From Podarcis vaucheri (Eukaryota), in assembly GCA_965113315.1 (NCBI GenBank), contig OZ220364.1: DNA of 64,000 nucleotides. One strand, written 5' to 3'. Numbering within the stretch: position 1 is the stretch's first letter; each line of letters begins with the position of its first letter. The notes below the pieces were generated by a model, which was not told the origin of the DNA, ran no database searches, and saw nothing but the letters and a program-made list of their open reading frames with translations. The position numbers and the translations under genes are program-made. Shown in pieces: positions 1 through 64,000 of this stretch.

Positions 1-1156
1 CATGGTTAACTATTTACCAAAAGGCAGTTCTCTGTATCAATTAGAGCAGTCATCTTCAGCCTTTTAACCTCAACCTGTAACATGCAACCCATGTATTGTT
101 TATAATAACTCTTCCTTTTTCTCACCTTCCGTCTCTCTTTCTTCCCCTCTCTCTTTCTTCCTTTCTCTCTCTCTCTCTCTGTGTTTAATATATTCATGTA
201 TGTCTTCCTTTAGAGACTTTTCGAAGTGACTCTCAATCAAAGGAAAACAGCAAAAAAAAAAAAAAATTGTGGTAGTAATGCTAGTGTGGTCCACTATAAC
301 TTGATCTGTGTCAGAGTCATTACTCTTCAGTTGATAATCACTAGAGGGGTTTTTTGTCTGTTACCTAAAGCTGATTGATACTCAAACATCAATTTTGTAT
401 TTGCATGGTGAAAGTTGACATTTTCAAACTGTCTTAATGCTTTGGTAAACATAACAAGTGAAGGCCATTGCAAAGAGAACTGATGAGAAACATATGATTG
501 TACATAACACTAAACAGGAATATGACAGTTGATCTCACACTTTGAGGACCACAGAATGTAATTACTTTGTCAATTTGATGAAAGCTATGTAAGGGGAATG
601 ATCTGCAACAAAAATCAACCACAGAGTCCTATTTTATGTGGTTTTTCTCAGTATCATGTTTTAAATATTTATCTCTACTGATTTAAAATGTTGTGTATGG
701 TCTCAAAATCACTGCCAAGTTATGTCACTTGGTGGTGTTCTGTTGCTGTAGATTTAACCCTGCGCCTGTCCTCCTGGTGTTTAGATTGCCAAAAATGTAG
801 GAAAGACAATATTCTCTTTCAGCCAAATGAAGTGATGCATTCAGACTTCCTGAGGAAACGGCCTCTTGTGAGCAGCTAAAATATTTATTTATCCAGGTTT
901 CTTCTTACTGAATTTGTTGTTTGCTAAAACAAGCAAAACTCTGCAGGCTGTAATGAGATAAACTAAAACTGAGTGTTACCCCCTGCCTGGATCTACAGAT
1001 GAATGGTATTTGAGACACATTTTTACAGGGAAATGAGATTCCCCCTCCTCTGAACATCTGGGGGGAAATGTGGAAAGTATGACAACTGGTGTCTTGCTGA
1101 CATATTTGCATCAAAAGTGCTTGTGTTGACTATTTTAGATACACAAACTATATGCG

Positions 1157-1165
1157 CGCACACAC

Positions 1166-1206
<41 letters not shown>
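1157..1206. repeat. (CA)n microsatellite
   Basis: Direct reading. Confidence 0.95.
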
Positions 1207-1208
<2 letters not shown>

Positions 1209-2972
1209 ATTGTGAAAAGGCCTGGATGCTGATATGCATTTAATACAAATTTCCTAAATCTTTATATACTTCAAAGCTATAGGACAGCTGGTTCTTCTAC
1301 CACCCTTCCTTTGTAACTTGCTCACATTTAATTATTCTTTTCTCCTCCCAATCTTTCTCTTTTCTGCTATCACCTTCAGATGAATACTGTCTGTCACAAT
1401 ATGGGTGGGGAAACATGCAGTGGCTTCTGTTTTGCCCTAACCAACATAGGCAACTTCTAATTTTATGTATGTTCACCTTTTTATTCTTCCTGGGAGTTGC
1501 TTGCAAGCTATAGTTGCAAGCGATAGTTAATAAATATAAAAGATGCTTATCTCTCGCAGACTGCTATCTCAACAGCTTGACAGTGGGGTAAAAAATGCAC
1601 AGAAAGACAACCTGGTTACTTAAGATGTAACCATGGAACATGTTTACTTCTTATTTTGCAAAATCTGTGACACAAAAGGCATTTCATAAAAACAAACAGG
1701 ATTCCAGCAAAGAGCAAGCTGAACCCCTGAGCAAAATATGCTGGACGTGCTGAAGCTATGCATGTCTGGGTCCGGCCAGAGCATGGATGGGTGACCATGT
1801 GGGAACCACGTGTACTCTGCCTTAAGTTCTGTGATGAAAGCAAGATGGTTTATAAATATAACTAGGAATGTGTTGAGACATTTTGAAATTCCCTCCACCC
1901 CCACTACATGTCTAGGCCCTACTTTCCCCCCACCTTGCCCACTGCCCCATGCCTGGCTGTCACAGGTTAGTGCTGTTGATGCTGCAATTCCTGCACCCAC
2001 TTGCCCTGCTGTCCCAGTTGACTCATTTAAAAAGACTGTGCATTGTTGTGCATAGGGAAAGAAGACACTTGGTGGCAGTGACTAGCTGATGTCGCTGTAC
2101 TGTTTGCTGCTGTCAGCAGCTGTTGACAGCTGCGTACTGCGAAAGTAGACTCTGCCTTCTGCTGTTTGCAGGCAGCGGAGAATGTGATTCTACATCTTGC
2201 TTTAGATCCTTTCTATTACTGGAACTGGTCACAAAGTCATACTAGAAGCTCATATAAATACTTAATTTCATCGAAAGAGGTTGCCGTTCACTGAAGTTTG
2301 GCAGTTACTGAATATGTTACTGATTACCTCTGTGTGATTTACATGTTTGAATAAAACGCCAGTCTCTGTAGTGCTGTGTCTTGCTTTATAGGGGTGGTAT
2401 TGGAGGGACTCACTGTACCACAAAACATATCCGACAGACAGTGTTTAAAGTTCCATTGAACTGCCATGTTAAATAATTCCACATGGCTTCTTTTTTAACT
2501 GCTATCCGTGCACTCTGTTGCATGCATTTGCAGTTGTCGGAATTGATTGATTGTAGGGTGGGTCATAAGTTTCCAAAGTTGGGTGATCTTGAAAACATTT
2601 ATAACATTAATCTTTAAAAGTAGGAGCATGTGATTAGCAAGGATTGTTTGTTCAGTGATTTTTTTTTTTTTAAGAAAAGGTGGGGGACAGAAGGAAGAAG
2701 ACGGTTGTTTTCATAATATACATGCATCATCAAAGTCTTGCCAAACTTGTCAAAGATAGAACTTGAAGGACCTGTTTAAATTATGTTTGTCCTACGGGTA
2801 GGGTTTTCCTCCCCTTTTTAAGGAAAAGCCAAAAGTTTTAATGTAGACTTGCTTTCAAAATCAATGTAAAATTTGCTGTTTCAGTTGTGCTTGGGAATTT
2901 TCTGAAATGAAGACCAAAGCACCTGCAAAAACAGCCTGTTCTTTAGCTCGGATGTTCTCTTGCATCCCTTAA

Positions 2973-3086
<114 letters not shown>

Positions 3087-6000
3087 TAAGGCTGCACACA
3101 CCTGCTCTCCAAAATGAGTAATAAATCTCATTGTTCTTTTTATATATTTCCCAGCTTACTGCCCTTCCTTATGTTTAGATAAGCAAATATGTCAACTTCA
3201 GAACAAAAGACTGTGAAAGCGTTGCCGTTTTGTGCTTTGAAGATTCTGAAAGCTTACAATGCCACATGGAAAACATATTGGCTTGCCCTCTCATCATATT
3301 CAGCAAGGGCTTTTATAGATGTAGAAATTAAGAATCGCAAGATTCCAGGTGTTCCTGTGAAATATCATAGACAATTGTGAAGCATGTACCGTACTTTTAG
3401 AAGTGAGTGGCTCTGCCAAGAAAATCATTATGGATCTCCCACAATAATTCTTTAAAAAGAACAACAAACATTTCTAAAGTCTTTAAAAGGTCTAAGTTAG
3501 CCTTCTATTTGATTTTCCTTTGAGCAAAAGGGACAGGATGGAACTTGTGAGTTTGATACATGACAGGTCACTTGCCCACCATTACTTCCCACCTTGCCCA
3601 CCTTCTACCACCACATTTCTCGCCAAGAATTCCAAAGCCTGCATTGCGGTCAGAATAACGTGCATGGACTTCAATATGTGTGTTCTTTTCTAGCTTGTTT
3701 AATCCGTTTCAGACAAAGAGGCCATGTTCCCTTGATGTAGAATTTGGATGTATTTATTTATTTATTTATTTAAAATGACTGTTAATTTAAATCCATGATT
3801 AACAGCTTTCCATCTAAATTGAAGGTCAGACATTAAAAATGATAAATTATTATGTTCATTTTTAAAATTACATTACAAAATAACATGCACACAAAAAAGA
3901 AAACTAAGTAGAAAGACGTTCTGGAGAAATAAATTTGTTCTAGTCTATCAGTTCCAGCACTTCCTGTTATGCAGCTTAGTTTAGTTCCCGTATCTGACAA
4001 AGGAACCTCACTGCTCTGCAATATTTAGTTTAAGCTCATTATTTCTATCAGCTTATACATTAAGACAACATTCAAGTTGTATATAAATAATACATTATTA
4101 TTTAAGTTAACTACAGGATATACTACAAGTGCAGATAATATTGTTGGGATGCAGTTTAGTAGCATTTTTAGCTACTTTTACTGTATTTCTTTGAAAGTCC
4201 TCTCCTGCCCTCACCGTGCTTACTAGGCAGTTTTAAGAATTGCTAGTTCTGCTGGTTCTGCAACAGGATGGTAGCACAATAAGCATAGTTTTATTTTTAA
4301 AAATTATACTTGTAAACCACTTAGAAAACGTATAGAAATTATTAAATAATAACCGCTATGTTAACTGTTGTGCAGTACAGCAGCAATAACTAAGGACAAA
4401 TACCTAATCTGTTTATGAGGAAAATGCAAGAATATTGAGAAGACTTCAAATGTTATAAAAACGTCACATTCAAAGGCTTATTGGAAAATGGGAATTGGCC
4501 TTATTAAAACATGGGTGAATCTCTTTCATGGCAGGCATGTTTTAAACTCAGATCAAATTCTGTATATAATTTTGTAAGACAAGTTATGTCGTTTTTAACA
4601 GCATCGCTTAATTTGTCACTGTGAACTCCCTACAGAAAATCTGTAGTTCCCAGCATGGACACAGTAAAAAAAAACCCTACAGGTGGTTCCCCCCCCCATC
4701 TATGTCTGATAGATGAAATATATATAATATAAAAATTGCAATTCCCATATTGTGAATTGCAGATTCTCCTAAGAGAGTTCACACTGACAAAGAAGGTCCA
4801 TTCGCAAAAGGTTTTGCACCAAATACTGTTAATACAGAGTTGCGGGGGGGGGGGGAGGGATCAGCCACAGCATGTTTTTAAAGGAAGCTACCACAGAATC
4901 ACAACCAAACAGATTAGAACCGTTGTGGAAAAACAGGACATCCTTGGGAAGATCCATTATCCCAGAGTGTCTAAGGGCATGTCAGTCATTTTAACAACTT
5001 GGCTTGTCTCACAAACAGGAGCCAAAGCAGCCTAATATGACAACAGCTAGAAGTGCTTGGGAAAATGCCCCTTCTGGCACCTTCTGGAACAGGGTTTTGC
5101 CCTACATTCTCTCCATATCCTAATACCACCACTTATCACACTTAGTGATGGAGCTCCTTTGTATATTTTTTGTTTGTTTGTTTCACTGTAACGTCTAACC
5201 TTTGTTTTTCCTGAAAATAATTAGATGGTTGGGTTTGCTATTTTTGATTAGACCTAGGAAAAAACACACTGAACATTATATATATGAAATGCCCATTCTT
5301 TCATTCTGTATAAATCGTTATCAGTTTGTATTTCTTAGTTTTTCCCCTTTATGACAAATCATAAAGCAGGAATCAAACTTCTTATGATGTTTTACAAGAA
5401 GAATTCTGAAACATGTGTCACCTTTTGTGCATGCTTTCTGCTCCATGTATACATACAAATAAAAGGCAGTATCCCATGGGGCTCCTGTTTGAGCAGAAAC
5501 TTAAAGCAACCTTGATTTCTGTTTGTATATCTGTTCAGTTTTTTGTATAGGATTGGGTTCCAACTTAACGAAGGTTGGGGAGCACTACACCTTATTTGCA
5601 AACTTAAAGTTAAAGCCCGTATTCATAAACTATTCAACAAACAATTTTCAGATAGCATTTCCATGATTTGTGCCAAGGATTATTTATAACAAAATTATGT
5701 TTTCCCTTAGGCATCTGTGAACAGTTGGTCCTATTTATTTCTGTGTTTTATCCATCATCTTTGGAGGATTGAAAAAAAGTGATGGATGAAATTACATGAA
5801 AATTGAAACAAAATAGTAAAGCAAGCCCTGGGGGTAAACTCACTCTCATTGTAAATAGAGTACTTTGGTAAACTTGTTCTGATTTGTTCTGTAAGATGGT
5901 GCTAATTACAGATTTCTAAGTTCAGTTAATTTTATTTTAAAAACATCATGGGGAATATTCTAATGAGAACATCTGTTGAGCACACAGTGAGCCAAAAACT

Positions 6001-9000
6001 AGGCTGAGCCAAAATTCAATTGAATGGAGGTGTCTTGAATTTGCTTAGGTCAGTGTGTGTGTAAACTTTAAACTCCTCCTCCTTTCTCACCCCCAAGTAA
6101 AATTAAAGCTTTTCTCCCACATCTGTGCTGTCTTCAGAGCAGCACCGTACTTTACGTGAAAAACCTGTTCGATATATACGACAGTGTTTCCCACAAAAAA
6201 TACTAGAGGGCATAAAGGGTACAGCAGTCCCATGTTCGGCCAGAGTGATATGAACACAAGCATTTAAGTGCACACCTGTTTGTCCACAGTTCACCTATTT
6301 GCTGTGAGAAACATTGGTATGCACATAGGATTGGGTTTTCCATATAAAAAAAAAAATCATCAGCGTTTTTGTATCCTAAACGCTATTTGACTATGTTTAT
6401 CACCAGCAAAGAGAAGGAACAAACGACCATTTAGATTAAATAATCAGAGACACAAGTTTCCAAAGGCATACATTTAAGTCATGGCAATTCATTTGGTCAG
6501 AACCATATTCACCAAACTTGAAACTTTATTATACTCTCTTCTCTGCCCTTTGTGGTCATTATGGGGACTCCAAGGCAATCACTCATCGATCTATCTATCC
6601 AACTGTCAACAGCTAATTTAATGTTCTTTAAAGTGTCACTTAACCTTGAATGATGTTGGCCTAAGTCCTTATAGACTTCAAGCTAGACGTCAACTGGCAT
6701 TATTTCTTCAGCTGGCCAAAACAACGCACTTTGAGAGCTGCAATCTTCTGCTACGTATTTTCCCAGGGTTCAGACTTTTCTAGTTAAACTGAATGTTAAT
6801 CAAAACAGCAGAAAAATGGGCAGATTGTATTTAAAAGGCTGGTGTCTTGCACCATTCCAAAAATATTTGGGGCATGTAAAAAGAGTTCTGGAGCATCTTC
6901 AAAAGTGTTCTTGTTTTGATGATACATTTGACTCTTATCAAATTTAATTTTTGGTCTATTCTATTCTCATCATCTTAATTTTACCCATTGGTGCAATAAA
7001 TCTTGAAGTCACCTACTCACAGAGGAAATGCTCTTTTACACAAATTTTACACAGGCTACTTAACAGCAAAAACCATTGCCAGCAAAGCTGGTAACTAAAA
7101 ATCATGGATGTACAGAAGATCTGCAGCTGACTTCTTATATATCTTTTGATTCTATCTTCAAATCAGCAAACAATGGGCCCTTTGCCGTGGGCTCACTTCC
7201 TCCAGATGTTCATCTTTATTCATCCCCTTTAGAGATTTCTGGATACCTTTTTATTAAGAAAAAAACAACCCTCCAGTTTTAGGGAACTCCCTTTTAGGTA
7301 TTTTTCCTTCCTTTCACTTTGCTTTGGTTGTATTTCTATAGGATTTTATTGATACATGTAAAGGGTCTTGTGCTCATATGTACTTTATCTGAGCAAAGCC
7401 AATCCAAATAAGCTACATCAACCCAAAGATTGAAATAGCCCAGTCTACATTTCTCTGTTGTGAAAGTTTTCAATGTCTTCAAGCTAGATATTCCTTCCTC
7501 CTCACAAAACTTCAGTTCTCTTTCAGTGTGAATGATTCTGAAATCAGCTATAGCCTGTTTATATAGCCAAATGTCCAGGGAGCACTCTGCCATTTGGGTG
7601 TTTTTACTTACACTCCAAATCTAGCCCTGCTGTGTATGGGTTGCAACTAACAAAGTCATTGTGTGAGCAGAATGACTTCAGCTTACATGCCATAACTTCC
7701 CCTTTTTCTCCATCTTTCCACCACCCCTCAAACATGCCTGTTGCTCTCTCCCAGATCGGCCCAGGGGTTTACACCAGCCTTCCTGGAGGCAACTGAGCAG
7801 CCAGAGCATTAACAAAAGCAGGAAGGTGTGAACACACAACACTGCTTCTAGCTGCCAGTTTTTAAATGATGGTTTAATTTAAAGTGTTTGTTTTGACCTT
7901 ACGAAGCCCTATGCAGCCCATGACCCTACTACCTAAAGGGCCACCTCTTCCCATATGAAAGACAGACACAGGCCTTCTCTATAGTAACTCCCTTCTCTAG
8001 AAAACTCTCCGTGATAAAAGAAAGGCATGCCTGGCACCAACTTCACTCTAATTATGCAGTAGATAAAAATGTTTTTATTCATTCCAGTCGTTCCGGACAG
8101 CTTTATGATACTGATGCTGCAGTTCTTCAATCCAGGCTTTACTGTGTGTTTTTATAAATGTTCCTGCACTGAGATTGCTCATTGTTTTAACATGTTTTAT
8201 TATATGAGAGAGAGAGAGAGAGAATATCACTTTTTAGTATTATGTGATTTTTTTAAAAAATCACTACTAAGGCCCTGCCCCACACAAGGAAACGAGGACT
8301 GAGAGGGTGGACAGCAAAGCAAGGTCAAGTGAAAATTAAGAGATTTAAAAAACTATTAAGCAGTTTATAAATGCTTTTAAATAAAGGAAGTTCTTAAAGT
8401 TACAGTTCTTAAAACATAGTTTTACAAGGTCTGCCTCTGCAGATTCTGACTGTATAGAATAGCAGCAACTTCATGGTGGTGGTGGCAGTTCTACCTGTCT
8501 TGCTCTCCCTAGAGATACCCCCTTCTCCCCCACCCTCCCCATCAGATTCAGGAGCAGAGCAGATGACAGTGCCCAGGCCAGGAGGACAGGGCAGCTCCTG
8601 CCCCACAGTCAGAAAGCTAACTTGATGGTGGAAAAGAAATCAGAGTAAACACAGCATTCTCCTTTGCACCTATCCATCATTTCAACATGCCTATATGTCT
8701 CCTTTCACCTGTCACACACTTTAAAATTCCTGTTGGAGGAAAACCAACAACTTGATTCCTTTGTTGTTATATTATAACTTATTTGGCATAACAAAAGTTA
8801 AAACTTTCTCAAATCAGACCTTTTTGATAGATGCACACCCTACATTCTAACAGTAACATAAGCCCTTATTTGTAGTTAAATTATGATGTATTACATTTTT
8901 GTGCATTTTGTTATATTATAATCTGAGCCTTTTCACACTTAATAAGGGACCAGTGCTCTAAACCATATTAGGTTGAAGATTATCATCTTAAATTGACTCT

Positions 9001-9261
9001 CATACTATCCAAAAACCAGGGAAGCTTAGTTGTTACTCTTCATTTCATTTCATGATCAGCACTGGTTATAGGAAGCTCCTTCAGGATAGAAGAACAATTC
9101 AACAAGAAAATAACAATTAATGGTAAAATCTGATCTTTTTTTGCCCGCCAGTGGAACTGACATCATTGGCAGAATGAACTCCCCCAAATTTAGTCTTATT
9201 TATATATATATTAAAACTTGTATATTGCTATAGCATGAAAAATATCAAAGTGGTTTACAGC

Positions 9262-9353
9262 AAATTATCAATAGAAAAGACTTATGACCTGAAAATAGAG
9301 ACAATGCACATACTTTTGTAACCCAAGAAAATCTTTAATAAAAATTGTTTTTT
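9262..9353 (+). mobile_element. Extremely 5'-truncated copy of the same L1-like family
   Basis: 14-bp TSD AAGTGGTTTACAGC (9248-9261 / 9354-9367). CCTGAAAAT...CTTTTGTAACCCAAGAAAATCTTTAATA matches the reverse complement of 49791-49835. Confidence 0.82.
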
Positions 9354-9577
9354 AAGTGGTTTACAGCTATAAAAACGACAGTGCAATAATACAATAAAGC
9401 CATCAAAAAGTTAAAAACATATCTCAATTAATCATTGTGGAAGGGTGTACTCTTAATTGCCTGCATAGACCTGGAGGAATAGAAAAGTCTGTTGGTGGAG
9501 TACTCCACAGGACTGGGCCAATGACACTGAAGGGATGCCCTTGAGCTGAGTTCTTAAATGCATGTGAATTCGCAAAA

Positions 9578-9773
9578 GACTGTAGTAGAGCGGTAGAGCA
9601 GTAGAGTTCTTCTTTGCATGCAAAAGGTTCCAAGTTCAATCCCCAGCATCTAAAGGTAGAGCTTGCAGATACAATTGTCTGAAATCTTAGAGAGCCACCA
9701 CTGGTCACTGTGGACATTACTGAGCAACAAGGACCAGTGTTCTGATTCAATATGATGCAGCTTCTTACGTTTC
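9578..9773 (+). mobile_element. tRNA-derived squamate SINE (Squam3-like)
   Basis: GGTAGAGCA...TTTGCATGCAAAAGGTTCCAAGTTCAATCCC (A/B boxes)...GAGAGCCAC..GGACATTACTGAGC..GGACCA..GCAGCTTC matches recalled consensus. Confidence 0.75.
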
Positions 9774-12700
9774 AAACATTACTGGTTTGTTAAAAATTTG
9801 TTACTGGATAACTGGCTCAGAACTGAAGTTGCAAATGCTTTTGTTTAACGTGATGTGGGGAGGAAGAGATGTTCCTGTTTGAAAACAACATAGTTCTAAA
9901 GCGACACCACAGCAGTGTTCTTTTCAAATAATGTTTATCCTGGAGGTATGCAACTTTTAATATAACTGTATGAAAACAAGTGTGTTCTTTCCTGCTGAGT
10001 TCCTTTTCTTCCATGCATTTCCTCTGAAGAGTGGGAAGCTGGCATTGCCTGTGTGTTGTAAACAAGAAATTTTAATAAGGCTGTTTTATATTTTGACATG
10101 TCCAATTACTCGTGAAAATGTTGCCCTTGCATTTTAAGCAGCAGGACGCTTATTCACTCCCCTGCTTCAGATAGCTGCATTTACAGGCAATGAAGGAAAA
10201 ATCCTTAAGGCTAGAACACAGTTTAAAGAGAATAAAACCCACATCAAAGGATGAACTAATGGATTGCTGTAATGCTTACTATCTTGCTTTCCCAAAGGGA
10301 ATAGGAATGGCAGTAGCTATGTATCCACACATAGTGTTGATTACATCCTTTATGGTCAATGAGAGTTCCTGTTTTATGTTCATAAACAGAACCTGATAAC
10401 TGTTTTTAAGATACATATGTGTGGCTGGGTGTGGATTTGTGTTTGTTTGTGTATTTCTTTGATTCTCCATGCAAGATACAAAATTATTGCACTTTAAATG
10501 GAGACGGCAGTAGTTGCCAGCTACTCAGCTCCCTGTTTCAGTTGGTTGTGCTGTGTGAAAAAACTCTGCAGCAGCGCAGTAGAGACATTCCTTTATAAGC
10601 AGTTCTGTTTGTTAAATAGAAATCCCGCGGAAACATTTGACCCCTCACGCCTTGCTGCTTTTCAATTCAGCTGTGAGGCCTTTGCCATGGAATTATTTAT
10701 CAGGGCCTTTAATTGCATGTGGGACAGTTGATAAATTTGAGTGCATTATGCATCACATCACGTTAGGAAACATCCCAGATGCTCATGTATAAGCCAGGAG
10801 TCATGGTGCATTTGAGTAAATAGCCCTCCATCTGCTTCTGAGGACCACTGCTGAGTAGCGATATGCACTCCTAATGGAGTTGTCTTAGCCTCCTGTGTCA
10901 GCTGCGCAGTAGGAGGTAGGGCCCTGTTCGTTTGAAGGAGTACAGCAATTGTATACCATAATCCTTCTGATTATGACCTCCAATATGAACAGACCTTTGG
11001 GGATGTACCATTTATGCCAATTCCATTTTTTTCTTTTAAAAAAAGAAATAATGGCAGATAACTTCCTTTTCTTCTGAACTAGCCATGGGGAAGTATAGTC
11101 TGTTGTGGCACAAAACCAAAATAATTAGCTAGTATGGTAGACATGCAAATACCCAGTGGCCTTGATATCCAAGCCCCTTGCAAATCTAATCTGGATGAAC
11201 ATACATCTGTGGTGAAAGTGTATGGGAGTAGAAAGGCACAGAGTACTGGCAGAACATTTCATTTATACTTGTTAGCGTAGATTACTATATAGTTCCGTAG
11301 GATTTTCAGCAAAACACACTGCCCACTTTTATTGCTGAAACACAGTCACTAAACAATTCAGCTTTCCAGAAAGTCAAGTCCTAATAATTACAGAGGCAAA
11401 CCTTCCCCCCAGATGGTTGAGCTGTTTCTTAAATGCAGTATGTGATAATTTGTCACCAGGAGGTCCTCCTAGGGATAGTGAAACACTTCAGTTGAACTGT
11501 CTGTGTTTTCAGCACCGGGGAGAATTCTGAGTGACAAGAAAGACTGTTGCCTGCAATATCCCCAGGATATATCCTATAAGTGGGTTTTGGGAGCCTCCAA
11601 GAAGAACTGAAGACTAGAGCCAAGGAAATAGGGATAAGCAACTAAGATAAGCTGTCTCATTTGAACATTGTCTTTATTTCTGCCCTTGTTCATAGCTGCC
11701 CATATAAATCTGCCTATATGCATTGTTCAGATGAGAATGTAGGTGTGTTGCGACTGCAGAGGTGTATATCCAAAAGCAGAGTGTAACTAATAGTGGGAAA
11801 AACACATCAAGAATGATGTTTCTTATGGGCTACCAGATTATTTTTATAAAGAATATATCCACCCTGCCTTGTGAAGCAATACATCTTGTCTCTGGGATAA
11901 GCCTGCCATTTTCTCAGTGTTTAGCCCTTATGGAGTCTGTCAAATTTATTCAGATTTGTGTTTGTACATTTTGTTTTAAGACAATCCAACTCCCTAGCAC
12001 TCAGTTCTGTTTTTAATAGTGGGGCCTTATCTTACTTAACCACAGCAGCCCCGTTATTCAACATGTGCCAAGTAGTTTCAGAAATGACACCACTCAGCAA
12101 GTCCATTACCGAACTGCCAGGGATAGTAAATGGCTTGCACCTTGAGTTCTGTTTACAGTAAGTCACGTAAAAAGTGCATTTCTTCTATAAATGGTTGAGT
12201 TTATAAGGCCTTTAAACAAGGGACAGCTTACACATTATCAACTTGGCAAGTCAGATACCAGAGCTTACACTTTAATTAGGCATTGCTAGAATAGCCGTTG
12301 CTGCACAGTTTGCATTCCAGAGGCTAAGATACACAAAGAGCCCTCTCACACATTTTATAGGAATCTTCTTGATAAAGTCACAGTGAATATTGTGCTATAA
12401 ATCCTGCTGAAAGGGGACCCTGGGCCTTTTCCTGTCCGTGCAGTGGAATTTGGGTTTTAACTTATTTGCTAGTTTGCCTTCATTATGAATTTCTAATGGC
12501 CTGCTCAGTTCAAGGTTTTCTGCATAAGAATTTAAGAGGGTCTGCAGCTATTACTGTGAACCTGAAGATGGTGATAGGCCAGCCTTTGGCTTCAAAAGTT
12601 AGTGTGCTATATGCAGGCACTATTAGAACCTAAATGGGGAAAGGGTAGCAGAGGAAGCAAAACTATTGGGAAGCAGAAAGAAGCATTCAAACCCAAAACA

Positions 12701-12789
12701 ATAATGTATTGGTATTTTTATATATTTAAAACAGATGATGGGCAGCTTTGAATATTATAATGTTACAGTAACAAGTGGGGCCTGCTATA

Positions 12790-13015
12790 CAGTGGTACCT
12801 CAGGTTACATATGCTTCAGGTTACAGACGCCGCTAACCCAGAAATAGTGCTTCAGGTTAAGAACTTTGCTTCAGGCTGAGAACAGAAATCATGCTCTGGC
12901 GGCGCTGCGGCAGCGGGAGGCCCCATTAGCTAAAGTGGTGCTTCAGGTTAAGAACAGTGTCGGGTTAAGAACGGACCTCCCGAACGAATTAAGTACTTGA
13001 CCCAAGGTACCACTG
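12790..13015 (+). mobile_element. Tc1/mariner-superfamily (pogo/Tigger-like) MITE, family A copy 1
   Basis: TA|CAGTGGTACCT...AGGTACCACTG|TA; internal TTCAGGTTA repeats. Confidence 0.92.
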
Positions 13016-13625
13016 TACACTGTTTCTTGGTGAAGTGCTTCTGTTCCTTGTTTCAGCCAAGCAGCTATGATTTTTCTATTCACCCTTTTTCTCTCTCCAG
13101 CAGTCAAGTCAGCATTTTTTACTTCCAAAGTACACTCAGTTACCATCGGCCTGTTTTAGAGATCTTCTTCCTCACCCCACTTTCGGGGAGTTTTTTTTTT
13201 TTCATTTAAAAAATAAACCCCACAATGCAAGTCTTGGGCTTTCCTGCAAGTCTTGGGCTTTCCATTGTAATTTCCCTCATGTGTATGGATGGTACCATTT
13301 TGGCCACATAAGGATGGGCAGTCAGAGAATGCATTTACAATTAGTATATGTAGGATGTTAGGTTAGTAATAATGGACGAAGATAAGGCTGGCATATGCAT
13401 GCTGCCAGAGAATATCCTTGGCAGCAGAAAGCAGCATGCAGCCTGGGGCCTGAGAGGGAAGAGAATTGGCCTTTGGCGGACTCCCCCACCCCACCCCAAA
13501 GAATCCTTTTGGCAGGGAGGGGAAACTTCCTTTTGACACAAAAGGTATGAAGTAAAATTGACCTTCTGAGAAACTTCAGTACCATTTGCACTCAGATCTT
13601 ATTTCAATACAGTAATGCAATCAAA

Positions 13626-13791
13626 CAAGGAGAAGGGGACGACCGAGGATGAGATGGTTGGACAGTGTTCTCGAAGCTACGAACATAAGTTTGACTAATC
13701 TGCGGGAGGCAGTGGAAGACAGGAGTGCCTGGCGTGCTCTGGTCCATGGGGTCACGAAGAGTCGGACACAACTAAACGACTAAACAACAAC
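13626..13791 (+). mobile_element. 5'-truncated Bov-B/RTE LINE 3' end
   Basis: GAGGATGAGATGGTTGGA...CCTGGCGTGCT...GTCCATGGGGTCACGAAGAGTCGGACAC..ACT + (CAA)n tail; 12-bp TSD AATGCAATCAAA (13614-13625 / 13792-13803). Confidence 0.92.
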
Positions 13792-14313
13792 AATGCAATC
13801 AAATTCAGCTCTAAGTAAAATGGGTTGTGATGGTGTCTTTTAGCATTGGATCATACTTTCAGCCAACACTGAAATAAAGTAGAAGCAGCACTTTCCTTCT
13901 ACCATACAGATGCAATAGCTCTGTATTTTGACTACATAAGGATTGCACACTTGGAGAATGGTTTGCTCTGAGCTGCACTCAGACCTAGTTCATATGATTC
14001 TTCCCTTGTTTTTTCAAGGAGGAGAATCACACAATTGGCAGTTTGCCCAGGGGGTTGGTTCGCTGCATAGCATCTCTACTGGAGAGGGAAGGTCCTCAGG
14101 CTACTCTTCCCACCACACTTTCACCTCACACATGTGTGAACTGGGGTTTCCTTATACAGTAGTATACGTTCTAGTGATAGCTTTTTTGGGGGGTGTAGGA
14201 TTGAAAGCTAACTTTGGTGTACAGATACAGATGGGTAGCCGTGTTGGTCTGCCATAGTCCAAATAAAAAAATTCCTTCCTGTAGCACCTTAAAGACCAAC
14301 TAAGTTAGTTCTT

Positions 14314-14422
14314 GGTATAAGCTTTCGTGTGCATGCACACTTCTTCAGATACCTTCCTTAAAGACAAACTAAGTTAGTTCTTGGTATAAGCTTTCGTGTG
14401 CATGCACACTTCTTCAGATACC
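14314..14422 (-). ncRNA. Two tandem minimal type I hammerhead ribozyme motifs (14314-14353 and 14383-14422)
   Basis: Each reads GGUAU-CUGAAGA-A-GUGUG(CAUG)CACAC-GAA-AGCU-U-AUACC on the minus strand: 5-bp stem I, core, stem II, palindromic AGCU stem III. Confidence 0.7.
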
Positions 14423-14430
14423 TTCAGACA

Positions 14431-14468
14431 TATCTGAAGAAGTGTGCATGCACACGAAAGCTTATACC
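14431..14468 (+). ncRNA. Third minimal hammerhead motif, sense to COX10, with stem I shortened to 3 bp
   Basis: TAT-CTGAAGA-A-GTGTGCATGCACAC-GAAAGCTT-ATACC. Confidence 0.55.
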
Positions 14469-17400
14469 AAGAACTAACTTAGTTGGTCTTTAAGGTGCTA
14501 CAGGAAGGAATTTTTTTATTTGGACTTTGGTGTACAGATTAGAAGAAGTTCTTTCTGTTCCATCATTCCAATCCTTAAATTTCTTTGTAGTTCCCTGCCT
14601 TATGCTCACTCACTATCCTAATAAAAAAAAATTCATGAAAATGTATTGATCCAGCACTGAATTATGTAAGCTTGAAAAATAGACCGGTCTGTTTTCAGAA
14701 AACAAAGTGACTACTTTAAACCTAGCTGATTTGTTTATAGTGCTGCTCAAGTCACTAATTCTGAGCAGAGGAGATGGAACATCTGCAACTCACATTGGTT
14801 AGGATCTGGGAAAGCTAATTGCCTCCAATTTGGTTAAAATACAGTGTCAATTACATTTTCAAACAACAGCTTCTATACTCTCTGTTGACAGCAAAGCTGG
14901 GGGGCCATCCATTGAGCTATTTCCTTGCTTCAAAAAAAGTAAATTCACACAGCTATGTGATATTTTACCGAAGCCAATATTTATTCCTTTGCAAATAAGT
15001 AGACTTGCTGCAACTGAAGTAAAATAGCTTGGAGTAGAAATGCCATCTCGAGGGTCCAAGAGACAGTTTGTTTCTCCAAACCTTTTCATTCAGATTGGAT
15101 CACTAAAAAAAATAAATCAAAGTTATTTAAATAATTGTGTGGGGTTTTTTTTTAAGATTCTAAGTTTTTGATTAATGTATTTCCTGAAAAACATGCATAC
15201 TGATAGGTTGCTGAAACACAGGTTAACTATTTATACAATAACCAATATAATACATAATGATAATAATACTTTATGTCAGAAATCTGATTTAAGATTTGAG
15301 TGCTGAGTTTAGTATCCTTTGTTAAATTAGTAATTTTTCTCTAGCCAGATTATCATTAGTATACTAGACAATTTTTAAACATGCCTGCTAAACATGTCTA
15401 TACATTAGACATTCCTTATCTCAGCACAGCAGATGAATGACTGGGAAGGAGAAAAGCTACCACAATTTCCTCTTTGGTAGTCTGCACATCTGCTATTTCA
15501 TGCTAAATCATATTTGGGTTATTGTTATGTGCCATCCATGAATTGTCTGCAAGTTAATAGAAATGCACCATTGTGTTGGGATATTCGGCCTACTGTCCAT
15601 TCTCCATCTCTCTCCAACAATCAAGATCAATCAAGACCACCTTCAAGTTATTACTGATGAGTCTGGATTGCCATGTAGACAAAAAGAGATATTAGCAGCT
15701 CAAGAGTGCTTCTTTTCTAAGCCTGTGCACATCAAAGACAACTCTGCCTTTTCAGACAATTGGTTGTTAAATCCTTTTATCAGGAGATAAAATATTATGA
15801 TGACCGTCAAAATTCCTTACTTAAGTGCTTTTAAACATGGAGCCATTTATTATGTCCCTATGGAGTTTTAGGAGCTCCACTTTACCACTTGGTAGAACTA
15901 GCCCCCTTCTCAGCTAGAAGGATGTATGCAATTATCAATATCTTTGTTGTATGTTTGTACTATTTCGGGAGTTTACAACCCAGCTTAAAATTTTTAGCAA
16001 AAGCATTTTAGATGTAGTTATTTAGAGATAGTTGTATAGAGATAATTTAGAAGGATATTCTTCTGAATTTCCTCATTACCCCTGCCCACTCCCTGCCACC
16101 CAAGCAGTTTTCAAAATTATATATCCACACACTAACTTTCAGGTATTCCACAGGCTGCCTAGGACATTTTTTTCCCTGCAGTGTAAGGTCTGATTGAACT
16201 CTAACCCAAAATATATTCCAAAATATTTTTTTCATGTGGTTATAAATATTTGCAGCCAGCATGAAGTAGCTGATGGTAAAGTACAATGAAAGAAGGGGAA
16301 CATTGTCCTAAAAGAGAAATCAAAGGGGGAAAGAGTTGCTTGAGATACTTTTTCTAGCTGTCCTCAATCTCTTATCCGTTTTATAAGTGTGTTTTACCTC
16401 TAATGCCTGAGGATCTTAATAATTCTACATTTAATACATTAGAAACTCAAAAGTCTGTACAGATTACAACAATGGCAGATTTGGGGTTCTTTATTTGCCT
16501 TACTATTGCCTGGTGGCTTGAAGCCAAATATTATAGCTGAAATGCTCAGCATTCTGCCAAGAACTTGCATAGAGGGCTTTCTGCTGCATCTTGCCCTTCT
16601 TGACCTGGCACCAACTACTATGTTGAGAAGATTAATACAACTCTAGATGTCCAAGAGCAGGCATACCCCTAATTTATTTATTTCTAACGTAGAGAGAGAG
16701 TTAAATAATTCATGGAAAAGAGTTGACAGGATTTCTCATTTTTGTGCCTCCCTCCAAGGGCAGCACCATCTCTCAGGCTTTAGGCATGAGTGGCCGAGAG
16801 GAACTCCTTCTCCCAGTGCCCTGGATTGATGGGAGGAAGCCTGAGTTCTCAATTAAAGCTGTAATTTAGTTTTGCATTTCAATTTTAAAACCAAACAGCC
16901 TCCAGTCTTTTTCATGAGTCATGAACCTTTTTGCATGAGCGAGTGAGGAAATAAGTGAATATGCATATTAGTATTTTTTCTTCCTCATGTAATGCCCACT
17001 TTGTTTGCTTAAATGAGTGCCCTTTTACTTCATTACACTGTTGGTTAATGTAATTCTGTGTCTTTGCAAGAGCAGATCTCATCATCAGTTTTCCTGCTTG
17101 TTCATAAGCGCTTGAAAGCCAGGGAAAGATGGTGACAAAAAGTGCGACACCAGCTTTCCTGCTTTTAAAGGCTGTAATTGATATTGCCTCTGTGTCCCCC
17201 ATCAAGCAAGAAAAGGTAGCTTTAGCAATAAATCTGTAATCCTTGTGCTTATAGCTTTTTTCTCCCTTTTAATTAGAAGATATATCTCATTAGACAAGAA
17301 GGAAATTTCTGATTAAAACCGGTAATTGAATGTAAAAAGATATTTTTCTCTTTCTGTGTTTAAGCGTTTTGTAGGTGACAAGCACCACATACAGCTTCAT

Positions 17401-18900
17401 TAAATGATTACATAATGTGCAATTTTACAACGGTGTTGATTTAAAGCTTTGGGTCTATTTGTTGAATGGCTGGTGGTCACACACAGATGGGCTGTTGATC
17501 TGTTGTAATTCTGACACTATGTACCTATAACAAGAGTTAGTTTATGGGCTTCAGGTTTTTGTTTATTTTTCTTCAAAACAAACAAACAAAAAATCTTCCA
17601 CAAAACAGCTACTGGTATGAGGCATATTTCTTCCAGATTTAGTTTCACTTTTATTATTTTTATTACTAGATTATTCATCCCTTCTGAAAATACTAGTAAA
17701 TGTGGTTTGCATTACTCCAGATGTAAATATAACTCCCTCAAAAGATGTGCTGAGCAAGTTGCTGTGTGCTTTCAGCACTGAGGAATTGCCAGGATTTGAT
17801 TATTTGTGGTGACGCCTTAATTTGTTATGAATGCTGCCTTCATTGTAATTTTCAAGCTAGTCCAAACCTTGTGGAGGCAAGCAGATACATCTGTGTGTGA
17901 AGACAGGCTAATGCCCAACCTACCACACGGGAATTGTGGGAAAGTAAAGTTGATGGTGGCTAGGTTTGAACCATGTCATGGTTAGTGTTGCTCCACCTCT
18001 AGTTAATGACTCATTCTTTTGCTCAGAGTTAAGATCTGCCTGTGCTTTTCTATCGTGTTCTTGGCATAAGTAGATGTATTGTATTATCAGTTTGTTGTAC
18101 TGATTATGTTGTTTGTATTGGCTTGCAGATACTCTGCATGTCTTTTCAAAGCATATTTACTCAAGTGGATTTTACTTTATTTTATTTTATTTCCCCCCAT
18201 TGTGCACACATGTTCACACTACCACCACAAAGCTGAAAATAAATAAAGGGGAAGCCTTCTCCGTCAAAAGTTTTAACTTTACACAAACCCCACCCCGCAC
18301 CCAGCATAAACTAATGTGACTTTGCATATATCACAGTACAGTCTCTATGTAAAGGGGATACACCAAAATATAAATAAAAATAAAGAATACAGATGTACTT
18401 CAGGCCCCACAAAATCTGCAAGTGTTTCAATATTTCAAATATAAACATATCCTGTATGAAAACCATGAAGGAAAAGCAGGAAAACACACTGGACCTTAAA
18501 ATGTAACTCTAACCATGAAACTCTGCAGTTCAGGGAAACATTTTCCCCACTCAGCAGCACCAGAGATGACCTTCCAACCACATAGGTGATACAATATTTC
18601 TCAAGACAGTAGGTTCAGGTGTGTTAGATTCATGCATGCTTGAACTTGTGATGGCAGACTTGTGATACACCACAGTAGTGCATCCGCAGGTGGTACTGGC
18701 ACAAAGAGTTTCAAGAGTCAGACTGAGTGCCTGCCAGCAGAACTTATCTCCAGGGGTCCAAGAGGCAGTTTTAATTTTTATAAAACAAAGGATATAGGTG
18801 CCTACTGGAAGGGATTTTTATTTGTTAGCAAAATGGCCATAGATGCCAGGTGTGTGTTCTTTTAAAAGGTAGTTGTATGCACTTGGTGGGATAATCAGTA

Positions 18901-19234
18901 CAGTGGTGCCTCACAAGACGAAAAGAATCCGTTCTGTGATTCTCTTCGTCTAGCGGTTTTTTCATCTTGCGAAGCAAGCCCATTGAAGGATTAGCGGATT
19001 AGTGCTATTAGTGGCTTTTAGCGGCTTATCTGCTGATTGGATCAGCTGATAAGCGGCTTAGCGGCTTAGAAAAAGGGGGGAAGGGGAAAAAACCAGCAGG
19101 AACTCGCAAGACATTGTCGTCTTGCGAAGCAAGCCCATAGGAGATTCGTTTTGCGAAGCACCTCCAAAACGGAAAACTCTTTCGTCTAGCGAGTTTTCCG
19201 TCTTGCGAGGCATTCGTCTTGCGGGGCACCACTG
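18901..19234. mobile_element. Tc1/mariner-superfamily MITE, family B
   Basis: TA|CAGTGGTGCCTCACAAGACGAA...TTCGTCTTGCGGGGCACCACTG|TA; internal TCTTGCGAAGCAAGCCCAT direct repeats and TTAGCGG short repeats. Confidence 0.9.
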
Positions 19235-20764
19235 TACCAGGCAAAGCACAAGAGCCATTTGTGTTGTAAATTAACGAGTGACAGGGTACTGCCCTAGTTG
19301 CATTTTGATATGGGAAAGATTACCCTAGCATAGCCAAAAGTACTCCTATGTTGATTTCTACCAAAGGTTGAGACTGGTAAGGTTCTCCCTCTCAGTCCAT
19401 TCCACCTCCTTGTGGATGCCTATCTCCCTCTGAAATTTGAACAATTCGGTTACTTCAGGAAGCGTTTCCTTGTACTGTAGGCGAGTGTTCTATATGGCTT
19501 GGGTGGCAAAGACCCTGATGTTACTAACTGTAATTGTGCAAAATCATAAAAGTCATAAATTTTGAAAATTAGGGGTCATTGTATATTTGCTTTAGGTCTT
19601 TAAAAAGCCTTCCTTGGTCATGAGGACTGGTGCCTTATAAAAAAAAAGTTTAGATAATAAAATTCTGGAGTTGGATATGTGGGTGGACATCTGCTCATAG
19701 ATCAGGGCTTTCTCATCTCCCCCTTCCCAGTGTAGACCCGGGGGGGGGCGACTTTAAAAATGTTATTGAGAATTAGAAGACCCTCCAGAGTGATGCTGAG
19801 TGTGGTAAGAAGTGGAAATAACGGGGGGAACCCCCATGGAAATGGACATGCTTTTCTCTCACAAATGCCTTTAGGTTTAAGTACAGAAACATACATACAT
19901 CTGAAATAATACGATACCTATATGACTTCTAAAAGTAAAGGCATCAGTTATCTGTAGAAATTACTGAAGTTTCACCGTTCATGGACCTGCTGTGGAGAAG
20001 GTGTCTAGAGCTCTAGAGCAACTGCATACTTAATGCATTGAGAGCACAGCAAAGATGCAGGTCTTTGCTTTCAGTAGAGCACACAATGGTACCTTGGGAA
20101 AAGTTGTTTCTAAAGATCTTGGAGCTTTCAAAACTTGTCCACAACACCGCTCTGCAAGTGTGAACAGTACAGTGGTGTGGTAATTATGCCCAAACATCCC
20201 CTACAGATGTACTTAATGTGGTTTAGCTTTGCTTACGTGAATGTAGCCGAAACTGTAGGAGGGACCCAGCCTTTCAAGTCTGAACAGCATTATATGAAAC
20301 AATGTTGACAAGGGGGGAAATAGGCTTGTGAAGTCTGTTTGCATTTATAACTAATTGAAGGTTATATGCCTAACACTTCTGCCCCAGAAACCAATATGTG
20401 AATACATTGTTCAAATGAATCATCAAATTGAAAACCTTTCCAGCATCATTAAGGCTTCTATCTTTCATTCATGTTCTGTCTTCACAACAACTTGTTTGGT
20501 GATTCTGCCTTTCCTAATCAGTGCAGTGTTGACATTTTAAAAAACGTGCTCACAATGACTCTTTTTATTACAATAAACTGTTTTGACAGTGTTGTACGCA
20601 GATGAAATTCCTGTCTTGGGGAGCATCCATCTCACCTTTACTGTCATGCTCCCACTTACCTGTTGGCGCAGGACAAATTGTTCCCATTGTCAGCAGCAAA
20701 AATGAAACTATAGCTTTGGGGGAGAAAAGTGTTTCATTGCTGGTGTACCTGCAACCGAAAAGTA

Positions 20765-21006
20765 CAGTGGTACCTCCGGGTGCGAACTTAATCCATTCCG
20801 GAGGTCCATTCATAACTGGAAACTGCTCGTAACATGAGGCACTCTTTCCCTAATGGTGCCTCCTGCTGCTGCCGCGCTGCCGGAGCACAATTTCCGCTCG
20901 CATCCCAGGGCAAAGTTCACAACAAGGGGCATCTACTTCCGGGTTAGCGGAGCACGTAACCCAAAGAATTCGTAAGGGGGACAGTTCGCAACACAAGGTA
21001 CCACTG
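20765..21006 (-). mobile_element. Diverged relative of MITE family A, opposite orientation
   Basis: TA|CAGTGGTACCT...AGGTACCACTG|GA. Interior is colinear with the reverse complement of copy 1 (GGAGGTCC, CTAATGG, GCAAAGTTC, GGGTTAGCGG). Confidence 0.85.
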
Positions 21007-23103
21007 GAAGGAAGGAAGGAAGGCTGATTAAATGCAAATGTGTAGACTAGCATTGCCAGCTGGTTAGGGGCATTTGCCTGGTTGATGCCTATTTTGTCTC
21101 ATTGCGGATAGCTGTCTCAATGCATGTGTTAAAGAGTATGCCATGGAGCACTATAGAATATGAATACAGTCTCGGGGTTGTTGTCTTGCCTGTTAGGTAG
21201 GAGTCTAGATAAAGAACAGGTTTTTGTTTTGTTTTTTACTGCTGTTTTACCCTTATGCTCTCTCTTTTTAGTTTTTAGTTTTTTTAATTCTTTTATAGAA
21301 GCTGCCTTGGGAACTGGAAAAATGAGCTAAGACCATGTTAGATAAAATAAAATATTTATACGGTCATTTGTTAGCAAGATGGGGGAAATTCATCCTTAAT
21401 GCACCGTCTGCTGCCACATATTATAGTTTGGGTGATCTGTGTAGTTACCTGAAGCCTACGCAATTATGGCTTCCTGAACCTTTTATCTTGCAATCCTTTC
21501 TGCACTTACCTGGGTGTAAGTCCCATCAAACTCATTGCAGCATTCTTCTGAGGAGACATTTGTGATGTTCTTGCTATCAGTTCTCCCAAGGTGGGGCAGA
21601 GTGCCTGATTTTCTGAAAGTGTTATCCTTCACTTTGAGTTTACTTCAGTTTTGGATAAGCTGCCTTGAGCATGTTGACAATTAAGAGTCCATTTTGGAAC
21701 AGTGGTGTGCAACCAAGTTGCTATGTACAGTGCTTGATTCAACATACCATTTCTTCCATTTGGAGGCTCAGGGCTGTGCTGCCAAATGAAATAGCAGTGC
21801 TCAAGCACAGAGCTCTGGCATTTTGTCTCTCACAAATGGGCCCCTTATGCTGCTGGTGTTGTCGCTCCTGTTCAGATGGAGGTATACATGTACCCATTAG
21901 TGAGATTCCATTATTTATTATAATAAAATAATAATCAAAATTCCATAATATTGGAAGGTTGAATTGCACAAGCATTTCCTTGAATGCACTTAAGAGTTCA
22001 ACAACCGTGTGCGTGCATGCATGCTTACATCTCCATTTATGCAGCAGAGAAAGTGTAATAAGGGCTGAGAAGTTAATCAATGCCTGTTTTTAGGCTTAAT
22101 TTATGGATGTCCAATCTGTAGCTCCCTCAACCTCCAATTCATTTCTTAATTATGTTTGTAAAGAACAGCGGAAGCCTGTTTTCACCAACTGTGTTGTCTG
22201 CCAGTTCCTATAGATCGATTTTTTCTTTCTTTCATGGCACAGTGAGAGCTGCTGAGCAATACATTGTGATGGACCTGGATAAATTCAGAAATAAGTCCAT
22301 GATCATGTTGCTATTCAGCACTGGAAGACAGTATTTAGCTGTCTCAAAACAATAAAATATAAACACAGTTTAACCAGTTCATTGTAACAAAAGCCCTTGA
22401 TTCAAAGGATTTATAGTCTCACATGAATTAGGTGCCAAAAAAAAAGCCTCTGTGGTTTTGGTTTGGTTTTGTAATACCGACTGCTGTCCACTGCCCAGGA
22501 TGAGTAGGGTTCCATATGAATGCATAGCAATTGTGCAAGGCATGGATACTTGATTCTTACTCACAGGGGATTGCCTTCCCACCAAAGCTATCGTTGAATG
22601 GTTCTTTCCCAGACTGACAGACAATTTTTGGGAAGCCCTGCTGTGTCAGTGGCAGCTTGATCTAAATGAGCAGGAAAGCAGCCTTTTTAGTTCACTGTCC
22701 TGCAGTCCCTGTTGATGGCATGAGGTTAGAGGGGCTCTGCCCCAGCCAAACGCTATTAGAGACAAATGTCAGTGAGCTTTGGACGGAAAAGGCTCTCTGA
22801 TTATTCACTCCATTCAGGCGTATCTTTCCCCAGTAAGCTTTTAGTCACTCCCACTGCCTGTGAGATGTAATCCTTGCAGAGCCAAGGGGGAGGCATGTTG
22901 CATATTCCTTAAGATTACATGGTGCACCAAATAATACACAGACAATGGCTCTTAGCTATGCAAAGGTCATGGGCTTCCTTGACACAGGTTGCTTCTCCTT
23001 CCTGCCATAATGTGATGGTGATTTAAATAATAGTAATAATGACAGACAGCATCTTTTAAAACTAAACTGGCTGTGCAGAAGCAGAGGCCTAAGAAAATGG
23101 TTC

Positions 23104-23308
23104 CCATAGCTCAGTGGAGGAGCAAATTCCATTTTATTACCATTTTATTTTTGTACCCTATCCTTCAGCAGGTTCCTATTATGCCTCCCATGCATCATTT
23201 TCCACATTCAGTTCTTGGTATATTGTGTTGAATAGGAGCTGAATGTGCAGGGCTGGGAAAGACCTTTACCAGAGACCTCAAAGATCCACTGCCAGCCCAA
23301 ATAGACCA
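23104..23308 (+). mobile_element. Fragmented Squam3-like SINE
   Basis: TAGCTCAGTGG head at ~23107 and AGGGCTGGGAAAGAC...CACTGCCAG..TAGAC body at ~23249-23306, separated by unrelated sequence. Confidence 0.5.
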
Positions 23309-26123
23309 GGGACATATGTTCATAATTTGATTTCTGGAATAGAGATGTCCTTTTAACCAATAGTGTCCACGATGCAGAAAGCAGCTCTCAAGGTAGACTG
23401 CTGATTACTGCTATGGCTTTGGGTATGTTCTATGTTCTAAAATGTGCAGTGTTTTCTGTGCTTCCTTTCTTGAAGTGAAGTTTAAAAAATGTAGGGTGGC
23501 ATATGCTGCACTCTGGCTCATCTGTATGTAGCTTATGGAGGGCCCTGGCTTGGTAACTGTGAAAAGCAAGTGAAATAACCTGTTCTGTAAAGTAACAATA
23601 TTCTCTGTCTTCAGCAGAAGCTGGTTGTGTGCCCTTGGGCACTCTTGAGGTGGTGGTTCAGAGCACTGCCAAAGTCAAGGCAGCTGTGCAAATTTTCATG
23701 GAATTTACTTGTTTTGTGAATATGAGCTGGCTTTGACAGCCTTTTGCCTTACAGGGTGGTACATCAAGCACACCACGTATATCCTGTTCATACCTCATCA
23801 AAGTTTTCTCCTAACTCCCGATTACACCCACCCACCCCTAGTGATTTTAGAAATGGATAAAACACACCAGCTGGATCATCAGGTCCCAGGCTATGTCTGC
23901 AAACAGGAGAAAAAATCTGCTTATGACTTGTCAACAGAGCAGATGTTACACTAAGGGAAATGGAACATATTGTCTCCCGTGGGATCTGTCACTGTCACAC
24001 AGGTACTCTTCAGAGTGTGACTGCATTGAATTTCCAAGGGCGGGTGGGGGAAACGTGCCCCTGTTTTTCTATTGCACATTGTGAAAAAAGGTCTCCCCTT
24101 CTGGAATTAAATATTGCAGAGTCAATACTGCAGAATATTGTTTCCTGGATGAAAGAAGCCTTTCCAAATTCCAGATGCAAACATCTAGTCCATGTAGAAA
24201 GTGCTTCAAGTTTTACATCTCCCTAGCATGAACATGGCTTTTAATATTAGGCCTTTAGCTGTACCTCACCTATTGCAATAGCAAAGGATATTTGCACATC
24301 ACGGCTTCTGGGGTCAATTTAGTAATATGGAAAATTGGTAAATAACAGCCAGCCCTATTACAGGCAAGTAGTTGTGTTTTTCCATAAAAATCTCTTAAGC
24401 CCTATAATATTGGCTTTCACAGAGTGTTCTACCAGCTCCTCAAAGAGTTGACACTTGACTTATTTTTATGTCTCATGAAGTGGTGCAAACCTAAGAAAGG
24501 CATGTCCAGAGTGTAAATAGATATAAAAAATATAATTCATATTTTTAAAAGCAAGTTCTGCATTCACAAGACAAGATTTTCCATTTGGATTTTAATGTTT
24601 TCATGTTCGCTTAGTTTGGAGAGATTCTTTTGGAGCTCATCACAATCCCTTTTTGTTTTAAACACCGTGAACAATTTGGTATCACCAAACATGGCTACTC
24701 ACTCCTAACTCTAGATCACATTAATCCATGAAAATTGAAAAGGGGGGAACTTACTGTTATCGTCTGCTTCAAAAAAAAAAAAAGTTTCAGAAGTGTCACT
24801 GAACAATTGAGGAACATGCTTTTAAAAAATGTTTCAGTGTCCTGTTTTTGCTATTTTCTGTTTCAACAATGTTCAAAGTACAGCATCCTTTATAGCTCAT
24901 CTGAAGTGGTAACAAAATTCCTGTCTTTTTCTCTTCCCTTCCCCCTGAACTTCATCATCAGTACATTCAGCTATCTTTACACAGATACTTGAGCCAAGTG
25001 ATCAAGTGATGAGCTTGCCTCCATTTCCAGGGTGCTAGATTCACATGACAAAACTCTGTCACTTCTTAACTAATGTTGTTGTGTAAATATAGGTCCAAGT
25101 GTTACAAGATAGGTGCTTGAATGGGTTCACTGAAAGCTGCATGTATTCAAAAGAACATTTTTTCTTGGCTCAGAAGCTTGTGAGAAAAATCTGATAAACA
25201 TTGCATTCCACTAAATTAAATCGGCAAAATCCACAATTGGGTTTGTAAAGCTGGTAAAATCATGTTCCAGCTTATCAAATTGTTGGCCTGGTCCATTTAA
25301 TTAAAAGTTAAATTGAAGGCAGACATTTATTCCTTCTCCGCATTCTAACACGATCCGTGCACATCCATGCTTAGGCTTATTTTGCAATTGTGTATAAAAC
25401 ACTATGAGGTGACTGGTCTGTGTGGGGCTATAAAAATCTACACCAAACATTTAGATGCTTTATTAAAAATAGTTTCTTCCCCACTGTCAAGAGTTGACGT
25501 AGCCAGATCTGGAACTTTAGTGAAACCCATAGTTTAAGCTTCTAGGATTCCGATAAATTCTGCTAAATCAGGGCAATAAATTTTGAACACAAATTTCTGT
25601 TGAAAGTATTACATTGTGTAATTAAAGCTTGGGTAATATGTAGGCATGTTTCTTTCACTATGCTATAAACAATGTAATAGTTGTTGTGTGTCTGTCTCTA
25701 GGTGAATGTTTAGCTTTAACATGCCTAATGGCAACTTGCATACACACCTGCCTAAATTCCCAGGAAGGGAAGCTCCGCTGCCTATATAGCTTCCTCAAAT
25801 TCCCTCAACATCCCCTGGCAGGAGCGAGAAGACAAAAACTAAGTCAAGACCAGTCTGAATTGGACTGCACCTGACCTGTTTTGCCTGCTGGTCAAATTTG
25901 CTGATTGTTCTCTGTACACCAGTGAAGAAGTTATGCTCTAGTAGGTGTTTGCTAAATGTACATTTATTCTGTGGTTATCACTGTTGCCCGATTTAAGATT
26001 TCTTAATAAAAAAGAATTATCAGGAAAGCATTGGATAAAAAGGTAACAGTAATAAAAATCTGCCCTCAGATCCTTTCACTAACATATTTTTACATTTTCT
26101 TGTTTCTTTCTTTTTTTTTACAG

Positions 26124-26356
26124 CCCTTTGCTTGCTGTGTCTTTTGCTGCCTCCTGTGCTGTTCCAGGAATAGCTCTGCTCACCTTCGGAGTAAATCCTC
26201 TTACTGCAGCCCTGGGAGCCTTCAACATCATCCTGTACACATGCTGTTACACACCGCTGAAAAGAATTAGCATTGTCAATACATGGGTAGGAGCTGTGGT
26301 TGGTGCTATTCCCCCAATTATGGGTTGGACAGCAGCAACCGGCAGTCTGGATGCAG
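26124..26356 (+). CDS. COX10: COX10 internal coding exon, orthologous to human exon 6
   Basis: T-rich tract + CAG acceptor (26121-26123). 233-bp exon; the phase-2 join AG|C gives Ser. Translates [77 protein letters not shown]. Donor G|GTGAG at 26357. Confidence 0.98.
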
Positions 26357-29300
26357 GTGAGAATTACTCTGGGGGGGAAATGGAACCATGAAGAGGAAGA
26401 GAATTGAGTGTCTTCCTCTTAGGGCCAATTGAATGACTTCATTCCCAATAGAGAGATGTACTTTTAACCAATGCCTATTAAGTATCATTCGCATTATCTA
26501 GGATCTGCATATTTCACTGTGTACTGCATGACTCTCTCTTCCACTGACTTGGCATTTTGCAGTAAAAAAACCCAAGACTGTCTTAGGTTCAGGACCCATT
26601 CAGTTCAGTCATAGGCCAACAGGGGTGTGTAGACTGCATAATGACTTGCCTACCTGGTGCAAAGGTTGTAGAAGTCACGTTTCATCTAGTTAGACTGGTA
26701 GAGACCGTCAGAGTGAAGATGACAGTCATGGTGCACGTCAGCACCAGTGAAATGGGGAAATGTAGTTGTGCAGTATTGGAAGCAAACTTTAGGTGGGTAA
26801 GCAAGAAGCTGAAATTCAGAATTGCTTCCTCCAGAATTCTACCTGCCCTATTTGCAGTGCCAGGTAGACAGGCAAAGCTGAGGCATTTCAATGCATGCCT
26901 AAGATTGCAGTGTCAAAGGACAGCTTTTGACTTCTTAGACACTGGAGAAGGTTTTGTAATAAGCCAAGCGTATACAAAAGGGACAGGTTCCGCTTGAACC
27001 AAAAAGGAGCCAGGCTACTAGCACTTAGGATCAAAACAATGGCAGAGAGTAGGAATAAATTGACTGTTCTCACAGTGGAGGGATGAGAAAAGTGTGCTCT
27101 ATTAGAACCAGTACTTTTTAACTTGCTCATAATTAAACTTGCATTAGAGCTAAGCAGTGAGGTGGCCAAGTGGTAGAAGCAAAAAAGAGTTCCAGGAGTT
27201 CCAAAATGATCTTTCTTAACTGGATGAACTGGCAATAAAATGACAAGCGCAGTTTAGTGTAAGTCAGCATGAAGTGACTTACATCGGGGGAAAACATTCT
27301 CCTAATTCTCCTAACAACTATCCCTATTCAGCTGCTGAAGACTAAGACTTAAAGGTCTGAAATATGGGGAGCCTGGTTCTGTGCATGTAGGCACAGGATT
27401 CTAAGCCACCCAAGGAGCCCTCAGATCTTTAGGACACAGGGCAGGGCCACAGAGTGTAGCCCTGCTCTCCCCTCTCTTAGTTGTAATCATGTGAAAGGAT
27501 AATGATTAAAGAGAGCTGCTAAGTCAGTCTTAGTGGCCCCCGAATAGCAGTTGCTAGGGAACAATTGTCCTGCTTTCAAGCTTTCCATTGGTCCAAAAGT
27601 GAGCTTGTACTCTCCCTCATACTAATAACACTGCAAATGGACAAACTTTGTTGAGATCACAACTTGGGATGGAAGGATTAAAGCTGCAGGTCTCTCCCTG
27701 CACCTATTACTATTTTTTTTTAATTAAAAAAACTTGCCATGCTTCCAAGTGATGCATTTAGTGTTGTGTGCAGTTTGGCCCTCAGGCATATGTAAGTGCA
27801 AGCCTTTATCCTTCTCTCCCTCTTCTGTGCTCACATGCTCTGTGTTTCTACAGGAACTATTCATCACCGAGTTAGCCAAAAGTCAACCAGGATTATGTGA
27901 CTCCTCCTAGTTTGAAGATCAAACATAACCTTCGGTTTTGCAGTGCTCTTGTGATTCTTTTTGCAGTGTGTGTCACGATAGGATCTCAGATTTCTGCAAC
28001 AAGATCAGAGAAATGTTGTGTTAGCTCAGTGGGCCTGCTCCCTTCATTGATGCTGCTGCTTTTGAAGCAAAGGCTACAGAGACCTGAAAATGCAGGATCA
28101 GTCTTAATGAAGCTTTCTGAGGTGACCAGCCTTTTGGGGGGGCATGTTGTATTCTTAGCATTGCAAAGCATTTGTTGTTCTAGGCACAAGTGATCAGAGT
28201 AATAGAAAGGAGAGACAATGTGAACAGATTCAGTTATGAACCAGGGGAACATGGTAGAAAAAATCAAGATGAAAATGCAAGAAGGTCATAACTATAGCCT
28301 TTCTGCAGTGAAGGAAACAAAGAAGTTTAATTCAGATGATTAACTCATATTAGAAGCTGTGTGTCCTCTGTGACATGACTAGTGAATGCTCAACAACCAA
28401 AGCAGGGCTTCTGCTGTACAGTTGTCATGTTCACTTATCTGCACTGTGTTTCTGGCTGCAATTACAAGTCCTGTGGCTTCTGCTGCCTCTCCCTTCCCCT
28501 CTGTTCTCCATCTCACTAAAACCAAACCCAAATTCCTTGAAAATCTCACTGTTAAAAGGTACAGATACCTTGCTAAGCAAATACATGCCGTGTTGGTAAT
28601 ATACACAGATAACTCTGACCATGGAGTTTGGATTATTCCCTAATACAGAATCTGAATTTTATTTTGTTTCTTGATATGGAAAATGCCCAACCCTATCTGT
28701 CTCTCTCCAAGTGTCAGAAACTAGCACCAAATGTTGGCTTCCGCAAGCAGGACTTGTTAGTTGAATCTAGGCCAATTATACATGTTATTTATATACATAA
28801 CTCTGAGTAGTTATGGCAGTGCTCATGAAGTTATTACAGTAAGTGCCACACTTTTAGTATTTGGGAGGAGGGAGAGGTCCCTGTACTGCATACCCTTGAG
28901 TACCCCCGTGGGGGGGGGAGCACTGGAATAGGTAATAGTGGCCAATCTCAGAAGAAGCTTTTTAGCCCATGTTCTCTCATAATAACTAAGCATTGGATCT
29001 TCTCTGCCCCTTCCCACTCAAAACGCTCAACCATAGGCTTATTTGCAGGAGGGCGGGGGGGGGGGTATCCATGTACAGAAACTATTTCTTTGATTAAAGG
29101 CTCATGCCTGCAGTTGGTTGATAGTTTCATATAGATGTTAGGAATGCCTTTTGGTATGGACAAGCTGAGTATGCCATCTGCTTCCACATCATGTAAGCCA
29201 CATCTCTGGAACCCATTAATGTTTCCTAATTAACTAGCTGAAGCAACCTGGATTTAGGTAGAAGCGTGGGAATACATTTGCACCTTGTTAAAAAGAAGGG

Positions 29301-32300
29301 GAAAGAGCCTACCCTACTGAGCAGCGATAAGGAACATAAAGCTGGGGAGAAAGAAATTTTAAGGCTGCCCATAGTGCTTGCCATGTTTTACTTTTTATTG
29401 GGGAGCTTCCTCTCAAGAAAGCAGTCCAATTCTTTTCTGGTTGTTACGCTAAAGCCAGTCATGCAAGGTGAATCACTTCTTCATCCTTCCTTCATTTTAC
29501 TATCAAAACTGTCTCCTGCTTCTCCAGGGAGGTAGGGAGGAGAGGGCATCTAGCCAATGCTGCCGCCGTTGCTCAAGCAGACTGTATGTTTACTTGATCA
29601 GTTCCAGTCTCGAGCGCTTGCCACATCATATAACTTTTTCCTAGGGAACAGTTCAGGATCAAAATGTGAACCTTTCTCTGTGAGCATTGGTTGGCTAAAA
29701 TTGGCCAGGTTTAAACTGACAACACTCAGAGTCAATTTTATTGTCAACTGTGGTAGCAGAAATTGCACAAGTGTTAAATTTAATCAGGCTCATGGGCTGG
29801 GACCAGCATCTCTCAGCAAGGCGAATGCATGCACTTGCCAAGGCAGGTACAGAGAATTTCACTCCCCGAAAGGGAACCCCATCTCCAGTATCTCCCCCCC
29901 CCCCCCGTTTCAAGGAGGAAGAACATTATCATGACAGGAAATGGGAGGCTGGTGGAAAATGCCAAAAGAACAAAGCAGTCTCATTTTTGCAGAAGCAGTA
30001 AGACTCAGATCAAGCTTCTCTCTTGCTGGCAGGAGATCATGGCTTGTGTTTAGTAACACGGCCAAAAAGAGGAATATTAATAATATGCCCTTTTTAAGAA
30101 AAGAAGAAGTTTAAATATTGTAATGGGGAATTTCATACTGTGTGTTGTACAGCCTGGGACTCAGTCTTGGCATTACCACATTTCCTTATGAAAGCAATAG
30201 GGTCTGGTATCCTTTCAGGAGTGGTGGCTAGCTCCCAGCATCTGAAGTGTACTCAGGAGACTGCAGAACATAGCAACCCAGTGCCATGAAAGCACATCCA
30301 ATTCTGAGCCACCCAGTTTGCTTGAAGTGACAAGCGGGGATCTCTGCCATAATGTGCTTTATCAGTTAAGGGGATTTACTCTGGGTAGGCGGTGGTGGCA
30401 GAGCAGATAACAGCCTCACAAATGTAACAGACGTTAGAGACCCACAGTGGCCTGGAGCCATTGGTATTACTGCTCCCAAGAATGTTTATCTCAAGAGACT
30501 ATTTAGTTTATCTCAGATGCCCCACTTTTACCTTCTGTTTTCCTGAAAGACATCTTGTCCTGATTTTCATTCATTTTCTGAAAATTTAAATAATTCCTGG
30601 GGCTATGGAATTTATAGACTGCCTGTGTATGTACCAACGGTAATCACGCAGAGGCTGATTTTCAAATTGCCTTGACTTTGTAATTCAAATTGGGTTGTGG
30701 GCTAGACATTAATTATGTCAGCCAACATCTATTTACAACCGGGGGGGGGGGATTTTAAACTGGGCAGTTCTTATCAGCAAGTGACATTTGGCAGATGGAT
30801 GGGTTTAGCAACAAAACAGTGAAGAGAGAGGAAAAGGACAATTGTGTAGAGCCTTTCCTCATTTGTATAGCCCTTGTCTGCCCGGAAGGAGAGCAGTAAA
30901 GAGAGGACTTCACTTTGTTCAGAATAAGTGACACTGAACTTTGCTCCTATTTCCTTCAAATGTTTTTTTTTTATTATTTTAATTAACTGGATCATGTTTT
31001 GAACAGCCTGCTGGCAAAATGTGTAACTGAGCAGTTTTAGAGAAAAAGACAAATTTTTGCCTGGAGCACATTATCCTGGCTGTAGAAATAGAGGCCTAGA
31101 GATGTGGGCTGGCATTGATTGACCTTAGCAGAGGCTTGAGACTTCTCTTCCTCTTCAAAATGATGATCCAAGAAGCCTCTTACTCAGTTTGTACAAAAGA
31201 CAGAGGTATGTCATCATTGATCTGTGAGCATAGGACGTACAAAGGCAGAGGGCCCCGTTGCTCCGTGTAGTAAATGTGGAGGCAGATGGGCAGGGCTAGT
31301 AGGCAGCTGTTTTAAATTTAATAAGACAAAAGTCAGTCGATTATTTGCTTCCCCCACCCACGCTTTCTTTTGCAGACACAAAAACGATAGTGATTCTGCT
31401 ATTGGGACACCTGAGGGACTGATGCAATCAAAGTCGAAGCCCACTCAGTAAATTCATTGTCACCTACACACTGTACACAGCTGTGTTAAGTTCCAAGTGC
31501 TTTCATCTTCCAAATAAAGAATATTCAATGGCCCATATGGGACAGCTGCTCCAGTTCACCTCACCTCCCAAATATGCATTATGAAGTAACCAGTAGGGGG
31601 CACCAGAGTAGTAGGAGGAAAATTGCATTGGCTTAAGAAAAGGCAGTGTTTGAGGTTTAGAGAGCTAAAATTAACTTTTTAAAGTTGTGTTGAGTTTAAA
31701 AAAGTGCTAAAAATATCCTCTTGCAAGCAAGTTGGTGAACCTCCCTTAGTGCCTTGCAAAAATATGGCCTTTCCTGTCTTACAGCCTTGCTGGAACTTCC
31801 AGTCATCTCCCACCTTAACTGCTACAGTCTTTGCATCTCTACGATCACATTCCCACCTACTCCCTTGCCTCTGACCAAAATCATTCACCTCTGTCATCAC
31901 TGAGACCACATGACACCCTTTCTTACCTCCTCCATTCCTGGATCTAGCACAAACATTTGTCCTTGCCTTCATTACTCTGCCTCCCCTGATTATTCTGCCT
32001 GCATATCCATCCCCATAATCTTCACTCTTCCATCTCCACCATCCGTTGTCCGTCCCCCACATCTTCAATGCCTAGAACTGCCTCCAGAAACCATTTGATG
32101 CTGCATCTTATTTCCTTCAGACTCTTTCCCCAAATTCAGTTTCCTTGAAGAACTTCGACACAGACACTTACTGTTCTTCCTCTGCCGAAACCAAGCCTAA
32201 GCACTTGTAATGAAGCTCAAGGCATATCCTGCCCATGTTCACCCTTACTGCCAGTTTATGTCTCTCCTTCTATTCTTCCCATCCACCCCACGGCAAGTCT

Positions 32301-32909
32301 TAAGATGATAAGCTGATCAGGGCTCTGTGTTTTTTTAATTCTCCATAGGGAAGTATGCATATTGATGGTGCTGTATAAATGATAACTGTTAAATGCCGTC
32401 ATCATTTCCTCGCTACACCTGGACATGGTTTCAAAACAGTGGTCATTGGAAACAGCCGAGACTTGCCTTGACTGGATTGTGGTCAAACTTCTATGCTTCA
32501 AATTCACAACCTTTATTTTGACTGTGTTTTTGGTCTTCATAGCCACTGCTACATTCAGAGGCACCAACATGATATATGGGTACCATAGAAGAAGTAAGAC
32601 TTTGAATATTGCAAACGGCTTGTTTGCCACTAGCATATATAACGACTAAGATGTAGCAGATGCTGGAGAAGGAGAGATTCAAAGGAGCATGCGTGGCAAA
32701 GTAACATGCAGTCAACATCTTCTACGGGAGATTTATGCCTTGTTCTGCACTTCACCACATGCCCACCCCTTCCTTGTGAACCCTCCTGAATGTTGGTGCT
32801 CTTATCCACCTATTGGACCTGGTGTTGATTTAAATAAAGTTTCTCACTTTCTCATTCATATGTTTCCCAATCAACCATTCTAATTGGTTGTGGTAACAAA
32901 TAAAACATG

Positions 32910-33400
32910 TTTTAAACTTGGCCACTATGATTCATGCATTGGTAACTTTACAATTGGACTCCTATAATTTGTTCTTTGTGGGACTTCCCCTAAGACTGGT
33001 CTGGAGGCTTTTGGAGAATCCTGTGCCCAGGTGGTTGAGTGGAAGACCTTGATACACACATAATTTTACACCTGTGCGTAAGGAGCAGCTGCCGTGCAGC
33101 TAGCCAGTCATGTACAAGGTCTTGTTACTAACATATAAAACCCTGAACAACTCAGGGCCAGGTTACCTGAAAGACTTCCTTCCCTGTCTGCAAGAAGATT
33201 TAGATCATCTGGGGGAAATTTACTTGTGGCACCACATCCTACAAAACATCACAAGGCACCCTACAGAATAACACAAAACAGGTATTTTCCATCATTGCCC
33301 CTACACTTGATCTCCATATGTGTCTATGAGAGAGAGAACCTTTGTACTCAAAACTTGCTGAAAATTCACTTGACTGTTTCCATTTGGTTTGATCAAGGGA
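32910..33400 (+). mobile_element. Degenerate L2-clade LINE ORF2 3' fragment
   Basis: Broken frames give VT..LDSYN.LFVGLPL and KVLLLTYKTLNNSGPGYLKD, hallmark L2 C-terminal motifs. Confidence 0.72.
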
Positions 33401-36400
33401 TATAGATTCTGTTTAAAGAGATTGAGACTGCAATCTTATGGTCACTTTTGGCAGTAAGACCCATTTGAACTCGCTTCCCCCTTCCTCTCCTCTCCCATGC
33501 AGCTCCCTGCGTGCCCCAAATATCTGCTCCAGAGCATCCCCCAACCCAAAGGTGAAGGAAGAAACGGAAAGGGCGTCCTGTTGTGGAAACAGATATACTT
33601 TAGATTTCCATCTATTCTTGTACCCTAGTATTTCTTCCTTTCTCCCACCACAAAACCTTCAGTCCTATTGAGTTATGCAAAATGCATCTTGACAAATTGC
33701 TGCATTCTGTCTTACAGTATTAAAAGTAGAGCAGAAATTGGATTTTTCTAACCACATAATTTGGAGGTCTTAACCGATCTCTCCATCCATCACTGCTATA
33801 TCTTCCTTGCTTCAGTGTGGGCAGGTAGTGTGTTGTTTTTGCTGGATCAGCTTTTGCTGACAGGCATATTCAGATGATGGAAACCTAATTCTGTAGGCAA
33901 AGATAAGGTTCAGTTATACTTCATCTCATTTTCCAGGTTGAACATGGAACAACTACAGCTACATAACCGCCAGCCGTGTTTATCCAAAGGCAAATGGGTG
34001 CAGCTGGATTTGCTCTTGTTTTCCAGCTCTAATCTCCCTCATCTGGACCAAGGAGGAGTAATTTGTTTTAGCATCTTTTTAGCTAAGAGTAGCTGGTTTG
34101 TTACCATACCAAGATAGAAGAAAACAACCACACACAGTTCTAAGTACAGGCCATTAATGGCTAAACTTAGACTTCAAAATCCCTATAACGTCTTACATAA
34201 ACTTAAACATTTAATTTATTTCCTAGAGAGACAAGAAGCTGGTGCTTCCCGCCGCCCCCACCTCCACTCTTAACCTCCCCCTCATGTGTCAGTCAGCTAC
34301 CAGAATCTGGAAATGATTTTAAAATTCCTTCATATTATTCAAGGCAGAAGAATTACCAAAATTGTGCTCTAAGCAAAACAGCATTCTTGGGTTGCCAAGG
34401 CAGTAAACAATGGCCTTAGGAAATGCAATAAGACTTCAACATCTGTTTTGGAGCTGATATTTTAACCATTCTGTGTTTATTTTACATGCCTGGTTGGTGA
34501 TCTCTGTCATACATCTGTGAAGCCAAAAACCAAGACAATGAAAGAGGTAGCAAGTCAGTTTGGAGCTCCAACTATAAGCCTGGTTTTCCATGCTGAGTTT
34601 TTAACATAAAAGTGCTTCTGGCTTTTGTCTTAAGTTTGTGAATGATAACATAGTTTAGCAAATCATGCTACCATTACAAGACTTTTTGCATACACCTAGG
34701 ACAGCATGAGTTTTAAAAGAACATCATTGTGCTTGACAGCTTTAGATAGAAAAGCACGAATATCCTGCACCTTCAATCTCATGTGGAACCTTAAAGGTTG
34801 CTGAAAATATCCTCCTGAAACAGTAACACCACTCAACAATAGCAGAAGTACTAGATTAAGTAGCTGCACAGGTTAACCACAGGAAGTTGACTATCAGCCA
34901 AACTTCTCATGGCACCAAATGCATCATTAGCACCCATATTACATGGCCAGGATAGGAAACCCAACTGCTTCTCAGCAGCAGTTCTGACAGTCTCCCAGCT
35001 CCCAAGAAGAAAATGGGAGCTTTCTTTTCAGGGCCAACACAGCCATGGGAAAGGGATGATCTCCATCAGTACTGCAATGAGGTATGAAAGGGCTGAACAT
35101 CTGCTTCCTACTTCTGCAATCCTGACAAAATCAGACATCACCACCTGCGCCTAACATCACTTTTTTAAAAACAAGCATACGGGCATATTATCAGTATCAG
35201 CATCATGCTGTATGTAGTTCAGCCTTGGTGGGTCTTTTTCCATAATGCACACCTAAATACACTTAAACTGGAATCCTAAACACAGTAGGGAGTAAGAACC
35301 ATTTGGCAAAATCATACTGACTTCCAAGTAATTTGGAATTTGGAAAGACTTTCTCAGGGCAGCTGACACAGTGTAGTAAAAACAGTAAAAAAATAATTTA
35401 TATTCTCTTAAGATTTAGTTTAGAGTGCATTTTTTATAGCCTCATCCAAAGGAATTTGCACAGAGGAGCACATAAAGATTTATGCCACTGCTACTGAAGC
35501 ACCATCCACTGCATGGCAATTGAGATAGAGGCAGACAACGCTGTTCCAGTTGCTTCTGAATCTCTGAATCTCAATGTAGGATTGCTAGGAGGCTCCTCCC
35601 AACTAAGCCTGCAAAATAGCACCAGTTGCTACTAAGTACCCCCAGAGTGGGAACACAAGTGGCTATTTCTGTATCAGCACTTTGAGTAATCCCAGCATCG
35701 CTACAAGTCTGCCCTGTCAGACAAAGGTTTTGAAAATGTAAAGGTAGAGTCTGGACCCAGTTGCACTGAAAAACCTAATTCTGTACTGCACAGCAAGAAA
35801 CGAAGCCATGCATGTTGCAATCAAGTTGACTTTGCAGTATCTCTTAGAAAGATTGCGTGAGAAGGCAGGCCCCTCATAAAACAACTCCCCTTGTTTGGCA
35901 CATCAGTTGTCTGGTTTGGAGCTGGGAGTTTCACCTGAAATGTTGGTTGTTTTTTGACAAGGAAGTGAGAGTTGGAAGTTATTTCTGAGACAGCGTTAGG
36001 ACATCTTGCCTTCTTGCTGTTCCTAGCATCCATCCCTTTGCAAACAAAATGGACTTTGATTCATCTTCTACAAGAAGGCATAACTCCACTGTAACAACAT
36101 CACTTCAGAAGTTGAATCTGTGAAAATCAGTCAAGCTTTATTAAAGCGTAGGCCCTAAAGATGTCCCTTGTGAAACAGAATGAAGCAGATACTAATGGGC
36201 ATCTGTGCTAAATTTCAGTGGAGCAGGATCTAGTCTTGTAGCATAAGTTTTTGAAAGACTGCAGTTGTGAGGAAATATTCCCATAGTTATATTCAGTGGA
36301 TCTCTGGGCCTATTTTCCCCCTTTAATTCTTGCTTCTGTATAAACTTTTAGGTGGTGTACAGGGATAGGTAACACAGAGACCCCGAATGTTGAAAGAACT

Positions 36401-36952
36401 GAAACAACCTTACAATTCTATAATTCTATGAATTTTTTACTCTTCAGTTTCAGGTTTCTGCCAAGCATTCATGGATCAACAGAAGGTCCTATGATACTGA
36501 ATTCTAAGATGTATGGAGTGTACAGAACTGAGAAGTTAGTTACTTAACACTAGGCATTTTCAGCCCTCTGTAGCCCTACATTATGTGGCTGTTAGAGGGT
36601 TGGCAACATACATTTCTGCTTAGGAAACCTATGGCAAAATATAGCAAGGTAACATGCAGGTGGTGACTGGAATCTTCTCTAGATTTCTGCTGAGCAAACT
36701 TTAAAAAGCTTATACTATTCAGTAGCCAAAGTTTATTGAATATTCTTCACTGTATTTGTTTTATATGTGTACCTTTGCAGAGTGGGTTCTGTGCAGAGCT
36801 GATGCACAGTCAGTTTGGACTGTGAAAATATATTGTGTGTAGTATAAAAAGGTGGAACCAAATGTGGAAACCAAAGGATAAAATGTATCTTAAGTGTTTT
36901 CTACAACAAATGGAAAGTGTGTGTTTTTTAGTCACAGAAGAGTTTAAGATGT

Positions 36953-36976
36953 TATATATATATATATATATATATA
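36953..36976. repeat. (TA)n microsatellite
   Basis: Direct reading. Confidence 0.9.
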
Positions 36977-36980
36977 GAAG

Positions 36981-37275
36981 TAAGGTGACCATTTATGCAT
37001 CACCCCCCCCCCAGATTTGCATAACATTTACATTATGCTATTTTATATGTAGAGGTGCAGATTTAAAAATAATAATTTTAATAGAAATGCAATGCATTTC
37101 ACCTTAGTGGGGAGAACTGTGACCTGTGTGCCTGCTCAGTCGGTTGTCTAGGTTGGTAGCTATTGTCAAGCAACTTCAGAGGTCCTGCTTTCCTTTTTAT
37201 GGTTCTTTATCTTTAAAAAGGCATCTCTTCCAATAGAGGACTGTCCTCTGAAAAGTAGAACATGTGGCCACCCTA
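36981..37275. mobile_element. Old hAT-like (Tip100-type TIR) non-autonomous element
   Basis: TAAGGTGACCA ... TGGCCACCCTA ends; degenerate 8-bp TSD TATAGAAG / TCAAGAAG; subterminal GAGGAC. Confidence 0.6.
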
Positions 37276-37905
37276 TCAAGAAGTTATAGTCAGTTAGTCC
37301 TAGCTGGGCCCTGTCCCCAAATCATCATCTTTTTATTGTCTCCAGATGAGGCCTCAGGCACTGTTTTTGGTTCTGAAAGCCTCAGTTTCTTGCTTTCTGC
37401 AAACATATAATTGTGTGGGGGAAAATACAAACAGTGCCGAATTCAAAATTGTAGATGAGAAGTGTGATTAAATTGTGTATGTATGACTTGCCGGAAATGC
37501 ACTAGAAGTAAACAGGTTGGACAAGGAATGCAAAAAACATCCCTGCATCCCCTGGAAGTATCACATACATTGCTTGGGTTCTGAGCCTTTTGCAAGTGTT
37601 CTTACTCCAAAAATGATAGAATGATAGAAGCATCTTTTTTTAAGAGTAACATTTAGCAACTCCTGCATCTGAAAAGGGTATTTGGAGTTTATGTGGAGAG
37701 TCGAGTAAACTGTTCCACACAGCTCCATCCTGTATACCTTTCACTGCCTTGGGGCAAGCTGATTATATTAATGAGACTTCTGCACCTGCAAGTGATTTAC
37801 TGGGTGTACGAAATGAAGACGCAGAAACTTCAGCCAAGTTATCCAGATTTCTGTGTCAGTGGCCCTGGCGTAAACCCTAATGCCTTGATTTCTCTTCGTT
37901 TGCAG

Positions 37906-38312
37906 GAGCATTGCTGCTGGGGGGGATTCTCTACTCCTGGCAGTTCCCTCATTTCAATGCACTCAGCTGGGGGCTCCGCGAAGATTACTCCAGAGGCGGC
38001 TACTGCATGATGTCTGTCACCCACCCAGACATGTGCAGGCGGGTGGCTCTGCGTCATTGCCTCGCCTTAATTGGACTTTCATCACTGGCTCCCATCCTTG
38101 ATGTCACCACGTGGACTTTCCCCATAATTTCTCTTCCCGTCAACCTGTACATTTCCTACCTCGGCTTTCGTTTCTACAGAGACGCTGACCGTGGCAGCTC
38201 CCGGAAGTTGTTTTTCTGCAGCTTGTGGCACTTGCCAATGCTCCTCTTGCTCATGCTGACTTGCAAGAAATCTTGGTACAAAAAGGACAACGAAAAGGAA
38301 TCCTTGAGTTGA
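37906..38312 (+). CDS. COX10: COX10 last coding exon (exon 7) to TGA stop
   Basis: Branch-point-like CCCTAAT (37875-37881), pyrimidine tract, CAG acceptor (37903-37905). The phase-1 join G|GA gives Gly. Translates [37 protein letters not shown]...[24 protein letters not shown]..., the conserved COX10 C-terminus. Stop at 38310-38312. Confidence 0.98.
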
Positions 38313-38920
38313 GGCATCATGTTGAAAAACTCAAGTTGCCTTTGTGATAACTATTGGCTTCAGAAGCTCCCGTTCAAAATGGCGTACATATTTCAGTTAT
38401 CATGCAGCAGGGAGGTTTTCTGTTGATGTATTCAGAGAGAATATTTTGTGTCCAGTGAACACTCTCTGTGATTTTTTTCAAATTAAATAATTTGATTTGG
38501 GACACACACATGACTCTTGGATTTGATTTTCAAATGTGAGATCCTTCCGTTGACTATACGGAGATGATGCTAAGATGCATGTTATATCTTAATAGCATAC
38601 TGATGAAAGAACAAATCTCTATCTAATTCTTAAGGATGTATGGCAAGCCTGCTGAATCTAGTCTGGCAACAGTTCCCACAGGTGACTCATATGCATCTAC
38701 ACTTTTCCACACCAAAACAGGAGGATTAGCTTAACAATATGCAAAAACCGCTCTGCCCTAGTTCTAGGAATATATTCTCATTCTGTATGGAAAGTGGAAG
38801 GGAGTAACAGTATTTGGAGCTGAAAGAAACCAGTAGGGAGTGTCATCCTCTCAGAGATGCTATTAACCTATGAGGGTGCCAAATTTCCACCTTTATTTAA
38901 ACTTTTTCTGAATATGGTAT

Positions 38921-39262
38921 CATAGGCGCCGACTCCATGGGGCCTGAGGGGGCCCGAGCCCCCTCAAAAATTTGTTTGGGGGGCTCCGCCCCCCCAATAA
39001 TCTCGGGCGCCCCTCCAGCAGAGCACCACCACCACCCCTCCCCCAGCCCAAAATGCACAGGGTCGGGCTGCATGCCTCCTGCCCTCCCTCCCGAGCAAAA
39101 GCTCCACCCAATTTCCTTCGGAGCTGATTAATAGGCGCAGCACGCTCTCCCCTATTCGCTCACGAGGAGGCGGCGCCACTTTATCTGCATATTCATGAGC
39201 TTATTTATTATTCATGAGCTTTTGCGGGCTCCCCCAATATTTTTTATAAGTCAGCGCCCCTG
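38921..39262. mobile_element. GC-rich hAT-superfamily non-autonomous element
   Basis: Perfect 8-bp TSD TATGGTAT (38913-38920 / 39263-39270); imperfect TIR CATAGGCGCCGACT vs CAGGGGCGCTGACT. Confidence 0.88.
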
Positions 39263-39607
39263 TATGGTATAGACAGTTCATAAAGGAAAGATACGGAGAA
39301 GTTTGACTGGAGCCACTAAAAAGCTCTTAAAAAGGAAAAACAGCCATGACTACTTGAGAGAGAGAGAGAGAAAGAGAAAGAGAGAGAATGAATAATAAGG
39401 GGTACACATACATTTTGTGTGTGTGTATGTGCACGCGCACATGGAACATAAAGCCCCCAATGTATGTTTAAAGGCAGACCACCATGCCGAAATACATTGC
39501 TTTCCCATCAGCCAGGTCTTTACTCTGTACAAGCCCTCACCTCATCTCTGGTTACCAACTTAGAAGTCCTTTTGGCATTTAAGCGGATCATAAATAATAA
39601 CCCTTAA

Positions 39608-39613
39608 AATAAA
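39608..39613 (+). terminator. Candidate COX10 polyadenylation signal (first canonical AATAAA after the stop); alternative ATTAAA at 38482-38487
   Basis: Motif scan by eye only; no transcript evidence. Confidence 0.3.
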
Positions 39614-39639
39614 GAATGTTAGTACCTGGTAGGATTTGT

Positions 39640-41068
39640 AGTCAAAGCCATAGGGTTAGAAGGGCCCAACAGTTTGGGTAGCTCCAGGAATGACTCCTAG
39701 AACAAAAATCTGCCCATTGACTGGAAGTGTACAGCTCAATTCTTGGTTTTCTGACAATCGGCCTGCTTGAAAGGAAACAAACTTATGCCCGGCAAATTTC
39801 CACCCCATCAGACCTTTGACAACTTTCATGCCATCCTACTTTCATAGCAGCCTTTTTGCTAGTAGGTTATGATTGCCATCCTCCATCCAGGAAGGAGCTA
39901 TTCGTTGTCTGAATTTCCGTTTCCTAGAAGTGCCTCCGACTCTTATTTCCTCCAACACATCATCAAGCAACCCTGATGGAAATGGAAATACAGAGCGGAT
40001 GGAATCAGCTCAGTCTGGCCACGGAGAAAACATTTTGAACCAATCTGAAACAAGGAAATAACCTTCAGGGTGTAACTACTGTGGCTGAACAACCACAGAA
40101 ACAGAAGCTTGTTCACTTTATATGCCAATCTTGTTTATGGCTTCAAGATGCTAGGTTAGTTGCGTATAGTTTATTGCATTCTTTTAACGCTAGCTTTTAT
40201 ATCATAGTTTTTCATGTTTCCACTACTTTCAAAAAGAATATTCAAAGCACAACAATCATCTTCCTTTCATCACATACACCCCACCAAATAATTTAAGTTC
40301 ATTTGGAATGTGAAGGTTTATTGGAACATATGTGAGATCAAGGTGCCTTTCTTGGAGATAGAGGGACCTAGCATAGAACAAGGACAAAACTGTTGTTATT
40401 TTACCTACTTGCATTGTTGTCTAATTGCAGGGAATGGAGAGTTACCAGAAAACATTTGGGATGTCTGAATGAACAATTTGTAGGTGAGAATTGTAGGTGA
40501 GAACTGAGGGCATCATGGCAATTAATTCACAATTCTACTCTGATCTATATTTGCAAGAATGAGTTGAGGAGAACCTGCACAACCAATTTAACTGTCATAT
40601 ATACAGGTTGATCTACTTCCCCACGGATACATACACACACATCCTCAGAACACAATAGTACTATTAAAAGTACAATTCTGCATGTGTCTACTCAGAAGTA
40701 AGTCCTACTGAGTTCAGAACTTCCACACAATTCAGACCACTGCTGAACAAGCTGTAGAAGAGGTCGTACAAAGAAGACAACTAATTTATTTGGCACGATT
40801 TCATGAATCCAGACCAAGCTCCCACTTGAATGAGTGGCATGACTTGTCTATTTGCAATGCTTTCAATGGGACCAAAGTAGGCTGGATCTAAACTGTTGTG
40901 TCCAGAAGGCAGTCAAATCCATGGGGTAAGGGCTCAAAGGTTTTGGGTAGGCCCAGGAGTGACTCCTAGCGCAACATCTGGCCATTCACTGGAAGCATAC
41001 AGCTCACCTCTTGTTTTTCTGACAACCAGCCTTCTTGAAAGGAAATAACTTCTGCCGGACTAATTCCC
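39640..41068 (+). repeat. Diverged ~160-bp direct repeat pair (39640-39802 and 40911-41068)
   Basis: Shared blocks AGTCAAA.CCAT.GGGT, TTTGGGTAG, CCAGGA.TGACTCCTAG, ACTGGAAG..TACAGCTCA, TTTTCTGACAA, CTTGAAAGGAAA. Confidence 0.85.
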
Positions 41069-43169
41069 ATTCTGCCAGTGTTAGATTCTGCTATAAATTC
41101 ATAAGGAACAAGTTCTGGCTTCCAACTGCAATAATACTAGCCTAACCTACTGGATTATTTTAAGAATTGCTGAAATAATGTATGTGACGTACTCTCGACA
41201 ATCGAAAATACTAAAGAAATACATGCTAATGCTGCGATCCTATGCTTACTTGCTGAGATTAATCTCTCAGTAGGGCTTGCTTCTAAGTAGCAGGGGTTTC
41301 CAATGAAGAACGAATGAAGAACAGAAACACGGGTCCTCTCAAATACAACTAATTTCGTTGTTCCAATGTGGAGTTGTCTTGCTTCCACTATCAGTTTTGC
41401 TAATAAAGCTTTCCTTGGCCTGGTTGTCTTTATGCGCATAGATTCCCATGAGATCAAGGTTGTGGGCAGGCAGGGGAAGCATAGGAAATACCACGCCGGA
41501 TCAAAACATCATGTTATCCATTTTGAAACTGCAACAGATTTCTTCCTTTCTCTGTTTTAAAGTGTAGCCAGTGGTTGTGTGTGACTTTGTGCAACCACAC
41601 CTTCAATCCAGAGTGGTTTTTTTCTGACTTTGAAAAGAGCTGTAGGATAATGGGCAATTGTGTCCATGATCCTTTTTCTTTCCCAGTAAACCATTAGAGA
41701 TTGCCACCTGGCCAGTTTTTTTCTGCCACCTGATTGCTTTTCTAATACTGAATCGATGACAGTCAATGGACAGCTTCTAAATGTGCATATATTTATATTA
41801 ATGAAATACCATATTGCACCAGTGGCTATTATTTTGTTTTCCTCAGGGGTAGGGGAAGACTCCTGATCACAGAAGTGAGAAAATGGGAAATTATTGATCT
41901 GATCTATCGTTGCTTGAGGGCCTGTGGCCATTAATATTCCCAGAAACCAGCTTTTTATACTCAAAGCTGGGAACTCATGTAATCATGTGTTACCTGGCTC
42001 TCCCATGTTTTTCATCTTTTTAAATGATTCTAAACAAGGAGATGGAAGAGGTGGAGGCAGAATAAGCACACACCTTGCCCTAGTAACTCCCAAAAGTCCA
42101 ACATCTCAGTCACCCGAGCATCATATCCCATTGTAACAAATGTCCAGAACAGCAGCTGTGATAGCCTGTTGCAGCGAAAACAATTGTTGTTTGTGGCAGG
42201 CTAACGACTTAATTGATTATGGCACAAGCATTGTGTGTACCACAATATACACCTCTGTGAATCTGATTGCTACGAACTCGGCCTCACAATTCATTTGAAG
42301 GGAATATGCAGTGGACAAGCCAGTTGCTCAAGACATCTCTCAGAGGTGGATTTAGGGCAGCATGCCCAGTTCCCCCACATAGGGCACTGAGCCAAGGCAA
42401 TGCCTTCCTGCCTACTTCCCAGAGCCTAGAAAGCACTCAGTTCGGGTTGGAGACGTAACGGTTCTGGCAGGGTCCTAGAGTCTCCTTCCTTCTCGAAGCC
42501 TAGTTAGCACTTGCCCTGCTTTGAGAGGGATGAAGAAGGGCTCTAGGACCACGCTAGAGCCCTCATGCCTCCTTCCCATAGCCCAGTGCTTTGTTTACTC
42601 GGCTTTGGGAAAGCAGTGTGAAGGCTGGGAGGAGGCGTCAAATTTGGGTCTCACTTGGGGCACCATATTACCATTTCTCTTGCCTGTTTTCTTTTGAAGA
42701 AAGAAGACATTCCTCGTTGTTTTGTTTTGTTTTTTGAAGGAAGGTCAAGATGTGGACACTGCAAAAATGACTTAACACTTTGCTGGGGCGGTTCCACCGG
42801 GTTTGGTTTTCATTTATTTGAAAGGCTGCATGTTTTCAACAGAACAAGGCATCAAGACGGATGTGAGGCAATCATCCTTCCAAATGTTCCCAACTAGAAG
42901 ACGGGATTGTACTGGAAGCAAGGGAAATGGTTACAAGAGGACATCAAACATTAAGTTATCTGGATTTATTTAAGTTAACTTGGGAGCAGCGGGGTATTAT
43001 GTCTTACAGTGGAAAATAATAAAATGAAACTCAACAAAGAAAAGCATTAAGCATGACACATTGGAAAGAAATGGCAAATGTATAATTACCAAACTGGGGA
43101 GACGATTGTCTGGGCTCCAGCATTACCGAGAAGGAATAAGAAGGAATGAGAGTCTATCTGAAGCTGAGC

Positions 43170-43500
43170 CAGCAACGTAGCATTTCTTACAAGACAACAG
43201 ACACTAGTTGAAGCTGTATTAACAGCATCTTCAGCCTGCCAGACGGGAGGGGGTAATAGTCTTGTTTTATTTGGCACTAAGTAGGTCTCCAGTGCAGTAT
43301 TGTGTCCAGTTGTGGTCACCACTTTTAAAGACGGATTAGACTAAACTGAAAACGATTCTGAGGGAAGCAACAAAACTGACACTTTGGAATGCATGACACG
43401 GGAGGGGGGAAACTGTAGAAACTTGTCGTGGTTAGTTAGCCTAGAGGAAAGAAGGGTGGATGGAAAGAAATGATAGCAGCTCTCGGGTATTTAGACATGC
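43170..43500 (+). mobile_element. Degenerate CR1 LINE ORF2 3' fragment (probable continuation ~44350-44450)
   Basis: GTATTGTGTCCAGTTGTGGTCACCAC (YCVQ.WSP), AGCCTAGAGGAAAGAAGG (SLE.RR), ATGATAGCAG; later TTCCTAACTGTAAGA..CTGGAGGCTTTTAA. Confidence 0.72.
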
Positions 43501-43696
43501 AGGGAAAGAAAACCTGGAGCAGCTCCTCCCCAAAGGCCCAATTCTGACTGAAGTGGTAAGCCAACATCTGCGTTGCCCTGCTTCAAATTGCAGGTGAGGG
43601 CTGACAGTTGTGCCAGCGGTATAGTGGCATCATGCACAGTGCAACCCAGATTCATGTTCTGGCAGGTGCATGCCTTTCTGTCTCTTTGGAGAAGGA

Positions 43697-44077
43697 GTGT
43701 CGCTCTGTTGTAGAGCACCTGCTCTGCATGAAAAAAATTTCATTGGCACCTCCATTTAGAGCTCGGGAAAACTTCTGACTGAAGAGACATTGCTAGTTGG
43801 TGTAGAGTAGACAATCATGGGCTAGATCAGGCATGTCCAAAGTCCATTTTGGGGGCCTAATTCAGTCCGCCGGTCAGTTTAATCCGGCCCCTGTGGCAGT
43901 TAATTTCCTGGGGTAAAATCCTCAAGAACGTCAATCCTAAAAAAAGGTTAACAACTTTGGTCAGCCCTTTGGTCGGCCCTCACGGCCCTTAACTTCATCA
44001 AATCTGGCCCTCTTTGGAAAAGGTCTGGACACCACTGGGCTAGATAGACCAATGAATTGACCTGTTATAAAGCAGCT
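43697..44077 (+). mobile_element. Degenerate Squam3-like SINE split by the hAT MITE
   Basis: GTAGAGCACCTGCTCTGCATG head; GTAGACAATCATGGGCTAGAT|[MITE]|AGACCAATG...TATAAAGCAGCT tail. Confidence 0.7.
43828..44037. mobile_element. hAT (Charlie-like) MITE nested in a SINE
   Basis: 8-bp TSD GGCTAGAT (43820-43827 / 44038-44045); TIR CAGGCATGTCCAAA vs CAGTGGTGTCCAGA; internal (C/T)GGCCC repeats. Confidence 0.88.
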
Positions 44078-44191
44078 GTGCTTCATAACTGCATATTTCT
44101 CCATCAGGAAGATCCAGAAAACTAGATGTCAAAGAGAAATCTTCTAGAATATCCTTCTGCCCAACATACTAGTTTTCTATGAGTAGAAAAC

Positions 44192-44194
44192 TTT

Positions 44195-44238
<44 letters not shown>

Positions 44239-44240
44239 TC
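44192..44240. repeat. (TTTC)n microsatellite
   Basis: Direct reading, about 12 units. Confidence 0.95.
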
Positions 44241-44614
44241 AACTCAAGTGGCACTGTCAAGACACAGGTTTAAAACCTCAGGGAAAGAAGGACATGAGGG
44301 AAGCACTGAAAGGACAAGAGGCACCAAATTAAAGTTTCAGCAGAGCTGAAATCAGGTGACTACCTTCCTAACTGTAAGAAGTGGGCCACAGAATAAGTTA
44401 ACTGTGGAAGTTGGGCAATTTATTTCTGGAGGCTTTTAAAGGGAGGCTCCATGAGGTCAGCTCTTGTGGTTCTATGCACTGGCATTCTTATAGATCCCCC
44501 AGGGGAAATGATACATTGCTAGGCTTTCAAATTAAGAGCTCATTCTAATGCCCTGTTTCTTTCTTGCCACTTAGTTATGGCTAGAAAAAAACTTTTGCCC
44601 AAAGCACACCAATT

Positions 44615-44782
44615 NNNNNNNNNNNNNNNNNNNNNNNNNNNNNNNNNNNNNNNNNNNNNNNNNNNNNNNNNNNNNNNNNNNNNNNNNNNNNNNNNNNNNN
44701 NNNNNNNNNNNNNNNNNNNNNNNNNNNNNNNNNNNNNNNNNNNNNNNNNNNNNNNNNNNNNNNNNNNNNNNNNNNNNNNNNN
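44615..44782. other. Assembly gap (168 N)
   Basis: Run of n. Confidence 1.
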
Positions 44783-46118
44783 GACTTACGACATTTAAAA
44801 TAATTAAATGCACAGGAATAAAAACAAACTAGTTAAAAACAATAGATTTGTTGATGTTGATGTTTTGAAGGTAACATGCTGGTCTTGCAGGGAGGGATTT
44901 TAAATGAAACATTTAAGTGAGCAAGTTTCCATTCATCAGAGGGCTGTGAATGGTTTCCCTGGCCCACTTCAAAAGACCGGGGCAGTGTGTCCGCTGGGGT
45001 ACAACTCATTCAGGGGCACTACAGGAGATGTGAAAACATCTGCTCAAGTCAGGCCGGCGTCTTTCAGGACTGTTTTCCCCTTGCTAATAATTGTCTGTGT
45101 TCTGTCATCTAGAAAGGGGACTTTGTATGTTGTCTCCCAGGTATTCTAATGCTAATTTGTTTAGTTAAAAAGAGAGGAGGCTAAACAGATGTGAGCCATT
45201 TGGTTAGGTTGTAGTTCATTTGTTAGAAAGTGCAAAGGCTTCTTGGGAGGATATTAAATATTACCTTAGCTATTCATGAACACTTCATATTTCAAGAGAG
45301 GGAGGGCGGCAGGGATTGCACTCAATAAATCAAGCTTTTTTTAAAAAAAAAAAGAATGATGGAAAAAGGCAAACATTTGATAAATCTATGTCATTATGCC
45401 TGCAGATCAAAGGGCTTTACATATGTATTTATGCAAGTGGCAACCTAGGAGACAATAATAACAAACATAGATCTCCGGCGGCTTTGTGAAAATAAAAATT
45501 AGCCTGTTCTAATCTGTAATTATCTGGGAAATGTGCAAGGCAGGAGGTTGCTGGCTACAGGAGTGTTTCAGCTTGGTAAAACCAAAGGGATGAAGCGGCT
45601 TCCACTCAGTTGCCAAATCCCAGGAAACACTGAAACTGGCAAATGTTGCTAAGCACAATGCATATAGTTTGGGGTAGTTAGATGTCTGTCACTACATTGT
45701 ACTAGTATTTTTGAGCAAAATATAAATGGGGCTGGTTTAATAAATAGGAAATCTAATGTGCTTTTAGGATATTTGCATATATAACATAATCAGGCCAGAA
45801 TCTTATGCCCATTTACCTGAGATTGTCCAATGTTTATTATTCCTAAGCAGACATGCAAAAATAGCCAGCTATAAGTCCCTCTCTTGAGTTTTGTGTGCTG
45901 TTGATATGAGATAGAAATCAGAAGAGAGTCATTTTTTTAATCAGTTGTACTCTATGAGCCAGGTTTGCATTCCATGTGATTTTAAGCAACAGCAACAACA
46001 GGCTTCAGATGTTAAATTACTTCTCGATTATGCCTGTAGAATCTCTGCCCAATCTTAGGCTTTACAGCAGCCTTCCTAAATCTGGTGCCTACAAAATTCC
46101 ATCGGCACCATATATATA

Positions 46119-46327
46119 CAGTGTTACTTCGGGTTACATACGCTTCAGGTTACAGACTCCGCTAACCAAGAAATGGTACCTCGGGTTAAGAACTTTGCTT
46201 CAGGATGAGAACAGAAATCGTGCTCCAGCGGCGCGGTGGCAGCAGGAGGCCCCATTAGCTAAAGTGGTGCTTCGGGTTAAGAACAGACCTCCAGAACGAA
46301 TTAAGTTCTTAACCCGAGGTACCACTG
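46119..46327 (+). mobile_element. Tc1/mariner-superfamily MITE, family A copy 2
   Basis: TA|CAGTGTTACTTCGGGTTA...CCGAGGTACCACTG|TA; aligns to 12790-13015. Confidence 0.92.
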
Positions 46328-46514
46328 TAGCACAGTTGGGCTAGCTGGTACTGACGAAGGTTGCTTTACATTATGATCCTATGCAAATCAGAAGTCCCAC
46401 AAATTTCAGTAAATATAACAATGGCAGTTTGATCCTCCACTTGTTGACTTGGAAGCGACTCTCACCGTTTTATATCTTCTCGTAATCAATGGGCTTCCTT
46501 CCTCAATTCTAGAA

Positions 46515-46640
46515 AAATAATAGAAGGGAACAAAAGGGTCAGCTAGTCCAACCCTCTGCAACGCAGGACTCTTTTGCCCAACATGGGACTCGAACCCACA
46601 ACTCTGAAATGAAGAATCTCATGCTCTACCAACTGAGCTA
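46515..46640 (-). mobile_element. tRNA-Lys-derived SINE with CR1-like 3' tail
   Basis: Minus strand TAGCTCAGTTGGTAGAGCATGAGATTCTT..GTGGGTTCGAGTCCCATGTTGGGC followed by GGGTTGGACTAG..GACC..TCCCTTC. Confidence 0.8.
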
Positions 46641-47718
46641 CATAAGTCGCCATAACTTTTGATGCATCAGTTCCAGTGTAAATAGTTAATGAATACGGAA
46701 AAGATCCATCAGTTTGATTGGCCCAAACATTAAAAGTTCATAAAAGGGCATTGTTCTCTCTGTCTGTCTGGCTAGAGTGAACACACTGTGTATTTGTGCT
46801 CTAAAAAGAGAAATGGAAGTGAAGGACTTTATTTATTTACTTACTTACTTTTCTTCCTTGTTTGATGCAACCACAATTGTTCTCTGTGTCTTTCCATTCC
46901 TCAGCACTGTTTCAGATATTCCAGCCATTCGATTTCTACCTCTTCCCTCGAGCAATGTCCACACTCCATCCATCTCACTAAAAAATAAAAAAATAAAAAG
47001 TTCTTTGACATCCAGCCCACATTTTTTCTTGACTCAACTCTGTCATGTCACTCCTACTCATCTCTCCTTGGAGCACTGGAAAACACTCCTCCCCATTCAA
47101 GCCAAATGGCCTTGAGCCAGCAAAGAACGGTGTTTGCAGAAAGAGGGATTAAAACTTTAGGGGCAGGTCAGGGCAAAAAAAAAAAAAAAAGTATAATGAC
47201 TTCCGGTTTCTTGGGAGAAGAAATGGAGTTGACTGGGTGTTTATGACGGAGAATAAGAGTACACCCCGAACCCACTCAGCCAATGAAACCCAAAGGAGGG
47301 AGTTGTGTTACAGCATGAAAATGATTCCCTTTGGCTGAACATGGCAACATTTCTAAATGAAGTTAGGCCTGATTTACACATTACAGACATAAGACTATGG
47401 AGACTGCTTGAAATTGCTCCACTACTTGGCTGATACAACCACTGAGCTGAAGGAAAAATTAAAATGACAAACACCCTGAAATTCTGATATGAAACTAAAA
47501 GCCGCAAGTGGTGTGGAATGGCCACAGAAATGGGGAAACAAATCCACTCTCTTCATGCATCTCTGTGATGCCCACTTGTTTCTGCTCCCCAAAATGACCA
47601 CATTGCAATGTGCATTGGAACTGGGACCTGTTGGTCACAAAGGGGAAAGCTATTAGTATGCAATTTTCAGTTCAAATGTCCAAAAGGAGTTCTAATGCTA
47701 TAATGAAAATGGAGTATT

Positions 47719-47969
47719 GAAGAAGAAGAGGAGGAGTTTGGATTTGATATCCTGCTTTATCATTACCCGAAGGAGTCTCAAAGTGGCTAACAATCTCCTT
47801 TCCCTTCCTCCCCCACAACAAACACTCTGTGAGGTGAGTGGGGCTGAGAGACTTCAGAGAAGTGTGACTAGCCCAAGGTCACCCAGCAGCTGCATGTGGA
47901 GGAGTGGAGACGCAAACCCGGTTCACCAGATTACGAGTCTACCCCTCTTAACCACTACACCACACTGGC
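47719..47969 (-). mobile_element. Well-preserved tRNA-derived CORE/MIR-type squamate SINE
   Basis: Minus strand begins GCCAGTGTGGTGTAGTGGTTAAGAG (A box), has a degenerate B box and the GTGACCTTGGGCTAGTCAC core, and ends in a (CTC/CTT)n tail. Confidence 0.85.
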
Positions 47970-48435
47970 AGCCCGCTGATTCAATCCAGGACAACAGCCA
48001 CATAGTAGCTGAAACATAGATATCAGCCCTTGTTCTACCAGAATCAGAGCAAATGCTGCTCTGTTTTTAAGCAAACCCAGGGCTAGGACAACTCATTTTG
48101 AAAGGGAATTAGTTTCATTTCCATTTCATGCGCTCCAAAAGGAAATCCAGTCCAGTTCAAGTTTGCCTCCTTCAAAAAAGAACTAATTCGATTTGAGTTC
48201 AATTTGCAATTCATTCATGTGGTACTCGGCATTTTCTCCAGCTAAAGTTTAAAATATAGTTAAGCAAACTAAGAAACCATCTGAACGCACATGGAGTGTA
48301 ATGTGAATAATGTTGTCATTTATTTTCCCAGTGATTGTACTCTTTCAGCTTAAACAGCAGCATCAGTTCTCAGATACTGTTGGTACAAATAGTAGGCACA
48401 GTGTCTGCAGTCAAACACAAGAGTTAAGTGTGATG

Positions 48436-48439
<4 letters not shown>

Positions 48440-48471
<32 letters not shown>
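48440..48471. repeat. (GT)n microsatellite
   Basis: Direct reading. Confidence 0.95.
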
Positions 48472-48472
<1 letters not shown>

Positions 48473-49759
48473 GAACTGAATTTAAAATTACCCAAAGTTC
48501 CACCACAATAGGAACTTAATTCACATTCAGTTCACCCAGAAATTATAAGAACTCCTTTCAGATGTAATTTAGAGATTTTTTGAATTAATTCAGTAAATTA
48601 GTATGAATTAGCTCATTCCAGGCGCACTAGGCTGCTTAGATCAACATATGAAAGGAAATAATGTCAGAGGCACTTTGTCTCATACCCATTCTTAAGAGCA
48701 TTGAGAGTAGGTCCAAATGCATATCAAAAGAACAACAGTACAGCTCACTCCAGGGATGGATTGGGGAAGCCAGGAGATGTAGAGGGCTACAAAATGTGGG
48801 TGGTAATAAACTCCAGCTCACTTCTATAGTACTTACTCAGTCCTTGGCTGGGGCTGTTGAGTAAATGATTCCTGACCTGAGACTCCCTTTTTCTCTCTTT
48901 CTTCCACTGGCTGGAGGAACATGAGGGTATGTGAGGGGTGTGACTATAGGCCTAGGACTTTTCTCAGTTAAGACACAAACCGCCATTAGTGTGAAAGGGG
49001 GGAAACCACATTCACATTCTAATAACAAAGACATGAGACAAAAGATGCAAATAATTAGCTGCCAATTCACTCTTTAGCATGTTGAATCAAACAGCCACCA
49101 TAAGTAACATTCAGACTAGGTCAAATCCTACAGAAAAGACTAAATAAAGTGCAGTCTTGCCAATCAACCTTATCTAAGCAAACAAATACAAAGTCATGTC
49201 AACCTCTTTCTCTTTATTGGTCCAGATTGAGATTTTATGTTAGCCACTTGGAGACTGAGGAAAGAACTGGAGATAAGGGGAGGGGGAGCAACTAATAATC
49301 TACTATAGATGGTAATTAGGCTCTGAACTTCCATGCCTACAAAAGACTCATAAATTGTGAAAGACAAGCTGCATCATTCCTCAAGTGACCGGGGAGCCCA
49401 GGTCCATCTGTGTACCACACACAACCCAAAAGAATGGCCGCATGAAGAATGGGACTGTTCTTACATACACAACATGGAAGTTGGAACCAGTTTGCTGCAT
49501 GATCCCCGGGCATCATTACTCAGAAGTAAACCTCACTGAGTTCAAGGAGACCTACACCCTTGTAAATGTGCTCACAACTGTAGCCTTAAATTATTTTAAC
49601 ATGTCTTTTTGCACCAGACCTCAACTGGGATCAAATACACAGATCAGTTGTAACTCAATCCATCTGCAGCGTGAAAGTTTTCTAACCACATATTTTTCTT
49701 GTTGCACAATTTGAGATTTGATGATGCCCGATTTGAAAAGCCTTGATTCAATCAGAGGC

Positions 49760-50765
49760 ATTTTATTTAATTTTTTAAAAAATATATATATATTAAAGCT
49801 TTTCTTGGTTTACAAAAGCACATGCCATTTTCAGGCTGTACAGTCTTTCTTACAAATCAGTTACATTTGTTGTGAGACATTAGTGTTGAGTACAGTATAA
49901 GGGTGGGGAGAGGAGGGATGGTGAGGCTTATATTCTTTTATATTTTATATTCTTTTATACAGTGTACATGTGGGGTTTTGTGTCAGCATCAACTGGGTTG
50001 GTTCCCTTTCTATTTGTTTATTACACATCCTTGGTGGTGAGAGGTTTTGGGGGGCAGGGTGTGGTTAGTTGTCTGTGGTTGGCTGCAGTGGGGTTTGTTT
50101 GCATTTGTGAGGGGGGGAGGTTTTGTTGGGTCAGGTAAACTAGATTGCTTTATATGCTGTTAGTGGAGTCTTGTTGTTGTCTTGTTGGGCTGTGTATGTA
50201 AATGGGGTGAAGGTGTCCACTTCTATTTGTCCCCATGACAGTTTCAGTTTATTGGTTAGCTTTTCTGGTAAGGCCGTTTCCCATACAATCCGATACCATT
50301 GGTCCTTGTTTACTCCTGACAGGCCTCTCCAGTGTCTGGCTATGAGCCTTCTGGCTGCTGAGAGATGGTGGGTTATAAGCTCTGTATAATGTGAGTGGTC
50401 ATTATGATCTTGGAAGATGTTCAGTAGGGCCAGTTCTGGGGTGAGTTCTAATACCTGTTTAGTTCTTTTGCATATCTCTTGTAGGACTGCTGTCCAGAAG
50501 GGTTGAATATACAGTGGTACCTCGGGTTACATACACTTCAGGTTACATACGCTTCATTTTACAGACTCCGCTAACCCAGAAATAGTACCTCGGGTTAAGA
50601 ACTTTGCTTCAGGATGAGAACAGAAATCGTGCTTTGGCGGCGCAGCGGCAGCAGGAGACTCCATTAGCTAAAGTGGTGTCTCAGGTTAAGAACAGTTTCA
50701 GGTTAAGAACAGACCTCCGGAACTAATTAAGTACTTAACCCGAGGTACCACTGTATTGGGCAAGC
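49760..50765 (-). mobile_element. L1/Tx1-clade LINE 3' fragment (ORF2 C-terminus + 3'UTR + A-rich tail), interrupted by a MITE
   Basis: Minus strand from ~50509 to 50140 reads IQPFWTAVLQEICKRTKQVLELTPELALLNIF...LSAARRLIARHWR...WYRIVWE...*, typical of the region after the L1 CCHC knuckle. A/T tail near 49760-49795. Confidence 0.8.
50512..50753 (+). mobile_element. Tc1/mariner-superfamily MITE, family A copy 3, nested in an L1-like LINE
   Basis: TA|CAGTGGTACCTCGGGTTA...TAACCCGAGGTACCACTG|TA, perfect 18-bp TIR. Confidence 0.93.
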
Positions 50766-52086
50766 CTTCCTGGACTTTTCTAGAAAAAATGAAATTGACC
50801 TCTTCTGTCACTTCCTACCTCTTGGAGATGATGTGATTGGCTCCCAATGCTTCCAGGCAAAGAAAGAAGGCAGAAGGGGATTCCACATGCCCCAATAAAC
50901 TCCTGGAATAAAGCTGCCCTCCAAGTGGCCCGTCTAAATAAGAGCCCTGGCCCTTTTCTACAGAGAGAAGTAACAGGAAAGGATCCAGATGCTGGCAGGG
51001 AAATCTGTTAAATGGTGATGGGAGGGTTATCCTCCCAAAAGCCAAAAGGTGTATGTCATCAGGGCTAGTTGAAGCTCTGGGTAATTGGCCTGGAGTATCT
51101 GAAAAGTCTCTGTGCCTGCAGCCTGTGCAACAGAGCCAGGGCGGAGGAAGCCTTTGCATTGCACTGGGAGTCTGTTAGCCATGAATCATTCCTGGGGGGG
51201 AGGGATGGAAGGAGCCAACTTGCACAGCCCCTAACCAGATCCCCAGTGAATTTCACAAACTGTCCACAAGGCCAATATTATTTTCTATAAAGGCAATATT
51301 GTAAAGAACACAGTACTCACGTCCACTTGCTGTAGCAAAATAAAGGTCACCCCCCCCAAGCCCAAGCAGGGTGAGTTTGCTGCTAAGGAACGGCACCTGC
51401 AAGTTGACTTCAGAACACCCACACCCACCACTGCCACATTCATCCCAGGCTACAAAGCGCTGCTTGGCCAGGGACTGGGCTGGGCTTGACTTTCCTGCCG
51501 GAAAAGAAAGCCCAGCTGCTGATCTGCAAGGCTGTAACTGATCTACCCCGGGAGGCCTCTCCGGAGTGCCGTTCCGTGCACACACACACACCCTTTCCCA
51601 GTATCTCAGAACCATTCCGGAGGAAAATGCGAGAGAATCTCTGCTTCGTTTTTCCCACCCGCAGAGAGTGTTGAAACTGGCTCAGGAACGCCTGTTCGTT
51701 TTGTGTTGACGGCCAGGAGATGAGATGAGCTGAACCAAACTGAAGAGGTCCCTTCCTCCTCTGGAAGCTGCCTTGTGTGAGTCTCCACGGACTGATGACG
51801 CTGCCAGCATCGTCATGCATTGGGAATGACTCCTGGCAGGACCGGTGCGATCAAACGGTGAGGCGCGCAAATTCTGGCGCGGAAGCAAGGCCCTCCCCTT
51901 TGACACCGAAGTACTGGGAGCGAAAGCGCTCCCCAACTATTCCCGGGGACACATTTCGGAAGAAAGGCGCTTTCGTCCTTACGATTCTGTGCACAGTTAC
52001 TTGGGAATAAGCCCCGTTGCGATCAGTGAGGTTTCCTTGCAAGGAAGCGCTCGCAGACCTAAAGGCTGAAGTGATGGGCAGCAGCA

Positions 52087-52220
52087 AGGGTTGCCATATT
52101 TTGAAGAGCAAAAAAGAGGACACATGATTTGCCGACTTCTACTTTTAACTATGGATCGCTATGACGATTCTACCCACGGAAGAGAGGACATGCCCTGGAA
52201 AAAGAGGACCTATGGGACCC
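52087..52220. mobile_element. Short hAT-like element related to 36981-37275
   Basis: AGGGTTGCCAT start, three AGAGGAC motifs, ATGGGACCC end. Confidence 0.5.
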
Positions 52221-52415
52221 CGAGGATCATCTAGTCCAACTCCCTGCAATTATTATTATTTTATATATTTATTAAATTTATATGCCGCTCATCCTCACAA
52301 GATCTCAGGGCGCTTCACAGAGTAAAATACAAGATAAAAACACAGGTAAATAATTTAAACAAAAACAGCAAAACAATAACTCCCCTTCCCACATAATATA
52401 GCAATGCAGGAATCT
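52214..52415 (-). mobile_element. CR1-tail SINE remnant interrupted by an L2-like 3' fragment (52251-52400)
   Basis: ATCATCTAGTCCAACTCCCTGCAAT|insert|GCAATGCAGGAATC with GCAAT duplicated; the insert has a (TAT)n tail and CTCAGGGCGCTTCACA. Confidence 0.62.
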
Positions 52416-55400
52416 CAACTATATCTAAGATTTAGGCACGTTTGCTGAACAGCTGCGATCATGTGCACGTTTGTCCACAACTCAGTGGCGCTTACTTCTG
52501 AGTAAGGGTGCCTAGGATCAGGCTGGGTAGGTACCACCACCGCTGCTGCCTGGGAGGTGGTTTTAGGACCGCGATCTTCCAGGGAACTGACTTGCCCTGA
52601 AATCTGTAAGCGCCACCCTCAAGTGGCAAGCGGTGTCCACGTCAGTGAATAGCTACCAGCCCTTCTTGTTTCGCCAGCAACGCCTCTTCTGTCACTTCTC
52701 CGTCAACCCGCACTCCAAGACATTTCACCCGCAAATTGTTCGGGTCTTTCCGCACTTACTAGTCACATTGGCAACGTTGCACTTTGAGCCAATGTTTTTC
52801 AGAGTGAATTCGGAGCTGTCTGTCTGCACCTTTGGTCCCATGTGGCTGTTATGGGAGAATGAGGGGAGGTTTTCTCTTCCACACTAATGGTCGGTTGTGC
52901 TCAAGTTGGGGAAAGTTCTGGGTCTGTAGTCCCACCACCTCGTGTTCCTCCAGCCACCAGGAGCTATGAGCATTTCGTGGGAATAACTTTTTAGCTTTGC
53001 TTATATATAATGCCTAGTATTACTGGAATTCTAACCGCATGGGAGGTTAGAAGAAATGTCCGTCTGAGCTAATCCCCGAACTCCCTTCCCTACTTGCCAT
53101 GTCTCTCCTCCCAACTGAAGGACTGGCACAGGAAAGTAGCGCAAAACAGACGACTCGAAACCACACCCACCCATCCAATTTCCCCACAGAAAGTGAGCTG
53201 GTGCTTGTGCACATGCCACCCTAAAGAAAATATTGAGGATCCGTTCCAGATCTTTGACAGGTGTCAGATGGCGGGGAGGGAAGAAAAAGCGTCCTTTTGA
53301 GGAAGATATTCCGGAATAGTAGCGGAATAATGACGACGTCGTGTGGCAACACGCCAAAACATCGAAAACAGCAACAACCCCATAAAGTGCGTGTGTAGAA
53401 TGGCCCTTTATTTTTGCACAAAGCCCCTCCAATGCCGACGAAGTTTTGCGCAAACTTGTGCGCAAACCCTTTCGCGTATCCAGACGCATCCCTGATGCCC
53501 AAATGTCGATTCTGAATACCTGCAAGTCTTTCATACATTCACCCTGCACTCAAACATGATCTCTCTTTCACATACACACGCACAGCTTTTTCCACAGGCT
53601 CAGTATTTTAAAAATGAAAATAAAGTCGGGGGGGGGGGGAGAGAGAGGAGAGGAAATTCTCGATCGTTTCCTTCGAAAAACCCCAAGAAATTAAAAGTCA
53701 GTTTTCCTGCCCCGGAAGGGAAGAAGCAAGATTAGGCCAGGAGACTCTCGGTGTCCTTATGAGTGAGGGAGCTGTGCAGATTTGGATCAACGGATTCCAT
53801 TTCTCTTTGATCTCCTCATTTTGAAAGGATCTTGATGAATAGTGATCTTCTGGGGCTCCTCATCCCCTTGTGTTCTTTGAGTGGAGAAGCCTCTTTCGCC
53901 ATCCCCCCACTTTTAAAGGATTATTGTCAAGTTCCTGAGAAACTGAGGACTGCTGGACAATGAAATACAAATCTCTTCCCATTCCTCGAAAGAAAGCGAA
54001 GTGTTCTTTTCCTCCTAAACAGGCTGGGGAGGGGAGCGAACCGGAGCTGCAATCCCGAGCGCTACGGCTGGGGAGTCAAATCCCATTGAGATAGTGGGAT
54101 TTAGGGCTGGGCTAATACGCTGAGGATTGCAGCTAATGTGAAAATTAGGAACACCTTTGGGGCATCTTGAGAATGGAGTTAAATTGAGCGAAAGATTGGT
54201 GTGTGGTATTTGGAGGTGCGGGGAAACAAGGATTGGTTTCTTCATTCCGGAGCGCACTCTTGGAATTTCTTTCCAAGACTGAAATCGTTAGAATATCCTG
54301 AAAGAACTTCACTTCGCTGGGGTTTTCATTTGAGAGTGTCTGTTCGTGATTACCAGCTTCTGTCGACTCAGTTGGAAAGTTCACGCTTGCCCCCCCCCCC
54401 TCTCCAAGCTTTGGCGACCCATAAAATTTCTTTCACTCCAAAAAGAGGGTTGACGGAGGGGAGAAAGAAACTTTTCTCTCGCTTTGAAAACTTGCGGGGA
54501 GCCTTCTGTCATTTTTCATGTTGCCACCACAGAAGATTCGGATCATAGGGAACTGAATTTCCTTTCCAATCTGGTTCAGCCCCCTCTACATGTCCACACA
54601 CCCCTTCCCGCTCGCTCCCTTCCGCGCATTTATTGTCTTCATTTTAATGTTCGCTGGGAGCTTGCAGCAGACTTCTATTTAAACAGAATCCGATTCGGCT
54701 TCGCTTCGCTTCCACACTAGCGGTAACCACGGGATCGTTTTCGGGGATTTTTGCCCCGAGTCTCATCTAGCAGTCAATTGACTTTTTGAGAAGAAGAAAA
54801 ATAAGCGGAGAGAAGGCTATTATTTCTTTACATTGATTTCACTAATTTTTAATTTTTTTGCACTTTTGTCCTCCGCGATGGCCCTGTGAGGCAATGAGGT
54901 GATTTTCGTCTTAATGGTCTCTTATTCCTACCCCACCCCTCTATACCTCAAAATGTAGTTGGGGGGGGCTTTCTGCTCATCCTACTGCGTGGGGGGCTCT
55001 GGAATAATGTCCCCAAATCGGCACCGAAGACGTCCCCCACCCCCGAAGGCAAGTTGCGCCACTATCGACGCGATACAGTCTTTCCCCCTTGACAAGAAAT
55101 CCATTGACACTGGTTTGAAGCGGATCCGAATTATATCGGTTGTACTGTCTCTAGCTTTTAAGCCTGTCCCTACCCGCGCCGCGAAACAAGGAAGACATGG
55201 GGAGCGGGAACCTTCACACTTCGACGTGAGCTCCCCCCCCCCCCCCACACGCACAGTTTCAGCCCGGACGCTGAAATCTATTAGACGACGGCGCGTCCTC
55301 CTGCGCGAAAGAATTTGGACGGCTTACACAGCCCCTTCTTCACATTTTAAGCGCCTTTACTGAGAAAATCCTTCCAACTCCAGTGAACGTGCCGGCATAG

Positions 55401-58400
55401 AGTTTTTCTCCCCTATGAAGTAAAGAAAGCCCTGTTGAGGTCACGGGAATTTGTTTCGGGGAAAACGTGGCAAGGATGGGGAGGCCGGTGTCCTTAGGAT
55501 CCGGCCCAAGTTCGGCTAACTATAGGATACTAACCATGTTTACTCGGAAGCAAGTCCCAGTGACTACTTTGGGGACTATCGAATATCTTTTTGCTGAAAA
55601 CTTGTATGTGCTTGTGTAACACACATGCGGCTTAGATCAGAAGCTAGATTGTACATGACAGTTGAATATGAGGGAAATTGGGGCTTCTAGGACCTGACCA
55701 AGAAAGAGGGCAGTAAATATAAATAAAATAAAATCCAAATTATTTCCAGGAGTTGGGCTCAAAGAACAGCGAACTTTCTGCCCCTCTAGAACAGAGAAAC
55801 TCCTTTCTTTTTTTCTAGCTGTCTCTCCTTATCCCGTCGGCAGCATAGAAAATGTTCTGGAGTGATTTAAGTCCCAACGCTGGAAGACGCTACAGGGGCA
55901 GAAATAAAAAAATAAGAGTTGTTTTTTTCTTCCTTGTAAAAGTTTTCTACATTCTGATATTCCTCCCTCCATTTCGAATAAACCAAATAATGCTACAATG
56001 ATGCAAATAATAAAAACAAGGATCAATTAACACACGTTGATAATTCCCCGCACCCCTTCCTTGTTATTTTGGACGCCAGTTCTAAATAAGCACATGAGCA
56101 AATGAGATTTAAATTGGGCCGATATTACTCCTAAGTATTGACAGTTCGAATTATTCGGCTCACTTGTTCCTAGTTTTCAGTGGAAGATCTCTACCTCCGA
56201 GTTCAGAAGTAAACCGTCATGGCTGGAAAATCCTACTGTCCCCCTCAGTCAAGCCGAAGTACTTTACTCAAAGTATGATTTGAGCAAAACGAGCTGCTTG
56301 GAAGGATGCCTCGCGGTTTTAGCCCCGAGCCACTTCTGCTGAAAGTGCTTGGAAACTCCCGCGGCAAAAGCGCGGCTTCACACGAAACCAGCTGTAGCGC
56401 ATCGCCGTCCCGTGTCACCGACGTTTCCATGTTATGTACGTTCGAGTTGCTCACGGCTTTTTATCTGGAAATAGGCACACTAAATAGTAAGGGTGTTGTT
56501 GTGGTTTTTTGTTTTATTTTACTTTACTTAAGAAAGGGGGCACACACACAGAGAGAGATTTGGGGCATCTTCGTAAAGCTAAAGTCCCACGAGAAAGGGG
56601 TTTTGAACAAGGTCCGCACGTGGCAAAAAAACAAGGGCGAAGCAGCTCCAGAAGCGTTGGGCGTGGAAACTGGTCTCACATTGTTATGCACGCCTTAGTT
56701 TCACTACGGTTCTGCTTCTAACTTTGCCTAGGATTGCAGTGAAACTTTAAAAGTAACTTGACTTTGTGAATCAGTTGGCGTAATATGGTTCTGCAGTGAT
56801 TTGTTCGGTAAGAATGGCAATGGGATCGCGACGCACTTAGAGCTAAGGCGAGCGCTGTGTGTGTTTGTGGTCATTTTTTGCTACTTTTCAGTTCCGGACC
56901 AACCTAAAGCCCGTCACGTCTTCGAATGGATGGATCGGGGCTCTTCCTGCTGTTCGTTTGAACCGAGCATCTGCCACCTTCCAAATCTCCTTCCTCGTGG
57001 CTGTGGGGGCTTCCCTCCCTCCTCCCAGGATGTGCGAAAGAGCCGCCCCCGCGCAGTCCCCGCGATCCGAGGATGACAGTAAAGGGCCGAGTTCCTTGGG
57101 GGTGTGGGAGAGTGGGAGTTACAGGAAATGGAAGAGAAACCGGACGATTCCCACCGACCCCCCCTCCCCGCCTTCCCTGGATCTCCCAGGAAAACGCTGG
57201 AAGCCTGGCAGACCGGCAACGATGCTGCAGGCAGCCAATGTCTGCATCCGACTTCTTCAAGAGACGTCATGCATTGGGAGTCGTGCTACTCGAGAGGAAA
57301 TAGCTCGGAGACACGGGAGGATCTGAGAGATCGTTTGCCAGGGGAAGATCGATCGGGAGGCAGGCGCGCCCTGAAAAATCAAGTCCTGCCCCCCCCCAAT
57401 CATTTCACAAAGTTTTTATTCTGAGGTCTGGCACAAGCCATTGTCTGTGGACTGGAGAGGGAGTCGGAAGAGGGATGAGGATGGGGAAGAGGGCCATTCA
57501 TTGCCCCAAGGAAGGAGGGAGGGAGGATGGGGAGGCAGCGATGAGGCCTCCTTCCCAGTGCTCCTGTGTGGGAAAAGGACTTCAAGAAGTTTGGATGGGA
57601 AAGGGAAGGGACAGGGCCCAGGAAGGGAGGCTCTTCGCGAGGCACCCCTCGAATATCCTCCCCAAAAAGGAAGCAAGACCAGTCGGTCAGACTTTGATGC
57701 GCTCAACCGGCTTTTTAGAAAATTTCTAGCATTTTCTTCCTCCTCCTCCTCCTCCGAACAGGTTCGAAACTAAGTTATTATTTCCATTTTCGAGACGATG
57801 GTCACCTCCGTATTAGCAAGAGCACAACCCCCTTTCTTAGCCTCATGGGATGGTTAGCCTGAGTGTAAACAAACGGCTCCCAGTTTCGAAGTGATTCGAG
57901 GACCGAGGCAGAGAGAAGGATGGACAGTCGGCAAAAGGGATCTTTGTTTGCCGGGACAGGGCTACACAGGACGGCTGCAGGAGGACAGAAGGTGTCGCAG
58001 TTCGAGGTGGGAGCGAAGCGCTGAACTGGCCGGACAGGCGGAGCAGGAGCGCGCGGCCCCACTGGGACAAGGGCCTAAGTGTGACAGCATCCCCTTACGC
58101 CCTGCTGTCAGTGGTACCTCGTGCACTAGAAGGCCGAGCATTTGCGCTCCGACTCCGTGAATCCGGAGCAGGCTGCTTCGATTCCCTTTACTAATCCGAA
58201 TCTCCACCTCACCCCACCCGCAGTCCCCAAATCTCGCCGTTTCCGGCTCTTTGATCGACGTGAGATGAAGATAACTAAGCCACACGATTTCGTGCTGGTT
58301 TATTCGACGTGCCCACTGAGTCACTGCGGCCTTAAGCAATCTTGACCGCACCCCCCCCTCCAAACTCGGTTAGACGGTTACTCAAATTATATGCCACTGG

Positions 58401-58657
58401 TATGCTTTGGGTTGCAGCAGCCTTTAAGCCACACAATATGCTGGGGTGTGTGTGTGTGTGTGTGCATGTGTGTATGTGGAAGTCTGGATGATGCTGGTGC
58501 GTGCAGGTAAAGAAACCAGCGTGCTGTTTTGCTAGAGCTCTTACTTCCCGCAAGGAAGATGAGAGGGGAAGCAGCGTTCATTGGGCAGCTGCCTGAACAG
58601 CCATCCCGCCCCCGTCTAAAAGATTCCTTCCCATCCTTTGGTCAATTGCACTCGAGT

Positions 58658-58777
58658 TAGCTCAGTCAGTAGATCTCAGGGTCGTGGGTTCGAGCTTCCC
58701 GTGGGACAAAAGATTCCTGCATTGCAGGGGGTTGAACTAGATGACCTGCTTGGTCCCTTCCAACTCTAAATTCTATG
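58658..58777 (+). mobile_element. tRNA-Lys/CR1-tail SINE with anticodon-arm deletion, at the edge of the HS3ST3B1 CpG island
   Basis: TAGCTCAGTCAGTAGA/TCTCAGGGTCGTGGGTTCGAGC ... GGGTTGAACTAGATGACC..GGTCCCTTCCAACTCT..ATTCTATG (CR1 terminal octamer). Confidence 0.82.
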
Positions 58778-58869
58778 TGTTACTCCAAGATCCTTCTTGA
58801 CTCCGCAGTCTCCGACGCCTCCAGGCCTTGTTGGCTGCTTCTTCACCGTAAGCGCATCTCTGCAGCAGG

Positions 58870-59135
58870 GACGGGGCGGGCGCGTGGAAACCACGGCCTA
58901 CCCGACGGGGCGGTCTGGTCTGGTCTGCCGCGAAGCAGCTCGCTAGCCTCGGCGGCCCCCTCTCCGCTTCTCTCTGCCGCGGGCTCTTTAACGGCTCATT
59001 AGCCAATAAGAATGGCTAATCGCCTCCCGCAGTTTCCCCGCTCCCCGCCCACGGGGGCGGCGCGGTTAGCCATTGGCTGCCTTTGCTCCACCAAAGGGGG
59101 CTAATTACCATGCGGCGAGCGGCTCTTATAGGCTC
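58870..59135 (+). promoter_or_regulatory. HS3ST3B1 proximal promoter: GC boxes, two CCAAT boxes, TATA-like element
   Basis: GGGGCGGG ~58873, CCAAT 59003-59007, CCCCGCCC 59043-59050, GGGCGG 59055-59060, ATTGG 59072-59076, CTTATAGG 59125-59132; 250-500 bp upstream of the ATG. Confidence 0.6.
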
Positions 59136-59244
59136 CGAGGGGTGCCAGTCAGGCGCGCCTGCTCTCCGCCCTCCCGCGCTCCAGCCTGGCCGGCCAAGGA
59201 GCGCTGCTGCGTTCGCCACTCGCTGCAACCGCGAGCGGGACTAG

Positions 59245-59997
<753 letters not shown>

Positions 59998-62900
59998 TAG
60001 CCTGGCGCCCTCTTCGTCGCGGGCGAGCCGTTAGAAGCCGGTCAGAAGGCGTAGCCCGCCTCCACCGGAGACCCCACGACCCCACCAGGGTGTGAATGGA
60101 CGGCAACCCGTCCACGTGTCTCTACTGACCCAAAGTGGGAGATTTCCCTCTGCCCCACTCCTAGGGAGAATGCGACTCGCTGAATTCTCTAGCAGTTTAC
60201 TGGTTACTTCACCCCCCAAAACACACAGGGCTTTTACTGGGTGTTGATGGGAGTTGAGCGGGTAAGGTAAGAGAGAGACCCGGGCCGAATCGTCCTGCTT
60301 TTCCATTGCACCAACAGTTACGCGCGGTGAAAGCCACCTCTGAAGCTCTTAGGAGTTTGAGTAGCCTTGACTCCCAAGTAACGGGTTTAGATGCGACTTG
60401 TTCGAGGGTTCTCTCTTCTCCCCGCTTTCCCTTCGGGGAAAGAGGGATGCGTTTAAAATGTGTCCGGGACCGTGGATGTGGATGGAAGCGGGAAATAACT
60501 GGCGTGGGTCAAGGTGGGAAGTAAGCAAGGGAGGCCACTGGCCCTCCCGGCCGAGCCGCCTTTAGAGCCTATAAGTGGTCCTGCCCACACGCCGCCTCGA
60601 GGGTCCTCTCCAAGCCGTGTTGTTTCGAGGCTCCGGTGGCCTCTCCAAGGTCTCCCTGCGTGGCCTCCAGTGTATCAGGCCTCAAGTATCCGTGACCCTC
60701 ATGATGGACGGGGTGAGACTCGGCTGCCCTGCAGTTATTGTTCCCAGGAGCCCCGGCGTGGATTAATTCCGCTGGGCGTTTGTATTGGGGGCTGTTTGTG
60801 TGCGCGCGTATTGGGAGGGTGGGAGCCAAGTGCCAGGAAGGGAAACTTTCCCTCGCTTCCAAATCGCTTTCATGCGCCGTAGCCGAACTCGCTCTAGATC
60901 CACCCCACTCTAAAAAGCCCGCAGCCCCATTCAGACGGCAGTGAGGTCCGTGTGTATCTGAGCAGCGCGCCGGCGAGCGAGTTTGAAGGCAGCGCAAGGA
61001 GGCGCCGGCCGTGCGCGGAGAGGTAGTGAGCTCTGTTGGGCGAAAGGGAGCACTGCAGCTCCTGCTCCGCCAGCCCGCTCGGGATTCTTCTTAATTTGAC
61101 ACGGGAACCCGGCGATCTGCTGTGCCGACTGAATCTCGGCAAACGCTAATGAAAGTTAACCTTCCATAACTTTCCTGGACCTGCTTTGTGGAGCAAACGC
61201 GCCTCCACGGGGTACTTTTTAAGGATCCTGGGATTTAAAACGACAAATAGATCTGGAATGGTTGTGGAGTCCTTTGGGCAGTTTCACGCGTCCTCTGGGG
61301 GTGCGAGGATGGTTTTAAGGCCTCGTAGTAGCGGTCATACCCACCCGATCCTGCCGAGTTTAAGTTCTGCAGGACTGGGAGAAAGAGTTGCCCTTCCCAG
61401 TCTAGACAGCGGCGGCTCCACTCCGTCTCCTGCGCGCCTTCTTCCTTGTCATTTTCAACAGCAGCTTCTCGCGCGCTTCACATTTCTCGGTCCTTGGCCG
61501 ATGGACTTCTCTCTTTGAAATGACGCTTTAGAGAGGAAAAAAGGGGGAAAGTTCTAAACAAAAATGTCCTGTTGAGGGTATGCAGGGAAAATCATCCAGA
61601 GTTCAAAATGAGAGCAGAGAGTGGAACGAAAGATCTTAGGCAACGGATTTTCTTAAGATCAGCCTGTGTGGTTTGACTTGCGATCTTGATCTCTCCGTTC
61701 TCTTACTAAAGGGGAGAATTTTGTTTGGGGGGGGGCAGAAATCCTCCGCTACCTTATGGGGGAAAGTGCTGTAGACACCAGTTATCAAGGCAGCGCCAGG
61801 TGGTTCTCTCCTCTCCTTCAGATGCATGGAAGAGCGGGAGATGGCGCGATTAAAAACACCACCACCCTGCAGTTTTTAAAGGGATCTGTCCGCTGACCTT
61901 CTGCACTTCATGGGGACTGACTGCAGACCTGCGAAGAGAAGCCTCTGAAGCATCTGTAATGGGATGCGGTCGTCGTCTGTGCAACATGTGTCAGGGCATG
62001 GAAATGAATCCTTGTACTGTCGAGGTGTCCATTGATTTATAGGGTGGTGATAACTTGGAGGGAGAGCCTTGTCTGTTATAAATAAAAATGGTTTTGATTT
62101 TACATTCCAAGCCCTGCACTCAGTCAGGTGACTTCCACTTCCATTCCCCCCCAACCCCCCCCCCCAGCTTGCAGAACTTTGAGTGAATCTGTGCAGGGAG
62201 ATGGAAAAAATACAAATAAAAATTCCAAACCTGTGCTATGCTAAGCACATGGCCGAGTTTCTGTTTGTGGTTGTTGTTTTTTTTTTTTCTTAGACCATTC
62301 TGTTTTAAATAGGACACAATTTAAAACATCTCACAGGGAAGAAGGGTTTGATTAAGGAAGAGCCAGAACAGTGGCAACAATTTAACATGTACCAATCAAT
62401 AGATGCAGTTGTTGCTTTCAGTAAAGGAAATTTGAGATGTATTTGTTTTTAAAGTAAAATGGAAAGACACAATGTAAACGTATTTGGAGACGCCAAGCTT
62501 TTTTGCTCATTTAGGGTCACACGAATGCTTCTTGGAGGAATTGTGGGCCAAGTGAGCAAGAGTGCGAAAGCAAAGCAAGGGCTTCCTGCCTTCTGCTCTG
62601 GCAGGAGGATCAAGTCGCTTGTTTGGTAGGCAGGCTGTGCTTGTCCCCGTCTTCCCGGCTCCTTCCTCCCCGGCTCTCCTTTGTCACTCCCACAGCCCAG
62701 CGCCACAGCCTTTGATTAGGGAGGCTAGTGCTAATTTTGTTAGCCGAGGCTGTGAAGAGCCGGATCTCTGTTATCCAGGGCGAGGGCCTTCAAGGTTTTC
62801 TAAAAGATCCTCCCCAAACTACAGCTTGTAGCTAATGAGCAGAGCTGTCAGGAAGACGAAAACCATTAAGTGTTGCTAAAGGCCAAACTAAGGGGGAATT

Positions 62901-64000
62901 TTCAACTAGCTTAGAAGTTGCGGGTTGGGTGGATGGAATGGGAGCCTGCATTTAAAACTCAACTCTACCTAAGTGGTTTAACTCTTTTTTTGGCGGAAAC
63001 TTAATCACTGGAAAGCCACATGCTTAAAGGGGTGCATTTGATGTGCAATTTTGTTAAACGACGAAACTCAAAAGCCTTAACACGTAACGTGGCTGGGAAG
63101 AAGGTCTGTGCTGTTTGTCACTCACAGCCGTATTAAAGTAACTAAAGTAATGATTACCTCCATTGAACCCCAACTTCACAGGATTTTTATTTGGCATTTG
63201 GCATGATTTTGGATGATGCAACCACCTTTTGATCAAATGTGCATGTCTGCACTTTTCTCGGGGTCAGTCTTATTTTCAGGATGGCTTTTAAAAAGCTGGG
63301 CCTCGCTAGATAAGCTCAGAGAGTCTGGAGTGCCAGTGACTTGATCGAAAAAGTTTGCAGGTTATGCAAATATGAATTATGCAGATTAGCTGGATGTCCA
63401 ATTGTTGCAGGCCTTGGAAAGATGCTAGTTGAAAGAATGGGAACCAAACATACGACCACCTTAATTGCCTAGAATAATATTCCAGCATCCTTGAGGAAAC
63501 TGAAATGGGTTTAGCACTGGGTTTATGAGCTTTTTTCTCTTCCTCCCTCCAGCCACACAAGCCATGGAGCATGGGATTCTACCTGCTTGGCATATTCAGC
63601 ACAATCCTGCAGTTTTACTCCTTTTATTTCCTCTTTCTCTCTCTGGTAAACTCTTTCTCCTTGAGACTGGCTCAGTGTATGCACAGTTACTTGGGAGTAA
63701 GTCACTTTGGATTTGCTAGGGATTCCTCCTGAGTAGACGGGCATAAAAATAACACTGTATGTAGCAGCATCTCTTTTTAAGACTGGCAGCCTTGCATATA
63801 GTATCCAAGCTTAGTTGAAGCCACTTTTATGTCAGCTGGAACAATGTTGCCTTAAAGGAGATGACATGTCGAAATGGCAATAGTTACAGGTGCTGATCTG
63901 GCTGGTGGCTTTTATTTAACAGGGATGTAACAGTTTTCCTAATTAAGGCCCAAATGAGCCCTTCTAACCCCCTCCCCCCCACTTTGCCAAATAGTCAATC

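What the first reader, a model, noticed from the sequence alone, without database searches (positions are those of the whole stretch)
14314..14468. Three hammerhead-ribozyme motifs in a COX10 intron, two in tandem and able to form a dimeric hammerhead
Seen: a 69-bp tandem duplication (units start 14287 and 14356, one mismatch) puts two identical motifs head-to-tail on the minus strand. Each reads GGUAU CUGAAGA A GUGUG-CAUG-CACAC GAA AGCU U AUACC, and a third copy lies on the plus strand. Established: Penelope-like elements carry minimal type I hammerheads whose stem III is a short palindrome, cleaving poorly as monomers but well as dimers; an extra A after the CUGANGA box is tolerated in a natural viroid hammerhead (CChMVd). 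Inference: the local duplication created a cis-dimer (AGCU/AGCU stem III, cleavage after CUU). It could cut antisense transcripts at two sites and release a 69-nt unit, resembling a nascent retrozyme or satellite-type monomer that could circularise.
Basis: partly seen in the sequence, partly recalled or inferred. Interest (0 to 1): 0.85.

Follow-up and report, generated by a model that had tools for sequence, protein, structure and literature searches.

The report
Young Penelope insertion carrying hammerhead motifs
The hammerhead-ribozyme motifs are real, but they are the standard minimal hammerheads of a hugely abundant lizard Penelope-like retroelement, sitting in one very recent fold-back insertion in a COX10 intron, which is a known kind of element and not a new ribozyme system.

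Summary
The sequence observation holds. There is a 69-bp tandem repeat (14287-14355 / 14356-14424, one mismatch). The same 35-nt hammerhead core occurs three times: twice on the minus strand and once on the plus strand. None is expected by chance.

The motifs are not a local invention. All three lie in one 297-bp insertion (14227-14523) flanked by a perfect 16-bp target-site duplication. Contigs from two other samples run straight across an empty site, so the insertion is very young and polymorphic. The element is roughly 10^4-fold over-represented in reads.

The insertion has two arms with their 3' ends pointing outwards. One arm carries the optional tail of about 32 nt and the other lacks it. 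This matches what the Anolis Penelope-like enzyme does in vitro. The motif matches the published minimal hammerhead of Penelope-like elements feature by feature.

The "cis-dimer / nascent retrozyme" reading is not supported:
- The third copy has only a 3-bp helix I.
- A 93-bp perfect hairpin sequesters one tandem unit in any full-length transcript.
- The double-hammerhead fold is 18-27 kcal/mol worse than the minimum-energy fold.
- No reads confirm the tandem junction or any cleavage.

This scan has already met the same family at other loci of this genome.

The parts
14211..14226 (.). Left copy of the 16-bp target-site duplication ACTTTGGTGTACAGAT
   Evidence: Perfect direct repeat D3. Empty-site contigs of X6 and X8 keep exactly one copy.
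14227..14523 (.). The 297-bp insertion: two Penelope-type 3'-end fragments head-to-head, with their 3' ends pointing outwards
   Evidence: Contigs of two other samples join 14210 directly to 14524, skipping 313 nt, which equals the insert plus one TSD copy. X1 holds both filled junctions. Depth inside is 1e5-2e6 against 13-108 in the flanks.
14227..14258 (-). Optional AC-rich 'tail' (about 32 nt), present only on the left arm
   Evidence: The left arm runs 32 nt further 3' than the right arm. Heterogeneous loose ends of family copies lie at about 14261-14265 and at 14226. PAc has two RT start sites 30-40 nt apart that define such a tail.
14227..14353 (-). Left arm, 3'-proximal unit: hammerhead plus downstream region plus tail
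   Evidence: Identical over 93 nt to the right arm; inverted repeat I1.
14314..14353 (-). Complete min-hammerhead 'b' (GGUAU-CUGAAGA-A-GUGUG/CAUG/CACAC-GAA-AGCU-U|AUACC). Predicted cut on the minus strand between 14319 and 14318.
   Evidence: The G at 14353 (fifth helix-I pair) lies outside the family homology, which ends at 14352.
14356..14424 (-). Second tandem unit (5' unit in sense), ending internally at ...UUUAAGG, with one substitution (14366)
14383..14422 (-). Complete min-hammerhead 'a'. Predicted cut between 14388 and 14387, 69 nt from the other.
14423..14430 (.). 8-nt spacer at the centre of the fold-back (TTCAGACA)
14431..14523 (+). Right arm: the same element in sense on the + strand, 5'-truncated inside helix I, without the tail. 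It ends with 3-nt microhomology (ACT) to the target.
14431..14468 (+). Third hammerhead core with a 3-bp helix I only (UAU/AUA). The nominal cut lies between 14463 and 14464.
14524..14539 (.). Right copy of the target-site duplication
2973..3086 (+). Open frame holding a COX10 (UbiA family) exon. This is context and fixes the host-gene strand.
   Evidence: Pfam UbiA, profile 41-64, E 3.6e-5; the peptide ...[13 protein letters not shown].
26083..26388 (+). Open frame holding the next COX10 exon (context)
   Evidence: Pfam UbiA, profile 65-140, 74.5 bits, E 1.1e-20.

Best explanation
This is one very recent, still polymorphic insertion of the 3'-terminal piece (hammerhead, downstream region, optional tail) of a highly abundant lizard Penelope-like retroelement (PLE) family into a COX10 intron. 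Inferred mechanism: the element's endonuclease nicked both DNA strands 16 bp apart. Each 3'-OH then primed reverse transcription of element RNA. The left arm started at the distal start site and so carries the tail. The right arm started at the proximal site and so lacks it. The two cDNAs ran inwards, both stopped at the 5' edge of the hammerhead, and were joined head-to-head. On the left arm a second, partial copy was added, most likely by a template switch of the reverse transcriptase, and this gives the 69-bp tandem. The three hammerhead cores are therefore passengers: the family's ordinary minimal hammerhead. In the parent element this motif is thought to process element RNA as a dimer, possibly with help from the element's protein. 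At this locus no specific function is expected. Shown: the insertion, the TSD, the empty site, the abundance, the architecture and the motif features. Inferred: priming on both strands, the template switch, and any ribozyme activity.
For: A 16-bp perfect TSD flanks the insert. Contigs of X6 (2420 nt) and X8 (2056 nt) skip exactly 14211-14523, which is an empty site, while X1 has both filled junctions. Word depth inside the insert is 1e5-2e6 against 13-108 in the flanks in three DNA runs. The arms are 100% identical over 93 nt, their 3' ends point outwards, and one arm is 32 nt longer. The PAc Penelope-like protein cleaves and extends both strands, starts RT at two internal sites and so gives an optional 30-40 bp tail, and PLEs occur as partial tandems (PMC11167929). 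[quoted passage not shown] That motif was found in reptiles, and pairs on opposite strands 100-700 bp apart were reported (PMC4209133). All three copies end at the same template position (14352, 14421, 14431). Other genomic copies show joints at the same position. There is a one-base difference in the extra unit, although the arms are identical.
Against: There is no reverse-transcriptase or GIY-YIG ORF in this window, and no autonomous copy of this family was examined here, so 'Penelope-like' rests on the motif, the architecture and the literature. Both tandem junctions share the four bases CTTC after GATAC. A DNA-level duplication explains this more simply than two independent template switches. 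The tandem junction is not confirmed by independent reads. The target site is not notably AT-rich, unlike the PAc preference.
Confidence: 0.8

Rival explanations
1. The insertion is the same Penelope-type event, but the 69-bp tandem arose afterwards at the DNA level, by replication slippage or repair next to the centre of an unstable perfect palindrome, and not during reverse transcription.
For: Both junctions share CTT(C) after GATAC, which follows trivially if 14287-14355 was simply duplicated. The duplication ends 3 nt from the end of the arm and about 8 nt from the palindrome centre, where hairpin-induced slippage is plausible (inference).
Against: The insertion is so young that the arms are 100% identical and the site is polymorphic, yet the extra unit already differs by one base. 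That fits error-prone RT better than a later DNA duplication followed by a mutation. Partial tandems are the norm for PLEs.
Confidence: 0.25
2. The tandem pair is a working cis double hammerhead that cuts antisense transcripts twice and releases a 69-nt RNA able to circularise, that is, a nascent retrozyme.
For: Two complete min-HHRs lie 69 nt apart on one strand, and a nested double-hammerhead pairing is topologically possible. Vertebrate type-I hammerheads with a short helix III cleave better as dimers (PMC7229834). Retrozymes are now argued to derive from PLE pLTRs, and unit lengths down to 51 bp are reported (bioRxiv 10.64898/2026.07.22.740005).
Against: The double-hammerhead fold scores -17.2 kcal/mol (-26.7 with extra pairs) against an MFE of -44.6, in which the two palindromic helix II segments pair with each other. 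In the whole insert one unit is locked in a perfect hairpin of about 93 bp, at about -185 kcal/mol. The motif has U17, where most of the family has C17. PLE min-HHRs cleave weakly even as dimers or trimers. PAc needs its protein, and no RNA-seq ends map to its cut site. The motifs are antisense to COX10, and no promoter or antisense RNA is known. RNA reads came only from other copies in an organism whose one sampled DNA run shows the empty site, and they showed no pile of starts or ends.
Confidence: 0.04
3. The internal 69-bp tandem, but not the insertion itself, is an assembly artefact of a palindromic high-copy repeat.
For: No independent contig spans 14345-14365; unitigs inside the repeat are only 57-60 nt long. 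X1 holds 0.92 of the sampled words, not all of them.
Against: The two units differ at one base, which collapse or expansion errors do not usually produce. The assembly places both junctions correctly.
Confidence: 0.1

Closest known systems
Minimal hammerhead ribozymes (min-HHR) of Penelope-like elements (Cervera & de la Pena 2014, PMC4209133; Lunse, Weinberg & Breaker 2017, cited in PMC6765202)
   Same: Type-I topology and an intact CUGANGA / GAAA core. One unpaired nucleotide between A9 and G10.1. A G10.1-C11.1 pair. A short helix I. No loop 3, with palindromic 15.2/16.2 (AGCU), so that only a dimer can form helix III. Thousands of dispersed, mostly truncated copies. Pairs on opposite strands a few hundred bp apart. 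Present in reptiles.
   Different: Helix II is 5 bp, whereas 7-8 bp was reported for the Schistosoma families. This copy has U17 while most of its family has C17. The fifth helix-I pair of the two tandem motifs is made by the junction and is not part of the family sequence. Activity was not tested.
PAc (Poseidon of Anolis carolinensis) insertion mechanism (PMC11167929)
   Same: Priming on both strands would give exactly this outward-facing fold-back. The two arms end 32 nt apart in an AC-rich segment, like the two RT start sites that define the optional 'tail'. The hammerhead lies just upstream of the tail region. Partial tandems occur.
   Different: The sequence family is different: the ATG in loop II here opens only a 9-codon frame, so this is not the start of the PAc ORF. 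The target site is not clearly AT-rich. No protein-coding copy was examined here.
Metazoan non-LTR retrozymes (Cervera & de la Pena 2020, PMC7229834; Li, Clavereau & Pollet 2026 preprint)
   Same: Tandem units each carry a type-I hammerhead that works better as a dimer. An evolutionary link to PLE pLTRs has been proposed.
   Different: [quoted passage not shown] Here there are two units of 69 nt at a single polymorphic locus, inside a fold-back, with no RNA evidence.
L1 'twin priming' inversions
   Same: Two cDNAs are primed from the two nicked strands and joined internally, giving an inverted structure flanked by one TSD.
   Different: In L1 twin priming the inverted piece derives from one RNA and yields an inversion with truncation, not a near-perfect palindrome made of the same 3' segment twice.

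Membership tests
PLE minimal hammerhead (min-HHR) | Catalytic core C3-U4-G5-A6-N7-G8-A9 and G12-A13-A14, with A15.1...U16.1 and H17 not G | tested here: met
   CUGAAGA ... GAA-A-G-C-U-U in all three copies.
PLE minimal hammerhead (min-HHR) | [quoted passage not shown] | tested here: met
   CUGAAGA-A-GUGUG...CACAC-GAA. This feature is listed as characteristic in PMC4209133.
PLE minimal hammerhead (min-HHR) | No loop 3; positions 15.2/16.2 palindromic, so that helix III forms only between two copies | tested here: met
   AGCU (inside AAGCUU) directly precedes U17.
PLE minimal hammerhead (min-HHR) | Helix I of 4-5 bp flanking the core | tested here: met
   The two minus-strand copies have 5 bp, of which 4 are family-derived. 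The plus-strand copy has only 3 bp and fails.
PLE minimal hammerhead (min-HHR) | Self-cleavage at H17, as a dimer | not testable with these tools
   Only energy modelling was possible. The double-hammerhead fold is 18-27 kcal/mol above the MFE. No RNA ends were seen at the site in reads from other copies.
Rfam hammerhead families | A score against the curated covariance models | tested here: not met
   No hammerhead hit at the gathering threshold or at E<=10 on 14000-14800. This is expected for a motif without helix III. The only hits were spurious miRNA-hairpin matches to the palindrome.
Penelope-like element insertion | A retrotransposed copy flanked by a target-site duplication, with an empty site elsewhere | tested here: met
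   A 16-bp TSD and empty-site contigs in X6 and X8.
Penelope-like element insertion | Partial-tandem and/or inverted 5'-truncated arrangement, with an optional 30-40 bp 3' tail | tested here: met
   A head-to-head fold-back, a 69-bp partial tandem, and a tail of about 32 nt on one arm only, compared.
Penelope-like element insertion | The sequence is the terminal region of an element that encodes a telomerase-like RT and a GIY-YIG endonuclease | not tested
   There is no such ORF near the site and no other copy in the window. Earlier scan notes report intact PLEs in this genome, but I did not link them to this sequence (one search was blank).
Non-LTR retrozyme | A multi-copy family of tandem units, each bounded by hammerhead cut sites | tested here: inconclusive
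   The window holds one locus with two units. Whether the 69-nt junction exists elsewhere in the genome could not be counted.
Non-LTR retrozyme | Expression as unit-length linear and circular RNA | not testable with these tools
   The only RNA raw reads are from organism D, whose one sampled DNA run (X6) shows the empty site. 556 reads map, all only partly on the stretch and 98% running on into unlike sequence, so they come from other copies, and there are none in the flanks. Standard RNA-seq would also miss a 69-nt RNA.

The most novel reading that the evidence does not exclude
The partial tandem made during (or just after) this insertion is a functional double hammerhead. On antisense transcription it would release and circularise a 69-nt RNA, so that this locus would capture the birth of a retrozyme from a Penelope-like element end.
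Probability: 0.04. Interest if true: 0.6.

Novelty: new member of a known kind. Interest (0 to 1): 0.2.

Why it matters
As a ribozyme finding it matters little. It is one more copy of a motif family that is already described and present in tens of thousands of copies.

It has modest value as a natural record of how Penelope-like elements insert. A single, datable, polymorphic event shows three things together:
- outward-facing arms, as expected if both nicked strands prime reverse transcription;
- both alternative reverse-transcription start sites, seen as the tail on one arm and its absence on the other;
- a partial tandem whose units all end at the 5' edge of the hammerhead.

This agrees in vivo with the 2024 in vitro work on the Anolis element. 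The presence/absence polymorphism indicates that the family is active or was active very recently.

The insertion also places a 93-bp perfect palindrome inside the COX10 pre-mRNA. That is a potential long dsRNA and a fragile DNA site, but this point belongs to a neighbouring finding.

Tried and rejected
- Rfam, whole window at the gathering threshold and 14000-14800 at E<=10: no hammerhead family. The only hits were sub-threshold miRNA-precursor matches caused by the long palindrome, which I rejected as artefacts.
- Chance origin of the motif: rejected. There were 0 hits in 100 shuffles and 0 in 200 simulations.
- Other copies of the element in the window: none (blastn). So no alignment, covariation analysis or covariance model was possible from this window.
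- Evidence of expression or cleavage: the only RNA raw reads are from an organism whose one sampled DNA run shows the empty site, and all mapped reads came from other copies.
- Supplementary alignments of PMC4209133 are not held as text, and Lunse et al. 2017 is not held. I therefore could not compare directly with published reptile min-HHR sequences.
- The search of earlier findings by sequence was blank.
- A circular-RNA, rolling-circle origin of the tandem: considered unlikely. The 69-nt unit contains a junction (UUUAAGG-AAG-GUAUC) that is not contiguous in the family sequence, and the unit boundary is not at the hammerhead cut site.

Full report
**1. What is in the sequence**

The window holds a 69-bp tandem repeat, 14287-14355 and 14356-14424, with one mismatch at 14297 C / 14366 A (TRF; the repeat finder).

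The 35-nt string CTGAAGAAGTGTGCATGCACACGAAAGCTTATACC occurs exactly three times: 14314-14348 (-), 14383-14417 (-) and 14434-14468 (+). It occurred zero times in 100 dinucleotide shuffles.

I wrote a descriptor for a minimal type-I hammerhead. It requires:
- a CUGANGA box, with an optional extra base after it;
- helix II of at least 4 bp;
- GAAA;
- complementary 15.2/16.2;
- U16.1 and H17;
- helix I of at least 4 bp.

The descriptor finds exactly these two minus-strand motifs in the 64-kb window. It finds none in 200 Markov-2 simulated windows.

The plus-strand copy has the same core, but its 5' flank is CAUAU and not GGUAU. Helix I is therefore only 3 bp, and the copy fails the descriptor.

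Rfam gives no hammerhead hit at the gathering threshold or at E<=10. It gives only sub-threshold miRNA-hairpin matches to the palindrome. This is what one expects of a hammerhead without helix III.

**2. Host gene**

Two frames on the + strand carry UbiA-family (COX10) exon sequence:
- 2973-3086, Pfam UbiA profile positions 41-64;
- 26083-26388, profile positions 65-140, E 1e-20.

The site therefore lies in the COX10 intron between two consecutive exons. The two complete motifs are antisense to the pre-mRNA, and the truncated third copy is in sense.

**3. The motifs are part of one insertion**

A perfect 16-bp direct repeat, ACTTTGGTGTACAGAT, sits at 14211-14226 and 14524-14539. The 297 bp between the two copies form an inverted repeat. 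Oriented as element sense, the left arm (minus strand) and the right arm (plus strand, 14431-14523) are 100% identical over 93 nt. Their 5' ends meet at the centre across an 8-nt spacer, and their 3' ends face the duplicated target.

Public data settle the nature of the repeat:
- A 2420-nt contig of run X6 (organism D) and a 2056-nt contig of run X8 (organism A, a different sample) both run from 14210 directly into 14524. They skip 313 nt, which equals the insert plus one copy of the 16-mer. This is an empty site.
- Run X1 (organism A, possibly the source sample) has contigs across both filled junctions, 14025-14250 and 14497-14850.
- The other DNA runs listed hold the same share of words (0.70-0.73) as the two empty-site runs. 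This suggests they lack the insertion too, but I did not lay them.

So the 16-mer is a target-site duplication. The whole 297 bp arrived as one event, and the insertion is very young and polymorphic.

**4. The element is a high-copy family**

Summed word depth inside the insert is 1e5-2e6, against 13-108 in the flanks, in all three DNA runs. The tool warns that this is not a copy number, but the difference is about four orders of magnitude.

At hammerhead position 17 (14319, 14388, 14463), 53-91% of the family depth, depending on run and copy, carries C. This copy carries U, a variant seen in 37-47% of the depth in run X1. One contig shows the sequence GAAAGCUCAUACC directly.

Family homology continues 5' of the hammerhead in other copies. 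At this locus it stops at 14352 and 14421. Hence the fifth helix-I pair (the G at 14353 and 14422) is made by the junctions and is not a family feature.

Loose ends of other copies are heterogeneous at about 14261-14265 and at 14226. This is consistent with two classes of 3' end.

**5. Comparison with the literature**

Cervera and de la Pena (PMC4209133) defined the min-HHR of Penelope-like elements (PLEs). Its features are:
- a short helix I of 4-5 bp;
- a conserved G10.1-C11.1 pair;
- palindromic 15.2-16.2 with no loop 3;
- massive dispersal as single truncated copies;
- pairs on opposite strands 100-700 bp apart;
- presence in reptiles;
- no activity as a monomer and only weak activity as dimers or trimers.

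The motif here meets every sequence criterion.

The biochemical study of the Anolis element PAc (PMC11167929) reports the following:
- the protein nicks and extends both DNA strands;
- reverse transcription starts internally, at two sites in an AC-rich region, and this explains an optional 30-40 bp "tail";
- PLEs sit in tandem or partial tandem;
- the hammerhead needs the protein to cleave;
- cleavage is not needed for insertion;
- no RNA-seq ends map to the cut site.

The present insertion fits this work closely. The arms face outwards, as priming on both strands would produce. The left arm ends with an AC-rich tail of about 32 nt (14227-14258), which the right arm lacks. There is also a partial tandem.

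I did not see an RT/GIY-YIG ORF of this family. The label "Penelope-like" therefore rests on the motif, the architecture and the literature. Earlier notes of this scan report intact PLEs and other fold-back or partial-tandem copies in the same lizard genome. I treated those notes as leads only.

**6. Origin of the 69-bp tandem**

All three copies end at the same template position: 14352, 14421 and 14431. Other genomic copies show joints at that position. This suggests a defined 5' end of the template RNA, or a stop or jump point of the reverse transcriptase at the 5' edge of the hammerhead.

The extra unit ends internally at ...UUUAAGG and is joined through AAG to GUAUC. This junction is not contiguous family sequence and does not lie at the ribozyme cut site. 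That argues against copying of a cleaved and ligated 69-nt circle.

The extra unit differs by one base from the other two copies, which are identical to each other. In so young an insertion, this fits an error-prone template switch better than a later DNA duplication followed by a mutation.

On the other hand, both junctions share CTT(C) after GATAC, which a simple DNA duplication explains most economically. My odds are about 0.5 for an origin during reverse transcription, 0.25 for later DNA slippage next to the palindrome centre, and 0.1 for an assembly artefact. No independent contig crosses the junction.

**7. Could the pair act as a cis double hammerhead?**

The pairing is topologically possible without a pseudoknot: helix I of a-5' with b-3', helix III of AGCU with AGCU, and helix I of a-3' with b-5'.

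In the isolated 136-nt dimer this structure scores -17.2 kcal/mol, or -26.7 if further pairs are allowed. The minimum-energy fold scores -44.6 kcal/mol. In that fold the two palindromic helix II segments (GUGUGCAUGCACAC) pair with each other.

In a transcript of the whole insert, on either strand, the arms form a perfect hairpin of about 93 bp at about -185 kcal/mol. This hairpin takes up one of the two tandem units and leaves the other as a monomer. In an antisense transcript the complement of the third copy is made first, so it is already available to pair with the first unit as that unit emerges.

The cut-site triplet is CUU. From established hammerhead enzymology (the NUH rule) it is allowed but weak, and most of the family has CUC.

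Co-transcriptional folding could still give some active dimer, so activity is not excluded. But nothing makes this locus more competent than any other pair of family copies, which could also dimerise in trans.

**8. RNA evidence**

The only RNA raw reads available are from organism D, whose one sampled DNA run (X6) shows the empty site at this locus. In that run:
- 556 reads touch the stretch;
- all lie only partly on it, and 98% run on into unlike sequence, so they come from other copies;
- they fall on both strands;
- none fall in the flanks;
- there is no pile-up of starts or ends.

A standard library would in any case lose a 69-nt RNA. Expression of this locus is therefore untested.

**9. 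Verdict**

The identification as a Penelope-type dimer-dependent hammerhead is right. The special reading, a local duplication creating a nascent retrozyme, is not supported.

The feature is a new member of a known kind. Its modest interest is as a natural, datable record of PLE integration that shows priming on both strands, both RT start sites and a partial tandem in one event, and as evidence that the family has been active very recently.

Noticed in passing
window 14221-14232: The last 6 bases of the left TSD copy (ACAGAT) are repeated as the first 6 bases of the insert, which is the end of the tail in antisense. At the right junction 3 bases (ACT) are shared between the element and the target. 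These may be priming microhomology or slippage at the nick.
   Followed up: partly
window 14259-14351 with 14431-14523: A 93-bp perfect inverted repeat lies inside the COX10 pre-mRNA, with a predicted hairpin of about -185 kcal/mol on either strand. It is a potential long dsRNA (a possible substrate for editing, Dicer or innate sensing) and a fragile DNA palindrome. Another note of the scan (s1-856333) covers the same point.
   Followed up: partly
window 14327-14340, 14396-14409, 14442-14455: Helix II plus its loop is itself a 14-nt perfect palindrome (GUGUGCAUGCACAC). In a dimer the minimum-energy fold pairs the two helix II segments with each other and does not form hammerheads. This could be a second dimerisation interface of the element RNA, or it could simply compete with catalysis.
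   Followed up: partly
window 14319, 14388, 14463: This copy has U at hammerhead position 17, whereas 53-91% of the family depth (depending on run and copy) has C. The U17 form is a sizeable subfamily (37-47% of depth in run X1) and not a private mutation.
   Followed up: partly
window 46575-46647 (-): A tRNA-like sequence scores 40.1 bits against Rfam tRNA but has several mismatched acceptor-stem pairs. It is probably the head of a tRNA-derived SINE and not a working tRNA gene.
   Followed up: no
window 59245-59997 (+): A GC-rich open frame of 251 codons ends in a sulfotransferase-domain start (Pfam Sulfotransfer_1, E 3.4e-5). It is probably the first exon of a heparan-sulfate 3-O-sulfotransferase-like gene downstream of COX10, the neighbour that, from memory, lies next to COX10 in mammals.
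   Followed up: partly
window 44615-44782: A run of 168 N (assembly gap or masked stretch). It was left untouched.
   Followed up: no
window 14352 / 14421 (family-wide): Several contigs from other genomic copies show joints in which an antisense arm ends at, or within 3 nt of, the position equivalent to 14352 and then continues into a sense arm at varied positions. This suggests a recurrent stop or switch point at the 5' edge of the hammerhead in fold-back insertions of this family.
   Followed up: no
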